A DNA stretch of 63,859 bases, counting the filler, from Klebsormidium nitens (taxonomy: Eukaryota > Plantae > Klebsormidiophyceae): the NCBI GenBank assembly GCA_000708835.1. It is 5 parts of 5 records of this genome, joined end to end, with 100 filler letters (N's around TTAATTAATTAA, not from the genome) between each part and the next. Parts side by side here need not be neighbours in the genome. Positions count along the whole stretch, not along the records: positions 8,736 to 16,782 come from DF238289.1; 4 more parts are not named here. One strand, given 5' to 3'. How positions within the stretch are numbered: position 1 is the first letter of the stretch; every line of letters starts with the position of its first letter. The position numbers and the translations under genes were made by a program. Of this stretch, positions 1 through 63,859 are shown one piece after another. Below the pieces are notes generated by a model, which saw only the letters and a program-made list of their open reading frames with translations, had not been told where the DNA came from and did not search any database.

Positions 1-418
1 AAGGTGCTGGCATCGGGGGAAGTTGAAGAAGTGCAAGAGCGAGATAGGAATCGCATAGTCATTAGTGTGTGGGGGAGTGTTGAGATACGGGCATTTAGGG
101 ACCGAATCTCTGGGTGATTCTAGGGTTTTAGGATCACGACGACGACGGTAATTCGACGGTAACTAGATTTTACGGTTACACGGTTAAACACGCGCGGGTT
201 ACTGCTTTACACCCGAATAACTTGGCGATAAACGTCGATATTGTGTAGGTTCGATAATAGCCGTCGATGTACGGTACAGAGTGAAATTTTCGGACTTACT
301 AGGTGACGGTCCACTGAGCCTACTAGGCTAGACTGAGTGTAGACCTAGAGATAGGCCGTGAGTCGGAACACTCCATATACATTGTGTGAACTTGATTGAT
401 TGAATATCAATTCCAACA
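1..418 (+). mobile_element. 3' end of a Ty1/Copia element A: pol C-terminus, polypurine tract and 3' LTR (78-418)
   Basis: 1-58 reads like the Copia RNase H tail (..KLKKCKSEIGIA*). It is followed by PPT GTGTGTGGGGGAG and a 341-bp LTR starting TGTTGAGA and ending TTCCAACA. Related LTRs occur inverted at 5062-5397 and about 47125-47395. Confidence 0.9.
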
Positions 419-439
419 ACGTGATGTTTCAACAATCTC

Positions 440-1080
440 CCTATAGCGAGCTTATTGGAAGCTTGTTGTACTTGAGCGTGTGCACACGGCCCGACATCGC
501 TGTAGCCGTGGGTGCTGTGGCGCGCCACACGAGTGCGCCAACGGAGGCGCATTGGACGGCGGCGCATGGGGTGGTGTGCTACTTGGCAGGGACGGCGGAA
601 GCCGGAATAACGTTCGGGGGTAGCGGCGAGGTCCTCGAGGCGTTTTGCGACGCCGATAATGCGGAGGACATCGACACAATTCTACGATGGGGTACGTCTT
701 CCTGATGTAGGGGGAGCGGTGAGTTGGTCCTCAACCGACGGTGGCGGCCTCGACGGTAGAGGCGGAGTATATGAGCGCGGGGAACGCCGTGAAGGAGGCG
801 TTGTGGTTCCGGAAACTCGGGGGAGACTTGGGGTTGGACCTCGGAACGGTCTTAATTCATTCGATAACCAAGGAGGAATACGGCTCCTCAAGCATCCGAT
901 CGCTTCGCAGCAATCGAAGCACATCGACGTGATTCATCACTTTGCGCGGAAGCGGGTGGTGCGCAAGGAGGTCGACTTCGCGTAGTGCATGATGGAGGAC
1001 ATGACCGGGCGGACATCTTGACCAAGGCGTTGGCACCCGGAAAGTTCTTGAAGTGCAAGAAGGAGATAGGAATTGCATAG
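440..1080 (+). pseudogene. Degenerate Ty1/Copia RT C-terminus and RNase H (element B)
   Basis: Motifs across frameshifts: PYSELIGSLLYLSVCTRPDIAVAV, FCDAD, STVEAEY, DNQG..SKHIDVIHHF, DILTKAL..KCKKEIGIA*. Followed by PPT GCGTGGGGGAG. Confidence 0.92.
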
Positions 1081-1103
1081 GATACTTAGTGCGTGGGGGA
1101 GTG

Positions 1104-1522
1104 TGTTGGATTTAGGTAGTACTACTATTGTGTGAGTACGCCCTAAGATCCTAGATGATTTCGTAGCCGAAACATTGAGTTTCAAAAAGTGGTAATTACC
1201 CCCTGGCAATTACCCCCTGGCAATTACCCCACTGGCAATTACCCCCTGGCATTTACCCCCACTGGCAATTACCCCACTGGCAGTTACCCCCACTAGTGGG
1301 AGTTAACCTCCTAGGCCAGTGTGGACCATTAGATAAGCATCTTTGTGGAATCTTGGAGGCTAGGCCGTTGATGTTTGAGTTGACTCACATTGAGCTAGGG
1401 TTGGACTCGACCAAGTAGACCTAGCCACGGATTTATGACTTGGACCATTGACTTGTATTGGTCACTCATTCCTAGTAGTTGTGCTTGACTTGAAACGCGC
1501 TCCAAGGCGCTTGCTTTCAACA
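1104..1522 (+). mobile_element. Solo LTR (419 bp) with 5-bp target-site duplication GAGTG
   Basis: Starts TGTTGG and ends TTCAACA. GAGTG flanks both sides (1099-1103 and 1523-1527). A second copy of its 5' end starts at 8552 and runs into the gap. Confidence 0.85.
1193..1295. repeat. Tandem array of a 14-16-bp unit AATTACCCC(C/A)CTGGC, about 7 copies, inside the solo LTR
   Basis: Direct reading of the sequence. Confidence 0.95.
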
Positions 1523-1525
1523 GAG

Positions 1526-1897
1526 TGTTCGAGTTGGGCGGTACTAGCCTTGAGTACGCCCTAATATATCCTATGATATATCGTCCATAGAATCGTAGAT
1601 CTGATGCATAAGGTTGGCCGTACGATGGTGAGCTTGCATTGTTGAGTATCCATCGTAGGATGTGCGGAACGTAAGGCGTAGGATTGAGTCCATTGTGCAT
1701 GGGTTCTCTTGTGATGTGTATTTCGGTGTAGCCGATAGGTTCTTTTGTAGGCAACGTGGAATAGGGACCGTCGATTTGTCGATTGAAATAGGGTAATAGC
1801 TAGGCTTGAGCTAGGCTATAAGACTTGGACTAATGTATAAAAAAAACCACACTCACTTCCGAGAAGTTGTGCACTTGAAAGGCGCTTGCTTTCAACA
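1526..1897 (+). mobile_element. 3' LTR of Copia element B
   Basis: Resumes after the TSD as TGTTCGAG and ends GGCGCTTGCTTTCAACA. Shares GAGTACGCCCTAA and the terminal GGCGCTTGCTTTCAACA with the 1104-1522 LTR. A third related LTR 5' end begins at 1905. Confidence 0.75.
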
Positions 1898-2246
1898 TTA
1901 TCTCTGTTGAATTTAAGAAGTATTTGTCTTCGTTACGCCCTAATATTTTACACCATTGTAGTGAGGTGGAATCGCTGTGTAACACATAGGTTTGGTCCTA
2001 ACCAGGTCGAGATTAGGGTCCTGAAGGGATCAGATTAAAATCAAATTAGGCCGTGACTAGGATCTTAATGCTTGCGAGATAAGATCTTAATGTAAGCGAG
2101 GTTGATTTAACGTGCTATGAGATCGTCGTCTAAAGGTGGTTGAGATTGAGATCAATCGAGTATAAGACCACGAACATATAGAGCACGTAGATTTAATAGC
2201 TTCACTAAATTGCAGGGCACGCAACAAAGTCACAGTGCCCACTTGC

Positions 2247-2375
2247 TACCCAATCCCCCGAAATGACGCGATTTTTAACCAACTCGGGCAGGCAGAATTC
2301 TTCAGCACGATGGACGCCAACGCCGGCTACTAGCAGATACCGATAGACCCTGGTGACATTCACAAAACGGCTTCA
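2247..2375 (+). pseudogene. Ty3/Gypsy reverse transcriptase fragment
   Basis: Translates YPIPRNDAIFNQLGQAEFFSTMDANAGY*QIPIDPGDIHKTA, matching the Gypsy RT YPLPRID..FS.LDL..GY.QI....D..KTAF motif with an internal stop. Confidence 0.85.
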
Positions 2376-3137
2376 GGACGGGCGTGCCAAAGCTGCCGGG
2401 ACACGTGTCCCGAGCACAAGTCCGTCGATCAAATATGCGCGCGTCGTTGGTCGGTTTGCGATCTGTGCCCAGTCACTTTCCGGGACTGCGGATTGTTGTC
2501 AGAGTGCGGAAGCTTGTAAAACTGATGCGCATTATTCACCGAAGTCTCAGCATCCCAAACCACTGAGGCCGGCAAAGCCAATGTAGGTACTGCCAATGAA
2601 TAATGCGGAGGGACGTCAGTCAGGACAGTCGGCCGTCCTACTTCATCGTGACTGGATATCAACCAGTCAGTACTGTGCTGTGTACGAGGTTTCGCCTGGT
2701 ATAACTTTGCCACGGGCTGCATTGTATAAAATATATACAATGTACAGTGTTGCATCAGTTGTTAGTATCTTGGTATACATGTATGACTGCAACACAACCA
2801 GCCCGGACGCCGTCCGAAACCAAGATCGGGCACACGGCACGCGACATAATTCCGGCGTCCGAATTTCTACAATTGGACACTTTCAGCCCGCCCGGTTTTG
2901 GACTCGAGTCCCCTCTTCAGTCCGACTATAGAAAAGCGTGCTCAATGTGCATTGAGCTAATGGGCATGCAAGCCACTGAAGGAAAAGCTTCAAAATAGGG
3001 CCCAAGTAGTCAATAGCTCCGCTCTGATCATCTGATGATCATGATAACATACAATTCAGATCTGGTGATACTACAGCAGTCTATCATCCATTGTATTAGC
3101 TACTCTCGTACTGCTTTACATTTTTGCATATGGGACG

Positions 3138-4529
3138 CAGTGCGACCACGGGATAGCTACGGTGCGGAATCTTGCACCCCCAATCTTGTACGGTCATGCG
3201 ACCGCGTACGGCCAAAGTTCCTCGGTAGCGGGAATTTGTCTTTGGTACCCGGTGAAAAATTTCCCAGCTTTGAACCGCCGAGGAACCGGGAAATGACCTG
3301 CAAATATTTCTTCTTTGCCCCAAATAATCAGAAATTGCCCCAATTTGCCTGTAAAATGGGGGTCCATATAAAGCACTATACAGAGCACAAAAAAAGAAGC
3401 ACACTCTCCAGCTTCTCTCAGAAGGTAGGCCTTGATGTCCCAATGGCATTCAATGCCACGTCACATCCACATCTGATCGATAAAACATTAGTTTTTAGGT
3501 GTTGAATAGCTTCCATTTTGATGCTTGAGACGCCATGTTTGACCTCTCCTGAGGTGCATGCTGGATGAGGCCCTGTAGTTGTACCTGCAACACCGGTCCC
3601 TGCACGTGAATCCGCTGTTGGTCACACTAGCGAGGCCCTGGGCTACTTCGGTCCATCGGGCCTGTCCAATTTGGGAGCTTCCTCCTTCGTGTCAAGGAGC
3701 CCATGGCCTACGTAGGTACTGCACGTTTTGTAGTACGTACGTACTACGGCCCCCGGTATCGACCTGAAATTACCGAGCAAGTATAGTGCGAACCGACTGC
3801 ACCCATTGTCTGATTTATTGTATGACACAGTTTCCACGTAATTGGAGTGTCAAGGAAACTAGTAGGTAGACCCCGGGGCACTTTCTGACATTGCGAAGCG
3901 CACTTTCATCATGATTTGTCAGTAGGTAGGTAGGTACCCTGATGCCGCATTCCCTACGGGAGGTACGGTACCTGCTTGAGCTAGCCAGAGTACTTAGGGA
4001 CGCTAGCTCCTAGGCACCAGTAGGACTGTAGGAAGTACCTGCAGGTAACTACGTTACTATCTACCTACTCAGGCTACGCGGTATATACCGTACCGTACTA
4101 CCTACTATAGTTTCCTACCTGCAGGTAGGTAGTAGGTACCTACTTGGTCGACCGATACCGTACTCAAGATTGGACTCGTGCCGTCGATCGCCGGTTGAAT
4201 GGCAAACACAAAATATTTACGGTCCCGATCCTGCTGCAAAAGTAGAGTACAAACTTGGCAGCCCGGCTGACACTCATGTCAACCGACCGCATGGTTGATG
4301 GAAATTGCCCCAGTTTCTATGACCAGGATTCCACCGGGAAAGTTCTGGGGATCCCAAAACTTGCTCATGAATCTTGCGCTACCGGCAACGTATAGATTTG
4401 CCAAAGTCGCGATTTCGGCTAGAGACTTCTCTGGCGGTTTGAACCCCAAAATTCGTACGGATTCCGGGGGTAAGACCGACAATATTGCCAGGTCCACATT
4501 CCGCACCATAGCTATCCCGTGAAAGCCTG
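3138..4529. mobile_element. Non-autonomous TIR DNA transposon (CAG-ended, hAT-like), copy 1
   Basis: Left end CAGTGCGACCACGGGATAGCTACGGTGCGGAAT. Right end reverse-complements to CAGGCTTTCACGGGATAGCTATGGTGCGGAAT. No TSD found; no coding capacity; GTAC-rich interior at about 3690-4170. Confidence 0.7.
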
Positions 4530-5061
4530 GCTTACATTTCTTATACATCATTCTCACATCCAACAACTTGCTATAAAAGTAATGGGCACAACAACACACA
4601 AATGTGAAGGCTTTGGCCAGGTCATTTCATTGCCAGTGGCAAGTGGCTTCCGATCCACACATGATAGCATTGGATGCACTGCCTATAGTAAGTCACTCTG
4701 GATGGCATACTAGACCAGAGCGGGCGAGCATTTGCTGCATCGAGTGTTCAGCCTCAACGTATCCACTCTTTTAAGCTGGATAAAATGCAGAAGAGTTTAT
4801 GGAGCTACAGCTCCGGTTCGGTTGTTTGTTCAACATGGCCCCTTCAAAGACTGACTGGCTCTTGAGAAATGCTGGAAGGCCCGATCCAGCTTATGCATGC
4901 CCAGATCTGCCACATATAAGCGTGTTGTTCAAGTAAGCTAAATTGTCCAAAATAGAAAAAAATTGCAAAACGTCCTGGCCCGTAAACCACTCAGCAGTCA
5001 CAAGAATTAGTGGTGTCTGCACTTTACGGCCAGACACATGCACTCTGTTAAAACACAGCGT

Positions 5062-5397
5062 TGTTGGAAGTGATACTCAATCAATCTAGTTCACACAATG
5101 TATATGGATTGTTCCGAGTCACGACCTAACACTAGGTCTACAATCTAGCCTCGAGGCTCAGTGGACCGGCACCTAGTAAGTCCGAAAGGTTCACTCTATA
5201 CCGTACATCGACGGCCATTATCGAACCTACACAATATCGACGGTTATTGCCAAGTCATTCGGGTGTAACGCTGTAACCCGCGCGCATTCAACCGTGTAAC
5301 CGTAACTTCTGGTTACTGTCGACTTAGCGTCGACGTTGTGATCCTAAAACCCTAGAATCACCCGGAGATTCGGTCCCTGAATGCCCGTATCTCAACA
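5062..5397 (-). mobile_element. Copia-family LTR (solo, inverted relative of the LTR at 78-418)
   Basis: TGTTGG...CTCAACA, collinear along its length with the reverse complement of 78-418. No TSD recognisable. Confidence 0.88.
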
Positions 5398-6249
5398 CCC
5401 TCTACAGCCCTCTTCCAACGAGTTTCGGAATACTACAGGTACCTTGGGCAGAACTACTACAGGAACCTTGGGCAGAACCTTAAAGACTGCGTCAGCGTGG
5501 CGTCATCATACCGAGACCTTGGGGATCCCTCCCAACACCTAAGTTCCTAGGTATCCTACCTGATTCTAAATCCCTGATTCTGAAGCGACGTCGGGAGGAA
5601 CCTCAGAAGACAGAGTGCCGGCAGTGCCAGACAATGCTATGGAACTAACGACCAAATGCTCCCTGTCTTACCCTGCCCTCATTGGGCAATCATTGATCTT
5701 CAAATTCTGCATTCCTCGTTGTGACTCCCGTTGTGACTGGTAAGGCACTGGACGATTATGTCAGCCTTAAACATGGCTGCAACCAGAGTCACCAACTTGG
5801 TGCCGACAATAGCTGCAACAAAAGGCAGTTCCTGATTGACCAGCTAAGTATCTCCAAGCTACTTTAGGCAGTTTGAACCACCAAGCTTGGAAAAGCAGAC
5901 TCTTGCTTCTGTAATTATACACACCAATTTACAAGCTAACCAAGTCATCTTTTCAAAATCAAGAAACGAGACGTGATGCTGGCCCTCGTATACACAGAAT
6001 CAAAAAGATTGCAGTCCTTTCACAACAACGCAAAGCTGACTTAGAATTGCTGAAACATCATTGACCCTATGCTTGGAATGGCAGGCCAACAATCATAACA
6101 TTCTGTTCCTTGCGGCATGCAATTGGCTGATACTACTGGCGAGAAGACCAGCAACAGGTTTAACAAATCACACCTAGTCCCACATGATCAAGAGGAACTA
6201 AAGTCAGCGGACTCCACCATCAAAACTCCTTCAGAAGCGTCACAGCTTT

Positions 6250-6620
6250 CACCCCAACATTCAAATCCAAGGTCTTGAAAGGGCAAAGGCAGCAAAACAC
6301 ACACAAATAAGAAGTCCTTTCCGCCTGCTCACCTTGACTCTCCTAACTGGTTCTTCTGAAGGCGCATTGATACCGAGAAGACACCCCCCCGGGCATACCA
6401 AATTTTCAGCCCCATCAGAATGCAATACGAAGAGCAGTAGCAGGCTGCAGAAGCTACTCCTCTCTGAGCACATCTCCAGGCAGGCACTGACTCCAGTATA
6501 CTTTTGGTGATTGTGGAAAAACCTGGACGAATTTCGCGATTCCCTCTGGTGATGACCTCCCCCAAAGTGCCTACTAAGCGCCTCTCCATTTTCGAAAATC
6601 AACAAAAATGTTGTAGGAAC
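6250..6620 (-). pseudogene. Possible highly degenerate non-LTR (LINE) RT remnant
   Basis: In order on the minus strand: FVDFRK (about 6600), an LLLLFVL..DG segment resembling the LSPLLF..YID region (about 6430), and TTCAAG-ACCTTGGA, which is FKYLG with a 1-nt loss (about 6270). Spacing is compressed and no YADD was seen. Confidence 0.3.
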
Positions 6621-8551
6621 TACCCATGCAATCCGTCCGACTACTTCTTAATTTGGCAGGAAGGGCACCCACATGTTGAGGCAGCCAGCTTTGACACGGA
6701 TATCTACCATGCACCACTGTTTCCAGCGGCTAAAATTTTGCAGGCGCCCTGATCGAAGGGTGATGGTCGCGTTCATCAACTCACAAACTTATCGACTTTT
6801 GGCTGGGTGATGAAGCAACCCGTTAAAAATTCAAATTCAAAATGGTAGCGTCGCGCTTGTCAAGAGCTCCTCCTTCCTGACCAAATCAGGTGTCCGGAGG
6901 CTCGAGCCTCCTTTGTACGACCTTTTCCCGCCGATTTACGGACGGACGGCCGAGATTACTCGATGCACTAGATCTTGGCGATCGGACGGTGCTATACGGT
7001 CGGACATATTTTGGTGGGGATGGTTGCGAAGATGCTATCATAAGTTTGGTCCGTTCCCTCTTTATGCACAGTCACAGTACATCTGAGAACAGTTTCCAAA
7101 ACTGCAGAACGATAAGTGCACTGATCGACTGAGAACTACTTTGCAACATCAATTGGCATGCAATGTTACTAGTAACGGCCTATGCTTTCAGCACATCTCA
7201 TGAAAAGGACTATCTTTCTTTCATTCTAGTCAAACCACGTGTTTGATCATTCATTGACTTGTAGTGACCCGTCATTGGGCCAGTCACCATGCTGCAATCT
7301 GGCGCTGCGCCTCGCCATGGAAGTGCTGTAAAGAATGGCGTTGTAATGAAAGCGAGGGAGAAGGACTGAAGGCACGCTGCCGGTGCTGATATACTGCTGA
7401 GGAGAAAGGTCTCAGCAGGATTTCCGAGCTACAGAAGAGTCCACTTATCCAGTGGAACTTGCTTGAAGTCAGGTGCTTGAAACTTGCTAGCTTGGAATTG
7501 TGAAATGAAAGCTCTATCAACTGTTCTTTATAGCTTCACTAAACTGCAAGGCACGCAGACCTCTCGGGTCTTCGGCATCCTACAAGCAATCTTCAGTCTA
7601 TCTATTATGTATGTTAGTGCTTACACCAAGTCTGCAGTGAAGTCTTACAGCAACTGCCTATGAGTTTGCACATTCGATTGCGGCCTAAGTGACCGCCCCT
7701 CAGCTCGGAATGTCGCACTAAACGTCTAAACACCTGATACGTGCCCTCACGCTATCGGCTATTACAAAACAACTACTTCTAATCAGGCATATGGCATCAG
7801 TAAGCAAGGCCGACGGTAAGCCCGGCCCTGGTTCCGTATTATGCTAACACACTGAATCAATTCCAACTAATGGAGTCTTGGTTGCGCGGGCGCGCTCAGA
7901 TGCCGACCCTCTAGGTCCTGCCCGCCTCCAAGTAATGTTCAACACACCTGTGCTGCGCAGCTCCCCTCCATATCTCGCGTCCTTGAGAGACCAAGTTACT
8001 GGGGCTTGCCGTCCTCCGGCTCGCTCAAGTCCCCATCTTCTTCTGGCTCCTTGTTGGCGGGAGGGTCGAAACCTTCCTCCGAATTGTAGCCCTCCGCCCT
8101 GATGGGTTCCTCCTTGGTTTTCTTGGTTGCTCTGGAGATTGATCTGCAACTTTTGGGGCGTCCCTTCGTCTCGGTTCGCCGGGGGGGGGGATATATAGGA
8201 CGTGTCCACCCGCTACAGTGCACGTGGGTTCCGCTTGTATCTCGAGGGATCCCCCTCCAAGTGCCCCGGTTCGTCGTGGCGGGGCTTCAAATTGCTTCCT
8301 TTGGTCATTCTAACTGGGGACCTGTCCCGCTTGCCTCGGCTCGCTCCTGATCCCACCTCGCCCTTCTCGCTGTATTGATGGGGGCTTTCTGCCCGGCCAT
8401 CAGGCCAAGATCATATCAAGATGAACGCATACGAAGACCATCGAGATCAAGACCAGATTAAGAGCCGAGACGTGTGGATCGTCCAATGGTGTTGTTGGAG
8501 TGGTTGTAGCTAGACCGTTGATTTGAGAATTTGAAACACCCAAGCTAACTG

Positions 8552-8635
8552 TGTTGGATTTAGGTAGTACTACTATTGTGTGAGTACGCCCTAAGATCCT
8601 AGATGATTTCGTAGCCGTTTCATTGAGTTTGATAA
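8552..8635 (+). mobile_element. 5' end of a second copy of the 1104-1522 LTR, truncated by a gap
   Basis: Near-identical to 1104-1185 (TGTTGGATTTAGGTAGTACTACTATTGTGTGAGTACGCCCTAAGATCC...). Confidence 0.85.
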
Positions 8636-8976
8636 NNNNNNNNNNNNNNNNNNNNNNNNNNNNNNNNNNNNNNNNNNNNTTAATTAATTAANNNNNNNNN
8701 NNNNNNNNNNNNNNNNNNNNNNNNNNNNNNNNNNNGTTCTTGAAGTGTAAGGTCTTTGTTTCGACCTCTTTGTTATGTACTTTCTTTCCAGTGCCCAGGA
8801 AGAATTTGGAGAGGTCAAGAGAAAAAGATGCTCCGGGCTCGCCATTCTCTCTCGATGATATTCTTTCCTGAGACTGGTTTATGTCACAAGCAGAGAAGGG
8901 TGAAGTCATTATTTTAAACACAGCATGTAAGATTTTCTCGTAGTGTTTGTTAATACATCCTTCGCTTGTCCACAGC

Positions 8977-9471
8977 CTAGTCGCAGAGGCCAGGAACATA
9001 ACAACCACTTCAGGGAACGTGCGGAGACGGATTGACTTCCTCTGCTGGCCCCTTCCGCATCTGCTCGGGACTGTCAGGCCCTTCGCGATCGAGCTGATTG
9101 CGTTCGCTGGGAGGGCTGACATCCTGGAGCACATGAGGCGTGGGTACCCGAAGCTCCACGCCGCTGAAGTGGACGGACGAGTCGAGACGTGCCACACCGT
9201 GGTCGTCCACGTGTCAGCGGACTGGGCTGCCAAGAGGGGCGCCACAGACTACTTTGGGCCACCCGAGGGTGTCGAGGACGTGCACGTCGTGCAAGTTCTT
9301 TTCAAAGAAAATGGGGCGAAGGCACGGATTGCATTCGAGGATAGGGAAAGGGATAGGGAAATTCCAGTAGCGGGGTTGCGCAAGGAGGCCAAAATGGTTC
9401 TTTCGAAGCTGACGACCCCTCCCAGCTCCACTCCAGGCACCCGACGGCCCTCTCTTCCCCAGCCCCGTTAA
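8977..9471 (+). CDS. Terminal exon of an unknown protein
   Basis: A short GTAAG...CCACAG intron precedes a GC-rich open frame (LVAEARNITT...RIDFLCWPLPHLLGTVRPFAIELIAF...PQPR*). Upstream exons are unresolved next to the gap. No family recognised. Confidence 0.45.
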   Translation, partial: LVAEARNITTTSGNVRRRIDFLCWPLPHLLGTVRPFAIELIAFAGRADILEHMRRGYPKLHAAEVDGRVETCHTVVVHVSADWAAKRGATDYFGPPEGVEDVHVVQVLFKENGAKARIAFEDRERDREIPVAGLRKEAKMVLSKLTTPPSSTPGTRRPSLPQPR

Positions 9472-10039
9472 AAGAAGACAATCAATCAGATAGACGGCAA
9501 GCTGGTCGTTCAAAAGGTTCTGGTTCCGCTTGGAGAATGCTGATTGACATCAAGTGCAGCGGTCTGACATGTGCTCTCGCTTTGACAGTTTGTGATTTGA
9601 CTGCTGATATACGTTACATGCCGGAATATATCCCAGATTTGCCGCGAGTCAGAATTCTGTATGCAAGTGACAGGAAGGGTTCGGTTTCTTGTTTGGAATA
9701 TATGTGCAGTCAAATGTGGTTGACAACCTTTATTGACAGAGTTTAAGGCCAACGTACGACTGCCCATGGGCGGCTCCTCCGCTATTCATGCATGTGATTT
9801 TAGTGCCTGTTGTTGCATATCCCAATACTTAGTTTGAAGTATGCACTCCGTTTAAATGATATAATCGCAAACACTGGTGATGCAAGTAAATATGTAGTGG
9901 TATCATACTTAGAATACCCTTGCTCACGGCTATAGTCGTCAGATTGTTTAGACTATTAGTAGGTACTTCTGTTCGACTCCCGGGTTAACGACCTCACTGT
10001 CAGTGTGACATGATTGTATAGCGTTGACATGCTTCATGG

Positions 10040-10680
10040 TGCCTGGCTCAGCTGGGTTTAGAGAGAGATCCTCAGATAGGATCGCGACATCACCAAACAT
10101 ACCAAACATTATGCGCTATAATTGATAGGGCACAATTGTCCAAGGTGTTTGAGCTATCAACAGCGCAAATCCGTCCAAGCTGTCCAAGGTTTCGGAACAA
10201 GTCGTCTCAACCCCCAAATCAATGACGTTGTCAACCATACCGGCCAATTATTCGCGCTACAATTGAGAGCGCGAACCTGTCCAATTAAAGTGACCAGGCT
10301 GTAAGTTCAATGCTATGGGGACCTGTCATTTCGACCCCCAGTGGATGACAGTGGCATCAATATACCAAACATCATGCGCTACAAACCTCTTCAAGGTAGT
10401 CAAGCTTTCCAAGCTTATGGAAGCACACTTCTCGCCCCTCAATCCAATGACATGATCCCCCATACTATCTTTAATGTGCTGTTATTGATAGCACACACTT
10501 GCAAGCTGTTGATAGTGCATACGAATCTAGAGTGTCCAAGCAATTCGAGGGTTCGGGGAACAGTCGTCTTGACCTCCAAATCGATGACGTCATCAACCCT
10601 ACCAAGCATTACGCGTTCAAATTGATAGTGCAAACATGTCCAACACACAAGGTGTCCATGCAACCGTTTGACATGGGGTC
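10040..10680 (+). repeat. Degenerate ~130-140-bp tandem repeat (about 5 units), possibly a decayed LRR-type coding repeat
   Basis: Units recur near 10089, 10227, 10355 and 10592. Plus-strand translations repeat HYAL*LIGHNCP, LFALQLRARTCP and HYAFKLIVQTCP. Confidence 0.6.
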
Positions 10681-11544
10681 GAAAGAAGGCTCCTCTGGAT
10701 GACGTCAGCGGCCAACTTCAGCAGTAAAACACTCAGAGCCCGCCATGGCGCTCTCTCCTCGGCGAACCGGCCATGATGGTCCCAAGCCCGACCGTGACCC
10801 TTACCCGCGCTGACGCAGACCGTTCCGGTCCCCAGCTGCCGTAACGCGAGTCTACCGGGCACCCGGAGGTCAGCCCCTCGAGCGTAGCATATGCGCGCAC
10901 AAGGGGCAGGACCTGTCGTAAGGGCACCATTACCACTCCGGACCGGACCGTTCCCTCGAACCTGAGACGGAAGCTGCCCCTTCTAGTCTCTAGCTTGACA
11001 GCTGCCAGCATGCCCGCAGGAAAGTGCTGCAAGCACCAAGCGCCAAGTGGTTTAGGCATGGGGTAAGTGATTGCGTCATGGCAGTTTTCCATACTCGGGA
11101 GTTGAAATCTAACAAAAGCATGTCTCCGGAGGTGCTTGAGCTTTTGGAGCCAACCAATCTTTGGGACCAACCAATCTGCTTTGCTGTGCTTCAGAATTTG
11201 GAAGCTGTGGGTCTGCTCTGAATTGGTTTGTGCTTCAGTTGCTGTGGGCAAATTGAGTCTCTCTTATGTGTGATTGCAGCTGTGATTAGCAGAGGTAATG
11301 CATGATAAGTAATGGCAAGAAGCCCGCTTTGTGGCAGGTCCAAGTCTGATCAAAGGGTCTGCCAGGCTGCTCGCTTTGCACGCGCTGCAGAGTACAGGGA
11401 GCGCATCTCAATTAGTGTAGAAAGGCAAGAAATTCTGATTGCTGCTGTCAAAGCGAAGCAATGACACACCTGTCCTTCGCCGTCGGTGCTGCCAAAGGGC
11501 AAAGGGATTGAAGCATGAGGGGCAAATTGCTCTCAAAGTTTCAG

Positions 11545-14500
11545 CACGCGGGCGCTTCAGCGCTGCTGATCAGAAAGCCAAGCGGCAGGACGTGCGGGTG
11601 CTCAAAGAAGCTGTGAATTGTGCTGTGGAACGCGGTAAGTTTGCTTCTTCAAAAGCTAACTCTTAAGGTCAGGGGATCACAGGCCCTGGGATTATACCAT
11701 TGTTTCAGGAACAGAGTGTTTTATATCAGGGATTGATAAACTTTCATCAAGATGACCAGCAGAATCTTCAGTGGTATGGCTGGGCATGCGTGGGGAAGTG
11801 TACCAAGCTTTGACCAGTTACTTCTTAGAGCTATCAGTGGGTCATTTCCTGGTAGATCGCCAGAAGTTGGTGGCATGGCTGGGCGTGCCTTGAAAGACGC
11901 GAATGGCCCAGAAGCTGAAGGCAGGACTTGGCGTGTGTAGGAAGTGTACCAAGGAATGGCCAGCTGTTTCTTAAAGATATCAACAGGTCATTTCCTGGTA
12001 CGACGCCAGAAGTTGGTGGCATGGCTGGGCTTGGGAGTGAACCAGGTTTTGACCGATTTTCTTTAACCAAGAGGTGACGGCATGCCTGGGCGCGTGCAGA
12101 AGAGTGTACCGAGTTCTGGCCAGTTCTTTCTTTAGATATCAATAGGCCATTTCTTGGTACAAAGCCTAAACTTGATGGCATGGCCGGTCCTGCATGCAGG
12201 TGTGTGCGGGTAGGATTGGCCCTGCATTTTTCCCTAAGTCTTCTCTCGTTTCCAGACCCGCATGCCATTCACTGCCGCAAGTGCGACATGACCGCAGAGA
12301 ATGGTCTCCGTGGGGGCAAGAAGGGAGGGGCTGTCACATACTTCTGCAAGAGCCATGGCCCATCAAAGGGTTGTTTCAAGATCGACAAGGACCGCGCAGG
12401 TGAGAGGACACACACACACACCTCCTTTGTGTGCAGCCTTCCGCACCTTGACCTTAATCGTTCAGGTCTTTGCATGGCGGCAAGCCCGCTGCAAGTCCGC
12501 ATCTTGCCCTTTCTTGTTTGCAGCATGGGTTCAGGGGCGCGAGAAGATGCGGAGGAGTGCAGATTCTGCCTGTCACCAATGGGGGCAGCATCAGAAGTGG
12601 GCGAGGTCATGGACGGCGACAGCAGGTGAGCGCCCAAAATCTGTCAAACGAGAACCTGGTTCAGCACTGTGCCAAGCCACCTGTCACACCGGTTGGTTGG
12701 CAAATAAGGGTGATGTTCTGACCTGTGCAACATCTGGAGAGGTTTCAAGCGGCGCCCCAAAAGCGGTGTACCAAGGAAAAGCGTATTGTAATACGTCAAC
12801 TCTGTACGTGTACCAGGAAACGACCTATTACTCCTTAAGAATCCTAATGAGTGTTTCTTGGTCCACAGATGTGGCACGGTTGGTCGGTCAGATTGCACGC
12901 CCTCGACAAGTCTGAATTTGAGGACTTCTGGAGAGTTCTGGTGGTCGATCGTGACATCCCAAGAGCAGTTCTGACCCATTGAGTGCCGCCTTTTCAGAGC
13001 CCGCATGCGCTGACCGCAACGCCCACGACAGCCCCCCTGAAACGAACCCCCATGCGACCGTTAGCAAGTCAGAGTCGGAGTGCGGTCTTGGCGCAGCCCG
13101 CCTTCAGCATGCCGCGAATGACGAGGTGCAGCCCGGGCAGCTTCTCGTCCACCGCGCAGAGGGCCTGTGCGCGCTGTCAAGCGGGAGCACCAGTTTGGGG
13201 TTCAGCCCGCTGCCACTAAGAGCGTGCTGGTGAGGAGCGCATTCCAAGGTGAGCGACGACTTCTCGTTTCAAACGTACCCATGCGTGTCGGGAACTGGCA
13301 CGTCTTTCCCCTCAGACATAGGACATGAAATCCTTGGCCTTTTCTCGGTACATCTTGGCAGGTATGGTAGGGGCCCCTCAAATACGGTGTGATGCTTTGC
13401 AGAGTGCGGGGGATTGTACCAAGAAAGGGTGTATTACTTCTTAAACAACAAACGAGCGTTTTCTGGTACATCCTGTAGGGTATGGCTGGGGCCCCTCAAA
13501 GATTCTGCAGGGTATGGCCGGCCCCCCAGAAACGGTGTGATGCTTTGCAAAGTGCAAGGCCGTGTACCAGGAAACGCTCTAGCACTTTCTAAGAATCTAA
13601 GGGCGTCTTTCTGGTACATCCTGAGGGGTATGGCCGGCCTTGTCCAACAAGCGCATGATCCGCGCATCCAGCGCACAATCAGTCAGTGTGTACCAAGAAA
13701 CGTTGTCTTACTTTTCTGAGAATCTAATGGGCGTTTTCTAGTACATCCTGCAGGGCATGGCCGGCCCCGCCCTTCAAGCGCACGATCCGACCATCCAGCG
13801 CACAATAAGCGTGTACCAAGAACCGCTGTTTTTCNNNNNNNNNNNNNNNNNNNNNNNNNNNNNNNNNNNNNNNNNNNNNNNNNNNNNNNNNNNNNNNNNN
13901 NNNNNNNNNNNNNNNNNNNNNNNNNNNNNNNNNNNNNNNNNNNNNNNNNNNNNNNNNNNNNNNNNNNNNNNNNNNNNNNNNNNNNNNNNNNNNNNNNNNN
14001 NNNNNNNNNNNNNNNNNNNNNNNNNNNNNNNNNNNNNNNNNNNNNNNNNNNNNNNNNNNNNNNNNNNNNNNNNNNNNNNNNNNNNNNNNNNNNNNNNNNN
14101 NNNNNNNNNNNNNNNNNNNNNNNNNNNNNNNNNNNNNNNNNNNNNNNNNNNNNNNNNNNNNNNNNNNNNNNNNNNNNNNNNNNNNNNNNNNNNNNNNNNN
14201 NNNNNNNNNNNNNNNNNNNNNNNNNNNNNNNNNNNNNNNNNNNNNNNNNNNNNNNNNNNNNNNNNNNNNNNNNNNNNNNNNNNNNNNNNNNNNNNNNNNN
14301 NNNNNNNNNNNNNNNNNNNNNNNNNNNNNNNNNNNNNNNNNNNNNNNNNNNNNNNNNNNNCTCTTTTCTGGTACATCCTGCGGGGTATGGCCGCCCACCC
14401 AAACAGTGTGAGGCTTTGCAGAGTGTGAAGCCGGGTATAGAAACGCTGTATTACTTTCTTAGAATTGAATGGGCTTTTCTGGTGTATCCTGCACGGTATG

Positions 14501-16150
14501 GCTGGGCAGCCCATCAAGCGCGCTTGAAGCACACAGTCCGCCCCGTCCCGTGCACATTCCGAGTGTACCAAGAAACGCTGTATTACTTTCTTAGGAATCT
14601 AATGGGCCTTTTCTGGTACATCCTGCAGGGTATGGCCGGACCTGCAGCCCACCGTAGCGCACGTTCTGAGGCGTACCAAGAAACGCTGTGTTACTTCTCT
14701 AAGAATTTAATGGGCAAATCCTGGTACATCCTGGGGGGGTATGGCTGGGCCTGCAGCTTTCACGAAAGTGTACCAATAATCATCTCAATCTTTCTTCAGA
14801 GAACAATAGGCAGCTCTCCGGTACATTCGGGTGGGTGTAGCCGGGCCCGCAGCACCATGAGCATGTACCACAAAGTGGCGTCTTTGCCGGGCATGGCCGG
14901 ACAGCCTGCATGCTCTTGATCTTTGGGGCGGGTTGTGAGATTCACGAGCCGCCGTGCCAATCCACGGCGCAGGATCACAAGGCACTGCGTCCACGAAGCG
15001 CGCAATGCGGACGAGCCTTCTGCCGCTGCCTCGACCCATCCCACTCTGGACCCCTCAGAGTGCGAGCGCTCCGCCGCTAGCTCGATCGGTGACGAGGCGC
15101 AGTGCGTGCAACGCCCCGCACGGGAGGGCCTCTGCGTGCCGTCATCTGCGATCCAGCCGGGGCGGCTTCTTGCCACGAGCAGCCGTCGTTCGGTACTCGG
15201 CAGATTGCAAGGCGAGTGTCCGGCAGTCCCTTGCACTGCACTGCGTTGCCGCCCCTGGTCCACTGATGGCACGAAGCATGGGACTCAACCTCTGTTACTC
15301 GTTGGCATAAATTGGGGTGCGCTGTCAGTATGTACCAAGAGGTGGTGTAGTTCTCTGTGAGAATCTAAAGGCTCCTTCCTGGTATATCCTTGGGGGTGTG
15401 GCCGGATTAGCATGTACCGGGAAGTGGCGTGTTTCTCTTTAAGAATCTAACGGCCCTTTCCTGTTACATCCTGCGGTGTATGGCTGGGCTTCCGGCAGTG
15501 TCCCAAGCCAGCTGGGCACACTCATTAGCTCCAGAATCGAAGGTAATTGTTTCGAGTCACGCAATATCGGGAGGGGTTCCAAGCGGCGCCCCAAAAGCAG
15601 TATACAAAGGAAAGCATTCTGTGGTGCGTCAGTTCTGCTTCTGATAAGGAACGTGTACCAAGAAAGAACCTATTACTTCTTTACGATCTAAATGGGCGTT
15701 TCTTGGTACACCTTGCTGGGTATGGCCGGAGCAAAGTTCATGCCCTTGATCTGCCGCACGAATCCGAGGACTTCCGCACGGATTTGGCGGTCGATCGTGA
15801 CATTCACGAGTGCAGCAGCGCTGACCGACTGTGCGCCTCCCCTTTCCAGGAACAATGTGCACTGACCGCGACGCCCACAACATGCGCCACGAGGTCGACA
15901 GCCTCCCCACAACCGCCACAGCCAGCCCCCGTGCGACCAGTGACAACTCCGAGTCGGAGTGCTGTCTTCGCGCAGGCCGCCATCAGAGTGCCGCCAGCAT
16001 GGTCACCGACAAGGCGCAGCTCTGGCAGCGCTGAACGGGAGGGACAGTGCGTGCTGTCGAGCCGGAGCGCCAGGGTTGGAGCTCAGGCGTCGAGACAGCC
16101 CACTGCCACAAGCAGCCATCATCCGTTGTCGGTGAGGAGCGGACTGCAAG
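11545..16150 (+). pseudogene. Multi-exon gene or pseudogene of unknown function with symmetric phase-1 exons and a triplicated exon
   Basis: AG/GT-bounded exons 11545-11634 (90 bp), 12256-12399 (144 bp; HCRKC...YFCKSH...C) and 12524-12625 (102 bp) splice in frame. Paralogous modules lie at 12998-13248 (251 bp), about 14980-15211 and 15850-16150 (301 bp), all ending CAAG|G(T/C)GAG. The first and third are one base off a multiple of 3. Confidence 0.5.
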
Positions 16151-16620
16151 GTGAGCCTTCTCCACGATCCCCGGCCGTCTGGTTGCGGCAAAGTCCTCTT
16201 CTCGATCAGTCGAGAGTTCTTGGCTCAACCTAGGGGAATATCATGGGAAGTGGGGTCGTTCTTCTCAACAACATGGAGCTCGTGAAGAACCTTACGGGCG
16301 TTTCTCCTGTACTTACTACAACTTTCCGGGTCTGGCCGGGCTGCCCATCAAGCACACAGTCTGGCCGTACCAAGAAAGGCTGTATTGTTCTTTAAGAATC
16401 TACTGGGCGTTTCCTGGTACATCCTGGGGGGTATGGCCGGGTTCAACCTGCGGGGTATGGCCGGGTGCATTTCGGGGGGCATGGCCGGGCTGGCCCATCA
16501 AGCGCAGGGTACGACCATCCGGCGCACAATGAGAGTGTACCAAGAAATGCTGTATTACTTTCTAAAGAATCTAATGGGCCTTTCTGGTACATCCTGCAGG
16601 GCATGGCCGGGCCCTTCGAA
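11799..16620. repeat. Complex array of a ~78-bp unit with an internal 12-bp inverted repeat
   Basis: Consensus GTGTACCAAGAAACGCTGTATTACTTTCTTAAGAATCTAATGGGCNTTTTCTGGTACATCCTGCAGGGTATGGCCGG. Starts near 11799, 11945, 12105, 12809, 13415, 13563, 13689, 13812, 14432, 14564, 14672, 14769, 15331, 15413, 15654, 16366 and 16536, plus partial copies; more are probably hidden in gap 13835-14360. Confidence 0.95.
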
Positions 16621-18879
16621 ACGGTGTCCGCCTCTGCAGCGCCGCGAGCGTTTACTTTGTAAGGATCGCAGTGTCTACTTTGTAAGATTCCGTTTACATT
16701 GTAAGATTCCGGGTGTCTGCAGGACCGCTGGTATCGTGGCAGGACTCTCGACGCTCACCTTCTACCATTCTGCTCGCGCAGGNNNNNNNNNNNNNNNNNN
16801 NNNNNNNNNNNNNNNNNNNNNNNNNNTTAATTAATTAANNNNNNNNNNNNNNNNNNNNNNNNNNNNNNNNNNNNNNNNNNNNAAAATGGTGGACATGAGC
16901 TTGACAATGGCGCATGCCCCGGCGGCGCATGAGGTCCGACAGCATGCGCTGCATTGGGTTCACAATCAGTGCATTCCCCAATGCATTCCCGATGTCTGCC
17001 AATGTTGAATTCAGACACGGACTCACAGAAACTTGATGGACTGATTTGAGCCTTCCTTGATTAAGAACCAAGGCTTCAAAGTATGGTCACTTCTTTTTAT
17101 ACACGCTGAGGCACCTGGGCCCATGGCGCAGAAACAAGCAAATTCGGAGTTCGGGCTTCATCAAAAAATGTTTCTATAGCTAGGTACCAAGCAGTTACTA
17201 ACAACAAAGCAACATGACTAACATGACATGCTACCTCATCATGGCGTAACATACTGGGTATAAAGTCACTTAGCAATACCAATCGGAGGCAAAGGGTTTA
17301 TCAGAAGTGTCTCTAATTAAATGCTAGGTTCTACGGCAAACTAGTTTCCCTTCTTCTCCCCGCCCTTGTTGGCCTGCGGCATTGAAGTTCTGCAGCAGCA
17401 GCTGGAGCGCCTGCATAACGGGAGCAGGCACTGCGGACGCCAAGACTTGCGCCGCGGCTGCGCGCCCCCCATCTAGCGCCGCATGCCCCGTGGCGGCAGT
17501 ATCCGAAGAGAAGTTTCTTTCCTAGAAAGTTTTTCTCATACATTCTCAAGAGCTCATGTGCTTTTATTTCGAGCTCATTAGCCTACAAGCACCCTATGAA
17601 TGTCGCAGTATACATATTGCTAATGCTATACTTGAAGCCTAAAAAAAGCATATTTGCAACTCATTAGGTACGTATCCACAAGCCTCTCTTTGGTGGTCAT
17701 GCACTCAAAACATGGCCTGTTGTAGAGCATTGCATGCCTTGCTGAGCTGCCGGAGCTCGGCAGCGAGTCGTTCTGCTGGAAGCAGTCAAAGTTGAGGCCG
17801 GAACAGGCTCGGAACAGATATAAACGGACCGGAACGCCAATTGAGCAGGTTGGGCAGCCCTTATCCGTAATTCGATTTATGTGGATTGTGAGCTTCAATT
17901 CATCGTACGGTGGAGACATCATGTTTAAGAATTGTCCAGCCAAACCGAGATTCTGCGGACCGCCTGTTTGCACAAAGATTGCGAAATCCTAAAAACTAGG
18001 TCTCGAGTGTCATCATAATAGGGACTAGCTCAAAACAAAGATGCGCGTCGTGATACCTTCATGCAATGTAGGTACGGTATTCATAATTATTTCTTGACAG
18101 GGACAAGACTCGATCAAGTTAAAATTCTGCACGAATCTGTGACCCTGCATGCATCTTAACAGGCTTGGGTTTCTGCGAAGGCACCAATTTCCGCGTGTTC
18201 TGGCAGAGGTTGGACATGGCTTAAGTCCACGCTTTCAGTCGACCGCGGAGCTTTCATGCACTCGATCTCGCAGACATTTCGCGATATGTGCTTCTACTCC
18301 TCCGTCGGATGTCTTTTCCGCATCCATAACGTCCACGTTGCTTGAATTAGCGTATCACCTTTCCGCATACATGTATCTGTTGATCGAAGTACATTCCCAG
18401 TGACTGAGTTCCGCAATTGTCATGCGCTTTCGCATATGTCTGAGCCCACCTCCGCGTTTGCTGCGCGTATGCATCCACATTGACAAACTTTTCAGCTCGT
18501 TGCTGGATAGGGGTCGAGCGCCGGTCACTCAGCAGGGGCCGCGCTGGCCCGCACTGCTAAGTGTCGGAGTCCGGGGTGCATCATATGTTCTAGTTCACCA
18601 GTCTAATCAGTGCCTGGGCCGCCCTGAAACATCAACCAGTGCGCCCACACACGGACTCCAAGCCTTGGTAGGCACGCCGCCCCGCAAGGCCCGCTTTAGA
18701 TAGCATTCAAAATAGTCCGACCACGTGACCGTCAAATCCAGAACTACTAATACACTCGAAATGCATCCAGAGAAGCAAGCTTATCCACTTTCAAACGGCC
18801 AAACAACATTGAGCGCTTGACAAGGGGGACTTTTTAAAAAGCGCTGAGTTGAGGGGTCAGAATCGGAAGCCAATTTTGG

Positions 18880-21800
18880 TCAACCCAAAATAGTAGCGAA
18901 GGAGGCTATGTCCATAGCTGACGTTGGCTTCAGTTTTCGGTTCATGATGTCGTGGTAGTATAATAACACGCAGGTTGGCTGACCAATTACACAGAACACT
19001 ACCCAGAAGATCATGTTCCCAATCATTGGCTTTGACTCGTACCGCTTCTGCAAAATAACCAAGTGCAACAGTCGGCGTCAATGTAATCCGCATGATTGCT
19101 CGGTCCTTACTCCATAGACATCTCAGCGAATGATATTGCAGATGTATTTCCCGGACACTGAAGCATCGTAGATCTGCTGAAAGATTAGAGCCAAAGTCAA
19201 AGCTGCATCAGTCGACTGCAGCAGAAACGTCTGCTCGAATCGCACATCCTGTGCTTGCGGACGCAAGCAGCAAAAGCCGAAGTGACCAATGCACCCGGGG
19301 GCCTTACCGCAAGGAGGTTCGTAATGACGACGAGCGGCAGTTGATTCAAAATGCCGATGAAGGCCCACAGCCGCATCGTGTGGCACGGCAGCCCAATCAG
19401 CAGCTGCACGCACAGCCACGCGCGCGCACAGCAATCAGCGGTCGGGACGGGGCACGCGGCACAAGCTAAGGGCGGGCTCGACTCTCCAAGAGGTTCCAGA
19501 ACTCTTGAGAAGCAGCCTGTCTGTGAAGTATTAATCCTGATTACTACAAACAAACGGTTTCGCCAAGCAAGAAAAATCTTGAGTGAAGACCATATCTCAA
19601 CGTCATCACTCAACCAACCCCGCCCGCCAGAACGGACATGCAGCCCCAACGAAACGAACCTGCGTGCACGCAGCACCTCGCTGGCTCGCAGGGCGGTGTC
19701 GTGCAATCAAACTTGCAGTTTCTTAATCGAGCGTGAGTCCATTTCCAGAGGTAATTCCATTATTTAACGAGTCGAGTAGTTTCGCGGCCGCAGGGAGGTA
19801 TGCCGGGGCGCACAAACCTTGAAGGGATTACGAATAGGAGGTCCTCCAAAAAAGCTAATTGTAGACACACTCCTAAACCGGACAATGGCTGCAGAGCTCC
19901 AAAAGAGCGTCGCGTTTGATAGAAACGGAGGGGGCCGCACCTCGTGGAAGACCGCGGAGAGGAAGAAGACGACGGTCATGGCGAGGCCCTTGGAGTGGCC
20001 GCGGCGGATGATGGGGAAGTAAATGTGGCGCACCATCCAGCGGTGCACCGGCATGTTCCACGACCGCCAGTACCCCTCGATCGTCGTCGCGTTCCACCAG
20101 TCCTGTGCGCACGGGGAAATGGCTCAGGGGAACGGGGAAAGGGGACAAGAAGCGGTGAGCGAATCAGATGGCACATCGACACTGTTTACAGCACAGAGGC
20201 AGAGAGGGACGCCTTCGTTGAAGGAAGGTGACGTGACGAAAATATGTACGCACACTGTCGCAAGACGCAAACGGTTGACGTGTGAAGTCCGAAACGGCGA
20301 CCAGCCACGCCAGCACTTCCAGCACTCTGCTTCCGTCCTGCGGCGATTCGCTCCGCGAGGCGTACCTTGTAGAACTCGCGGTCGCCGAAGCGCAGCAGCT
20401 CCGCGGCGATGTTGAGCCAGAGGTGGAAGAAGCAGTAGAACATGCAGAGCCAGACGTAGAGCGTGGGGATGCTCAGCTTGAGCACGCGCTCGATGACACG
20501 TGGCGCGCTGCCGGCCAGCGGGTGCGGGCTGTTGGCCACCGTCGGGTTCACGTACTGGTTGATGATGAACAGCAGCAAGCTGCTGAACACTACCAGCTTC
20601 AGAAGCTGGCGACCGATCCACGGCTGCAAGCGCGGAGAGTCAAGAAAGTATTGAGACAAACAGAGGAAAGACTCGTTGTGCAGAACGCGATACGGAGACC
20701 TAACAAGGACACTGCTTGCGTGCCAAGGTATGGGAAATCCTTGACGTGGGAAGCAACTTCGCAAACCGGGAGATTGTCCTGGCAACGGACGCGCCATGAA
20801 TGAGAAGACGGAGTGTCAGAGGCGGAGGACGCGAGTCCTGGAACGCTTAGAGGCTGGTACAGGCATCATTGTGTGACGCTTCCAAGTTGTACGAGCACCT
20901 GGCGAGATGGCGGGACTCTCAAGATGCGGATAGAAGATGAAGATCAGTCGAAGAGCGGACAACCATGAGACTGCCCCTTTACACTGCTGTTAGGAACTCT
21001 AAAAGCCGATACCTTGAAGCTTCTGACCAAAGCGCAAATTAAAAATGGTAAAGGGATTCCTTTGGGTGGCGCGCTAACCCATCGGATATGCGGCGTGCGG
21101 GGGTAGCCGAGCTGGTAGCACAGCGTCGGCGCCGCCAGAAAGTAGCACATGTTCTTGACCGTCAGGTTGTCCGGGTACCGCACGGGATGCGCGTCGGGGA
21201 CGGCCTCGAGCTGCTCCCCCGCCGCCAGCGCGATGCGCACGTCGTATAACGTGTGGGCATACGAGATGAGCTTCATCCACGTGATCACGGACGCGAACAT
21301 GAGCGCGAAACCTGCGGTGTACGAGGCACCCAAGTAGTCGGTGAACATGAAAGGAGAGGTTATGTGGGTAGCGCGTGAGTTGCGTGATCCGGAGGAAGAT
21401 AATATCGGTGCGGTTGTGAAAGACAAGGACCGAACGCGGGAAGTTCTAGTGCAGGGGCACTAACCCCGTGTTTCTTGAAGGGTTCGAGCAAGTAAACACA
21501 CCGGATTTGCATCCTATTCTGCTCAGAATAGCAGAAACCCGACCTGCGACTCAGCAACGCCTGGAAGCCTGTCCCCAAGTTGTTTATTTACGAGTCGCAG
21601 TCCTATTGCAAACGTCGGAATAGAAATGCGTGGTGCGGAGACTCACTTGACCACTCCCCCGCTTGTGCTCGATGAATGAACCAGGCGGGCCAGACGAGAC
21701 ACACCACGATGTTGAGCGTATGCACACCGAGGACCACCTGCAAACACAGACCGGGCTAACCACTTTCACCGCCCGCCCACTCGTTTCTGCGCTTAGTGAT

Positions 21801-24800
21801 CTGACGCGCACTTGGCTACACTTAGCTTCCGTACCCGCAAGCGAAAAAGATTAGGGAAAGCAAACTTGCGACTGGACGATGATAGCTTCCTGAGCGCCGA
21901 GAAGCAAACCCGGAACACTACTCTTCTCAGGGACTCCAATCAAGCATGCGAAATCAACCTCATTGTGCTGTCGAGCGGCCACACGAGCGACTCGTCGACA
22001 AAATCTTCGCATTTGCACGGGTTCGTTGTTGACGACAGGCGAGGCAACTTTGTGCCGAAATTTCACGGTAACATCCAATCTCTATACTGATCTAATATCT
22101 TGTTGACGTCACCCTAAATTCCCTCCCTAAGCGCGGCGCACCTTCTCGCTGAGCGCGGGCGCGGCCACCTTCCACTTTTCGATGGCGACGGCGAGGCCGG
22201 GGAAGAGCGGCACGCTGAGCGCGCACACGAGGAGCGGCCAGTCGCGCAGCGCCTGCGTTAGGTGGGACACCTCGAAGCGTAGAAGCAGGCCGTACTTCAT
22301 CAGGTTCTCGATGATCAGCCGCGAGTTGACCGCCAGCAGAATCACCACGCTCAGGTTGAACAGCCCCGCGTGGCTCTGCGCAGGGGCGACGCACAGGCGC
22401 TCAAGGATTTGTTATGGACTTACGGGGGGGTCTAGAAAGTCGCAGGCGTTTACTCGCGTGCCCACAGGATGGAGGGACGGGCGTGCACAGAGTAGAAAGA
22501 TGACACTCAGACGGAAAAAGCAGCGGAAGTTGCTTTAAAAAGCAAACACTCGTTTGAAGAAGGATCAGCACCTCTCTGAGAAACGGAACCACAGGGTGGA
22601 TGACACCAAGCGTCAAAAATGAAACGGAGAGCACAACCTTCCGTCCTCCAGACGAAACAGACTCATCAGTCCACCCTTAGCAACCCGCCCCAAGGTTCAG
22701 TTGTGCGGGAACCTCTTTTAAGTTTGCATGACCTTGTTGCGCGCGCACCTGCTGGAAGATGGCCGACTGGCTGAGCGGGCTTTCCTTGTTCCGCCGATGG
22801 CAGGGCGCCGCGGCACGGATGGTGTACCCCACGCTGCGCTTGCGCGGGCTCGGGCCGGGACGGGGATCACTCTCGCCGCTGGGCTGCGTTGACACGTGGA
22901 GCCCTGACACGCTCGCCGATTGATCAGACCCTGACGGAGCCGCAAAAAGCTTCCCTTAAAGAGGGATACATAGCTGATGCAAAAGGGGGCCATGTCAACG
23001 GGAGGTTACAATTGTCTACACGCTATGTTGTAGACAAAGGCCCTTTGACGGAGGAACAACTTCACTTTCCAGCCTAACAGAGCCGCGCAGATTCGCCATA
23101 GAAGGGACAGACCCCAAAGTGCTTATCATTTCCACGTGAAGCACGATAAGCTTTTGAGTCCTAAAACCCTAAAAGCTGGAAAGTCTAACAATTGCTTTTT
23201 TAGCAGGAAGTTCGAATCCGACTCGCATGAACCCTCCCAAACGAGGAAGTGCTCCCATCCTTCAATTCGACTTGCCCGCACACTACTTGTCGTGTATGAA
23301 TTTGTGGACGGACGTCGCCACCTCTTGTTACATCCGCACTCGCTGACCTGTTTGCGCTAACTGTCCTGAATCCGCACTCACTGACCTGGTTTGCGCTGCC
23401 GCAGCCCGTCTCCATCCCCCTTGACGCTTTCGTGCGTCAGCGAGCTTTCGGCCGAGTCCGTATCGTCTGCTTTCTGCGCGGGCCGCAGCGGAGCCGTGCC
23501 GGGCTCCTCGGCCTGGCCCAGAAACGGGTGGTCCGGCTCGTCGGATACCACGGGCAAGCCCACGCTCTGAGCAAAAGACGGCAGGGCAACTTGAGAGAGG
23601 AGCACATGAATGTGCACACGCAATAAATGAAGAGAGCTTTCAAAACATACAAGCTTCTGGTATTGAAGTGGTCGCTAGAATCCGAGTTTGACAATTTTCT
23701 CGTGGTTCACGTTTGTGCATACCATGGGAAACCCTTTGGCGCAAAATGGAGCAAGATGGTTACAGAACAGCGACACGCGTTCTTGCTGTGGACCAAGGTA
23801 GACAACCAAGGTAGACAACCACAATGATGTCACTTCAAGCACCGACCTCCATACTGATGTGCTCGACTGATATGGTGAAACGCTTTCGTGTTTTTGATCC
23901 CCAATGACTCTGTTCAAAATTAGAAAGACTTGCTCCTGTCACGAGACCATGAAGGCACTGGCGATTATAAGAGCCGTCGCAGCAGTACAAAGGCGTTCTT
24001 GGCTGCCATCAAGTGAAGAGCCGCGTTACATCAAGGACCATTAGGCACCTCCGATTTTGACTTTCACCTCCAAAAGTACTAACATCCCGCTGGTCATCTG
24101 GGTCCCTCAACAAATGTATCATCTCCATAGACTCTCATAACCAATCGTCCTTTTCAATTCTCCACCCAAAAAATCATGCATAGACTACCACCTCATCTCA
24201 CAAGAAATCGCCATTTCCATCCCTACGGGCAAAAAACTAAGTCTTAATACAAATTAAGCAGGGTGTGCCAACGTAATGCGCACCTCGAGGCACGAGACCC
24301 AGTGCCTGCCGTCGCCCTCGTTCTTGGTGGAGAGGCGCGCCAGGATGTTTTGGTCTTGGTCCACGATGCGGAACGTGAAAAAGGTGCCCTTCTTCAGGCC
24401 CTCCACAACCACCATGCACTGCGCCACGCTGTGCGTCCCGCGCGGATGGTCTGCCGCGTCGCGCTCCGTCTTCCAGTATGACAGCGTCGTGCCGTGCAGC
24501 CTGCGGGGCGCGTGCTTTCAGCGATCTTCCCAATTTTGGCTCTCTTTTTGAGACCTCTCTCTTTTTGAGACCTCTCTTATGGTGACACAACTTGTGCTTC
24601 ACGCTGTGGAAAAGTCAGTGATAATCGGTCTCGTCGCTAGTATCTCAGCTTGCGTCTGCTATTTCAGCACCCTTCCGGAATTCTTTGCGACGAATCATTG
24701 CAGGACGCTATCGAGGTCCGGAGCCTGGCGCTTATTTACACTCTGGCAGGAGGCAAGATACGATTCTCAGGTTGCAAGTGCTTCAGCAAGAAGACATAAG

Positions 24801-25844
24801 GCATCCCCTACTGTATCTCGCTCAGTAAAAATCATTGATTCTGTACAAAATGTTATTTGATGAAGCTGGCCCTGCACAGGTGTCCAGTGTCGTACTTGAT
24901 ATGTGGGCAGAAGGGGCTCACGTGAAGAAGCGCAGCTCCCAGGGCTTCTCCAGGAAGCGCATGTTGGGGCGGTACTTGTTCAGGTACCCGCACTTCACCA
25001 GGTTGTCAGAAAACTGCACAACCCACATGGGGGAGAGTCAGCAAACGGGCGGCATGCTCCAACACTTACTCCGGCCATAGAATTTTGTTAAAGAAAGTCA
25101 GGGCCAGGTTGCTGGATGTTTCACTGGAGTCAAGCTGACGCTGGCTCTTACCTGCCCAAAAGGTTGTCAACAAAACAGACCAAACATCATGTTTGCAATT
25201 GCTCAGAAAACACGATGCCTCTCCTCTCTTTTCCTCGTGGTCTAGCCCACCTTCCAGTGCTGATGTAGTTACTCAAGAAAACTTCAAAGACAGTGCCGCA
25301 GTTTCTCGCCCCCCAATTGTAAGGGCAGGTTCTTCTTCATGTTTTTTATCGACTTCAACAATAATCATTCAAGCAGAAACTTAGTGATTGGAATACTTGT
25401 CTAAAAGGTCAGCTGCCAATACAGGGGGTTTTTACAAAGCTGATACCATAAGAATACTCATGTACTCCCATTATTCACAATTGCGTTCGCATAACCACTT
25501 TTTCACATCGCCCAGACCCCTCTACATCGTCCACCTATTATCTTTCCAAAGACCCGCTCCTGTCTTTCTCTAGGTTTTTGAAAAGGCACGCATGGAGCAA
25601 GAAAGCCACCAAAATCCCAATTGCTTGTTCAGTCGCCGGCAACACCTTGCTGCTCACAAGAAACAAAAAGGGTGACGACATATGACAGCGACAAAGGGGC
25701 ATCATGATGGTGCACAAATTGGGGCGTGTTCTCGGCCCTCACCCGTCCGACCTGCCTGCTGAGGCGCGCCACTTCCGCCTCCAGCTCCGCGTTGCGCCTC
25801 TGTAACTCATGCAGCTCATTGCTGCTGCTGGCGTCACTCTCCAT
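18880..25844 (-). CDS. DGAT1: Diacylglycerol O-acyltransferase 1 (MBOAT family) with N-terminal PH domain, 12 exons, 668 aa
   Basis: Exons 25844-25752, 25013-24922, 24500-24284, 23566-23386, 22930-22749, 22375-22142, 21737-21647, 21311-21079, 20623-20366, 20102-19941, 19403-19308, 19047-18880. All GT-AG with matching phases (2007 nt). Motifs: HRRNKESPLS, SHAGLFNL..RLIIENLMKYG, APTLCYQ, FGDREFYKDWWN, WNMPVHRW, FFLSAVFHE, GNMIFW, YYHD. PH domain: KCGYLNKY..WELRFFTLHGTTLSYWK..WVSCLE. Confidence 0.95.
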
Positions 25845-26497
25845 GATACAACAAAACCAAGGGCCGCTCAACCGGCAGTGATTAATGCTTGGTTCAGTGC
25901 CCTCTTACAAGAGCCAATTGACCAGTGGCTACTTGCATGTTGCGAGAAACGACCCGCTGAGATATCTTGACAGCTGCGCTCAGCACGCTTTCGTTCACGA
26001 GGAGGGCCTTTCTGCTCTGGAGTTGCTCTCTGCACCCCAACAGCAGCCAGCCTGTTGCAAAAGGTTTTGAGAAACGTCTGAAGCGACCTAGCGACCTAGA
26101 CTTGTTTGAACACCTCCAACATGAGACATTGAGAGCACATGCAATCCACACTCCATGGAGTCTGGCCGGAGAGCACAGTTCTCTGTTGCTTGCACATGAT
26201 GGAGGGTTGGATAGAGGGTTTGGCGGGGCATGTGGTTCACGACCAAACCCGCAGGGGGTTTCTATACCCAGCTGTCCTTAACTAGGTAATATAAACTTTG
26301 TTTAACTTTAGTTGCCACATAACCTTGTTCGAAACCCCGTATAAACCCGCTGCTGTGACTCGACTCCAGCACTTGGCAGCACTGTAAGTCTGACTGAGCA
26401 CAGCACCAGTGGCAGCTGCAGCGGGCGGCGCAGGGGAACAACATTCGTCAAGGTCACCATTGGCATTGCAACTTGAGCGCATTGCCTACGCAACAGC
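25845..26497. promoter_or_regulatory. Putative bidirectional promoter region between DGAT1 and CHLM
   Basis: The start codons are head-to-head and 653 bp apart. TATAAA-like sequences near 26290 and 26340. Function is inferred. Confidence 0.55.
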
Positions 26498-29400
26498 ATG
26501 GCGGCAGCGACCCAGTCTGCTTCCCTTTCCGGCCGGCTCTCCTGCCGGGCCCCTTCTTCCCCCTTCCCCAACAGCAGCACGTCCGCTCTGCTGCCGGCAA
26601 TCCCGCTGCGCTCTCGCCACCTCTCCCTACCTAAAACACAATGCAGCGCCCACAACACCCAGCGGAACACCTCCGCTGGAGAACACTGTAAAGAGCAAGC
26701 ACTGCCCCTTTTGCCCTTTGCTTCCGGTTTGGCGGCCGCTCTAGTTGCTGGCCCCGTGCAGGCGGCGGACCTGGTGGCGCCCATTGCAGAGGGGGGCCCT
26801 TCCATTGGGGTGGCAGTCGCGGGGCTGGCAGCGGCGGCAGCGGCCGTCGTGGGGGCGGTCAAGCTGACGGACCCGGAGGCCAGGTGAGAAACAGGGCCAC
26901 GGAATGTCGTCGAAACGAATAGAGCGCCCCCTTGGAGATACTTTTTCACCCTTCTTAGTTCAAGGTTATGGGCCGCTAGGAGGGATGCCGATATGACATA
27001 TAATCTGCCCCTGGTGGTGAATGCCTTGGCGGCCAGTGTTCGAAGGCATGGAGAAAATGTGGTGTCGTTTTCAGTCGCAGCATTGCTTTTGTATAGACAT
27101 AAGGTTGTGGGCCGCCGCCGGGCTCAACTCAGAATGGTGGCCAGTGATTACGGGCTGCTTAGTAGTCTCATGAAACGGTGCAATGCACCAATGCTGAGGA
27201 ACATAGGGGCGGTAGCAGCAAGTTTGGCAGCAGCACTTGGTTTTCAAGACTTGTGTTCGTTCCTAAGAAAACCCCAGCTTCTAATCCCTGCTGTCCACCC
27301 CAGCATGCCGCCCATTAAAGCATCTCACAAAGGAAGGAGCCATGAGTTAGCGACTGGGAAGTTTCTGGGTGCGGCACCAAAGGTGCTACAGGTCAAATAG
27401 TAGTCCGCAGGAGATACTGGAATTCTTGACATTTTGTCAGGAATCTAGGGTTCTTAGTGAAAGCTGTATTGTGAGCATATTTGGTAATGGTGCTTGATTT
27501 AGGTAGTGCTGTATCAAGGAATCTTGAGACTTTCCCGGTCCCCAACGGTCCGTTCTGACGGCCCACTCTTAAGCCTGGTTCACATCGGCAAACTCATAAA
27601 GTAGGGTCATGCACTGGATGCTTGATAAAAAAATCCCCCTCTCGCCCAATTGTGGTGAACTTAGGGACATTCGGAGGTTCTTTGCATTTATGCCCTTACG
27701 CAGATTACAACGAAAGTTCCAGGACATTGAATGCGCTGACAGCACAGATATACAGCTCGCCTCCACCTCTTGCTGAGACAGCATCAGCCTAACATCGATG
27801 ATCCTCCGTGCACCGAAAGTTTCGGAATTTGGATGTGTTTAAAAGGGAGTTCCTTTGCGGTTCAGCTCTTTGTTGTCTACTTGGTCAAGTGCTAGCCCTC
27901 TGCCGGCCAGGGGCTATGGTAGCCACAACAGCTGTGTCGCAAATGAGACAGGATCAATTGGGCGACCTTCTCGCAACACGTTTCGTTTTTCTGCCCTGCA
28001 GGAGACAGAAGCAAGCTGCACGGACTGGAGGGGACGAGAAGACTGCAGTAAGTTGGTTCAGTTTTGGGGGCAGTACCGACATAGTGAGATCTTCGAAAAT
28101 GCTCAGGAGTAAGAGTCACATGGCATCAAGACACGAGGAAGAAAGTAGTCAGTACCTGGGACACGGCAAGAAAGCTATTTGGCTTGCAATGGAAACTTTC
28201 CCTCATTTGAGTACGGGACAGGACAAGCGACTGTCTGACATCCAATGGGAGTACGTCAATAGACTTGGGGAGGAACCTTGCTACTTCCCTTGACGTGAGA
28301 CTGCACCTTTAGCCCGCAGTTTCCTGAATTCTTCTCACAAGGCAGCCCAATGTTAGGGTGGCGACACAGGTTAACAAATAGTTTTGTGGGTCGTTCAGGT
28401 GAAGAACTATTTCAACAGCACTGGGTTTGACCGGTGGAAGCGCATCTACGGCGAGACGGACGACGTGAACAAGGTGCAGCTCGACATCCGGACGGGGCAC
28501 GCGCAGACGGTCGACAAGGTGACTGCAACTGATCTACCGCTTGCGCGAATTGGCGCACCCATGATTAGTGACCACGACTGGAAAAGTGTAGGAGAAGCGC
28601 ACGTACATCATATACCATAACAGCGCATCCACTTCCGATTCCTCTTCCCTTAAAACCTTGATAAAACACCTGTTCATGAGAGCCGTTGGCCCGCGTTGTG
28701 AAGCGGGCAGCCAGTGGACTTTCGGCGGTGTAGAGATGACTCTCATAGGGCGGTCCCAAACGAACATCATCGGTGCACCATCCCCTGGGGAACGAATTCT
28801 GTCCCTTAGGGACCAGTAACCTGTGATTCGTCGACTCTATCGTCTGGGGGTCGGTGCGCCAGGACGCCGGTAAAAGTACTAAGGGACTGTCGTGGCTCAC
28901 TGGTTGGATAGTTTGCCTTGCGAAAATATCGGGAAGGCTTTCACCACGCAGCGCGTCCGTGAGATCACTCCAGTTTCTCGGGCAGCATACGCGAACTTAC
29001 AGTAACACTCGCCAGTTCCCAGAGACCTCATATGTGTGACCGCCCTCTCAGAGGATCACTGGAAGTTACGGCTGTGATGCAGGTGTTGAACTGGTTGAAG
29101 TCGGAAGGCAGCCTCGAGGGGATCACCGTTGCTGACGCCGGTTGCGGAACAGGCAGGTGAGCGCACCGCCCGGGCGGGCAGCCTATCGGAGGGCGCCGTC
29201 TGGGGCCGCAGACGCCAAGGCGTGCCTCAAGCGTCTCCGAACTTCGTCAGCAAAATCAATCTCGTTTGCGAAGTCGAGATCTTCTTGAGCTAGACTCTGC
29301 AAGACGCCCCAACGGTACGCTTTGACCCGAATCAAAATGTGTTGGATCCGAAGCAAACGACTGTACTTCGAGATACTCGGAGGAGGTTCGAGTTTGAGTC

Positions 29401-32020
29401 TCATGCTGAACGCTTCCGGTGCAGCTTGGCGATCCCCCTGGCTATGGAGGGCGCCAAGGTCAGCGCGAGCGACATCTCGGAGGCCATGGTGAGGCGCGCG
29501 CGCAAATGCGATCCCTCCGCTTTTCGCCGCTGTTCGGAAGGCTTTGATTGGGATAAAGCTTTGAACTGAATGAGTGTCAACAGCAGAAACGGTGTGGGCC
29601 GGGGAGGAAAGCACGGGCCGCGCTTCTTGTGCTGTTTTTCGGGGCTCTGTTTGGTTATGAAGACAAATGCTTCTTCATTGCGTCACAGTCGCGTTTTTGT
29701 GTAAGCATGTCAGGTGTGTGTTCGAAAGTGCTGACTACTTTGCTTCCCTCCCGTAGACGAGTCCTGCCTGTCGAACAAGCTCCTTGGCAGAACGACGTAG
29801 AGTCTTGTGGCGGTCATCATAATTGCTTGGGTCTCATTGCGTCTTCCCCCAAAGCCAAATGTCGCGAACACCTCGTACGTCCCGTCTTTTGATTTCCTAC
29901 ACACTTGCCGTCGTTCGTTCTTGGTGCCAGGTGTCAGAAGCGGAGGCGCGGTGGGCAGAACAGAGCGGGGGCCGCGGCACGAAGCCGGTTTTCGAGGCGT
30001 CCGACCTGGAGTCGCTCACTGGCAAATACCACACGGTTGCCTGCCTCGACGTCTTCATCCACTACCCCGACGTAAGTCAAAGCGCTCTTGGATAGTATAG
30101 CTTCTCCCCATTGTGCAGACTTTAGTCGGTGATGTACGGGGGTGATTGCACATGTGCAGGATGCCGTCAGTCGAGATTCGAGTCTCGTCCTTTAAACGGC
30201 CCTTCCTTTGCTTGCCAAAGAAGGTCGACAGTATGTGGGTCGAAGGTTTGGGTCGAGAGTCACTCAGCTCAGATCAGCCTATGCTTCCTTGTTGCTGTTA
30301 GAAATCGCGAAGATTCTAAGGACAGGACTATGATCTCCAGTTCGTAGGCACGCTTCTGCGTCCGGCAGGAAAACTTCGGAACGGTCGATCGATGACAGCA
30401 AGACCCCAACTTCAACATTCCCGATTGTATGATGACTTTGCATCTATTGCCCTCTGCCAACCTCATATGTGGACCCAGAATGTTGCCGGCGACGTCTCTG
30501 GGTATTCAAAGCGAGGAAGTCGCCGCCCTTCCGAACGTTTGCTCCGACACAATTGCCCAAATTGGCGGACAGAAGGGACATTGTCTCAGAACGCCTGAAA
30601 CGTGCTTCCTGACTGTCTCTGCTTGTTTTTGCAGGGCAAGGCTCAGGAGATGGTGAAGCACCTGGCGTCGCTGGCGGAGCAGCGGCTCATCATCAGCTTC
30701 GCGCCCAAAACGCTCGCGTACCTCGTCCTCAAGGTAACAAATTGCTTCCAAACGTTGCCAACTGCCTAAAGCGCGCCAAAAAGGCGCCGATTCGCCATAG
30801 GCATGGTTTTGTTTCACTTCGGCGCTTTGAAGGTGTCCTTTCGATACCATGCAGATTGCCCCTGGAGCACGAGCAAAGCCTCAGAGGGAATGTTTGTCGA
30901 AGCGGCATCTTTGATGTGTTCAAACTTCTCACTAAAACTTCATCAAATCGGTGCCAGATCGATGTAAGGTTGGGCGATATCCGGGTGCAAAGTTCTGGCA
31001 CCTGTTTGTCTGGGGAGCCGACTTTCTGTTCAAGAGCTCTCAATTTGGAAATGTGCTCCCACCTGCCGTTCTCCAACGGTCGGGCCGAGTTAAGGTCGCC
31101 ACGTCGAACTGGTCCTTGACTATGCTACAAGGTCACCGGCACTCCGCGGGCTTTGCGTCGCCGTCAATTGGCATGACACAACCATCATTCTACAGCGTCC
31201 TTGCCGACGGCCGCGCAAGGCACAGCGGCTTGCGACGAGGCCAACACACGCTTTCGAATCCAACGGACACAGCCGTCTAACGTCTGCTGCGGTTAGAAGC
31301 GCTTCTTCGTTATCTGATGAAATCTACTGAAAAACATTTCTCCGTGCACGAGCCGCCTCTGAAGGTGACCCCGTCTGTGCGTGCAGCGGATAGGCGAGCT
31401 GTTCCCCGGGCCCTCGAAGGCGACCCGGGCGTACCTGCACGCGGAAGACGACATCGAAGCCGCTCTCAGGGTGCGTAATCCCGAAACTTCTCTTTCCAGA
31501 CTCTGCACCAGAAGCCGTTTTCAGTCCGCTTTGTAGCTTGACGACCTCGGAGGTTCTTATAATGATCAGTCGACATCGAGTGGTTGCTTTGCATGTATCC
31601 TGAAGGCTCATGACCCTTGCCTCACGCTTTCCTATGCTCCGAGCTTGCTGGGAGATCATGCAGGAGATACTCATCTCTTGGGGGATCCTTTCAAGCGCAC
31701 TTGCTTAGCTACAGAGACTCTTCTAATTGTGAAAAAGCAACACGATTTCAAAACCTGGCTTTGGAGACTTTCAGCTGGTAGCATAGGGTGCGATCAAAAA
31801 GGTTCGTTCCTTTTCCTAGCTCAGCAGATTCTAGCGTTCAAGGTAGTCCCCCCGCGGTCCCCCCGCGAGTTGAGCAACGTTGGGATCTTGCCATCGCTAG
31901 AGCAGCGTCATCACGTCTGCATCGTTTGTGCAGGAGGCTGGCTGGAAGGTGACCAAGAAAGAGATGACGGCAACCAGCTTCTACTTCTCGAGATTGTTTG
32001 AAGCAGTGCCCATATCTTGA
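26498..32020 (+). CDS. CHLM: Magnesium-protoporphyrin IX O-methyltransferase, plastid-targeted, 9 exons, 366 aa
   Basis: Exons 26498-26883, 28002-28047, 28399-28518, 29083-29156, 29425-29488, 29931-30071, 30635-30733, 31387-31470, 31934-32020 (1101 nt, phases consistent). Motifs: YFNSTGFDRWKRIYG, VQLDIRTGH, DAGCGTGSLAIPLA, CLDVFIHYP, GELFPGPSKATRAYLH, FYFSRLFEA. Ser/Ala-rich transit-peptide-like N-terminus. Confidence 0.96.
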
Positions 32021-33959
32021 GTGAGCTGGACCTTTACGGGCCGTCAATAATCATCCGGGCTGGCTACGTGCCGCCATTGAGACAATTTTGTGGTGCTCTT
32101 GCGGCTCTCTGAGGCATTTGCTTTTGTGGTGAAACCGTTTTTTCTCCCAATCCGGAACTGATTGAAAACGAAGAGGATCTAAGGATCTCCGAATGTGGGT
32201 TGTCCGCGTACGCCGTTGCCTCCTGATCTCAGCAAATGGTAATTTGTGCCGGCCAGTTACAGCTGTGCACGGCCGCCACACTTCAATTGAACTTGCGGGA
32301 TGATTTCTCAGGAGTCTTGCAAGTGATATCGAATGATCGCTGGTCAATATGAGAATTACGCAATAAGACATATGTCGGAAATCATCCTTAGAGCCAGCAT
32401 GAGTCCGATCATAACCGTGGCATGTATCGTTGACAATCAATTAAGCCATCCGAGCACACAACAATTTCTCATTGTGCATCGCATGGCCATGCCGCACGCG
32501 CTGATCGCCGGCCTAATCACACAGTATATATGCGTGGGGCCAGCTATAGCCGGGCCGGCCTTGCCGGCGCCGCCGCCCGCGCAATATATACCATAATTTA
32601 ATAAGCTTCCAAGTAAAATAAGTGTATACGCGCGTACGTAAAAATCATATAGTCGGGGTGCGGGCCAGCTGCGCGGCGCTGGCAATGATGGAGCAGATCA
32701 TGAACCGTTGCAAAGCCATGTGGCACTGCAGTGGCGGCACATGACCCAGTGAGCCGTATCATGTGACGCGGTGGCTGCACACCATGCCCTGGCAGCCCAC
32801 CTGCTAGCCTCGATCTAGCTCTATTTAACGTAAAGATTATTGCATTGAGACGCGCGCGTGAATCTTGCAGGCCGCTACGTTATGTATTCGAGGAGATCAT
32901 CTAAACTTGGTAACGATAGCCTGCATATGTGTGCCGGTTGGACATGACGGTACGCATACGAATGTATGCACATGCGCAGATAGCGCAGCACATCATGCAT
33001 GATCATTAATTTGCAGCCTGTCCCGGGACGCGCAGTAAAGGCAACGCGACTGCATTCATCCATGATAGCCTGCAAGCATGAATGAATGTTGCGCGTATTG
33101 AATCTGCTTACGATCGGATGCATGCCCTAAACTATTGGACTGGCTGGACGCCCTGTCGTTGCAAGATCGAGCCCTATAGGTATACAGCTTGGCACCGTTG
33201 AATATGCGACTTGCTTGATAGTCGGCGCCAACTGATTCTTGTATGTCAAGACATTAGATATCGATGCAACGGACTGCAATTACAGCTCGAAGAGTGTGAC
33301 ACTGGTTTTGTTGGCTTGCTTCAGCAAATCAATTCGATGATCGTTCTTGCGTGCGGTGATGATACTCTGTTTCTCTCTCAGGTTAGCTTCCTAGGATACT
33401 GCGATGCGACTTAATGTTGCGTACAAATGAGACGGTCTTGACGCGAAACAGCTCTGCTGTTATCCTTGCAACACGACGGCATCAGGGAATACTTCCTAAC
33501 TGGCGGGGACTGGTCGACGGCTCCTCTATCTGAATAGGTCGGCTGTCTGAAACGTTGAAATGTGACGCATTGCCGCGGATGAGGTCGAAGACTTGTTTAA
33601 AGCGAGCAGGGTCGTCAAAGGTTGAGCGTGGTTTTCACCTGCAACCACCTGCCGAATCAACATATACCTTCCGGCGTGGACAACCACAAACCTATGCTCT
33701 CAGGTTTGTTCAAAAAATAGTCGACATCGTTTTAGCTGCGCTCAACCGGCTGAAGCTTCGGTGCCAAGTTATCCCCAAACACTATAACTTTAGAAATAAT
33801 GCGTTTCTGAGGGTCTGCCAGTCTAAATGTCTGCAGCAGACTCCACCGATTCGAAGGCTCCCTCGGGAACGGATATTCATCCAGGGCTGTACAAAGAGAT
33901 TGCCTAGCAGCAGAAGAAAGGAGAGAACGTGTAGACGCAAGGTTCAGAGGAAAGAGGTG

Positions 33960-36900
33960 TTTACCAAGATGGTCGCTCTTCGCTTACCGGGCTCGTTCTC
34001 GAGATCGCGTCCAAGCTGCGTCTTAGAACCTTCTCCTGGCTGCGTCGCAAGTAGTCCTGCCGGTTGGCGTGGCCCGCCCTGCATCCACGAGCAGGACCCA
34101 AACGTCAAAAGCGTGCAACTCGACAAGGACTTCTTTCGCAAACGAGGGGTCGCGCACTCCGTATACCCAAACATCCGCAGCTCTACGTTGATTCTGCGCC
34201 TCAGCGTTCCTGTGAATCTACTTCCTTTTGGAGCGCAGAAGCATCTAAGGAAATGCAAGAGCGAATCCAATGCGTACGATTGCTAACGACAATGAAGCAG
34301 GCAGATCCTAAGTCCGGAAATGTCTTCCAGATCACCAACTTTTTGCGAACATACGCAATCCATGGAATCACCCAGATCGAAGCCCCAAACTGACCTGGGG
34401 TTGCCGACTCTTTCAGGAGGAAGAGACCCGACTCCGGGAGAAAACACGTCCAGGTCCTCGTCGCTCTCCGCGGTAACTCTTGGCGGGCACGCCTTCTCGG
34501 CGTCACACGGCGGGTGCTTGCTCCGCCTGCCTTTGCGAGCCCACGTGCCATACGACCGGGCGCTTTGCTCACTGACGCTCGGGACTGCTTCTGGGGGGTT
34601 GATGGAAGCGCTGGGCAGAGGGGGGGCCGGCCTCCGGGGGGGTGCCGAGGCTGACGTCACGACGGGGGGCTGACGTGTGGGGACTTGGCCGGCGGTCAGA
34701 GCGTCGCGAACTATGGTAAGGACGTACGGGCCGTGCCGGTGGGTCCACGAGCTGGGGGTAAAGACGATAAAGCGAGGGTGAGAGGGAAGCAGAAGGGTGA
34801 CCCCGAACTTTCTGTGCACCGTCACATGTTCGCGCTTGCGGACCATGAAACAATACGGAGTGCTCCCTGAGGATGTCTGAAGGGGTAAAGCTTTGCTCAC
34901 TTCCGAGGAGACTGTTGGCACATGATTGAGAAAACACTGTCCTTGATGTAGAAAGTAATTGGCAAGACAACCGAAGACAAATGCCCATTTTCGTGCTATG
35001 GGCCAGTAGCAGAAGCTTTGACCCGCCCATTTGGCCTCAATCACCAAGGAAGAGAGGGAGACCAATGGAGACAGGTTAAGAAGTATGTATATCTTGTAAC
35101 GTACCTCGAGAGCACGGGGGTGAGATCGTCCGCAGTCTGCGGCAGCAGCTCCGCGAGCAACTCAATCTGACCGTTCGTGAGAAAGTGCTCTGGGGGCTGG
35201 GGACCACACGCTTCGCGCCGCCACGTGTCCAGCGTCGATTGGACCCTCCGCTTCGCTGTCTGCAGTACACCGAGCCTTATAGCTTCTGCTCATCGAAAGC
35301 AGGGACACCACGCCCAGATTGGATATTCTGGTCGTAACCTTTTACTGTGACGTGGTTTGTGCTAATCACCTTGCAGATGACGTGGTACTGCTGAGCTGCT
35401 GATCAATTGCCTCAAAGATCGGACAAGGGTGGGACTGAATCTCAGAAATTGGGTCCGAAATCCGAAGGACATCGTTGTCTCGCAGAAAACCAACTCCTCG
35501 ATCCTTCCGTCTAGCTGTACACTAACTCTCAGAGAAATGGCAAACCGGCCCCTTGGACTCTGATGAAGCACCACATGGCCCACAGTCAGCAATGCAACAT
35601 TGCGCAAGGCAGTTGAGGCTTGCCTGTAGCTTGGAGCCAGAGAGAAACGTGTTTCGGCTGGGGGCGTCCTTTAGGTCGCAGGCGCCAAACCTGCAGCACC
35701 AACCACGAAGTCAGCGAACGGGGAAAGCTCCACCTCGGTTAGGTATACAGACACGTGGCTTCACGCCAAGCGAGCCCAGAACTAGGGGGCTCTTTTAGAA
35801 CGTGCTAGCACTTTCGTGTTGGCACTTTCACCCCCTATAGGGGTAAAAGAAGATGTTTCAGCGACGTAACAAAAACAAACAGCACACCTTCAGAAGCACA
35901 CAGGCCATGGTCGAGCGGCTTCCGAAACAATCTTTGATCAAATGCGCATGCGTGCGGAAAGAAAGATTCTCCAGGCCTACCCTTGCTTGACGTCATTGAG
36001 ATCGCCGTCGTCGTCCGTTGTCGCGCAGCTCCCCCCCCGGCTCCTCGCACCCTTGTCAACTTTGACTAGCCCCACCAGTTTCATCCCCTTCTTGTTCCAG
36101 TCCTTGAGCAACACGTGCCCATTCTCCAACAGCTGCCGGGCAACCTTTTCGACCGTCCCCTTGCGCCGTGCCGCTCGGCTGCCACGTGGCAGCCCGTCTT
36201 CGCTCTCTAGCCCACTCTCCGTACTGTAACCTCTTGCCGTGCGTCCCGACAGCGACTGAGCCGACGCTCCATGCTCCTTCCTTCTCGTTTCCGCCCCACT
36301 CTCCCATTCCGTGGCAGAACTCCCCGTGCCTCTACGCCAGAACCCCTCTTCACCGCTGCTGTAAGCAGACCGCCGCCTGTCATTGACACGTGGCACCCCC
36401 TCACTGGTCTCCAAGCGCCCCGATTCAAACCCGGAGCCAGACGTTCCGCTGCCGGCCCCCTCGCCTCTCCAACCGCCTCTCTGCAAAAGGTTCCGTCTCT
36501 GCTCCCCGGACCTGAAGTCTTCCGCACTGCCGAAACTTCCTGACTTCTGCGCAGATTGTTTGTTTTTCGAAGCCCAGCTTCTCGGCTTCGACGTAGACGG
36601 TTCCGGCTCTGACTCAACTACTTGCAGCGTTTTCAGTTGGGAAGTTTCCTTTCGGTGCCTCCGTGCGGTTCTCGTTTGCTCGCTGTCTGTCGCCCCCTGC
36701 TCGGGCGTTGCAAACTCCTTGGGGTTTCGCACAAGCCCGGTCGCAGCTTCGAGGAGGGACAGTCGACGGGCATGGGGGGCTCTCTGCGCCAAAGGGGGCA
36801 ATCTGAGACTGACGGGGGGATCTGTGGGTCTGGAGGGTGGGCCGTATTCGCGCGGAGAGGGGTCTGGGGTTGGGGTGGTCCTTCCGCCAAAGCTGAGAGA

Positions 36901-37730
36901 GCGTCTGAACGTCTTCCGTTGGCCGTCCGGGGTCGGGGCTGACCCGAAGCTGAGGGAAGACCGGAGGTCCTTCTTCGCAGATGTGCAGGCCTCCGAAGCT
37001 GCAGAGGCAACGCAGCTCGGGAGTTATCATGTATGATCATACGCAAAATCTAGCCTCCTTTTGTGTGATGTCAGGTATACGATAGCTGGCTCGCTTTTTG
37101 GCTGCTCCTCAAGACGCTTCGCAAATGATTCCTGACAGGGCGTTTCTCGTAAAAGGGCACTCGAACGAACAGCACACAAAAGCCGCGATTCTTCCTAAGT
37201 CTGCTGGAATGCACTCGTTGAGCGACCAACAGAACCAAAATGTACTTCTTTTGACGCAATCCAGAACGTCGTATTGGTAGAAAGAACATCAGAATCCCCT
37301 CTCCAGCGCACATGCTGCGATACATACCGCTCGACTCCCCAGCGCTGAAGGATGCGGACCGCCGTGCATGCCCCAGCCCCGCAAATGACGGCTGGCGCTT
37401 GATCCGCCTGCCTTTGACGAACTCAGATCCTTCTCCGCTGAGCGACGCTCGGTGCAGGAGAAAGGCTTCCTTGGTGCCCGGGGCCAATGGGTGCTCCGCT
37501 GCGTGCTCGATGTTGGGACCGTACTTGGAGGGCTGTAGAGGGGGCGCGGAGGAACCGCTGCAAATGACCGGGGAAGAGTTGGTGGAAGGATGGTGGAAAC
37601 CAGATGAAGAGGTAATTGAAGGGGTTCAGCGAAGAACTGTTTTTTCGCCTCCCACAAGACTGTAGCCAGAAAAATGACACCGAAGTGCACAGTAAAAGCG
37701 GACCTCCAAACGCAAGAAGGTTGGCCATTT
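33960..37730 (-). CDS. Multi-exon protein with a long low-complexity N-terminus, an RQC/winged-helix-like segment and an HRDC-like domain; boundaries uncertain
   Basis: Large exon of about 36990-35980 ends with VEKVARQLLENGHVLLKDWNKKGMKLVGLVKV. Exons 35259-35105 and 34751-34395 splice in phase 2 to VQSTLDTWRREACGPQPPEHFLTNGQIELLAELLPQTADDLTPVLSSSWTHRHGPYVLTIVRDAL, an HRDC-like pattern. The 5' and 3' exons are not resolved. Confidence 0.55.
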
Positions 37731-37849
37731 TACTGATTGGAGGCGGCAATGAAACAAAACCGGTTCTCACTTGCTCCCCCTGTTTTGCAGCGGTCCTCCG
37801 TAAGGGTGGTGGCCAGTCCTGTCTCCTCGGCTCTGCTTGGCACCCCCCT

Positions 37850-39197
37850 CGGTCCCGCTACCTCTCCCAACAGGCGGTCTATTCTCCTTCCGTGGTCTCC
37901 TTGCCAGATCCACTTGGCAGACTATGGGCACCCTGGCCCACTGATATTCAATGTCCAGGATGCAGCCTCTGTTCTTTAGCTCCTGAAAGAGGCGCAACAG
38001 CCTTTCAGAAGTAGAGCCTTGGAGGCCAAGGATGTCGCTCTGTGGGCTCAGATGGCAGAGACCTTTTTCTATTTGCAAATTGCCGCCACCGTGTCGATCT
38101 GAACGCTGATTATGTGGTTCCTTTCAGTAAAGAAGCAGGAATGATGTTCAGGATGGGAGGCCTTGTAGTGAGGGTCGAAAATAGAGGATTCAAAATCCAG
38201 ATTTGGAAAAGTTGTCCATGTCTTGTTTTAGAGTAAGGAAACACATCAGGCTTTTTCATTCCAGAGAAACATGATGCAAGCTGTGCTACTTGCACAAGTG
38301 CAAATGGTGACTAAGATATGCTTGCTTTTGCAAAAGTCGATGTTTTGGAAGTCAATGAAGGCCCAGCTATCGCAGAGCGGCCCATATCCCCACCTGAGCT
38401 AGTAATAAAACTCGCTTAAAACTGCTTTGCAGCATGACTTGACCATTTGAAATCCACCTCACCGTGAGCAGCGCCAGCCTGGATGGGGCAGACGCGGCAT
38501 GCTGGCTCCCAAGAATCGGTTTTGAGAGAGCCAGAATGAGCGTGCGCTTGTGTTGATCATATTCTTCTTGAGTGATGTGCCCCTGCAAGGTGCATACCTT
38601 TGAGTTTATAAATAGCCAGACCTAAGAAGACACACAGCTGCTTGCAACGTGCCTCAGAGGTCTGTCCGAAGTATGGCAATTGAGTTCCAGTTCATTTTAT
38701 CAACTCTATGTGCAACCAATGCAGCAGTCTGGAAAATGCAAGGTCAGCACATCTGCTTCAGTTAATGAGGTCCATGGGTTTCTTGCACCAGATGTCTGGC
38801 AAGCCCTGCCAAGCGCCTGATGCATGAGAGTGAAAACCCTTGCGCTTGTTTGATATGATGGTTCCAAATTCCAGTCTGCTTTTTAGGCAGGCTTCAGCGC
38901 ATCTTTTGTGACCCTTGCGCAAAGTTGAACACCACAAGGTCATTATTCTTGTTTTGATTAGTGTGAGTAGATTGCAGTTTAGAGACTCCAAAGAAGTCAA
39001 AGCATATCTGCAGCTCGCAAGGGTTTGTGGTCTTTGAAGGTGGACCTTCCTACCCATCAACCTGCAGAAGACCGTAAACACATACACGCAAGAGGCCGCA
39101 AAACAAGTCCATCAAAGTTGGAAACCTTACCTGCTGGAACGAGGCCAACATTGCGCAACATTCCTGAAGTTTTTCTTCCTCTTCAGGCCTCGGCCAT
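37850..39197 (-). pseudogene. Short gene or pseudogene with a SHOCT-like motif
   Basis: Exon ending at 39131 (EEEKLQECCAMLASFQQ) joins in phase 0 to exon 38582-38463 (GHITQEEYDQHKRTLIL), a SHOCT-like pattern. The ATG at 39197 is out of frame by one base. A further candidate exon near 38000-37860 reads LFQELKNRGCILDIEYQWARVP. Confidence 0.4.
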
Positions 39198-40458
39198 GGC
39201 AGTGCTTAGGTTTTGCTAGCTCCCCCTGTCTGCAAGTCTACTTCTACTCTCTCTCATGACTGGTGAATATTCATGCATGCCGACTCAATCACGTGCTCTT
39301 TCAAATCAATCTTCACCACTTTTCTTCCCCACAGGTTGAAAGTTTTATCTTGTGTGGTTCTTCATCATGACTTAGAATGACTACCAGTGCAGGACAGGAA
39401 CAGATCCCAAATGCTTGCTTGTTCGCACGCAAATCTCTGTATCCTTGTGCTATATATCTTGCAATGTCAAAGGCTGCGGCCTATGACCACCATTGCTTTC
39501 AAGCCTCCTCATGCAGGGCTCTCAGGCCTGATCCAAGATCCAGAGTTGACGATGTAGGAAGAACCTGCCTACGGTATACCAACTTCAATACCTATCTTCT
39601 GTGGCGGCAGCAGAGTCAACTGCAATGTGGGGGTGCGGCCAGACTCCAGAATGCGGCCGCGGCTGCCTTTGCAAATCCTCGATTGGACTCTGGAGTCTGG
39701 TCTTGAGTCTTGACATTGACATCTCAGTCAAATGCTGGCCAGAAAAACATTTGAAGTCAAATCTCAAAAACTTTCGTTATATCGTCCGTCCATGTTGGAG
39801 ACGGACGGTCCAGATTGTCTTTGGCAAGGGGTTTGGTTCAATCTACCGTCTACCGGTATTCCGTTGTGCAGGTCTGGTTTTCAGTGGAACTTAACCCTGA
39901 TTAACCATTATGCACAGTCATTTCTGAGCGCGCGTGCTACCCGCGCGCGGCACAAGACTTCGCGCCCCGCTCCGAGTTTTTATGTATCATGTATATCGCG
40001 TATGCACTCGCGAGTGCATTTCGAATCGGACGGCAGAAAAGCACGAGTTGAATCTATCGGACGATTCTCGCTTGGCTAATTTGTGCCGTCGTCACGCTTC
40101 GGCCATGCCACCGGCGTGACGCCTATACGCCCACTTTAAGTTGTCACTCTTGGCTTTTCCCAAGTTCGCCCAATGGGGTGGTCGTTCAATCATGGACCAG
40201 AGCTAGAGCGGCACGAGCAGTACAGAGCACACTGACATTAGGTGCTCGAGGCCACAATGGCATCAATGTCGAGTCTTGGAACATCTCGTAGGCCGTGCGT
40301 TGGGGATCTCTTCGAGCGGGTGGCCGCGCGCTGCTCTGGTCGTATCCGATGGTCTCTTTTCACACGCCGTAGTAGCCAGTGCGGCCATAGCCTGGCTTCT
40401 CATGGCATACAATGTTTATGATTGTTGTATTGCCCAATCTTCTACTCTAATGATCCGA

Positions 40459-40540
40459 CCCTAAACTTCTTGCCTATCGATACTACCTCAGCGATCGCAC
40501 CCTAAACTTCTTGCCTATCGATACTACCTCAGCAATCGCT
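40459..40540. repeat. 41-bp tandem duplication
   Basis: CCCTAAACTTCTTGCCTATCGATACTACCTCAGC(G/A)ATCGC(A/T) x2. Confidence 0.95.
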
Positions 40541-41029
40541 AAATGTAACTAATGATCGATATCAATGCATGCAGTTGACAAATTTGCATGATATTCATTT
40601 AATCGGGGCCACGGTGCTGCCGGGCACTGATTTCCTGACGTTGAGTTCGCTTGGCCAATGCGGGGCGTTTGTTCTATCCATCAGTGAGTCGATGGCCTCT
40701 GATCGTACTGTCGAGTACCAGAGTCGAGAGTACACTGGCCGGTACTAACCAGTGTATTGACGGTATGGACTATATAGAGACTGATAGTCCATTTGAAACA
40801 TTTTCAGACCTTCATGAGCTGGCTGTTACTCATCATGATTATCTCGGTACTGCATGTATCGTATGGCCGGAGTGGACAAGTTATAAAATGAATGATCGAA
40901 AACATGAGAGTCAGAAAGGTACTCAGTTCGATATAGGCCCGTTAAGATACTCGTTTGATTGCCTCACCCCCTATAAAACTCGGGCCCAACACTGAACCCT
41001 AGAAGATCGACGCACCATCACAAAACACC

Positions 41030-41330
41030 CCCCCCAAAGTTTCCGAACTGAATCCATGTGGATTTCAAGCCGGTAGACTCTCATATGATCGCGTCATGGA
41101 AATCTCGACTCGCTTCCGCACAGAAATGACATGGAGGCCGAGCAGTCCGGATCCACACAGATTCCATGATAGTGTCAGCACGGAATCAAGGCAGAATGTT
41201 CAAATGAAAACCAAGCCGGAAGTCGCATGGAATCCGTGCCTAGAATCCACATGAATGCGGCAACGAATCTGTGTGCATCGAATCCATGTGGAAATCATGC
41301 CGAATTGGGGCCTCGAATCCGTGCAGCATC
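41030..41330. repeat. Cluster of GAATCC(A/G)TG-like motifs in both orientations, probably a DNA-transposon subterminal region
   Basis: About 8 copies near 41050, 41150, 41160, 41228, 41243, 41265, 41280 and 41315. The transposon interpretation is inference. Confidence 0.5.
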
Positions 41331-43395
41331 TACTTGGCATCTTATTGTAGCGCTTCACCATGGAAACCATACCGCTCCATGATATGTGTTGCTTATATTG
41401 TTGCAAACAGTGCCTCCTACGAGGCAATGATTCGCACCACATGGCGCCGCAAGACTCGGCGCACATTGCTACAATATAAGCTCAGCCAATAGTAGTACAT
41501 GCTTGTCATGCTCATGATGCACCTTGAGGCTCGCAAGACACCAATTCTCCGTGCTCTGTACTATGTGCAATCAGATCCACTATATGCAATCAGATCTAGA
41601 CACACTTTCGTGTCGGAGTTGGTTACAAGAGCGGTTGTCGTCAATTTTAATTTAAGCAACGCTTGTCGTTTAGCAGGTGGCGGGCACTTGTCACTACCTA
41701 TAATAAACGGCAAAGTAAGCAGAAGCAACACGATTGAGCCGCGTACTTTGTTGGCGGCTGAGTTTGTTGGTCGCAATCCCAGATGTTGACCTGCAATCAA
41801 GAGAGTTTGTCGGACTCGGGTCAATGGAATGGCTGAGTGACAACTTCGTACAACAAGTCCAGTAGCTTCGAGAGTTTGAGATACAAAGACCCGACTTCAA
41901 AACAAATGTTTGAAGGTTGTCTTGCAAACTCACCTTGTGGAAGAGGCAGCCGAGGGAGGAGAACCGACAAGGTTGGCACACCTCCGACGAAGTGGTCCAG
42001 AACCTGCATGTTGATAGAAGGAAGAGGAAGGTGAGGGCTCACGACGTTCGACCTCTATCTTCATCTCAAGGATTCTGTTGGTTCTAAGTGACGGGAGCAG
42101 TTCTCAGCATTTGCAGAGCAGCGGTATCACCCCGAGTCTGGTCGTCCCTTTGATGGCAAAACACACGGAACAATATCTTACCGGTCACTATTTCATACGC
42201 TCAATTTCTGGCCATCTGACGGCGCCCGGCCAAAGAGGGGATATCCTGGTAGCAGATGCTTCAAATTGTGGCGTTTGAAGGTCTCGAAGTCCCAGGCTAG
42301 ACGGCAATGAACCCACCTTCAGATGCTGCGTGAACGACTGCAATCCGGACGCAAAGCCAGCAAGATCGTTGGGCGGCAGGCGGCGGGCGGCAGGCTGGCA
42401 GTAGTCGGGCCCGCAAGGCGGAGCAGCCCCTCCGCCCGTCTCAGCAGCATGAAGCACCGCCAGGGGGGCCCCATTCGGCAGTCCGACCCGCCCAGTGCGT
42501 GCACGTCTGCCAAGGATAGCGGCCAAAAGCATTGTTAGACACAGCCTGGACGTCACGGAAAGAAAGACAATCTCAGCGCACACTAGGGCTGTCTGCTCGG
42601 AAACACCAGGCTGCAGCCTGCGACAAGGACGCCAGAACGGACTTACATCCACCCCGGGCTCAAAGCATACCTCTCGAGGATGCGGCAACCTTTCCTGATT
42701 GCTTTGGGAAACAGTGTTGCAGACCGGTTTTGGACATGACCAAGCTTCGGCATGCCTCTCAACCGGTTTCTTTGCGAATAGACGAAGGAGCAAAGGGGTC
42801 AGATGCAGCCAGACAGGCCCGATAATGCAGCTGGCACGCACCTCGGCGAAGAAGAGCGCGCCGTTTTTTAAGCTTTCCATGTTGTCGCTCAACACCAGCA
42901 TGTCCGCCCCCCGGGCTCAAAGTCCTCAAGCGTCGAACCGCGCGCGCGTTGAGGCCGTATGCCCTTGTCCTCCGTGCGGTCGCCCCTCAGATTGCCTGCT
43001 CAAAAGCCGAAAAGAGAAAACAATCAGGGCAGAAATGACGTTGTGGCACATTTTCAAGCCAAGCCAAAGGACGGTAATCAGTGTCCTCAACCGAAAGAAG
43101 CTTATCTAAGAAGGCCGAGTTGGAAAGGTACAACAGCTCTGAAGACTGCGGATGCCTTCGACGGTGGAACCTGGCTGACAGTACGTGTCAGGCCACATGC
43201 AACAAATGGAGACGGTTTGAATTAGACCGACCTGAACCAAAACTGTTGGCGAGTGTGTTTCAACCTCGCTCACAGGACGACCTTGAACGACATCGGNNNN
43301 NNNNNNNNNNNNNNNNNNNNNNNNNNNNNNNNNNNNNNNNTTAATTAATTAANNNNNNNNNNNNNNNNNNNNNNNNNNNNNNNNNNNNNNNNNNN

Positions 43396-46300
43396 NTGCT
43401 TGCTTACCGGGGCGTAGTCAATTCCTCGTCGAAGTCAATTCCCTGCTTCTCCGGGTAGCCCTTCGCCACCAGCCAGGACTTGTACCGCTCCACGTTCCTG
43501 TGAGCGTCCCGCTTGATCTTGTAAACCCACTTCACGGGACCCGGCTTGACCTCTATCAATCTTTCGAGGTTTCCCACGTCCCGTTCCTCAGCAGGGAACG
43601 CATCCCCTCGTCCATGGGCTTCCGCCCAGGGATCACTCGCTTCTCCCCCTACGGCTTCCTGATTACGCTGCGATTTTGGATGCTCGCCCGTTCATTTATG
43701 GTGCTCCCCCGCTTCCGTATCCGCCGCCAAGTTGGCGCGGTATATCATTCCCCGGGTGCGCGTCTCTCACGCGCGGCGTACCTCTGAGCAGACGGTTTTG
43801 GCATCCCTATGTCCTCCACAATCTCTTCCGGCTCTGCTCTGCTCTCGCGCACCATTTCCGAAACTTGCCCTCCACTTTTGGTCGGTTTTGGAAATCGTGC
43901 GTGCGACGCGGCCGCGGTCGGTTGCGGGCGCGTGCGCGTTGTTGGGCGCGGGTGCGAGCGTGTGATGTCGCGCTTGCCTGACGCTTCTGGGGAACCCTCC
44001 ATGAGGTCGCAGATCAGCTCAACAAACCCGTTATTCCCCTCTCCCTCGTCAAAAATGACGTCCCGGGAGATCACGATCCTCCCGTCGCTATTCCAGAGCA
44101 CCCGGTACGCCTTGGAGTCCGGCTCATACCCCACGAACACACACCGCTCGCTCACCGAAACCAACTTCCGACGCCTCTGCTTTNNNNNNNNNNNNNNNNN
44201 NNNNNNNNNNNNNNNNNNNNNNNNNNNNNNNNNNNNNNNNNNNNNNNNNNNNNNNNNNNNNNNNNNNNNNNNNNNNNNNNNNNNNNNNNNNNNNNNNNNN
44301 NNNNNNNNNNNNNNNNNNNNNNNNNNNNNNNNNNNNNNNNNNNNNNNNNNNNNNNNNNNNNNNNNNNNNNNNNNNNNNNNNNNNNNNNNNNNNNNNNNNN
44401 NNNNNNNNNNNNNNNNNNNNNNNNNNNNNNNNNNNNNNNNNNNNNNNNNNNNNNNNNNNNNNNNNNNNNNNNNNNNNNNNNNNNNNNNNNNNNNNNNNNN
44501 NNNNNNNNNNNNNNNNNNNNNNNNNNNNNNNNNNNNNNNNNNNNNNNNNNNNNNNNNNNNNNNNNNNNNNNNNNNNNNNNNNNNNNNNNNNNNNNNNNNN
44601 NNNNNNNNNNNNNNNNNNNNNNNNNNNNNNNNNNNNNNNNNNNNNNNNNNNNNNNNNNNNNNNNNNNNNNNNNNNNNNNNNNNNNNNNNNNNNNNNNNNN
44701 NNNNNNNNNNNNNNNNNNNNNNNNNNNNNNNNNNNNNNNNNNNNNNNNNNNNNNNNNNNNNNNNNNNNNNNNNNNNNNNNNNNNNNNNNNNNNNNNNNNN
44801 NNNNNNNNNNNNNNNNNNNNNNNNNNNNNNNNNNNNNNNNNNNNNNNNNNNNNNNNNNNNNNNNNNNNNNNNNNNNNNNNNNNNNNNNNNNNNNNNNNNN
44901 NNNNNNNNNNNNNNNNNNNNNNNNNNNNNNNNNNNNNNNNNNNNNNNNNNNNNNNNNNNNNNNNNNNNNNNNNNNNNNNNNNNNNNNNNNNNNNNNNNNN
45001 NNNNNNNNNNNNNNNNNNNNNNNTCACCGAAACCAACTTCCGACGCCTCTGCTTTGAAACGTGCTTGTAGGCTCGCGCCCCAAACATCTGCATGTGCCCC
45101 ACATTGGGCTTCTTGTCGTAAAACGCCTCCCACGGGGTCCTCCCGTGTGCGCTCACTGGGGTCCGGTTCCAAGTGTAGTTGGCCGTCACCACGGAATCCG
45201 CCCACATCTCTTTGGGCAGCCCCAAGTCCTCGAGCATCGCTTGGACCTTCTCCTTTAACTGCGGATTGAGCCGTTCTGCCGACCCGTTCTTCTCGGCCGT
45301 GTAGGGGGCGGTCTTCTCGTGCACCGTCCCTTTGCCCCCGAACACGTCTTTGAGGGCTTTGTTGACGGACCCCTTCCCCCGATCCGTTAGCACCGACCTG
45401 AGCTTCTTCCTGGATTGCAACCCCAACCGGTTAATAACGTGCTCGGTCACCTTGGCCACCTCGTTCTCCTGCTTCAAGGGGACTACAACCGAGAGCTTGC
45501 TGTAGTCGTCCAAAAAGGTGGCGAATACCGGCTCCCCCGACTGAGGGGACCGGCATCGGCCCGCCGCAACGTCCATGTTGACCAGCTCGACGGGCTCCAC
45601 GCTCACAGACTCCGACTCCGGGAAGGGGAGCCGCGTTTTGCTTCCCCATGAGGCACGGCTCACACACCGAGGTTTTGAGCGCCATGAACGCCCTTGGTTT
45701 CACGCCGACACCCTCAACGTGGTTGTCTTGCACCATCTTCGTCAAATTCACATACCCGAAGATCAATTCCCGAAATCAAGTTTGCCGCAACTTTCGGAAC
45801 GTACATCACGTTTTGCAAGGTGACCAGACACTCTCCGATTGGTGTCGCGCACCGCAGCTTAATTGAGCCGCTCCCTCTGCCCACAAGGTTCCCTGTCTCC
45901 AAACGTGAACTCTGGGCCACTCCCCTCGAACATCTCGAGGATCTCAAAGCGACTCTTGTCCCCGGTTAGGTGCGGATAGCTACCCGAATCTACGAGCCAC
46001 TTGTCAGCAGCTACCCCCTCAATCCCGCTAAAGGCCACTCACTTGAAAGGTTTCCCTCCCTTCCCGGCTTGTGTTTTCCGCCTATCCGGCTTGCTTTACC
46101 ACCTTTTTGGTCTTGAGAAAGAGAGAAACGGAACGCAATCCCTAAATGGCCGACGGATACAAGATCCACACGGATAAGTTAGATGTGGAAAACTATTGAA
46201 TGCGGAGTTTCCAAAATCGGGTTTCTTCTGACTTCTGAGGATCTAGTGAATGGGGTTGAGGATCTTGTAGCGCACCCAACTCAAAGAAAAGATCCTTAAC

Positions 46301-47395
46301 GTTTGTCCATCATTGGACTAAACGTTAAGGATCACCATTTGGGGTCGATTGAGGAGTGCAAAACCGCAAAGGAGACGTGGGGTCTCCTTGAGAAGACCTA
46401 CATGAGCAAGACCAATGCAAAGAGAATGCAGCTCAGGCAAGAGTTGCATTCCCTCAAGATTAAGTCGGGTGAGCCCGTGACTATGTATGCCTGTCGGGCA
46501 AAGGATTCGTTTAGGGACTTGACAGCTACTGGTTTTGTTTGCTGCTCTTCCGGGCAATGTGATCAAAACTCACCGCGGTTGTAGCACTTTTAGGCCCCTT
46601 GCCCCGGCTCTCATCTTTGCCGTGGCTCTTTTAGCGCCCTTCTAGCGCCCTCTCTTAGCGCCCTTTCCGCTGAGCTAGATAAGCCACAGCGGAGTCCGAC
46701 CCACCACCGCCCTCTTCCTTGGGCAGCTTAATCCCCTGCTCATGCACCAAGAGCTTCGGCAGAATCGCATCCACCGAGCTCAAGGCGCCCTCCGAAGCCT
46801 CTAGAATTGTTCTCCGGGTACTAAACGAGCTCGGCAATCCCGCGAGCACCCTCCAAGCCAGCTCCTCCGGCTTCTTAGGCTTTCTCTGCCACTTGCTCCC
46901 CCTTGCGGGCGGTCAAATGTCGTTTAGCTCAAAGAGCATCCACGATAAAGCAGACCGCACTAGGGTTGCCTTCGTTGAGAAGAGAGAACCATTGGCCGAC
47001 CTTGGCGCACAGATTCAATTTTCGCCCTTCCAGAGGCCTACTATTGAATGCTTGCGCCCTCACTCCCTGGGCGCCGTGGTGCGCCGTCGTGAGCCGTGGG
47101 CCCTTAACCTGTTGAACACGGGATTGTTGGGAATGAATGATCGAATGATCAAGTCACACAATAATTATCGAGGGTTCGGAGTCTATCGGCGCTAAAACTA
47201 TGTAGTCCGTGTCCTATGCTAGTCTTAATCGACTAGAGTCACACTCCTAGTCTAGGTCCATACTGATAGCCTAGTAGGCTTAGTTGACCGTGCATACGCA
47301 AGTCCGAAAGCTTCGCGCAAACCCGAATATCTACGGCTATTATCGAACCGGCTAGTTACGTCGGCGGTTACCTCAATAAGTCATCCGGGTGTAAT
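43396..47395 (-). mobile_element. Degenerate Ty1/Copia retrotransposon (5' LTR, PBS, gag, protease, integrase, start of RT)
   Basis: LTR at about 47395-47110, then PBS-like GGTTAAGGGCCCA. gag VLAGLPSSF..IL (46870-46650), decayed knuckle KCYNRGEFDHIARK (about 46590), protease WLVDSG..HLTGD (about 46000), integrase FLDDYSK...TDRG...TAPYTAEKNGSAERLN, CVFVGYEPDSKAYR, and RT-start WVYKIKRD..VERYK..LVAKG near 43530-43440. Confidence 0.93.
46290..46540 (+). pseudogene. Copia gag N-terminal (UBN2-like) fragment in inverted orientation
   Basis: IIGLNVKDHHLGSIEECKTAKETWGLLEKTYMSKTNAKRMQLRQELHSLKIKSGEPVTMYACRAK on the plus strand, inside the minus-strand element. Confidence 0.85.
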
Positions 47396-49801
47396 GTTGA
47401 ATCACACGCTCATGCTTGGAGCCTACTAGGGATTCAACCACCCTCACACGCAAGTGCTTTCACAAAAGGAGCGCCCTTACTCTCACCAAGCATCTCTTAG
47501 TATGAATAGTTCAAATCAAGTGTAATCCCGTAGTTAGGTCTACCCAAACCTACTCCAAGTCTACCATCACCCTTGGATACGTGGATCCTATAATCCACGG
47601 CCTAGCTTCAATCAATCCAATTAACTATCATCGAACGGTCCACACAAGTTTGATCTAATCTCTTGCATCTACCTTTTCCCAGGTTCTCAATCTCCCAAGT
47701 CCTTCCAAATCTGCCGGTCTTAATTCGTCGACTAGTTGGGCTATTTGATCTTAATCTATTCAAGCACTCAATCCTTTTCATCTTAATCTGCCAAGACATC
47801 CATCTCGTTGATCTTAATCTTACAAGTGCCAATTATCCTTGCTTATAATTCCACCACTTTGGCCGTCAATCTATCTTTATCTCAACACCTTTACACGAAC
47901 AAATTGTCCCACTCACATCTAGCCACTTCCACCCGCTCGCTTCTTAGACCTCGGTGTCACCCGACCCGTCCCCCTTCCTCAAAACTTTCCTGGGTGCCGC
48001 ACATGCCCTTTCCGGATACCTTTTGGTCGCTCGTCACTGGCGTCTTCACCTTTCTCTTTCAACTTTGTCCAACTTCCTTAAATTTCGCGGAGAAAAGGTG
48101 GTGTAAAGGTTACACCTTTAGAGGAATCCGTAGACTACATGTCTCATTCCTGCTCCCTCTTGGGAGTTGCATGCATAATTTCATGTATATAATCGGAGAC
48201 CTGCAGCTAGTGCACATGCATAGATTCAGACAGTATGCCCGTTTTGAATTCAGCCGGATCCGGCCATCCTACGGTGGAACTGGCTCGGGGTTTGACTCGC
48301 AACCGCAATGCGCGTTAATGACACAAGTCCGTATGACGCGCGAGCGCTTAGCTACTGGAGGATCCCCGCGATGGGCTCGGCAAGCTAGCGCCGTTACAAT
48401 TCTCTCCCCTTAAGAGCGAATCTCGGAAGAGCTGCAAAAGGTACAATTCGAAGACTAAGAGGCGGGCCCGACGTTGAGTGAAGGTCGCGGCATTCTGTCG
48501 GACCCATTACTCAGCACCGGGCTTGCTGCTGTTCAACATGTACCACAGTGGTTGACGGCCGCAAACAAACTTATAAACACTGAAAACCGTCAGTGAACTA
48601 TTTGTGGGCCTTATCGTACAGTGGATAGTGAGCGCCGCTCTCGTTCCCAATCCGCGCGACGCATCGAGCGACACAAATTTACCGTTGAAGTCAAAAGGAT
48701 CATCGACGGCAAAACGTTGATCTTGCCGATTATCGAACTCTGCCGCATCGGTTAACATTGATCTCACGCTGCGTTCAACAAACTTTTGCAACGTCAGCGA
48801 AACATTATAGCCAATGTGCAACCCAATTACTAACTTTTGTTGCATACTGATTGCAGTGGACAACGTCAATATTCAAAAAAACTTGGTCTGCAACGTTAGC
48901 AGACTCGGATTGACAAAGGATTGGTGCGTTCGGATGACTGGTGAGCATACATACTACCCACCTTACCGGACGGTCAATCGATCCTTACAGTTTTCTTCAA
49001 AACAAACCTATGTCAAAACGTCAGCAAAAGGATCGTCACTCTCAGATGATTGCGTTGAGCATGCTACTCAGCTGCTTTGACAAATGAGCGATCCCTTGGG
49101 ATTTGTACTTACTTACTTTGGGAAACCGCAAGCTGACACGAGCAAAAGAGAAAATGCGTGCTAATCGTTCGTGGTTATCTAGTAACTATAATCACTCAGG
49201 TACACATACTTTCCAAGTTGAAGAAAAGTGTAGATAACTTATATCTTGAGCCAGACCGGTCACTACGATCATGCAATCTTAACGAACGCACATGCTGTTG
49301 AGAAACGGAGTTGATTGACGGCCAAATTGTTGAGTTATAGAGTTAGGCTCGATAGATTTGAGCCGTAGACTCGTGAGTTTTGTCGTGTGATATCGACCGT
49401 CCGATTGCGTGTTGACTCGGATTTTGGATCGTTAGATGTGAGTCGACTCGAGTAGCATAGTAACCCGACCACTAGTAGTACGGTACTACCGACCACTAGT
49501 AGTATAGTGCCCCGGTCACAAGTCCGAGTGGAATATAGGCCGTATTGTGAGTAGTAGAGTGACCGGTTGATGGAAAGGAGTCCATATAGTTGAACCGACT
49601 AGTGGGTGGTGGAAGTATACCCGACCTAGGCTAGAGTACATCTAGCTACGGGATTGGAGTGACTTGGACTATTATGATGTGATGGATATTCATTCTATTA
49701 GAGATGCTTGAAGAGAGGAAGGTTGCTTCTTTGTGAAGGCGCTTATGTTTGAGGGTGGTTGGACCCTAGCTTGTGACAAGCATGAGTGAATGATTTCAAC
49801 A
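47396..49801. mobile_element. Gypsy-like LTR debris
   Basis: Related LTR ends are inverted at 47396-47447 and 49750-49801 (GAGGGTGGTTG..CAAGCATGAG..TTCAACA). Minus-strand PPT/LTR junction AAGGGGAGAGAAT|TGTAACGG near 48396. Weak integrase-like NSSLTVFSVYKFVCGRQP near 48600-48550 (minus). Confidence 0.55.
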
Positions 49802-50140
49802 CATGCTTGGAGCAAAATGGGTGCTCCGGATTTCGAACATGGTAATCTGGGCAACTCCTTCGCGACGTATCCGGAGGTCCGTAGCGCGAAGCAACACAAC
49901 GTCTATTGATGTAAACGTTCTGCCACCGAGGTGGGCTCAATGAAATGACCAGTTCCCTTGAAGCACCGAGGCGCGCCCAACCCGCGCTCCTGTAAGATCA
50001 TCCGATTAGACCAACACCCTGGTAAATCTCAGAAATCCCTTCATTTCAGTATTTAAAGACGGACATTCTGCCCGAAAGTGTTTGTGGGTTCACTTGAATC
50101 CCAACCGTCGATATGTTTAATAGTTTCGTCTGCGCTCCGC

Positions 50141-50395
50141 TCACGTTCCAAGTCGAAGAACTCCATAAGAGTGGTAAAATGCTCCTACAACCTTCCAAGG
50201 CGTGCACGAGTGCACTGCCAGCTCACTCTGCTTTTTGGTCGGTCCCGCTGCCACCAAATCCGAGTCCAACTTGAGCTCCCGGAATTCCCCTAGGTACTCG
50301 GCGATTGATGTCCCCTTTGTCAACTTGAGACCCGTCATCTTCCTCCTAAGCTGAATCATGCGCGCATTGCTCCTTTTCTCAAAGTTGTCCTCCAA
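50141..50395 (-). pseudogene. Copia gag (UBN2-like) fragment
   Basis: LEDNFEKRSNARMIQLRRKMTGLKLTKGTSIAEYLGEFRELK..LVAAG. Interrupted upstream by the TIR element at 50408. Confidence 0.82.
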
Positions 50396-50407
50396 CTTCC
50401 TTTTTCG

Positions 50408-51338
50408 CAGTGGATCACGGGACAGCTACGGCGCGACGCGCGGGTTTAAGTAATTTCGAGGTACTACCTCGATCGCCGGTCGGTGCAACCTGTAATTTAC
50501 CGATTTACCGACCTCCTTCGACCGTCGAAAATTCGGTTTTTCCTCGGTCGGATCGAGGTTAAAAATTCACTCGGTCGGACTCGCCGCTAATGTGAAGTAC
50601 TAGGTCCGACTGCTGTACGGTACATGACGTTGAGCTCTCGACCAAGTACCGAGGGTACGGTACCTAACCGACTGCTTAGGGTCCCAACCGGCTGTACTGA
50701 TACCGTCCGATTCAACACCAATAATGATTGGTAGCTACCATCGACGGTGCGCGATGGTGAGTGTCAAAGGTGGTGGGCTGGAAAGGCCCCATTTCTAGGC
50801 TGGTTGAAACCACCTCACGGATTTCGGTAAATTGGTCTAGGTGCACCTCAAATTAACGGGGCCTTCGGTCTTTGACGAAGAAGGGAGCTTGCGATTCCTT
50901 GCTAATATGGCGTTTTACACCAAGCATGAGGCCACCATGGCCATGGTTTCTCATACCTTTCTAGCAGACATATGGGGACTAGAACAATAAAAGTAAATGT
51001 TGGAACTTCACTGGGAGGCTTTGCATGCACTACCACTAGACCAAAGGACAACTTTGCCTCCTCTTGTATACACATGCTATGGAGTTGTATACTTGGCTCA
51101 ATTTAAGGGGCAAATTCCTTTCTTTCCAAAGAAATTCCAAGGTTTTGCAAATAATACCTCCGGTATTCGCCGGTACGACCGTCGCCGCACCTCCGATGTA
51201 CTCCAAATTTACCTCGGGAAACCGTAGACCGACGGACGATTAACCTCCGCAAAATTGGTCCGACCGAGGTAAACCGTAGAAAATTTCCGGTCGGACCGAG
51301 GTCCGCGAGTCACGCCGTAGCGGTCCCGTGGTTCACCC
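50408..51338. mobile_element. Non-autonomous TIR element, copy 2 of the 3138-4529 family
   Basis: Left CAGTGGATCACGGGACAGCTACGGCGCGACGCGCGG. Right end reverse-complements to GGGTGAACCACGGGACCGCTACGGCGTGACTCGCGG. Subterminal CCGAC/ACCTC motifs. No TSD seen. Confidence 0.72.
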
Positions 51339-53261
51339 TCAATCAACTTCACATAAGCATCGTGAGGATCAGCATCACAGCCCCCTTGCTTGGCTTGACA
51401 CTTTCCTTCTTTCCACGGACTCCAGCTCGTCTAGTGCACACAGCCATCTCTGTATGCAAGAAGCCCACGGAACTTGGCCTTTCACGTTGACCAATTTTCA
51501 CCACATAATTGCGGGATCGACACTTTGTCACCCGCCATCTCAACTACACTCTCTCTAAAACACAAAGAGGCCAAATTCTCCATTCCTTTTCTTCACAGAC
51601 GCGATCGCATTCATGATTCTGGCCCCTAGACAGCCAAAATTGAACCTGTGCGCCCCTTCACAACCAAGCTTTGTGGGCCCATAACCCGTTGAAACTCATG
51701 GTAGGGACTCGGCGGTGTAGTTGAGTTACTCGTCATCGGGTCTCAGCTTATCGTATTGCCCGGCACTCATGCACATAGGCTCATTGATGGCAACCGTGCA
51801 TTCTGAGAGGAACACACGAAGCGCCGCACAGGCGGCTTCCTTCTCCACAAACTCCTCTTAGAATGATGTATCACAATAGCGTTTCTCTTCACTATAGCAC
51901 GGTGCGTGACAATCGGCGTAATGGATTGGCATGCTTTCAAGACCAAAATGGCACGTGCCAGAATGGTCCCGGACTAGTACAATTCTCGGCACGAGCAATT
52001 CTAGTACCACTCTGGCACCATTCTTGCATGCCGGTGTGGTAGCATAATGCTACGGAAGTCTCACGTGCAACCTTAGTACGATTCTCGTTCTATAGTCCGA
52101 TGTCATAAAAGTACGTGAGGTTCTGTAACTAAAAACGGCGCCATTTTGCATGTACCCGTGGTTTGAGATGCGTAACAGACCTTCGGGCTCCCATATCATC
52201 CAAGTTAGTACTGGATTAGATGTGTTGGGACCCCCTTAGGGCTTCGATCGAAAGTTTGCTTGCAAGCTGTTATCCAGCTTGTCGGATCGGTGCCATGCAA
52301 TATCCAATGATTAAATGATTACTCAGATCATAATTTTTGCAAGGAAATTCCTCAGCACCATGTGAAGGAATACCTCGGAATGATGAAAGGCATGGTGCGC
52401 GGGTGGACTAGCTATATTTGCAAATTGGGCATCCAATCGTCTGGGCGCAACGTACAGAGCAACCGTCTCACTGTCCTTCCCGCCCGGAGGCTTGTTGGTT
52501 GATTGGACTTGCAACTAGTATCAAATTGAAGCGCACGCCGCAGCGCATGGGCTGCTTTTTGTAGCTCGGAACACTGTGATGCCAACCATATGGTACACGG
52601 CCCCCAAGCAAGCTACTAGGTGAAGCGTGCATGCAGTCATGCATGGCAATGTCACCATTTTGTACACTTGCGCCATCAAGTTCAGTGATTGGCAGCGGAC
52701 TCGGAGTCACCATGATGCAAACGCTTTCGCAAGTTTCATTATAGTGTAAAGCTTTTTGTTTATGCGTATGAACCCTACAGCGGGTAATCCAACGAGCAGC
52801 TTCGCATTGCATGGCTTGCCAAATTCACACAGACAGTTGATGGTCAACTGTCCCGACTCCCAAGGCATACTTGGTATTGAAACAAAACAAATCGAAAGTT
52901 GTTGAAACATTTTTGCTCGGCATCTCTGCCGAGAATTTGAGTGCGGATTCTTGTTCAGTGATACTCGAAGGAAGACTTTGGTGATGCTGATAGACAGCAC
53001 AATGCAAATATCTCGTCCCTTCTTCATGTATAGCTGTCTTCTCAGCATGTTATATCCCCGCAACCCGCTATCATTTATTTTCATTGATTCGTTCCCTCGG
53101 TTGTTGATTGGTATGGCCCTGCCCCAATACATGACTCTTCCCTCTCTGGATAAATTTACACCTTGAGAAGCTTGTGCGCGCACGACAAGCACCCAGTCCT
53201 TGATTACTCAGACTTTTTCTGCTTTACACTATTTCGGACTTAGACGATTTGCGCAACTCGA

Positions 53262-56200
53262 TCAGGCGGCGAGAGCCTTGCCCGCCTGCCGGAGGGCATT
53301 GGCCCGGACTAGGCTTCCGATGGTGTTGATTGCCAACTTGATATCATCGAGGGGGTTTCCGGGGACGACCGTCTTGTACAGGTAGCTGTCGAAGGTCATC
53401 TTTTGGACGTACGTGTCGGCGCACATCTCTACAAAGGCCTCCCTAGCTGGGTTCGACCTGTCGGGAAGAAAAGAGGGAGGTACTTGAGCTGGCAAGCTTT
53501 GAAACTCAGAAGTATCAAACCCTGTTTCGGTTAAAGCTTGTTATCAGGCTGGATCACCATGGCCTTGGGCACCAATGGCGAAGCCTGCCTTGGACGGTTT
53601 GCACATGTGCCCAGATTTCAAAGGGTTGCCTCAAGTTCAGGCTCTTATTGTACGTCGACCAAGCACTGAACCTAAATAGCCTGGCTAAGGGACACAAACG
53701 TTGTTCTACTATGTGCTTGCTGACCACATCAAGGCCCATGTCCTGATGAATCGAGCTGCTGCAAGTGTTACAGACCGGTCTCACGTCGCAACGCATACAA
53801 GTTATTGAGGAAAAGCAGCCAACAAAAAGGTCGCTGGATCGCATATATTCTGCACAGAGCTGCTCACTCTTTCCAGGGGCCAGTGATTATCCCAAGCTTA
53901 AAGACGACCAACCCCTTTGGAGCTGACAAACCTATGAGGACGTCATGGCCGACCTTCTGCCAACAAAGCCCCCGCACTTCTGACAACGCTCAAGCCGTTT
54001 CTTCTGTCAAGTAACTCGAAAAGCCACCTCAAGCACAAAAAAAAAAGACAGTTCAGATTGTCCCTGCCTGCATTCAGGAACTCCAACCAAAGAACCATGC
54101 CCAGAGCAATGTGGCCTTCTAAGCAGCGCCGGGCGTTCTCACCTGTAGAAGACCTTCTGCAAGATGTCGAGGACCTTGTAGGTGGCCCAGTACTGCTTGT
54201 CCCACTTCTCCAGGTACACCCGCAGGTCGCCCTCCGTCACCATCTTGGCGCCATTCTCGGAGGCCGCCACAATCGCCTCCGCGCACATCCTTCCGGACTT
54301 GGCAGCAAAGTAGATGCCCTCACCTGAGCACTTCGTGACATAACCTGGAGGAAAATGGACACATCACTGACGGTCCCACCTAATACAATACTGCAAACAT
54401 ATTGGTCTCGTCATCCCTTCTGATGTGGTCAGATGACCTCACGGCAAATCCGAGTCTGTGTTTTGAGAAGCATCAAGGGTGACAAGGGTGACTCGTTGCT
54501 GGTCCCATGAAGTCCACAAGTCTTATATGTCCGCTCCTTTCCCCTCAGAGCTCACAATCAACACCTTCACCGCTGATCTATGTTTCACATGGCTCATGCA
54601 GCACGACCGTTGGTGGCGTTCCCTGAGAGCGAGGCTGACATAGGTGCCCCATGCTTCTGAGCCCATCATCAGACCTCCACAGCTGGACAAGGCCCCAAAT
54701 TCCCTTGACTACATACCTGGAGCAACTTGCAAGGTTCCGATTCTTAAGTGCACATTTCCAACCCCATCCTGTTGACAACGGATCAGGCCCAGCCAAGTGC
54801 GCTTCTAGATGAAGTCTTCCATTCCAGAAGCATTCCCTCTTCTCATGCTGGACATTACAGCAGCACCACCTTCGCAGGTCCTGCGTGCAACTCAGAAGCA
54901 GCCCTTCTTTGCGGATTGTTGAGAAACGGAAGAGCAAGGATAGCCACCTACCTGCAGCATCTCCCACCAGCGCAACACGGCCCTGAGCACGTCTCGGCCT
55001 AGGGTGCTCAGGAATGGGGTGGGCCTCAACTCGCAGAATCTTTCCTCCTGCAGGCACAGTAACATGGATGTAAGCGAGCGCGTTGCATGAGTAGTATCAC
55101 CTTGAATCCAACTTCGGACTTTCTGCCCTCTCCAGGGCCTTCTTGTGGATTTGAGTGCTCATAAACTTGAGCCGCCCCAGAAGGAACAAAGTAGCCTGCA
55201 TCAGGCTGCGAAGACCTTAGCTTACTTAGCAGTGAATACATCATTTGGGTTCCCAGGCGGAGTGGTCAACGGCAAGTGCTGAAGCTGAGGACGAGAACAG
55301 ACAAAGGATCACCAAATGTTGTCTTGATTGACAAAGGCTTGCTAAGGAGAAAGGCCCTAGGTAGGAGGTTCAGCAGTCCCGCAAAACAGCGCGCTCAGAT
55401 CGAGCAATGAGCTTTTGGATTCAACCTCTGAATACCTCGCTGGAATTTTATTTGGAAAAGAAACCAGGTGCTGGCAGATTGCATGACAGGTGGCAGGCCC
55501 ACACGTTGTGATATATTCAAGCGCCTGAAAACAGCCGAGCTTTAGGACGCTCATCAAACCATGCAGTTTGACTCTTGACACTCCTTGCAACAAACCGTAG
55601 CGGCCACACCCTCACCTGCAATCTTGTCCTTGGCTCTGTTCCTAATGGCAGTCTGGTACTTCTTGATGGCGGGCTTGTTGATGACGGTGCCTGTGCCCAC
55701 GGCCACGTGGTCGCACTTTGGGAACACCCAGCCGTAGAAGTCGGGGGACACGTCATCACCAACGTACATCTCAGCCAGATTCTCGTAGTAGACCATCTTG
55801 TCCTCGGGGATCTTGATCCTCTCCTGCAAGCACAGACATGATGAAATCAGCAAACTCTTGTTTGACAAATGGATTCTTCGCAGAAAGAAAATGCGGCGAA
55901 ATTGCCATGACTGTCTTAATGATGAGTTAGTCGATCAGATTGAAGGTGCGCTGTGAATTGTCAGAAATACAGGGAGAAAAGTTCACACCAAGATAGACAA
56001 TTCAAGGGAGCGGTTCCTCTTCTCACCTATCTTCCCAAGAACAAAATCCCGCTTATTGCAACAGAGAACTGCATGCTCTTCCCTTTTTCAGCATTGCCAT
56101 AAGAAACTTTTGAATAGAAAGTGCAATACGTGGGTCTGCCCATGCTGTGGCAAAAAAGGATCTTTACTTCAGGGATTCCACCACAAGTCAGAAGACCCTC

Positions 56201-58648
56201 AACCCCCAAAACTCCGGATACTGCTAAGCACTTTGACCCAAAATATTACTTCTACGACAGGAAATAGTAAACCCTAGATAAGCATTCTTATCAATCACTC
56301 ACCCCATTTTGCTATCCATGGTCTGCCGGAATGTTACAATAGGCTGCGCTTCAAGCCTCATTACTATAGGAGGGTCAATATCATCGGCAAGCTTCCTTCT
56401 CAACTATCGGAAAGAAACCAAATCAACAAACCCGCACGGCCACCCTCGTTTGCAACTTCATTTTTGGTATGACAATCGTAAGCTTACAGAGCGAAAACAG
56501 GAAGGGCATCACACTGACATGCAACAAGTAGAGGGTCCACCAAAAGGGCACAAAGAGGGCATCACCAAAATTTGCATATTGATTGTTGACGGCAAGGTTT
56601 TGAAAGAATTGATAACATCAGAACTGAGGTTACTCAGAGTTGCAGAAGCTAGAGTTGTAAAAGCTAGAGAGCCAGGAGTAGAAGCTAGAGAGCCAGGCCC
56701 AACACCAGAGGGGTAAGTTGCTCACCTGGAAAGCGATGGCGTAATCATACTCCCCTGCGTCAATCGCCTTGGCAACCCTACTGTTGGCACCGTCAGCGCC
56801 TACCACCACATCGACCTCCACAGTGCTGGCCTTTCCAATCTTGGAGTCCTGGAGAAAGACAGCTCTACTTGTCAATGCTGAACCAAACCAAGGAGTCTGC
56901 AAAGCGATATCTGCAACCAAGTGTCGGAGTTTCAGAACTAAACACATACAGAGCTGAGGGAACCCGGCGAAAAGAATTGATCAGGGTCAGGTCCAAACTT
57001 TGGAAATCCTGAAAAAGCAGGGACCTGACCCAGGACCACAGGAAGTTCTCTTTTAAGTCTTGCCCATGTTGTAATGCTGCTACTCACAGCCACAATCTCA
57101 TCCACAGTGCTTGCTCAGCTCCGTGGTCGGAGCTGCATCCTTGGGTTTCCCGCTTAAGTCTGGAAAAACAGGACCTTTGCCATCCAAGAACAATAATCCA
57201 GTTCCAAACGTCCAAGAAAATTTGGAGCGGTAGTGACTGAGAAGATACCCTTGCTGGCCCAAGCAGTCATGGACCGTCTGCACAAGCGAGAAACCTACCT
57301 CTGCATAATCTGTGTAGTGGAGGACATAGGGACTCTCGTCGTCCTTAGGAACATCTATCCTGAGCACCAGCCCGTTGATGACATTTGCGCCGTTCGCCTT
57401 GGCGCGGTCCCGCAGGAAACCGTCCAACACCTCACGCCTGCACATTGAAAGGATAGACCTTTTCGTAAAGGTGGTGCCGAGACAGCTTTCGCTTCTTCAA
57501 AAGGAAACAGATTTCCATTTCGTTGGTAATGCTGACCGGCGTATTTCAGCGGTGGCACAAGGCCTTGGCACTTCAAACGTCCATTCCGGACCTCCGTTCT
57601 TAAGTTGGTGACCAACGTGTCCCTACTGGGCGATCGAATACAACATAGTTTCAAACTTGGAGAGTCAGAAGCAATGCTGCGCCTTCCCTATCTTCTCCGT
57701 CTATGTGGAGGACTCCAATGCGTTAACGCCCTGCCCTCAATCACCAGTTTCAATCATGAGGACCGATGAGTAGCTAGGCAGGATAGAGCCGATTAGAGGA
57801 GCAGCCCGGCGCGCATCCTCCAAGCGACAGGGGAGGCACAGCAGCTTTATTATACAGATACATTCGGCATACATAAGTGAAATGTCCAAGCTGATTCCTG
57901 CTGAGGAAGGATTAGCAAACCGGACCGTTTCCAATCCTAGAAGTGCAGATAGCTGTGCTGCGTAATCAGTTGCTTCTCCATTCTGCCAAGACCTTCGCCA
58001 GAGGTGAAGAGATAATTGCACAAAGGGAATACCAACTGAGCCTTACCTGCACATGCCAATGTACTCCTCCTTGCCAAGCGTCCTGCCGACGTCGACCTCC
58101 ACATTGGAGGGCGAAATCATTTTCATCTTGGTCACGCGCCTGTCAATGATCTCTGGGGGCAGCTGAAACTCGTCCACCATGCACAGCGGGATAGCGCCAC
58201 CGCAGGGCTTGGCATTGTCAAGCTTCCGCTCAAACAGGAACGTTTCGATGCCCCCGCTAGCCAAAGTATCAGCAGTGCACCCTCCGGCAGGCCCACCACC
58301 AACAACCGCCACCCTCAATTTCCTGTTTGCAAGCTGCTTGCTCTGGAATGCAGCATGGACTGTGAGACCAGGGGCGTTGCTTTGAGCCTGGGGGGAGGGT
58401 CTCGCCTCTGCCTGGGGATCGAAGCTGGTGGAACCAGTCAAAAAGCTAGAGCTGGCCGGGACGCCAGACGCCTTGAACCCCTCGGATGATGTTGCCTTGT
58501 TTTTCAATGGCTGTACGGAAGGTCCTCGAGCCGCCAAGCTGCGAGGCGTGCACGCAACGCTCCTCTCTGCACTGCTTGAGGAGGCATTCTTGAGAGCAGA
58601 GCTGAAGGCCAGGGCAGCAGACTGCTTCACGCAGAGGGAGGAAGCCAT
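53262..58648 (-). CDS. CHLP: Geranylgeranyl diphosphate reductase, plastid-targeted, 7 exons, 521 aa
   Basis: Exons 58648-58047, 57437-57299, 56848-56726, 55823-55616, 55047-54952, 54344-54143, 53457-53262 (1566 nt, phases consistent). Motifs: LRVAVVGGGPAG, KPCGGAIP, VVGADGANSRVAK, DVSPDFYGWVFPKCDHVAVGTG, ALVGDAAGYVTKCSGEGIYFA, SNPAREAFVEMC. Confidence 0.97.
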
Positions 58649-59003
58649 GGTGAGGATTGGCACAAGGGAAGGCGCTCTCGCAAGAAGAGAATGTGGAGTC
58701 TCCGAGGAAGAAATATCAGGAGAATTGGAAAGAAACCCTGATCAATTCTTTCAAAAGAATCCCCCCCAGCCAATCAGAGCAGCCGGGTATCAACCGCCTC
58801 TCAAAGGCAGTACGTACCGAGAGCCGGCTCTGCTGGGCACAAATCCAACGTGTGCAAAGCGTGCACATCCATTGGCTGCGCTGGATTTGCCTGTCTTTTA
58901 GGGCTATCTGATTCGCTCAGTTTCTCCTATGATGACACCTTCCGGGAGATCGACGAGTTCACCTCAGAGCGTCGACGTCTACTAGGACCTAGGTTCTACT
59001 AGA

Positions 59004-59034
59004 GCGTGCGCGCTAGAACTTCTAGCGCGCACGC
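59004..59034. promoter_or_regulatory. Perfect 15-bp inverted repeat with 1-nt spacer upstream of CHLP
   Basis: GCGTGCGCGCTAGAA-C-TTCTAGCGCGCACGC, about 355 bp upstream of the CHLP ATG. The structure is certain; a regulatory role is unproven. Confidence 0.5.
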
Positions 59035-61534
59035 GCCAACTTGAAACGCCAACTTTCTTGAAGGCGCCAAGGCACGCTGGCTTCAAACGTACTGGGGGCG
59101 GGGCACGGCCGATGAAAGGACCCCCCGCAGCAGAAACAATTGAATTGCTTTAGCTAGGTAATATCGACGGACCGAGTTTGTCGGGAAGCCTGTGACCCTG
59201 TCCATGGCACTGCTTGAACGGAACAGCCAGCGACTCGCTTATCCTACGGCCTCCGCTCGTCCACGAAAGAGGCGACCGCGGACACAAAGGGGATATGGGG
59301 ATATGCACACCTGGGAGGGGGGTTTCTGGGCAAAAACGGGGTTTTGCTGACGTTTGTCGGAGACCCGAGACCGGCGAGCTCGGGAGCAACCCGGAGACCC
59401 TCTGCACACCGGGTTGCGGGATGTTGGCATTTTGGATGTTTGCTTTCTGTGTCATTCAGTGAACTCTTTGAACACTATGTCGTCCATTCAAATCAAACCC
59501 ATCATGCGGCTGCCATGCCCAACATGGCCAACTGTCGGCCATAACAAGAACCAGCTCGGAGCTGCATCATGTGCAGCACAGCTCTCAACAACCTAAACCC
59601 GTTTCATTAGATTTCATAGAGCCGCTGAGGAAGTCGGCAGCCATGCCAGCGAGCTGCCGCCGAGCAGCTATATGCTCATCTCAGTCTGCTCAGCTCAGAA
59701 GCGGTCACTGATGTAAGCCCGATAGTTCATCGACGGTGCTTACTGTAAAGGTAGATAATGTTCAATTGACTACCCATTAGATATTTTCACGCTCGATGAT
59801 CATAGGGTTAGATCGGACAGTGGCGGGGTGACTGAAGCAGAAGTTGCAACTTTTCGTAGCTCTATGATATGGCTATAAATGATGGCGAAAAGGGACTTGG
59901 ACGACCTCGGCCCATCATAGGGATATGCGGCCCAATTTCGGGCAGGACGAACTGTAGCAGAAAATTCGCCGGTTAGGCAGGTCTTCACTAAACCGTTGAT
60001 TTTTGCAGCTTTTGGGGGTTTTGTCGAAGGAGACCCCATTCGCTTTAAGAGAGCCAAGAATCCCCGAATGGCAGTGGTTCGACTGAGGGGTCGAGACACT
60101 CGAGACCCGCATCCGAGGATTCCCTTGGATCTATTCTGGCAAAGCTTTCAAATGCAAAAACCTCGTGACTCGATTAATTTGGTGGGAGTTCGGTTGAGGC
60201 CAATAGGGCCTTTCCGATGTCCCAAAACGTGTCCAAGAAGTTTCTGCAGGTGGTTGAATCATGAATGCCATAGGCACATACCTTAACTTTCGACAAAATG
60301 TTGGGATTCGGGAATGTCCCGACTCCTACAGGCTAGAGCACTTTCCATGGCCCCTCAGGCCCCGTGTAACAGAACGGTAGCCCAGTGGGCAACGGCCGCA
60401 AAAACGCGCGCAACGATACTTTTTCTGCCNNNNNNNNNNNNNNNNNNNNNNNNNNNNNNNNNNNNNNNNNNNNNNNNNNNNNNNNNNNNNNNNNNNNNNN
60501 NNNNNNNNNNNNNNNNNNNNNNNNNNNNNNATGATTTTCGAGGCAGAACCTCGATTCATCACACCCCGCCTATATTTGCCACCATATGATAACGGCGAAT
60601 TCAGATCCTATTGAGGTATTCCGACCGGAAATACACAAGTAGGTAGTAAGAGAGTTTCTCCAGGGTTTAGATCCAAAATCACAGTGGCTCGGTCCCGGCT
60701 GAGTGAACCAGTGAAAGAGTGAACTAGTGAATTCAGTCACGAGGACGTTTGGAACTTTGACATGATGTTTGTCCCATATTTGTATGTTCGGGTCCAGGGA
60801 AAACTTGAGCTAGACTTTCAAACTTTTTCAAGTTAGTCAAGTTCATGTTCCGATCTGCCTTAATCGAGGTGGTTTGAGGGTTTGAACGATCCAATCAAAC
60901 CGTCAAACGGTTATTTTTCAGGTGTTCTTGAGGTGTTTCCAATGTCACTAAAAATAATGGGAAAGTCACGCCAATTGACTCCCAGATTGAAATGAGATCC
61001 ATGGGAAGTGGGATCGAGATGTTCAAGATGTGAGCAGTTTCCACACCCGCTGCAGCTCTACAAAACCCCCCTTCGTTGCAGAGAAATATTGTTCCCTTTT
61101 GCGGCACTTCAAGCTGTCACGCTGTATGGCATTGGCATAGCAGAGCCTCGGTAGGCATAGCTTATTGCATGATTCGCATGTTATTGCATATTGTATGAGA
61201 CGTTGCATAGCTTACGAGCTAGATTGCAGAGACGCGGTTACCTTAGCAGGTTATCGCAGACTCTGATTCACGTTTGCAGTCGTTATGACTTGAGCCACAG
61301 CTCAGTCTGGTAGTATTCGATTCGATAGGCTAGTCTTACGGTTAGCCTCAGACCACGCCATACAATAGGCAGAGACATCTCCAATAGGAGACCATTCTTC
61401 TCGCGAGTAGACTCTTGTGAGGAGCTCTTGGCGNNNNNNNNNNNNNNNNNNNNNNNNNNNNNNNNNNNNNNNNNNNNTTAATTAATTAANNNNNNNNNNN
61501 NNNNNNNNNNNNNNNNNNNNNNNNNNNNNNNNNC

Positions 61535-63292
61535 AACGACATCAGGAGCGTTCCGGCTGCCGTCCCGCCGCTACCAAATGCTGGAGGCGTGCGAGGGGGC
61601 CGCCCCTCCTACGCGGCCAAGCAGGGGGGCGCCGACTTCATGTTCGACTACGGGTTCGCCTTCAGCCTGCGGCCTGCCGGAGCTTTTGCTCGAGGCGGAT
61701 TTGGCTCGACGTGCATTGGGTGCACGTGTGGCGGAAAGGGGGCGGTCTACGCTCGGGGGAGCGAGCCCTTCATCTGGGAGAGGAAACGAAATCGGGGTGG
61801 GGCACTCATTTGCCGGGGCGGATGTGGGCACCTTCTGTGCTTGCGGTGCGTAGAAGCCGAGTATGAAGCGGGGCGCCCCTTTGTCTCAAGCGCGAGCGGG
61901 TGCCCTGTTCCTCAGCAAGAGCTCTTCACCAAGTACGAAGCCTTCCCCGATTCGAAGGAGCTTCGAGCGGTACGGCCAGGGGAGGACGCAAGCGAGGGCG
62001 GCCATCAGTTCTTCGTTCAAAGACGAGATCTCGACCCATGTCCGCACTGTCGCAGCGAGCCCAAGGGGGCTGCCCCAGCAAGGCGTGGTGTCAAGCGAGC
62101 GCTTGAAGAAGGACCAAGCCCACGACAACTCGGCACGGTGGCGCTTCTCTCAGAGATGAGCCGAAGCAAGATCCCACCGATGGCTGTCGCCCCAGGCCTT
62201 TTCCTTGTGCCTCTACTCGATGACTCCAATGGGCGCCTTTTGGACATCTCAACGACGGATCGGGGCCTCGTCAATGTCCCTCGACTCGTCAAGGTTGACC
62301 ATATGGGCAGCTTTTGGTGCTTGTGCGGACAGAGGACGTGCCGGGACCACGACATGGCGTTTCTTGAGGAAACTCGGCTCATGGGCGGTTGGTGGCGGGG
62401 CGGAGACCCCATTTTCAAAGCCTTTGACGAAAGCCGCCCTTTCGTGCGGGAGATCACGAGCGGCGTGCCTTGGGTTTTGCCACTTGACCATGGGGGACGG
62501 TGCTTGGGGGGGGTGTTGCATGGGCCAGACGCGGAGGCGTGGAGAGGCGGGCCGCAGCTGCGGGTCTTTGTTGGGAGTGACCCTGGAGAGGAGCCCGTGG
62601 TCTGCGTGCTTGGAGGGGAGACTGCACACTGCAGCGGCGTCGACTGCTCGGGTTCGGAACGCTGCCGGCACCTTCTAAGGGTGCTCTCGAAGCAAACCTT
62701 GCCCCTGACAGAGCGCGCAATCGACAGTGGGTGCAAAAGCGAGGCAACGCGGGTTTATGCTGAGAGACGCGCCGAGAGAATCGCGCAACGGGAAGCGGGG
62801 GCAAGGATGCTCTTGGTCTGCAACGACCCCGTGTGCCGTCGGCCGGACTCGAAAGTCGAGTGCACCCATCAAAAGACTCTCGAGCCTTGGGAGTGTCTCT
62901 CGGCGGCGGCCCTCGACACGGGGCACAGCCACAAAAGGGTCGACACTGTCATGAGCCGGGGCGGAGCAAGTGTGACTTGCCTCTGTGAGCGTTGGGGCGA
63001 GGAGGGCGTGCGGCGGCGGGACAAGGCAAAGCACTTCTGCGCTCCAAGACCCATTGAAGTGCTCTCACCGTGCGGCCGCCCATGGCAGGTGGAGAGCAGG
63101 AAGGGGGCATTGACGATGGCGGGGGCGCGCTACGAGGTCACTACCTATCGAAGGGTCTGCCGCATCGCCCCAGGACGGGAGGCCGCTTGCTGCTCGGTAA
63201 TGTACGACGGTCAGATGGGTATCAACATCCAAATCAATTGCATTTGCAATTCTCTGTCCTCTCCAATCTGGCCATCGCTCTTCTACTTTTAG
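61535..63292 (+). CDS. Cys/His-rich protein, probable N-terminal part of a KDZ (Kyakuja-Dileera-Zisupton)-type transposase or derivative; 5' end in gap
   Basis: Frame is open from the gap edge (about 585 codons). Contains a CxxCxC..CxxxCxH..CxxC cluster, a SWIM-like CSGVDCSGSERCRH, and a C-terminal CGRPW...VTTYRRVC...CCSVMYDG resembling the CxC4-type cluster. No catalytic transposase domain is visible in the window. Confidence 0.55.
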   Translation, partial: NDIRSVPAAVPPLPNAGGVRGGRPSYAAKQGGADFMFDYGFAFSLRPAGAFARGGFGSTCIGCTCGGKGAVYARGSEPFIWERKRNRGGALICRGGCGHLLCLRCVEAEYEAGRPFVSSASGCPVPQQELFTKYEAFPDSKELRAVRPGEDASEGGHQFFVQRRDLDPCPHCRSEPKGAAPARRGVKRALEEGPSPRQLGTVALLSEMSRSKIPPMAVAPGLFLVPLLDDSNGRLLDISTTDRGLVNVPRLVKVDHMGSFWCLCGQRTCRDHDMAFLEETRLMGGWWRGGDPIFKAFDESRPFVREITSGVPWVLPLDHGGRCLGGVLHGPDAEAWRGGPQLRVFVGSDPGEEPVVCVLGGETAHCSGVDCSGSERCRHLLRVLSKQTLPLTERAIDSGCKSEATRVYAERRAERIAQREAGARMLLVCNDPVCRRPDSKVECTHQKTLEPWECLSAAALDTGHSHKRVDTVMSRGGASVTCLCERWGEEGVRRRDKAKHFCAPRPIEVLSPCGRPWQVESRKGALTMAGARYEVTTYRRVCRIAPGREAACCSVMYDGQMGINIQINCICNSLSSPIWPSLFYF

Positions 63293-63800
63293 CTCCACGG
63301 GCCTTTTTAAGACCTTGTGGCCCGTTATTCTCCTGAAGCGCTCTCAAAATAACGTTCCACTTGAGATAGTATCGTGCTTTATATGACGGTCTTGGATCCG
63401 GCACCCATGGCAGGCCGGAGAGATTACGGGTCTGGTACTTGCGCTGAGCATCCATTGTGGTCAAACAATCCAAAACGGTGTATCGCCTTCCAATACAATC
63501 ATCACAAACTGCGGCAGAAGAATGAGGAGGGAAAGGCCATCGAAAGCATAGATCGGTCTGCTTACATAACATACATTTTTGCATAGGATACACTTTTGTG
63601 CAAGGATGCGGACCTGGCAAAGGCATCTTTGTTGATTGTGGATAGTGGTGCAATGATGTTCCAATGTAAGCGTGTGCGTCCTTGCACGTACATGCGGCAT
63701 TTGAGAGGTCTTCAAGATCAAACATTCCATTGTCAGCAATGATGCTGAGCACGGACCCAAATTGTGCGTTTAAGTTCATGCCAATATTTGACATTTGCAC
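63234..63800 (-). CDS. Intronless F-box-like plus XPA-like (C4 zinc finger and XPA C-terminal-type) protein, 188 aa
   Basis: N-terminal VLSIIADNGMFDLEDLSNAACTCK (F-box-like). CMLC-x19-CDDC followed by LTTMDAQRKY..NLSGLP....P..KARYYL..NVILRAL..NNGPQGLKKAR, paralleling the XPA LITKTEAK.EY..L....NP..MKLYL..V..RSL..WG pattern. More AT-rich than the neighbouring ORF. Confidence 0.6.
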   Translation of the reverse strand: MQMSNIGMNLNAQFGSVLSIIADNGMFDLEDLSNAACTCKDAHAYIGTSLHHYPQSTKMPLPGPHPCTKVYPMQKCMLCKQTDLCFRWPFPPHSSAAVCDDCIGRRYTVLDCLTTMDAQRKYQTRNLSGLPWVPDPRPSYKARYYLKWNVILRALQENNGPQGLKKARGAKSRRAMARLERTENCKCN

Positions 63801-63859
63801 TAGCCTTTAAATGAAGAAGGCCATCTCAAACGCAATGATGATTGAATCTCTTGACTGCC

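Follow-up and report, generated by a model that had tools for sequence, protein, structure and literature searches.

What kind of repeat forms the array of short inverted repeats found in the genome of Klebsormidium nitens (assembly GCA_000708835.1), and what is conserved within its units? The window, that is, the whole stretch of DNA that was analyzed, is 63,859 nucleotides long and consists of five parts of the genome joined end to end. The array is located in the piece at positions 8,736 to 16,782, which comes from DF238289.1. A sequence-only reading had described about 18 copies of a ~78-bp unit. Using a detection profile built from eight units, we found the array to be real: 16 full-length and approximately nine partial or truncated units were matched at 11798-16612, and no matches were obtained in the rest of the piece. 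The repeat family occupies the plus strand from 11770 to 16650, and its features are as follows.

11798-11882, plus strand: unit 1 of the diverged subfamily (core, 8-nt longer spacer and box), from profile, alignment and tree
11944-12028, plus strand: unit 2 of the diverged subfamily
12103-12187, plus strand: unit 3 of the diverged subfamily, with inner stem TGGCC/GGCCA
12664-13345, plus strand: segment A, copy 1, of the higher-order repeat
12766-12787, plus strand: 5' arm fragment inside segment A copy 1
12808-12889, plus strand: unit inside segment A copy 1
13248/13249, plus strand: exon-like end CAAG/GTGAGC in segment A copy 1
13329-13371, plus strand: 3' half of a unit and box, from the profile
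13414-13489, plus strand: unit; next come a lone box (13502-13521) and an L1 linker
13562-13637, plus strand: unit, followed by an L2 linker
13688-13764, plus strand: unit, followed by an L2 linker
13811-13834, plus strand: first 24 nt of a unit (model positions 2-25), interrupted by the assembly gap
13835-14360, no strand: assembly gap (N) within the array
14361-14394, plus strand: end of a unit and box (model positions 48-77), interrupted by the assembly gap
14432-14505, plus strand: unit with decayed 5' arm
14563-14640, plus strand: unit nearest the consensus
14671-14748, plus strand: unit, followed by an L3 linker
14768-14844, plus strand: unit with diverged interior
14846-15335, plus strand: segment A, copy 2, shortened
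14860-14900, plus strand: unit in segment A copy 2, without interior and 3' arm
15211/15212, plus strand: junction CAAG/GCGAGT in segment A copy 2
15330-15405, plus strand: unit, from the profile
15412-15487, plus strand: unit, from the profile
15495-16300, plus strand: segment A, copy 3
15653-15729, plus strand: perfect-armed unit in segment A copy 3
16150/16151, plus strand: junction CAAG/GTGAGC in segment A copy 3
16283-16339, plus strand: decayed unit at the end of segment A copy 3
16365-16440, plus strand: unit; two extra boxes with a 24-bp period (16445-16488) come next
16535-16610, plus strand: last unit; the L1 linker after it ends near 16650

The copies are all arranged head-to-tail in a single orientation, and the profile matches on the minus strand are only the palindromic core of the same plus-strand copies. 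The arm motif GTACCAAGAAA, with two or fewer mismatches, occurs 25 times compared with 1.7 expected, and the box GGTATGGCCGG also occurs 25 times (1.9 expected), with 24 of these on the plus strand. The unit core, which runs from GTGTACCAAGAAA to TTTCTGGTACAT, was determined to be 57-60 nt long in 16 of the 16 full units, in agreement with the span of ~57 bp proposed earlier. Approximately 15 nt downstream of the core is a G-rich box of 11 nt with the consensus GG(T/C)ATGGC(C/T)GG, and the units are separated by three recurring types of linker (L1, L2, and L3), which bears out the earlier description of linker families. The fixed geometry described earlier applies to the core; the period is irregular (82-170 bp). 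Tandem Repeats Finder missed the array itself and detected only the 24-bp box repeats at 16416-16489. With irregular periods and a mean column identity of 69% among the units, this does not appear to be a classical homogenized satellite.

In a tree of the units, neighboring units group together, as do units at matching places in different copies of segment A. The three leftmost units (11798, 11944, and 12103), previously noted as diverged, form a separate clade with eight extra nucleotides between the arm and the box. Decayed units are present at 14432, 14768, 14860, and 16283. The arrays are nested in a larger repeat, in which segment A (~0.5-0.8 kb) followed by an array occurs three times. 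The sequence at 12664-13768 aligns to that at 15495-16614 with 62% identity, and the third copy of segment A is shortened. A block of ~1-2.8 kb, composed of segment A and array, has thus been duplicated three times. Segment A contains insertions and deletions whose lengths are not multiples of three. A word search with the segment A ORF returned no relatives.

The assembly gap falls within the array. Its left edge (13811-13834) corresponds to unit positions 2-25 and its right edge (14364-14393) to unit positions 48-77, both on the plus strand, and the two flanks therefore belong to one array and share its orientation. If joined directly, the flanks are short of ~22 nt of a unit, and sequence is therefore missing at the gap. 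The missing stretch would measure ~22 nt, alone or with a whole number of periods added; as a matter of arithmetic only, the gap estimate of 526 N would fit four extra periods of ~126 bp. Since the array is noncoding (see below), the gap puts no reading frame at stake.

The core is an imperfect palindrome throughout. Its halves are ~70% complementary over the full length, and 78.5% of the cells are paired, compared with 37-46% in controls with shifted partners. The two arms pair over 12-16 nt, interrupted by bulges, and in this respect resemble the terminal inverted repeats of a MITE. The perfect inverted repeat with 33-nt spacing that had been pointed out from the sequence was located at 15653-15711, where the arms are 13 nt long, and this is the sole copy with perfect arms. 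In a usual copy, 6-8 perfect outer pairs are separated by a bulge or mismatch from ~4 further pairs. Twelve perfect arm pairs are thus not the pattern of the family, and the 33-nt stretch, earlier taken for a loop, belongs instead to the extended palindrome. For the DNA hairpins, z scores ranged from -3.1 to -6.0. Parsimony assigned 14 changes to 13 arm columns, 15 changes to 11 box columns, and 130 changes to 44 interior columns, consistent with the claim that the arms are conserved above the interior. The arm ends (TGTACC and GGTACA) and the box change ~2-3 times more slowly than the interior of the core (Poisson p 6e-6 and 5e-4), a contrast that is somewhat inflated because the detection profile and the alignment favor conserved blocks.

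The proposal that the unit encodes a structured RNA was not supported. The covariation score was determined to be 0.195, compared with 0.190 for shuffled alignments, and 171 of the 500 shuffles reached the observed score; the covariation check suggested with the proposal thus returned no excess. The hairpin cores are more stable than shuffled sequence (mean z of -3.1), and the opposite strand folds equally well (mean z of -2.9, p 0.56). The ratio of G·U to A·C mismatches is balanced (29:20), and most of the interior mismatches are transversions (72), which disrupt the pairing. Folding is weak when the box is included, with z scores between +0.6 and -2.5 for 15 of the 16 units. A search of Rfam 15 with E values up to 1 returned a chance IRES match and no family, and a tRNA search of the piece was negative. 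Because there is no covariation beyond that of the shuffles, the two strands fold equally, and G·U is balanced against A·C, the palindrome is a feature of the DNA itself.

Relatives of the array were found among translated metagenome sequences. Ten short metagenome ORFs (nine search matches and one cluster member) translate the same arrays of unit, box, and linker, including both L1 and L2 linkers, and are carried by at least five, and probably at least eight, other contigs of 1-87 kb. Judged from these translated ORFs, which can reveal arrays only and never single units, the family occurs at several loci, as arrays on other contigs. Five long proteins from the large search (P0005, P0009, P0010, P0012, and P0014) were found to be unrelated repeat proteins. 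Exact DNA patterns gave no matches in the first viral scan or in the metagenome scan. A second DNA pattern gave six matches in genome and viral contigs (L001-L006), which are chance singles according to the unit profile. A protein-guided scan of the metagenome contigs gave 77 pattern matches, none of which was confirmed, and the scans of viral contigs guided by P0004 and P0001 gave nothing. A full-text literature search with the arm and box strings returned only primers and other unrelated matches.

Several other explanations of the array were considered. The hairpins might be a cluster of small-RNA precursors, in which 59-nt hairpins on one plus-strand transcript would be cut to miRNA- or siRNA-like RNAs, with the arm ends as the predicted mature sequences and the box as a predicted processing signal. 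The hairpins are the size of a pre-miRNA and fold with the mean z of -3.1 given above, all copies share one strand, the arms are conserved above the interior, and there is precedent for palindromic MITEs becoming miRNA genes in Made1 and mir-548 (PMC1784062). However, the minus strand folds equally well, the mismatches display no strand bias, covariation does not exceed that of the shuffles, transversions that break pairs dominate the interior, folding is weak once the box is included, and there is no Rfam match. We consider this explanation unlikely. Its fuller version, in which the arrays would be polycistronic hairpin small-RNA precursors of a microbial eukaryote that is uncultured or little studied, derived from a palindromic mobile element, with mature RNAs formed from the arm ends and a box that signals processing or binding, is distinctly unlikely. 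Host protein-binding sites, with paired GTAC half-sites ~45 bp apart beside a G-rich box and a regulatory, boundary, or chromatin-organizing role, would account for three short blocks that are conserved by sequence with no pairing signal and that are kept by the metagenome relatives. The arrays, however, were duplicated together with junk-like segments. The free decay of the units at the four positions listed above argues against strong selection on each site, and such a role appears rather improbable.

It is very unlikely that the units are independent MITE insertions piled up at one locus. The arms do resemble terminal inverted repeats with TG...CA ends, and the arm termini are the best conserved positions, as expected for ends bound by a transposase. 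In the piece, however, the copies are clustered and all on the plus strand instead of being dispersed in both orientations; a head-to-tail orientation is expected from duplication and not from independent insertion. No target-site duplications or direct repeats flank the units. Each unit is bordered 3' by the conserved box and 5' by a linker of a recurring type, not by varied target DNA; the phylogeny of the units tracks their position, and whole blocks are segmentally duplicated. Independent insertion was rejected on the basis of the single orientation, the shared flanks, the lack of target-site duplications, and the segmental duplication. No transposon termini were found at the locus, and a Pfam search with 17 ORFs from both strands yielded no match above threshold, nor any transposase or integrase domain in the piece. 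The TG...CA ends, which had been compared with integrase-family (Mu, Ginger, LTR) substrates, are a dinucleotide resemblance only. Mini-introns of the introner or tailed-mirtron type, running from GT (GTGTACC) to CAG (CCTGCAG) with mini-exons between them, are highly improbable. The unit consensus begins with GT, and some copies carry a pyrimidine-rich CCTGCAG before the box. However, the AG is retained in only 5 of the 13 main-family units, the bases preceding the GT are unlike a splice site, the putative exons (box and linker) have no conserved frame, the flanks are noncoding, and introners occur as single introns that separate coding exons (PMC9860276). This reading was rejected on account of the AG count and the noncoding flanks. 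The array could also be thought to encode a repeat protein bearing a VYQETLYYFLKNLMGLFWYILQGMAG-like motif, given that ORFs of 101-167 aa traverse the arrays and that gene callers predict similar ORFs in the metagenomes. Against coding, the reading frame shifts between units through indels, and these one-base changes are not purged. Depending on the unit, the same DNA blocks are read in all three frames (YQE/VPRK/CTKK, WYIL/LVH/SGTS, and GMAG/GYGR/VWPG). There is no Pfam match, and any repeat with a unit free of stops in one frame is expected to have that frame open. Coding was rejected given the frame shifts, the three-frame blocks, and the absence of a Pfam match, and we regard a repeat protein as extremely improbable.

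The explanation that we favor, with moderate confidence, is that the array is a satellite-like short-array repeat that originated from a foldback or MITE-like element, or is carried by one, and was spread by tandem and segmental duplication. The repeated module consists of the 57-60 nt foldback core, the 11-nt G-rich box, and one of the three linkers. This module was probably multiplied head-to-tail by unequal exchange or by replication slippage favored by the palindrome, and in a second round the blocks of segment A and array were duplicated three times. A dispersed family of short arrays would be of the kind that is derived from, or travels in, nonautonomous DNA transposons. The link to mobility is suggested by analogy; no termini, target-site duplications, or transposase were found. 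The family looks like ordinary, lineage-specific, repetitive eukaryotic DNA with no sign of structured-RNA coding. Neutral junk alone would not explain the conservation of the arm ends and the box, which most likely serve as sites recognized by a protein that binds the element or acts to copy or move it. To this extent the earlier suggestion of paired sites for protein binding or recombination is consistent with the constant spacing of the arm ends and their excess conservation, and the sites are putative.

Palindrome-bearing tandem repeats are found in the published mobile elements DTC84 (PMC3879986), Cg_HINE (PMC7492417), and Tetris (PMC4079207). The tandem-repeat MITEs of the DTC84/pearl type from bivalves share with the array described here short head-to-tail arrays (with DTC84 core repeats of ~100-160 bp), a palindrome in each repeat, which the authors proposed as a hotspot for array length, repeat variants in a fixed order, and the dispersal of arrays at many loci.(PMC3879986) DTC84 differs in having flanking cassettes with short inverted repeats, an end microsatellite, and an AA target-site duplication, none of which were found here, whereas the present array has irregular periods and units that consist mostly of the palindrome. 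The nonautonomous Cg_HINE Helentrons also carry short satellite-like arrays, in gene-rich DNA, and their families similarly combine flanking modules with central repeats.(PMC7492417) Unlike these apparent counterparts, the piece has no identified Helitron or Helentron termini or terminal hairpin. In Drosophila virilis, the foldback transposon Tetris and its derived satellite illustrate how tandem arrays can be built from pieces of a foldback or palindromic element, as may be the case here; the long terminal inverted repeats of Tetris are made of internal tandem repeats, whereas here every small unit is a palindrome.(PMC4079207) Made1, the source of hsa-mir-548, is 80 bp long with 37-bp arms and a 6-bp center, and is likewise a near-full palindrome of pre-miRNA size, which would fold into a hairpin on transcription.(PMC1784062) Made1 occurs as dispersed single insertions with a mariner parent, TA duplications, and documented miRNA expression, whereas the copies described here are arrayed, and no parent element or duplications were found.

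If the favored explanation of a duplicated, foldback-derived repeat is true, this would be one more short palindrome-bearing repeat that spreads as small arrays, and its practical use would be in repeat annotation and in accounting for the assembly gap. The family would carry greater weight if the arm ends and the box were functional, either in the form of mature small RNAs or as a site recognized by an enzyme for transposition or recombination, and the compact, recognizable module would then mark such a system across loci and species.

A probable terminal exon is present at 8977-9468. A word search for its relatives returned none, and the ESM Atlas contains the 8977-9468 ORF letter for letter.

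The array in the piece at positions 8736–16782 is statistically far from chance. The arm motif (ends TGTACC and GGTACA) and the G-rich 11-nt box, GG(T/C)ATGGC(C/T)GG, each occur 25 times in the piece, against fewer than 2 occurrences expected. A profile made from 8 units matched 16 full-length and about 9 partial units, all in 11798–16612, and zero units were found in the rest of the piece. Orientation was read from the box, located 3′ of the palindromic core; 24 of the 25 box matches are on the + strand, and the sole minus-strand match is weak, with two mismatches. The core spans 57–60 nt in the full-length units, and the unit at 15653–15711 has perfect 13-nt arms. The three leftmost units form their own clade, with a pre-box spacer longer by 8 nt, and the linkers are of three types: L1 (...ACGGTGTGATGCTTTGCAGAGTG...), L2 (...CATCAAGCGC...CAGCGCACAAT...) and a short L3. 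The sequence-only reading, which had claimed inverted-repeat units with a perfect copy near 15654–15710, a constant span of ~57 bp, three diverged leftmost copies and recurring linker families, was right in substance. At 16416–16489 three consecutive boxes lie at a 24-bp period without a core, so the box can multiply without the palindrome.

Directly before the N run in this region lie the opening 24 nt of a unit (profile positions 2–25, + strand), and the run is followed by the end part of a unit and its box (profile positions 48–77, + strand). Because both edges are unit sequence, the gap lies inside the array, which most likely caused it. The flanks agree in orientation and register, the missing sequence is at least ~22 nt, and no reading frame is at stake across the gap.

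To obtain change rates, which were tested against the core interior, parsimony changes were counted on a tree of the 16 units built by maximum likelihood. The arms, as the sequence-only reading had noticed, and also the box change more slowly than the interior, a contrast that is inflated somewhat since the detection profile and the aligner favour conserved blocks.

Changes per column within the unit (contrast with the interior somewhat inflated)
5′ arm end, TGTACC: 0.83
3′ arm end, TGGTACA: 1.29
Arms together against the interior rate: Poisson p 5.6e-6, Mann–Whitney p 6e-5
Box: 1.36 (Poisson p 5e-4, Mann–Whitney p 1.7e-3)
Core interior: 2.95 (reference)

CpG is absent from the core interior as from the arms, and CpG decay is therefore no explanation of the contrast.

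The 5′ half of the core matches the reverse complement of the 3′ half at 285 of 406 aligned positions, so what had been described as a 33-nt loop is part of a long hairpin. Folding of individual sequences yields a single long, imperfect hairpin, in most units with a tip of 4–5 nt; the arms typically comprise 6–8 perfect pairs, an A·C mismatch or bulge and ~4 further pairs. The extended hairpin of the unit at 14563 was mapped onto a sequence-based alignment (A3), and pairs were counted. Pairing was found in 78.5% of the cells, compared with 37–46% when partners were slid by 1–3 columns, and the palindrome common to the units is thus real. The covariation score in this alignment was 0.195 versus 0.190 for within-column shuffles (171 of 500 shuffles reach 0.195), with 5 double-change pairs observed and 5.4 expected. 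The sole clear flip, C-G to G-C at columns 19/48, splits the subfamilies and reflects one event or two. RNAalifold gives a weak consensus (−5.2 kcal/mol, covariation term −0.33), and the strands fold equally well (mean z −3.1 for the + strand, −2.9 for the − strand; Wilcoxon p 0.56). Transition mismatches are balanced between those that could be G·U on the + strand (29) and those that could be A·C (20); pair-breaking transversions are commoner still, at 72.

The covariation, strand-fold and mismatch tests indicate a palindrome at the DNA level that came down from an ancestral unit, not a selected RNA fold, and they tell against the structured RNA earlier offered as an option. What is conserved is sequence, not pairing: of the two signals named in the sequence-only reading, excess conservation of the arms over the interior stood and covariation did not. 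A small-RNA cluster would have in its favour hairpins of pre-miRNA size, units all on a single strand and the Made1/mir-548 precedent (PMC1784062), but every strand and covariation test weakens it, and we regard it as unlikely. An array of candidate host binding sites, which would explain conservation at the sequence level, is given slightly less credence still.

The arrays are nested within a larger repeat. Positions 12664–13768 and 15495–16614 can be aligned at 62% identity, and a three-way alignment includes a third, shortened copy of segment A, the ~0.5–0.8 kb block of this repeat.

Copies of segment A and their splice-donor-like end junctions (CAAG/GTGAGC twice, CAAG/GCGAGT once)
12664–13345: segment A, junction at 13249
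14846–15335: segment A, shortened, junction at 15212
15495–16300: segment A, junction at 16151

Every copy has one unit at its start and the conserved junction at its end, followed by array. Indels among the copies have lengths that are not multiples of three, and segment A is therefore not conserved coding sequence; the block may once have been an exon or have become one by exonisation. A word search with its ORF found no relatives. A pyrimidine-rich ...CAG lies about 250–300 bp upstream of each junction.

When the 167-aa ORF through the array (14416–14916) served as query, a word search returned two metagenome ORFs. An exhaustive HMMER search gave 14 matches, 9 of them genuine, and one more, P0015, came from a cluster look-up (the full set of ten is P0001–P0004, P0006, P0007, P0008, P0011, P0013 and P0015). 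These sit in JGI/IMG or Logan assemblies, on at least 5 and probably at least 8 distinct contigs of 1–87 kb (9 ORFs with a size on record). Every one of these ORFs reads through successive units whose translated arm, box and L1 or L2 linker match those of the array, which shows that the DNA blocks concerned persist at other loci. P0002 and 14432–14562 even agree in order: in both, one specific unit variant precedes one specific L2 variant. Scans of sequence collections for the relatives' DNA gave no usable match, and the other loci are known from translated ORFs. Among the relatives the blocks are translated in all three frames, so the ORFs are artefacts that arise from a repeat without stops; this contradicts an encoded repeat protein, the least probable reading considered.

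The data fit an array that grew through duplication of a composite module, both tandem and segmental, and not through repeated insertion. The single orientation, recurring linkers and segmental duplication argue for this and contradict independent MITE insertions, which we hold to be improbable; the position-dependent unit phylogeny, the free decay of single units (14432, 14768, 14860, 16283) and the array form of the relatives at other loci favour duplication as well. Introner or mirtron-like mini-introns are very improbable, AG being retained in just 5 of 13 units (compare introners, PMC9860276). Most probably the feature is lineage-specific repetitive DNA of an ordinary kind. The closest described elements have palindromes tied to array formation or variation: DTC84, a tandem-repeat-containing MITE with a palindrome in each core repeat and variants in order (PMC3879986), non-autonomous Helentrons with satellite-like central repeats (PMC7492417) and Tetris, a foldback element with its own satellite (PMC4079207). 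By this analogy, we lean slightly toward a further case of such palindrome-linked array repeats, in which a mobile element would have carried the array and the conserved arm ends and box would serve as protein recognition sites.

The surrounding piece, 8736–16782, reads as eukaryotic nuclear DNA, with a GC content of 43–64% in N-free windows and exon-like blocks with GT-AG borders; Pfam, tRNA and Rfam searches of it gave zero matches, and it shows no hint of a human origin. A probable terminal coding exon of 164 codons is found at 8977–9471, with ccacag before it and TAA at its end; a Pfam search gave no match for it, a word search found no relatives, and an ESM Atlas entry is identical letter for letter to the ORF at 8977–9468. 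At 12259–12402 and 12524–12625, two exon-like, putatively coding blocks show good borders of the GT-AG type and read as Cys/His-rich (HCRKC...FCKSHG...C), and a (CA)n run lies in the intron separating them. The first block has partial look-alikes at 11312–11411. Immediately past the last L1 linker, 16650–16710 holds three tandem copies of a 19–23 bp unit (GTTTACTTTGTAAGATTCC-like). The AT-richer stretch upstream at 10086–10650 contains a second repeat family, unrelated to the array units, with 3–4 copies of a ~60–130 bp unit (GACATCACCAAACATACCAAACATTATGCGC...TTGATAG.GCA.A...GTCCAA) spaced 137–363 bp apart, some of the matches being inverted.
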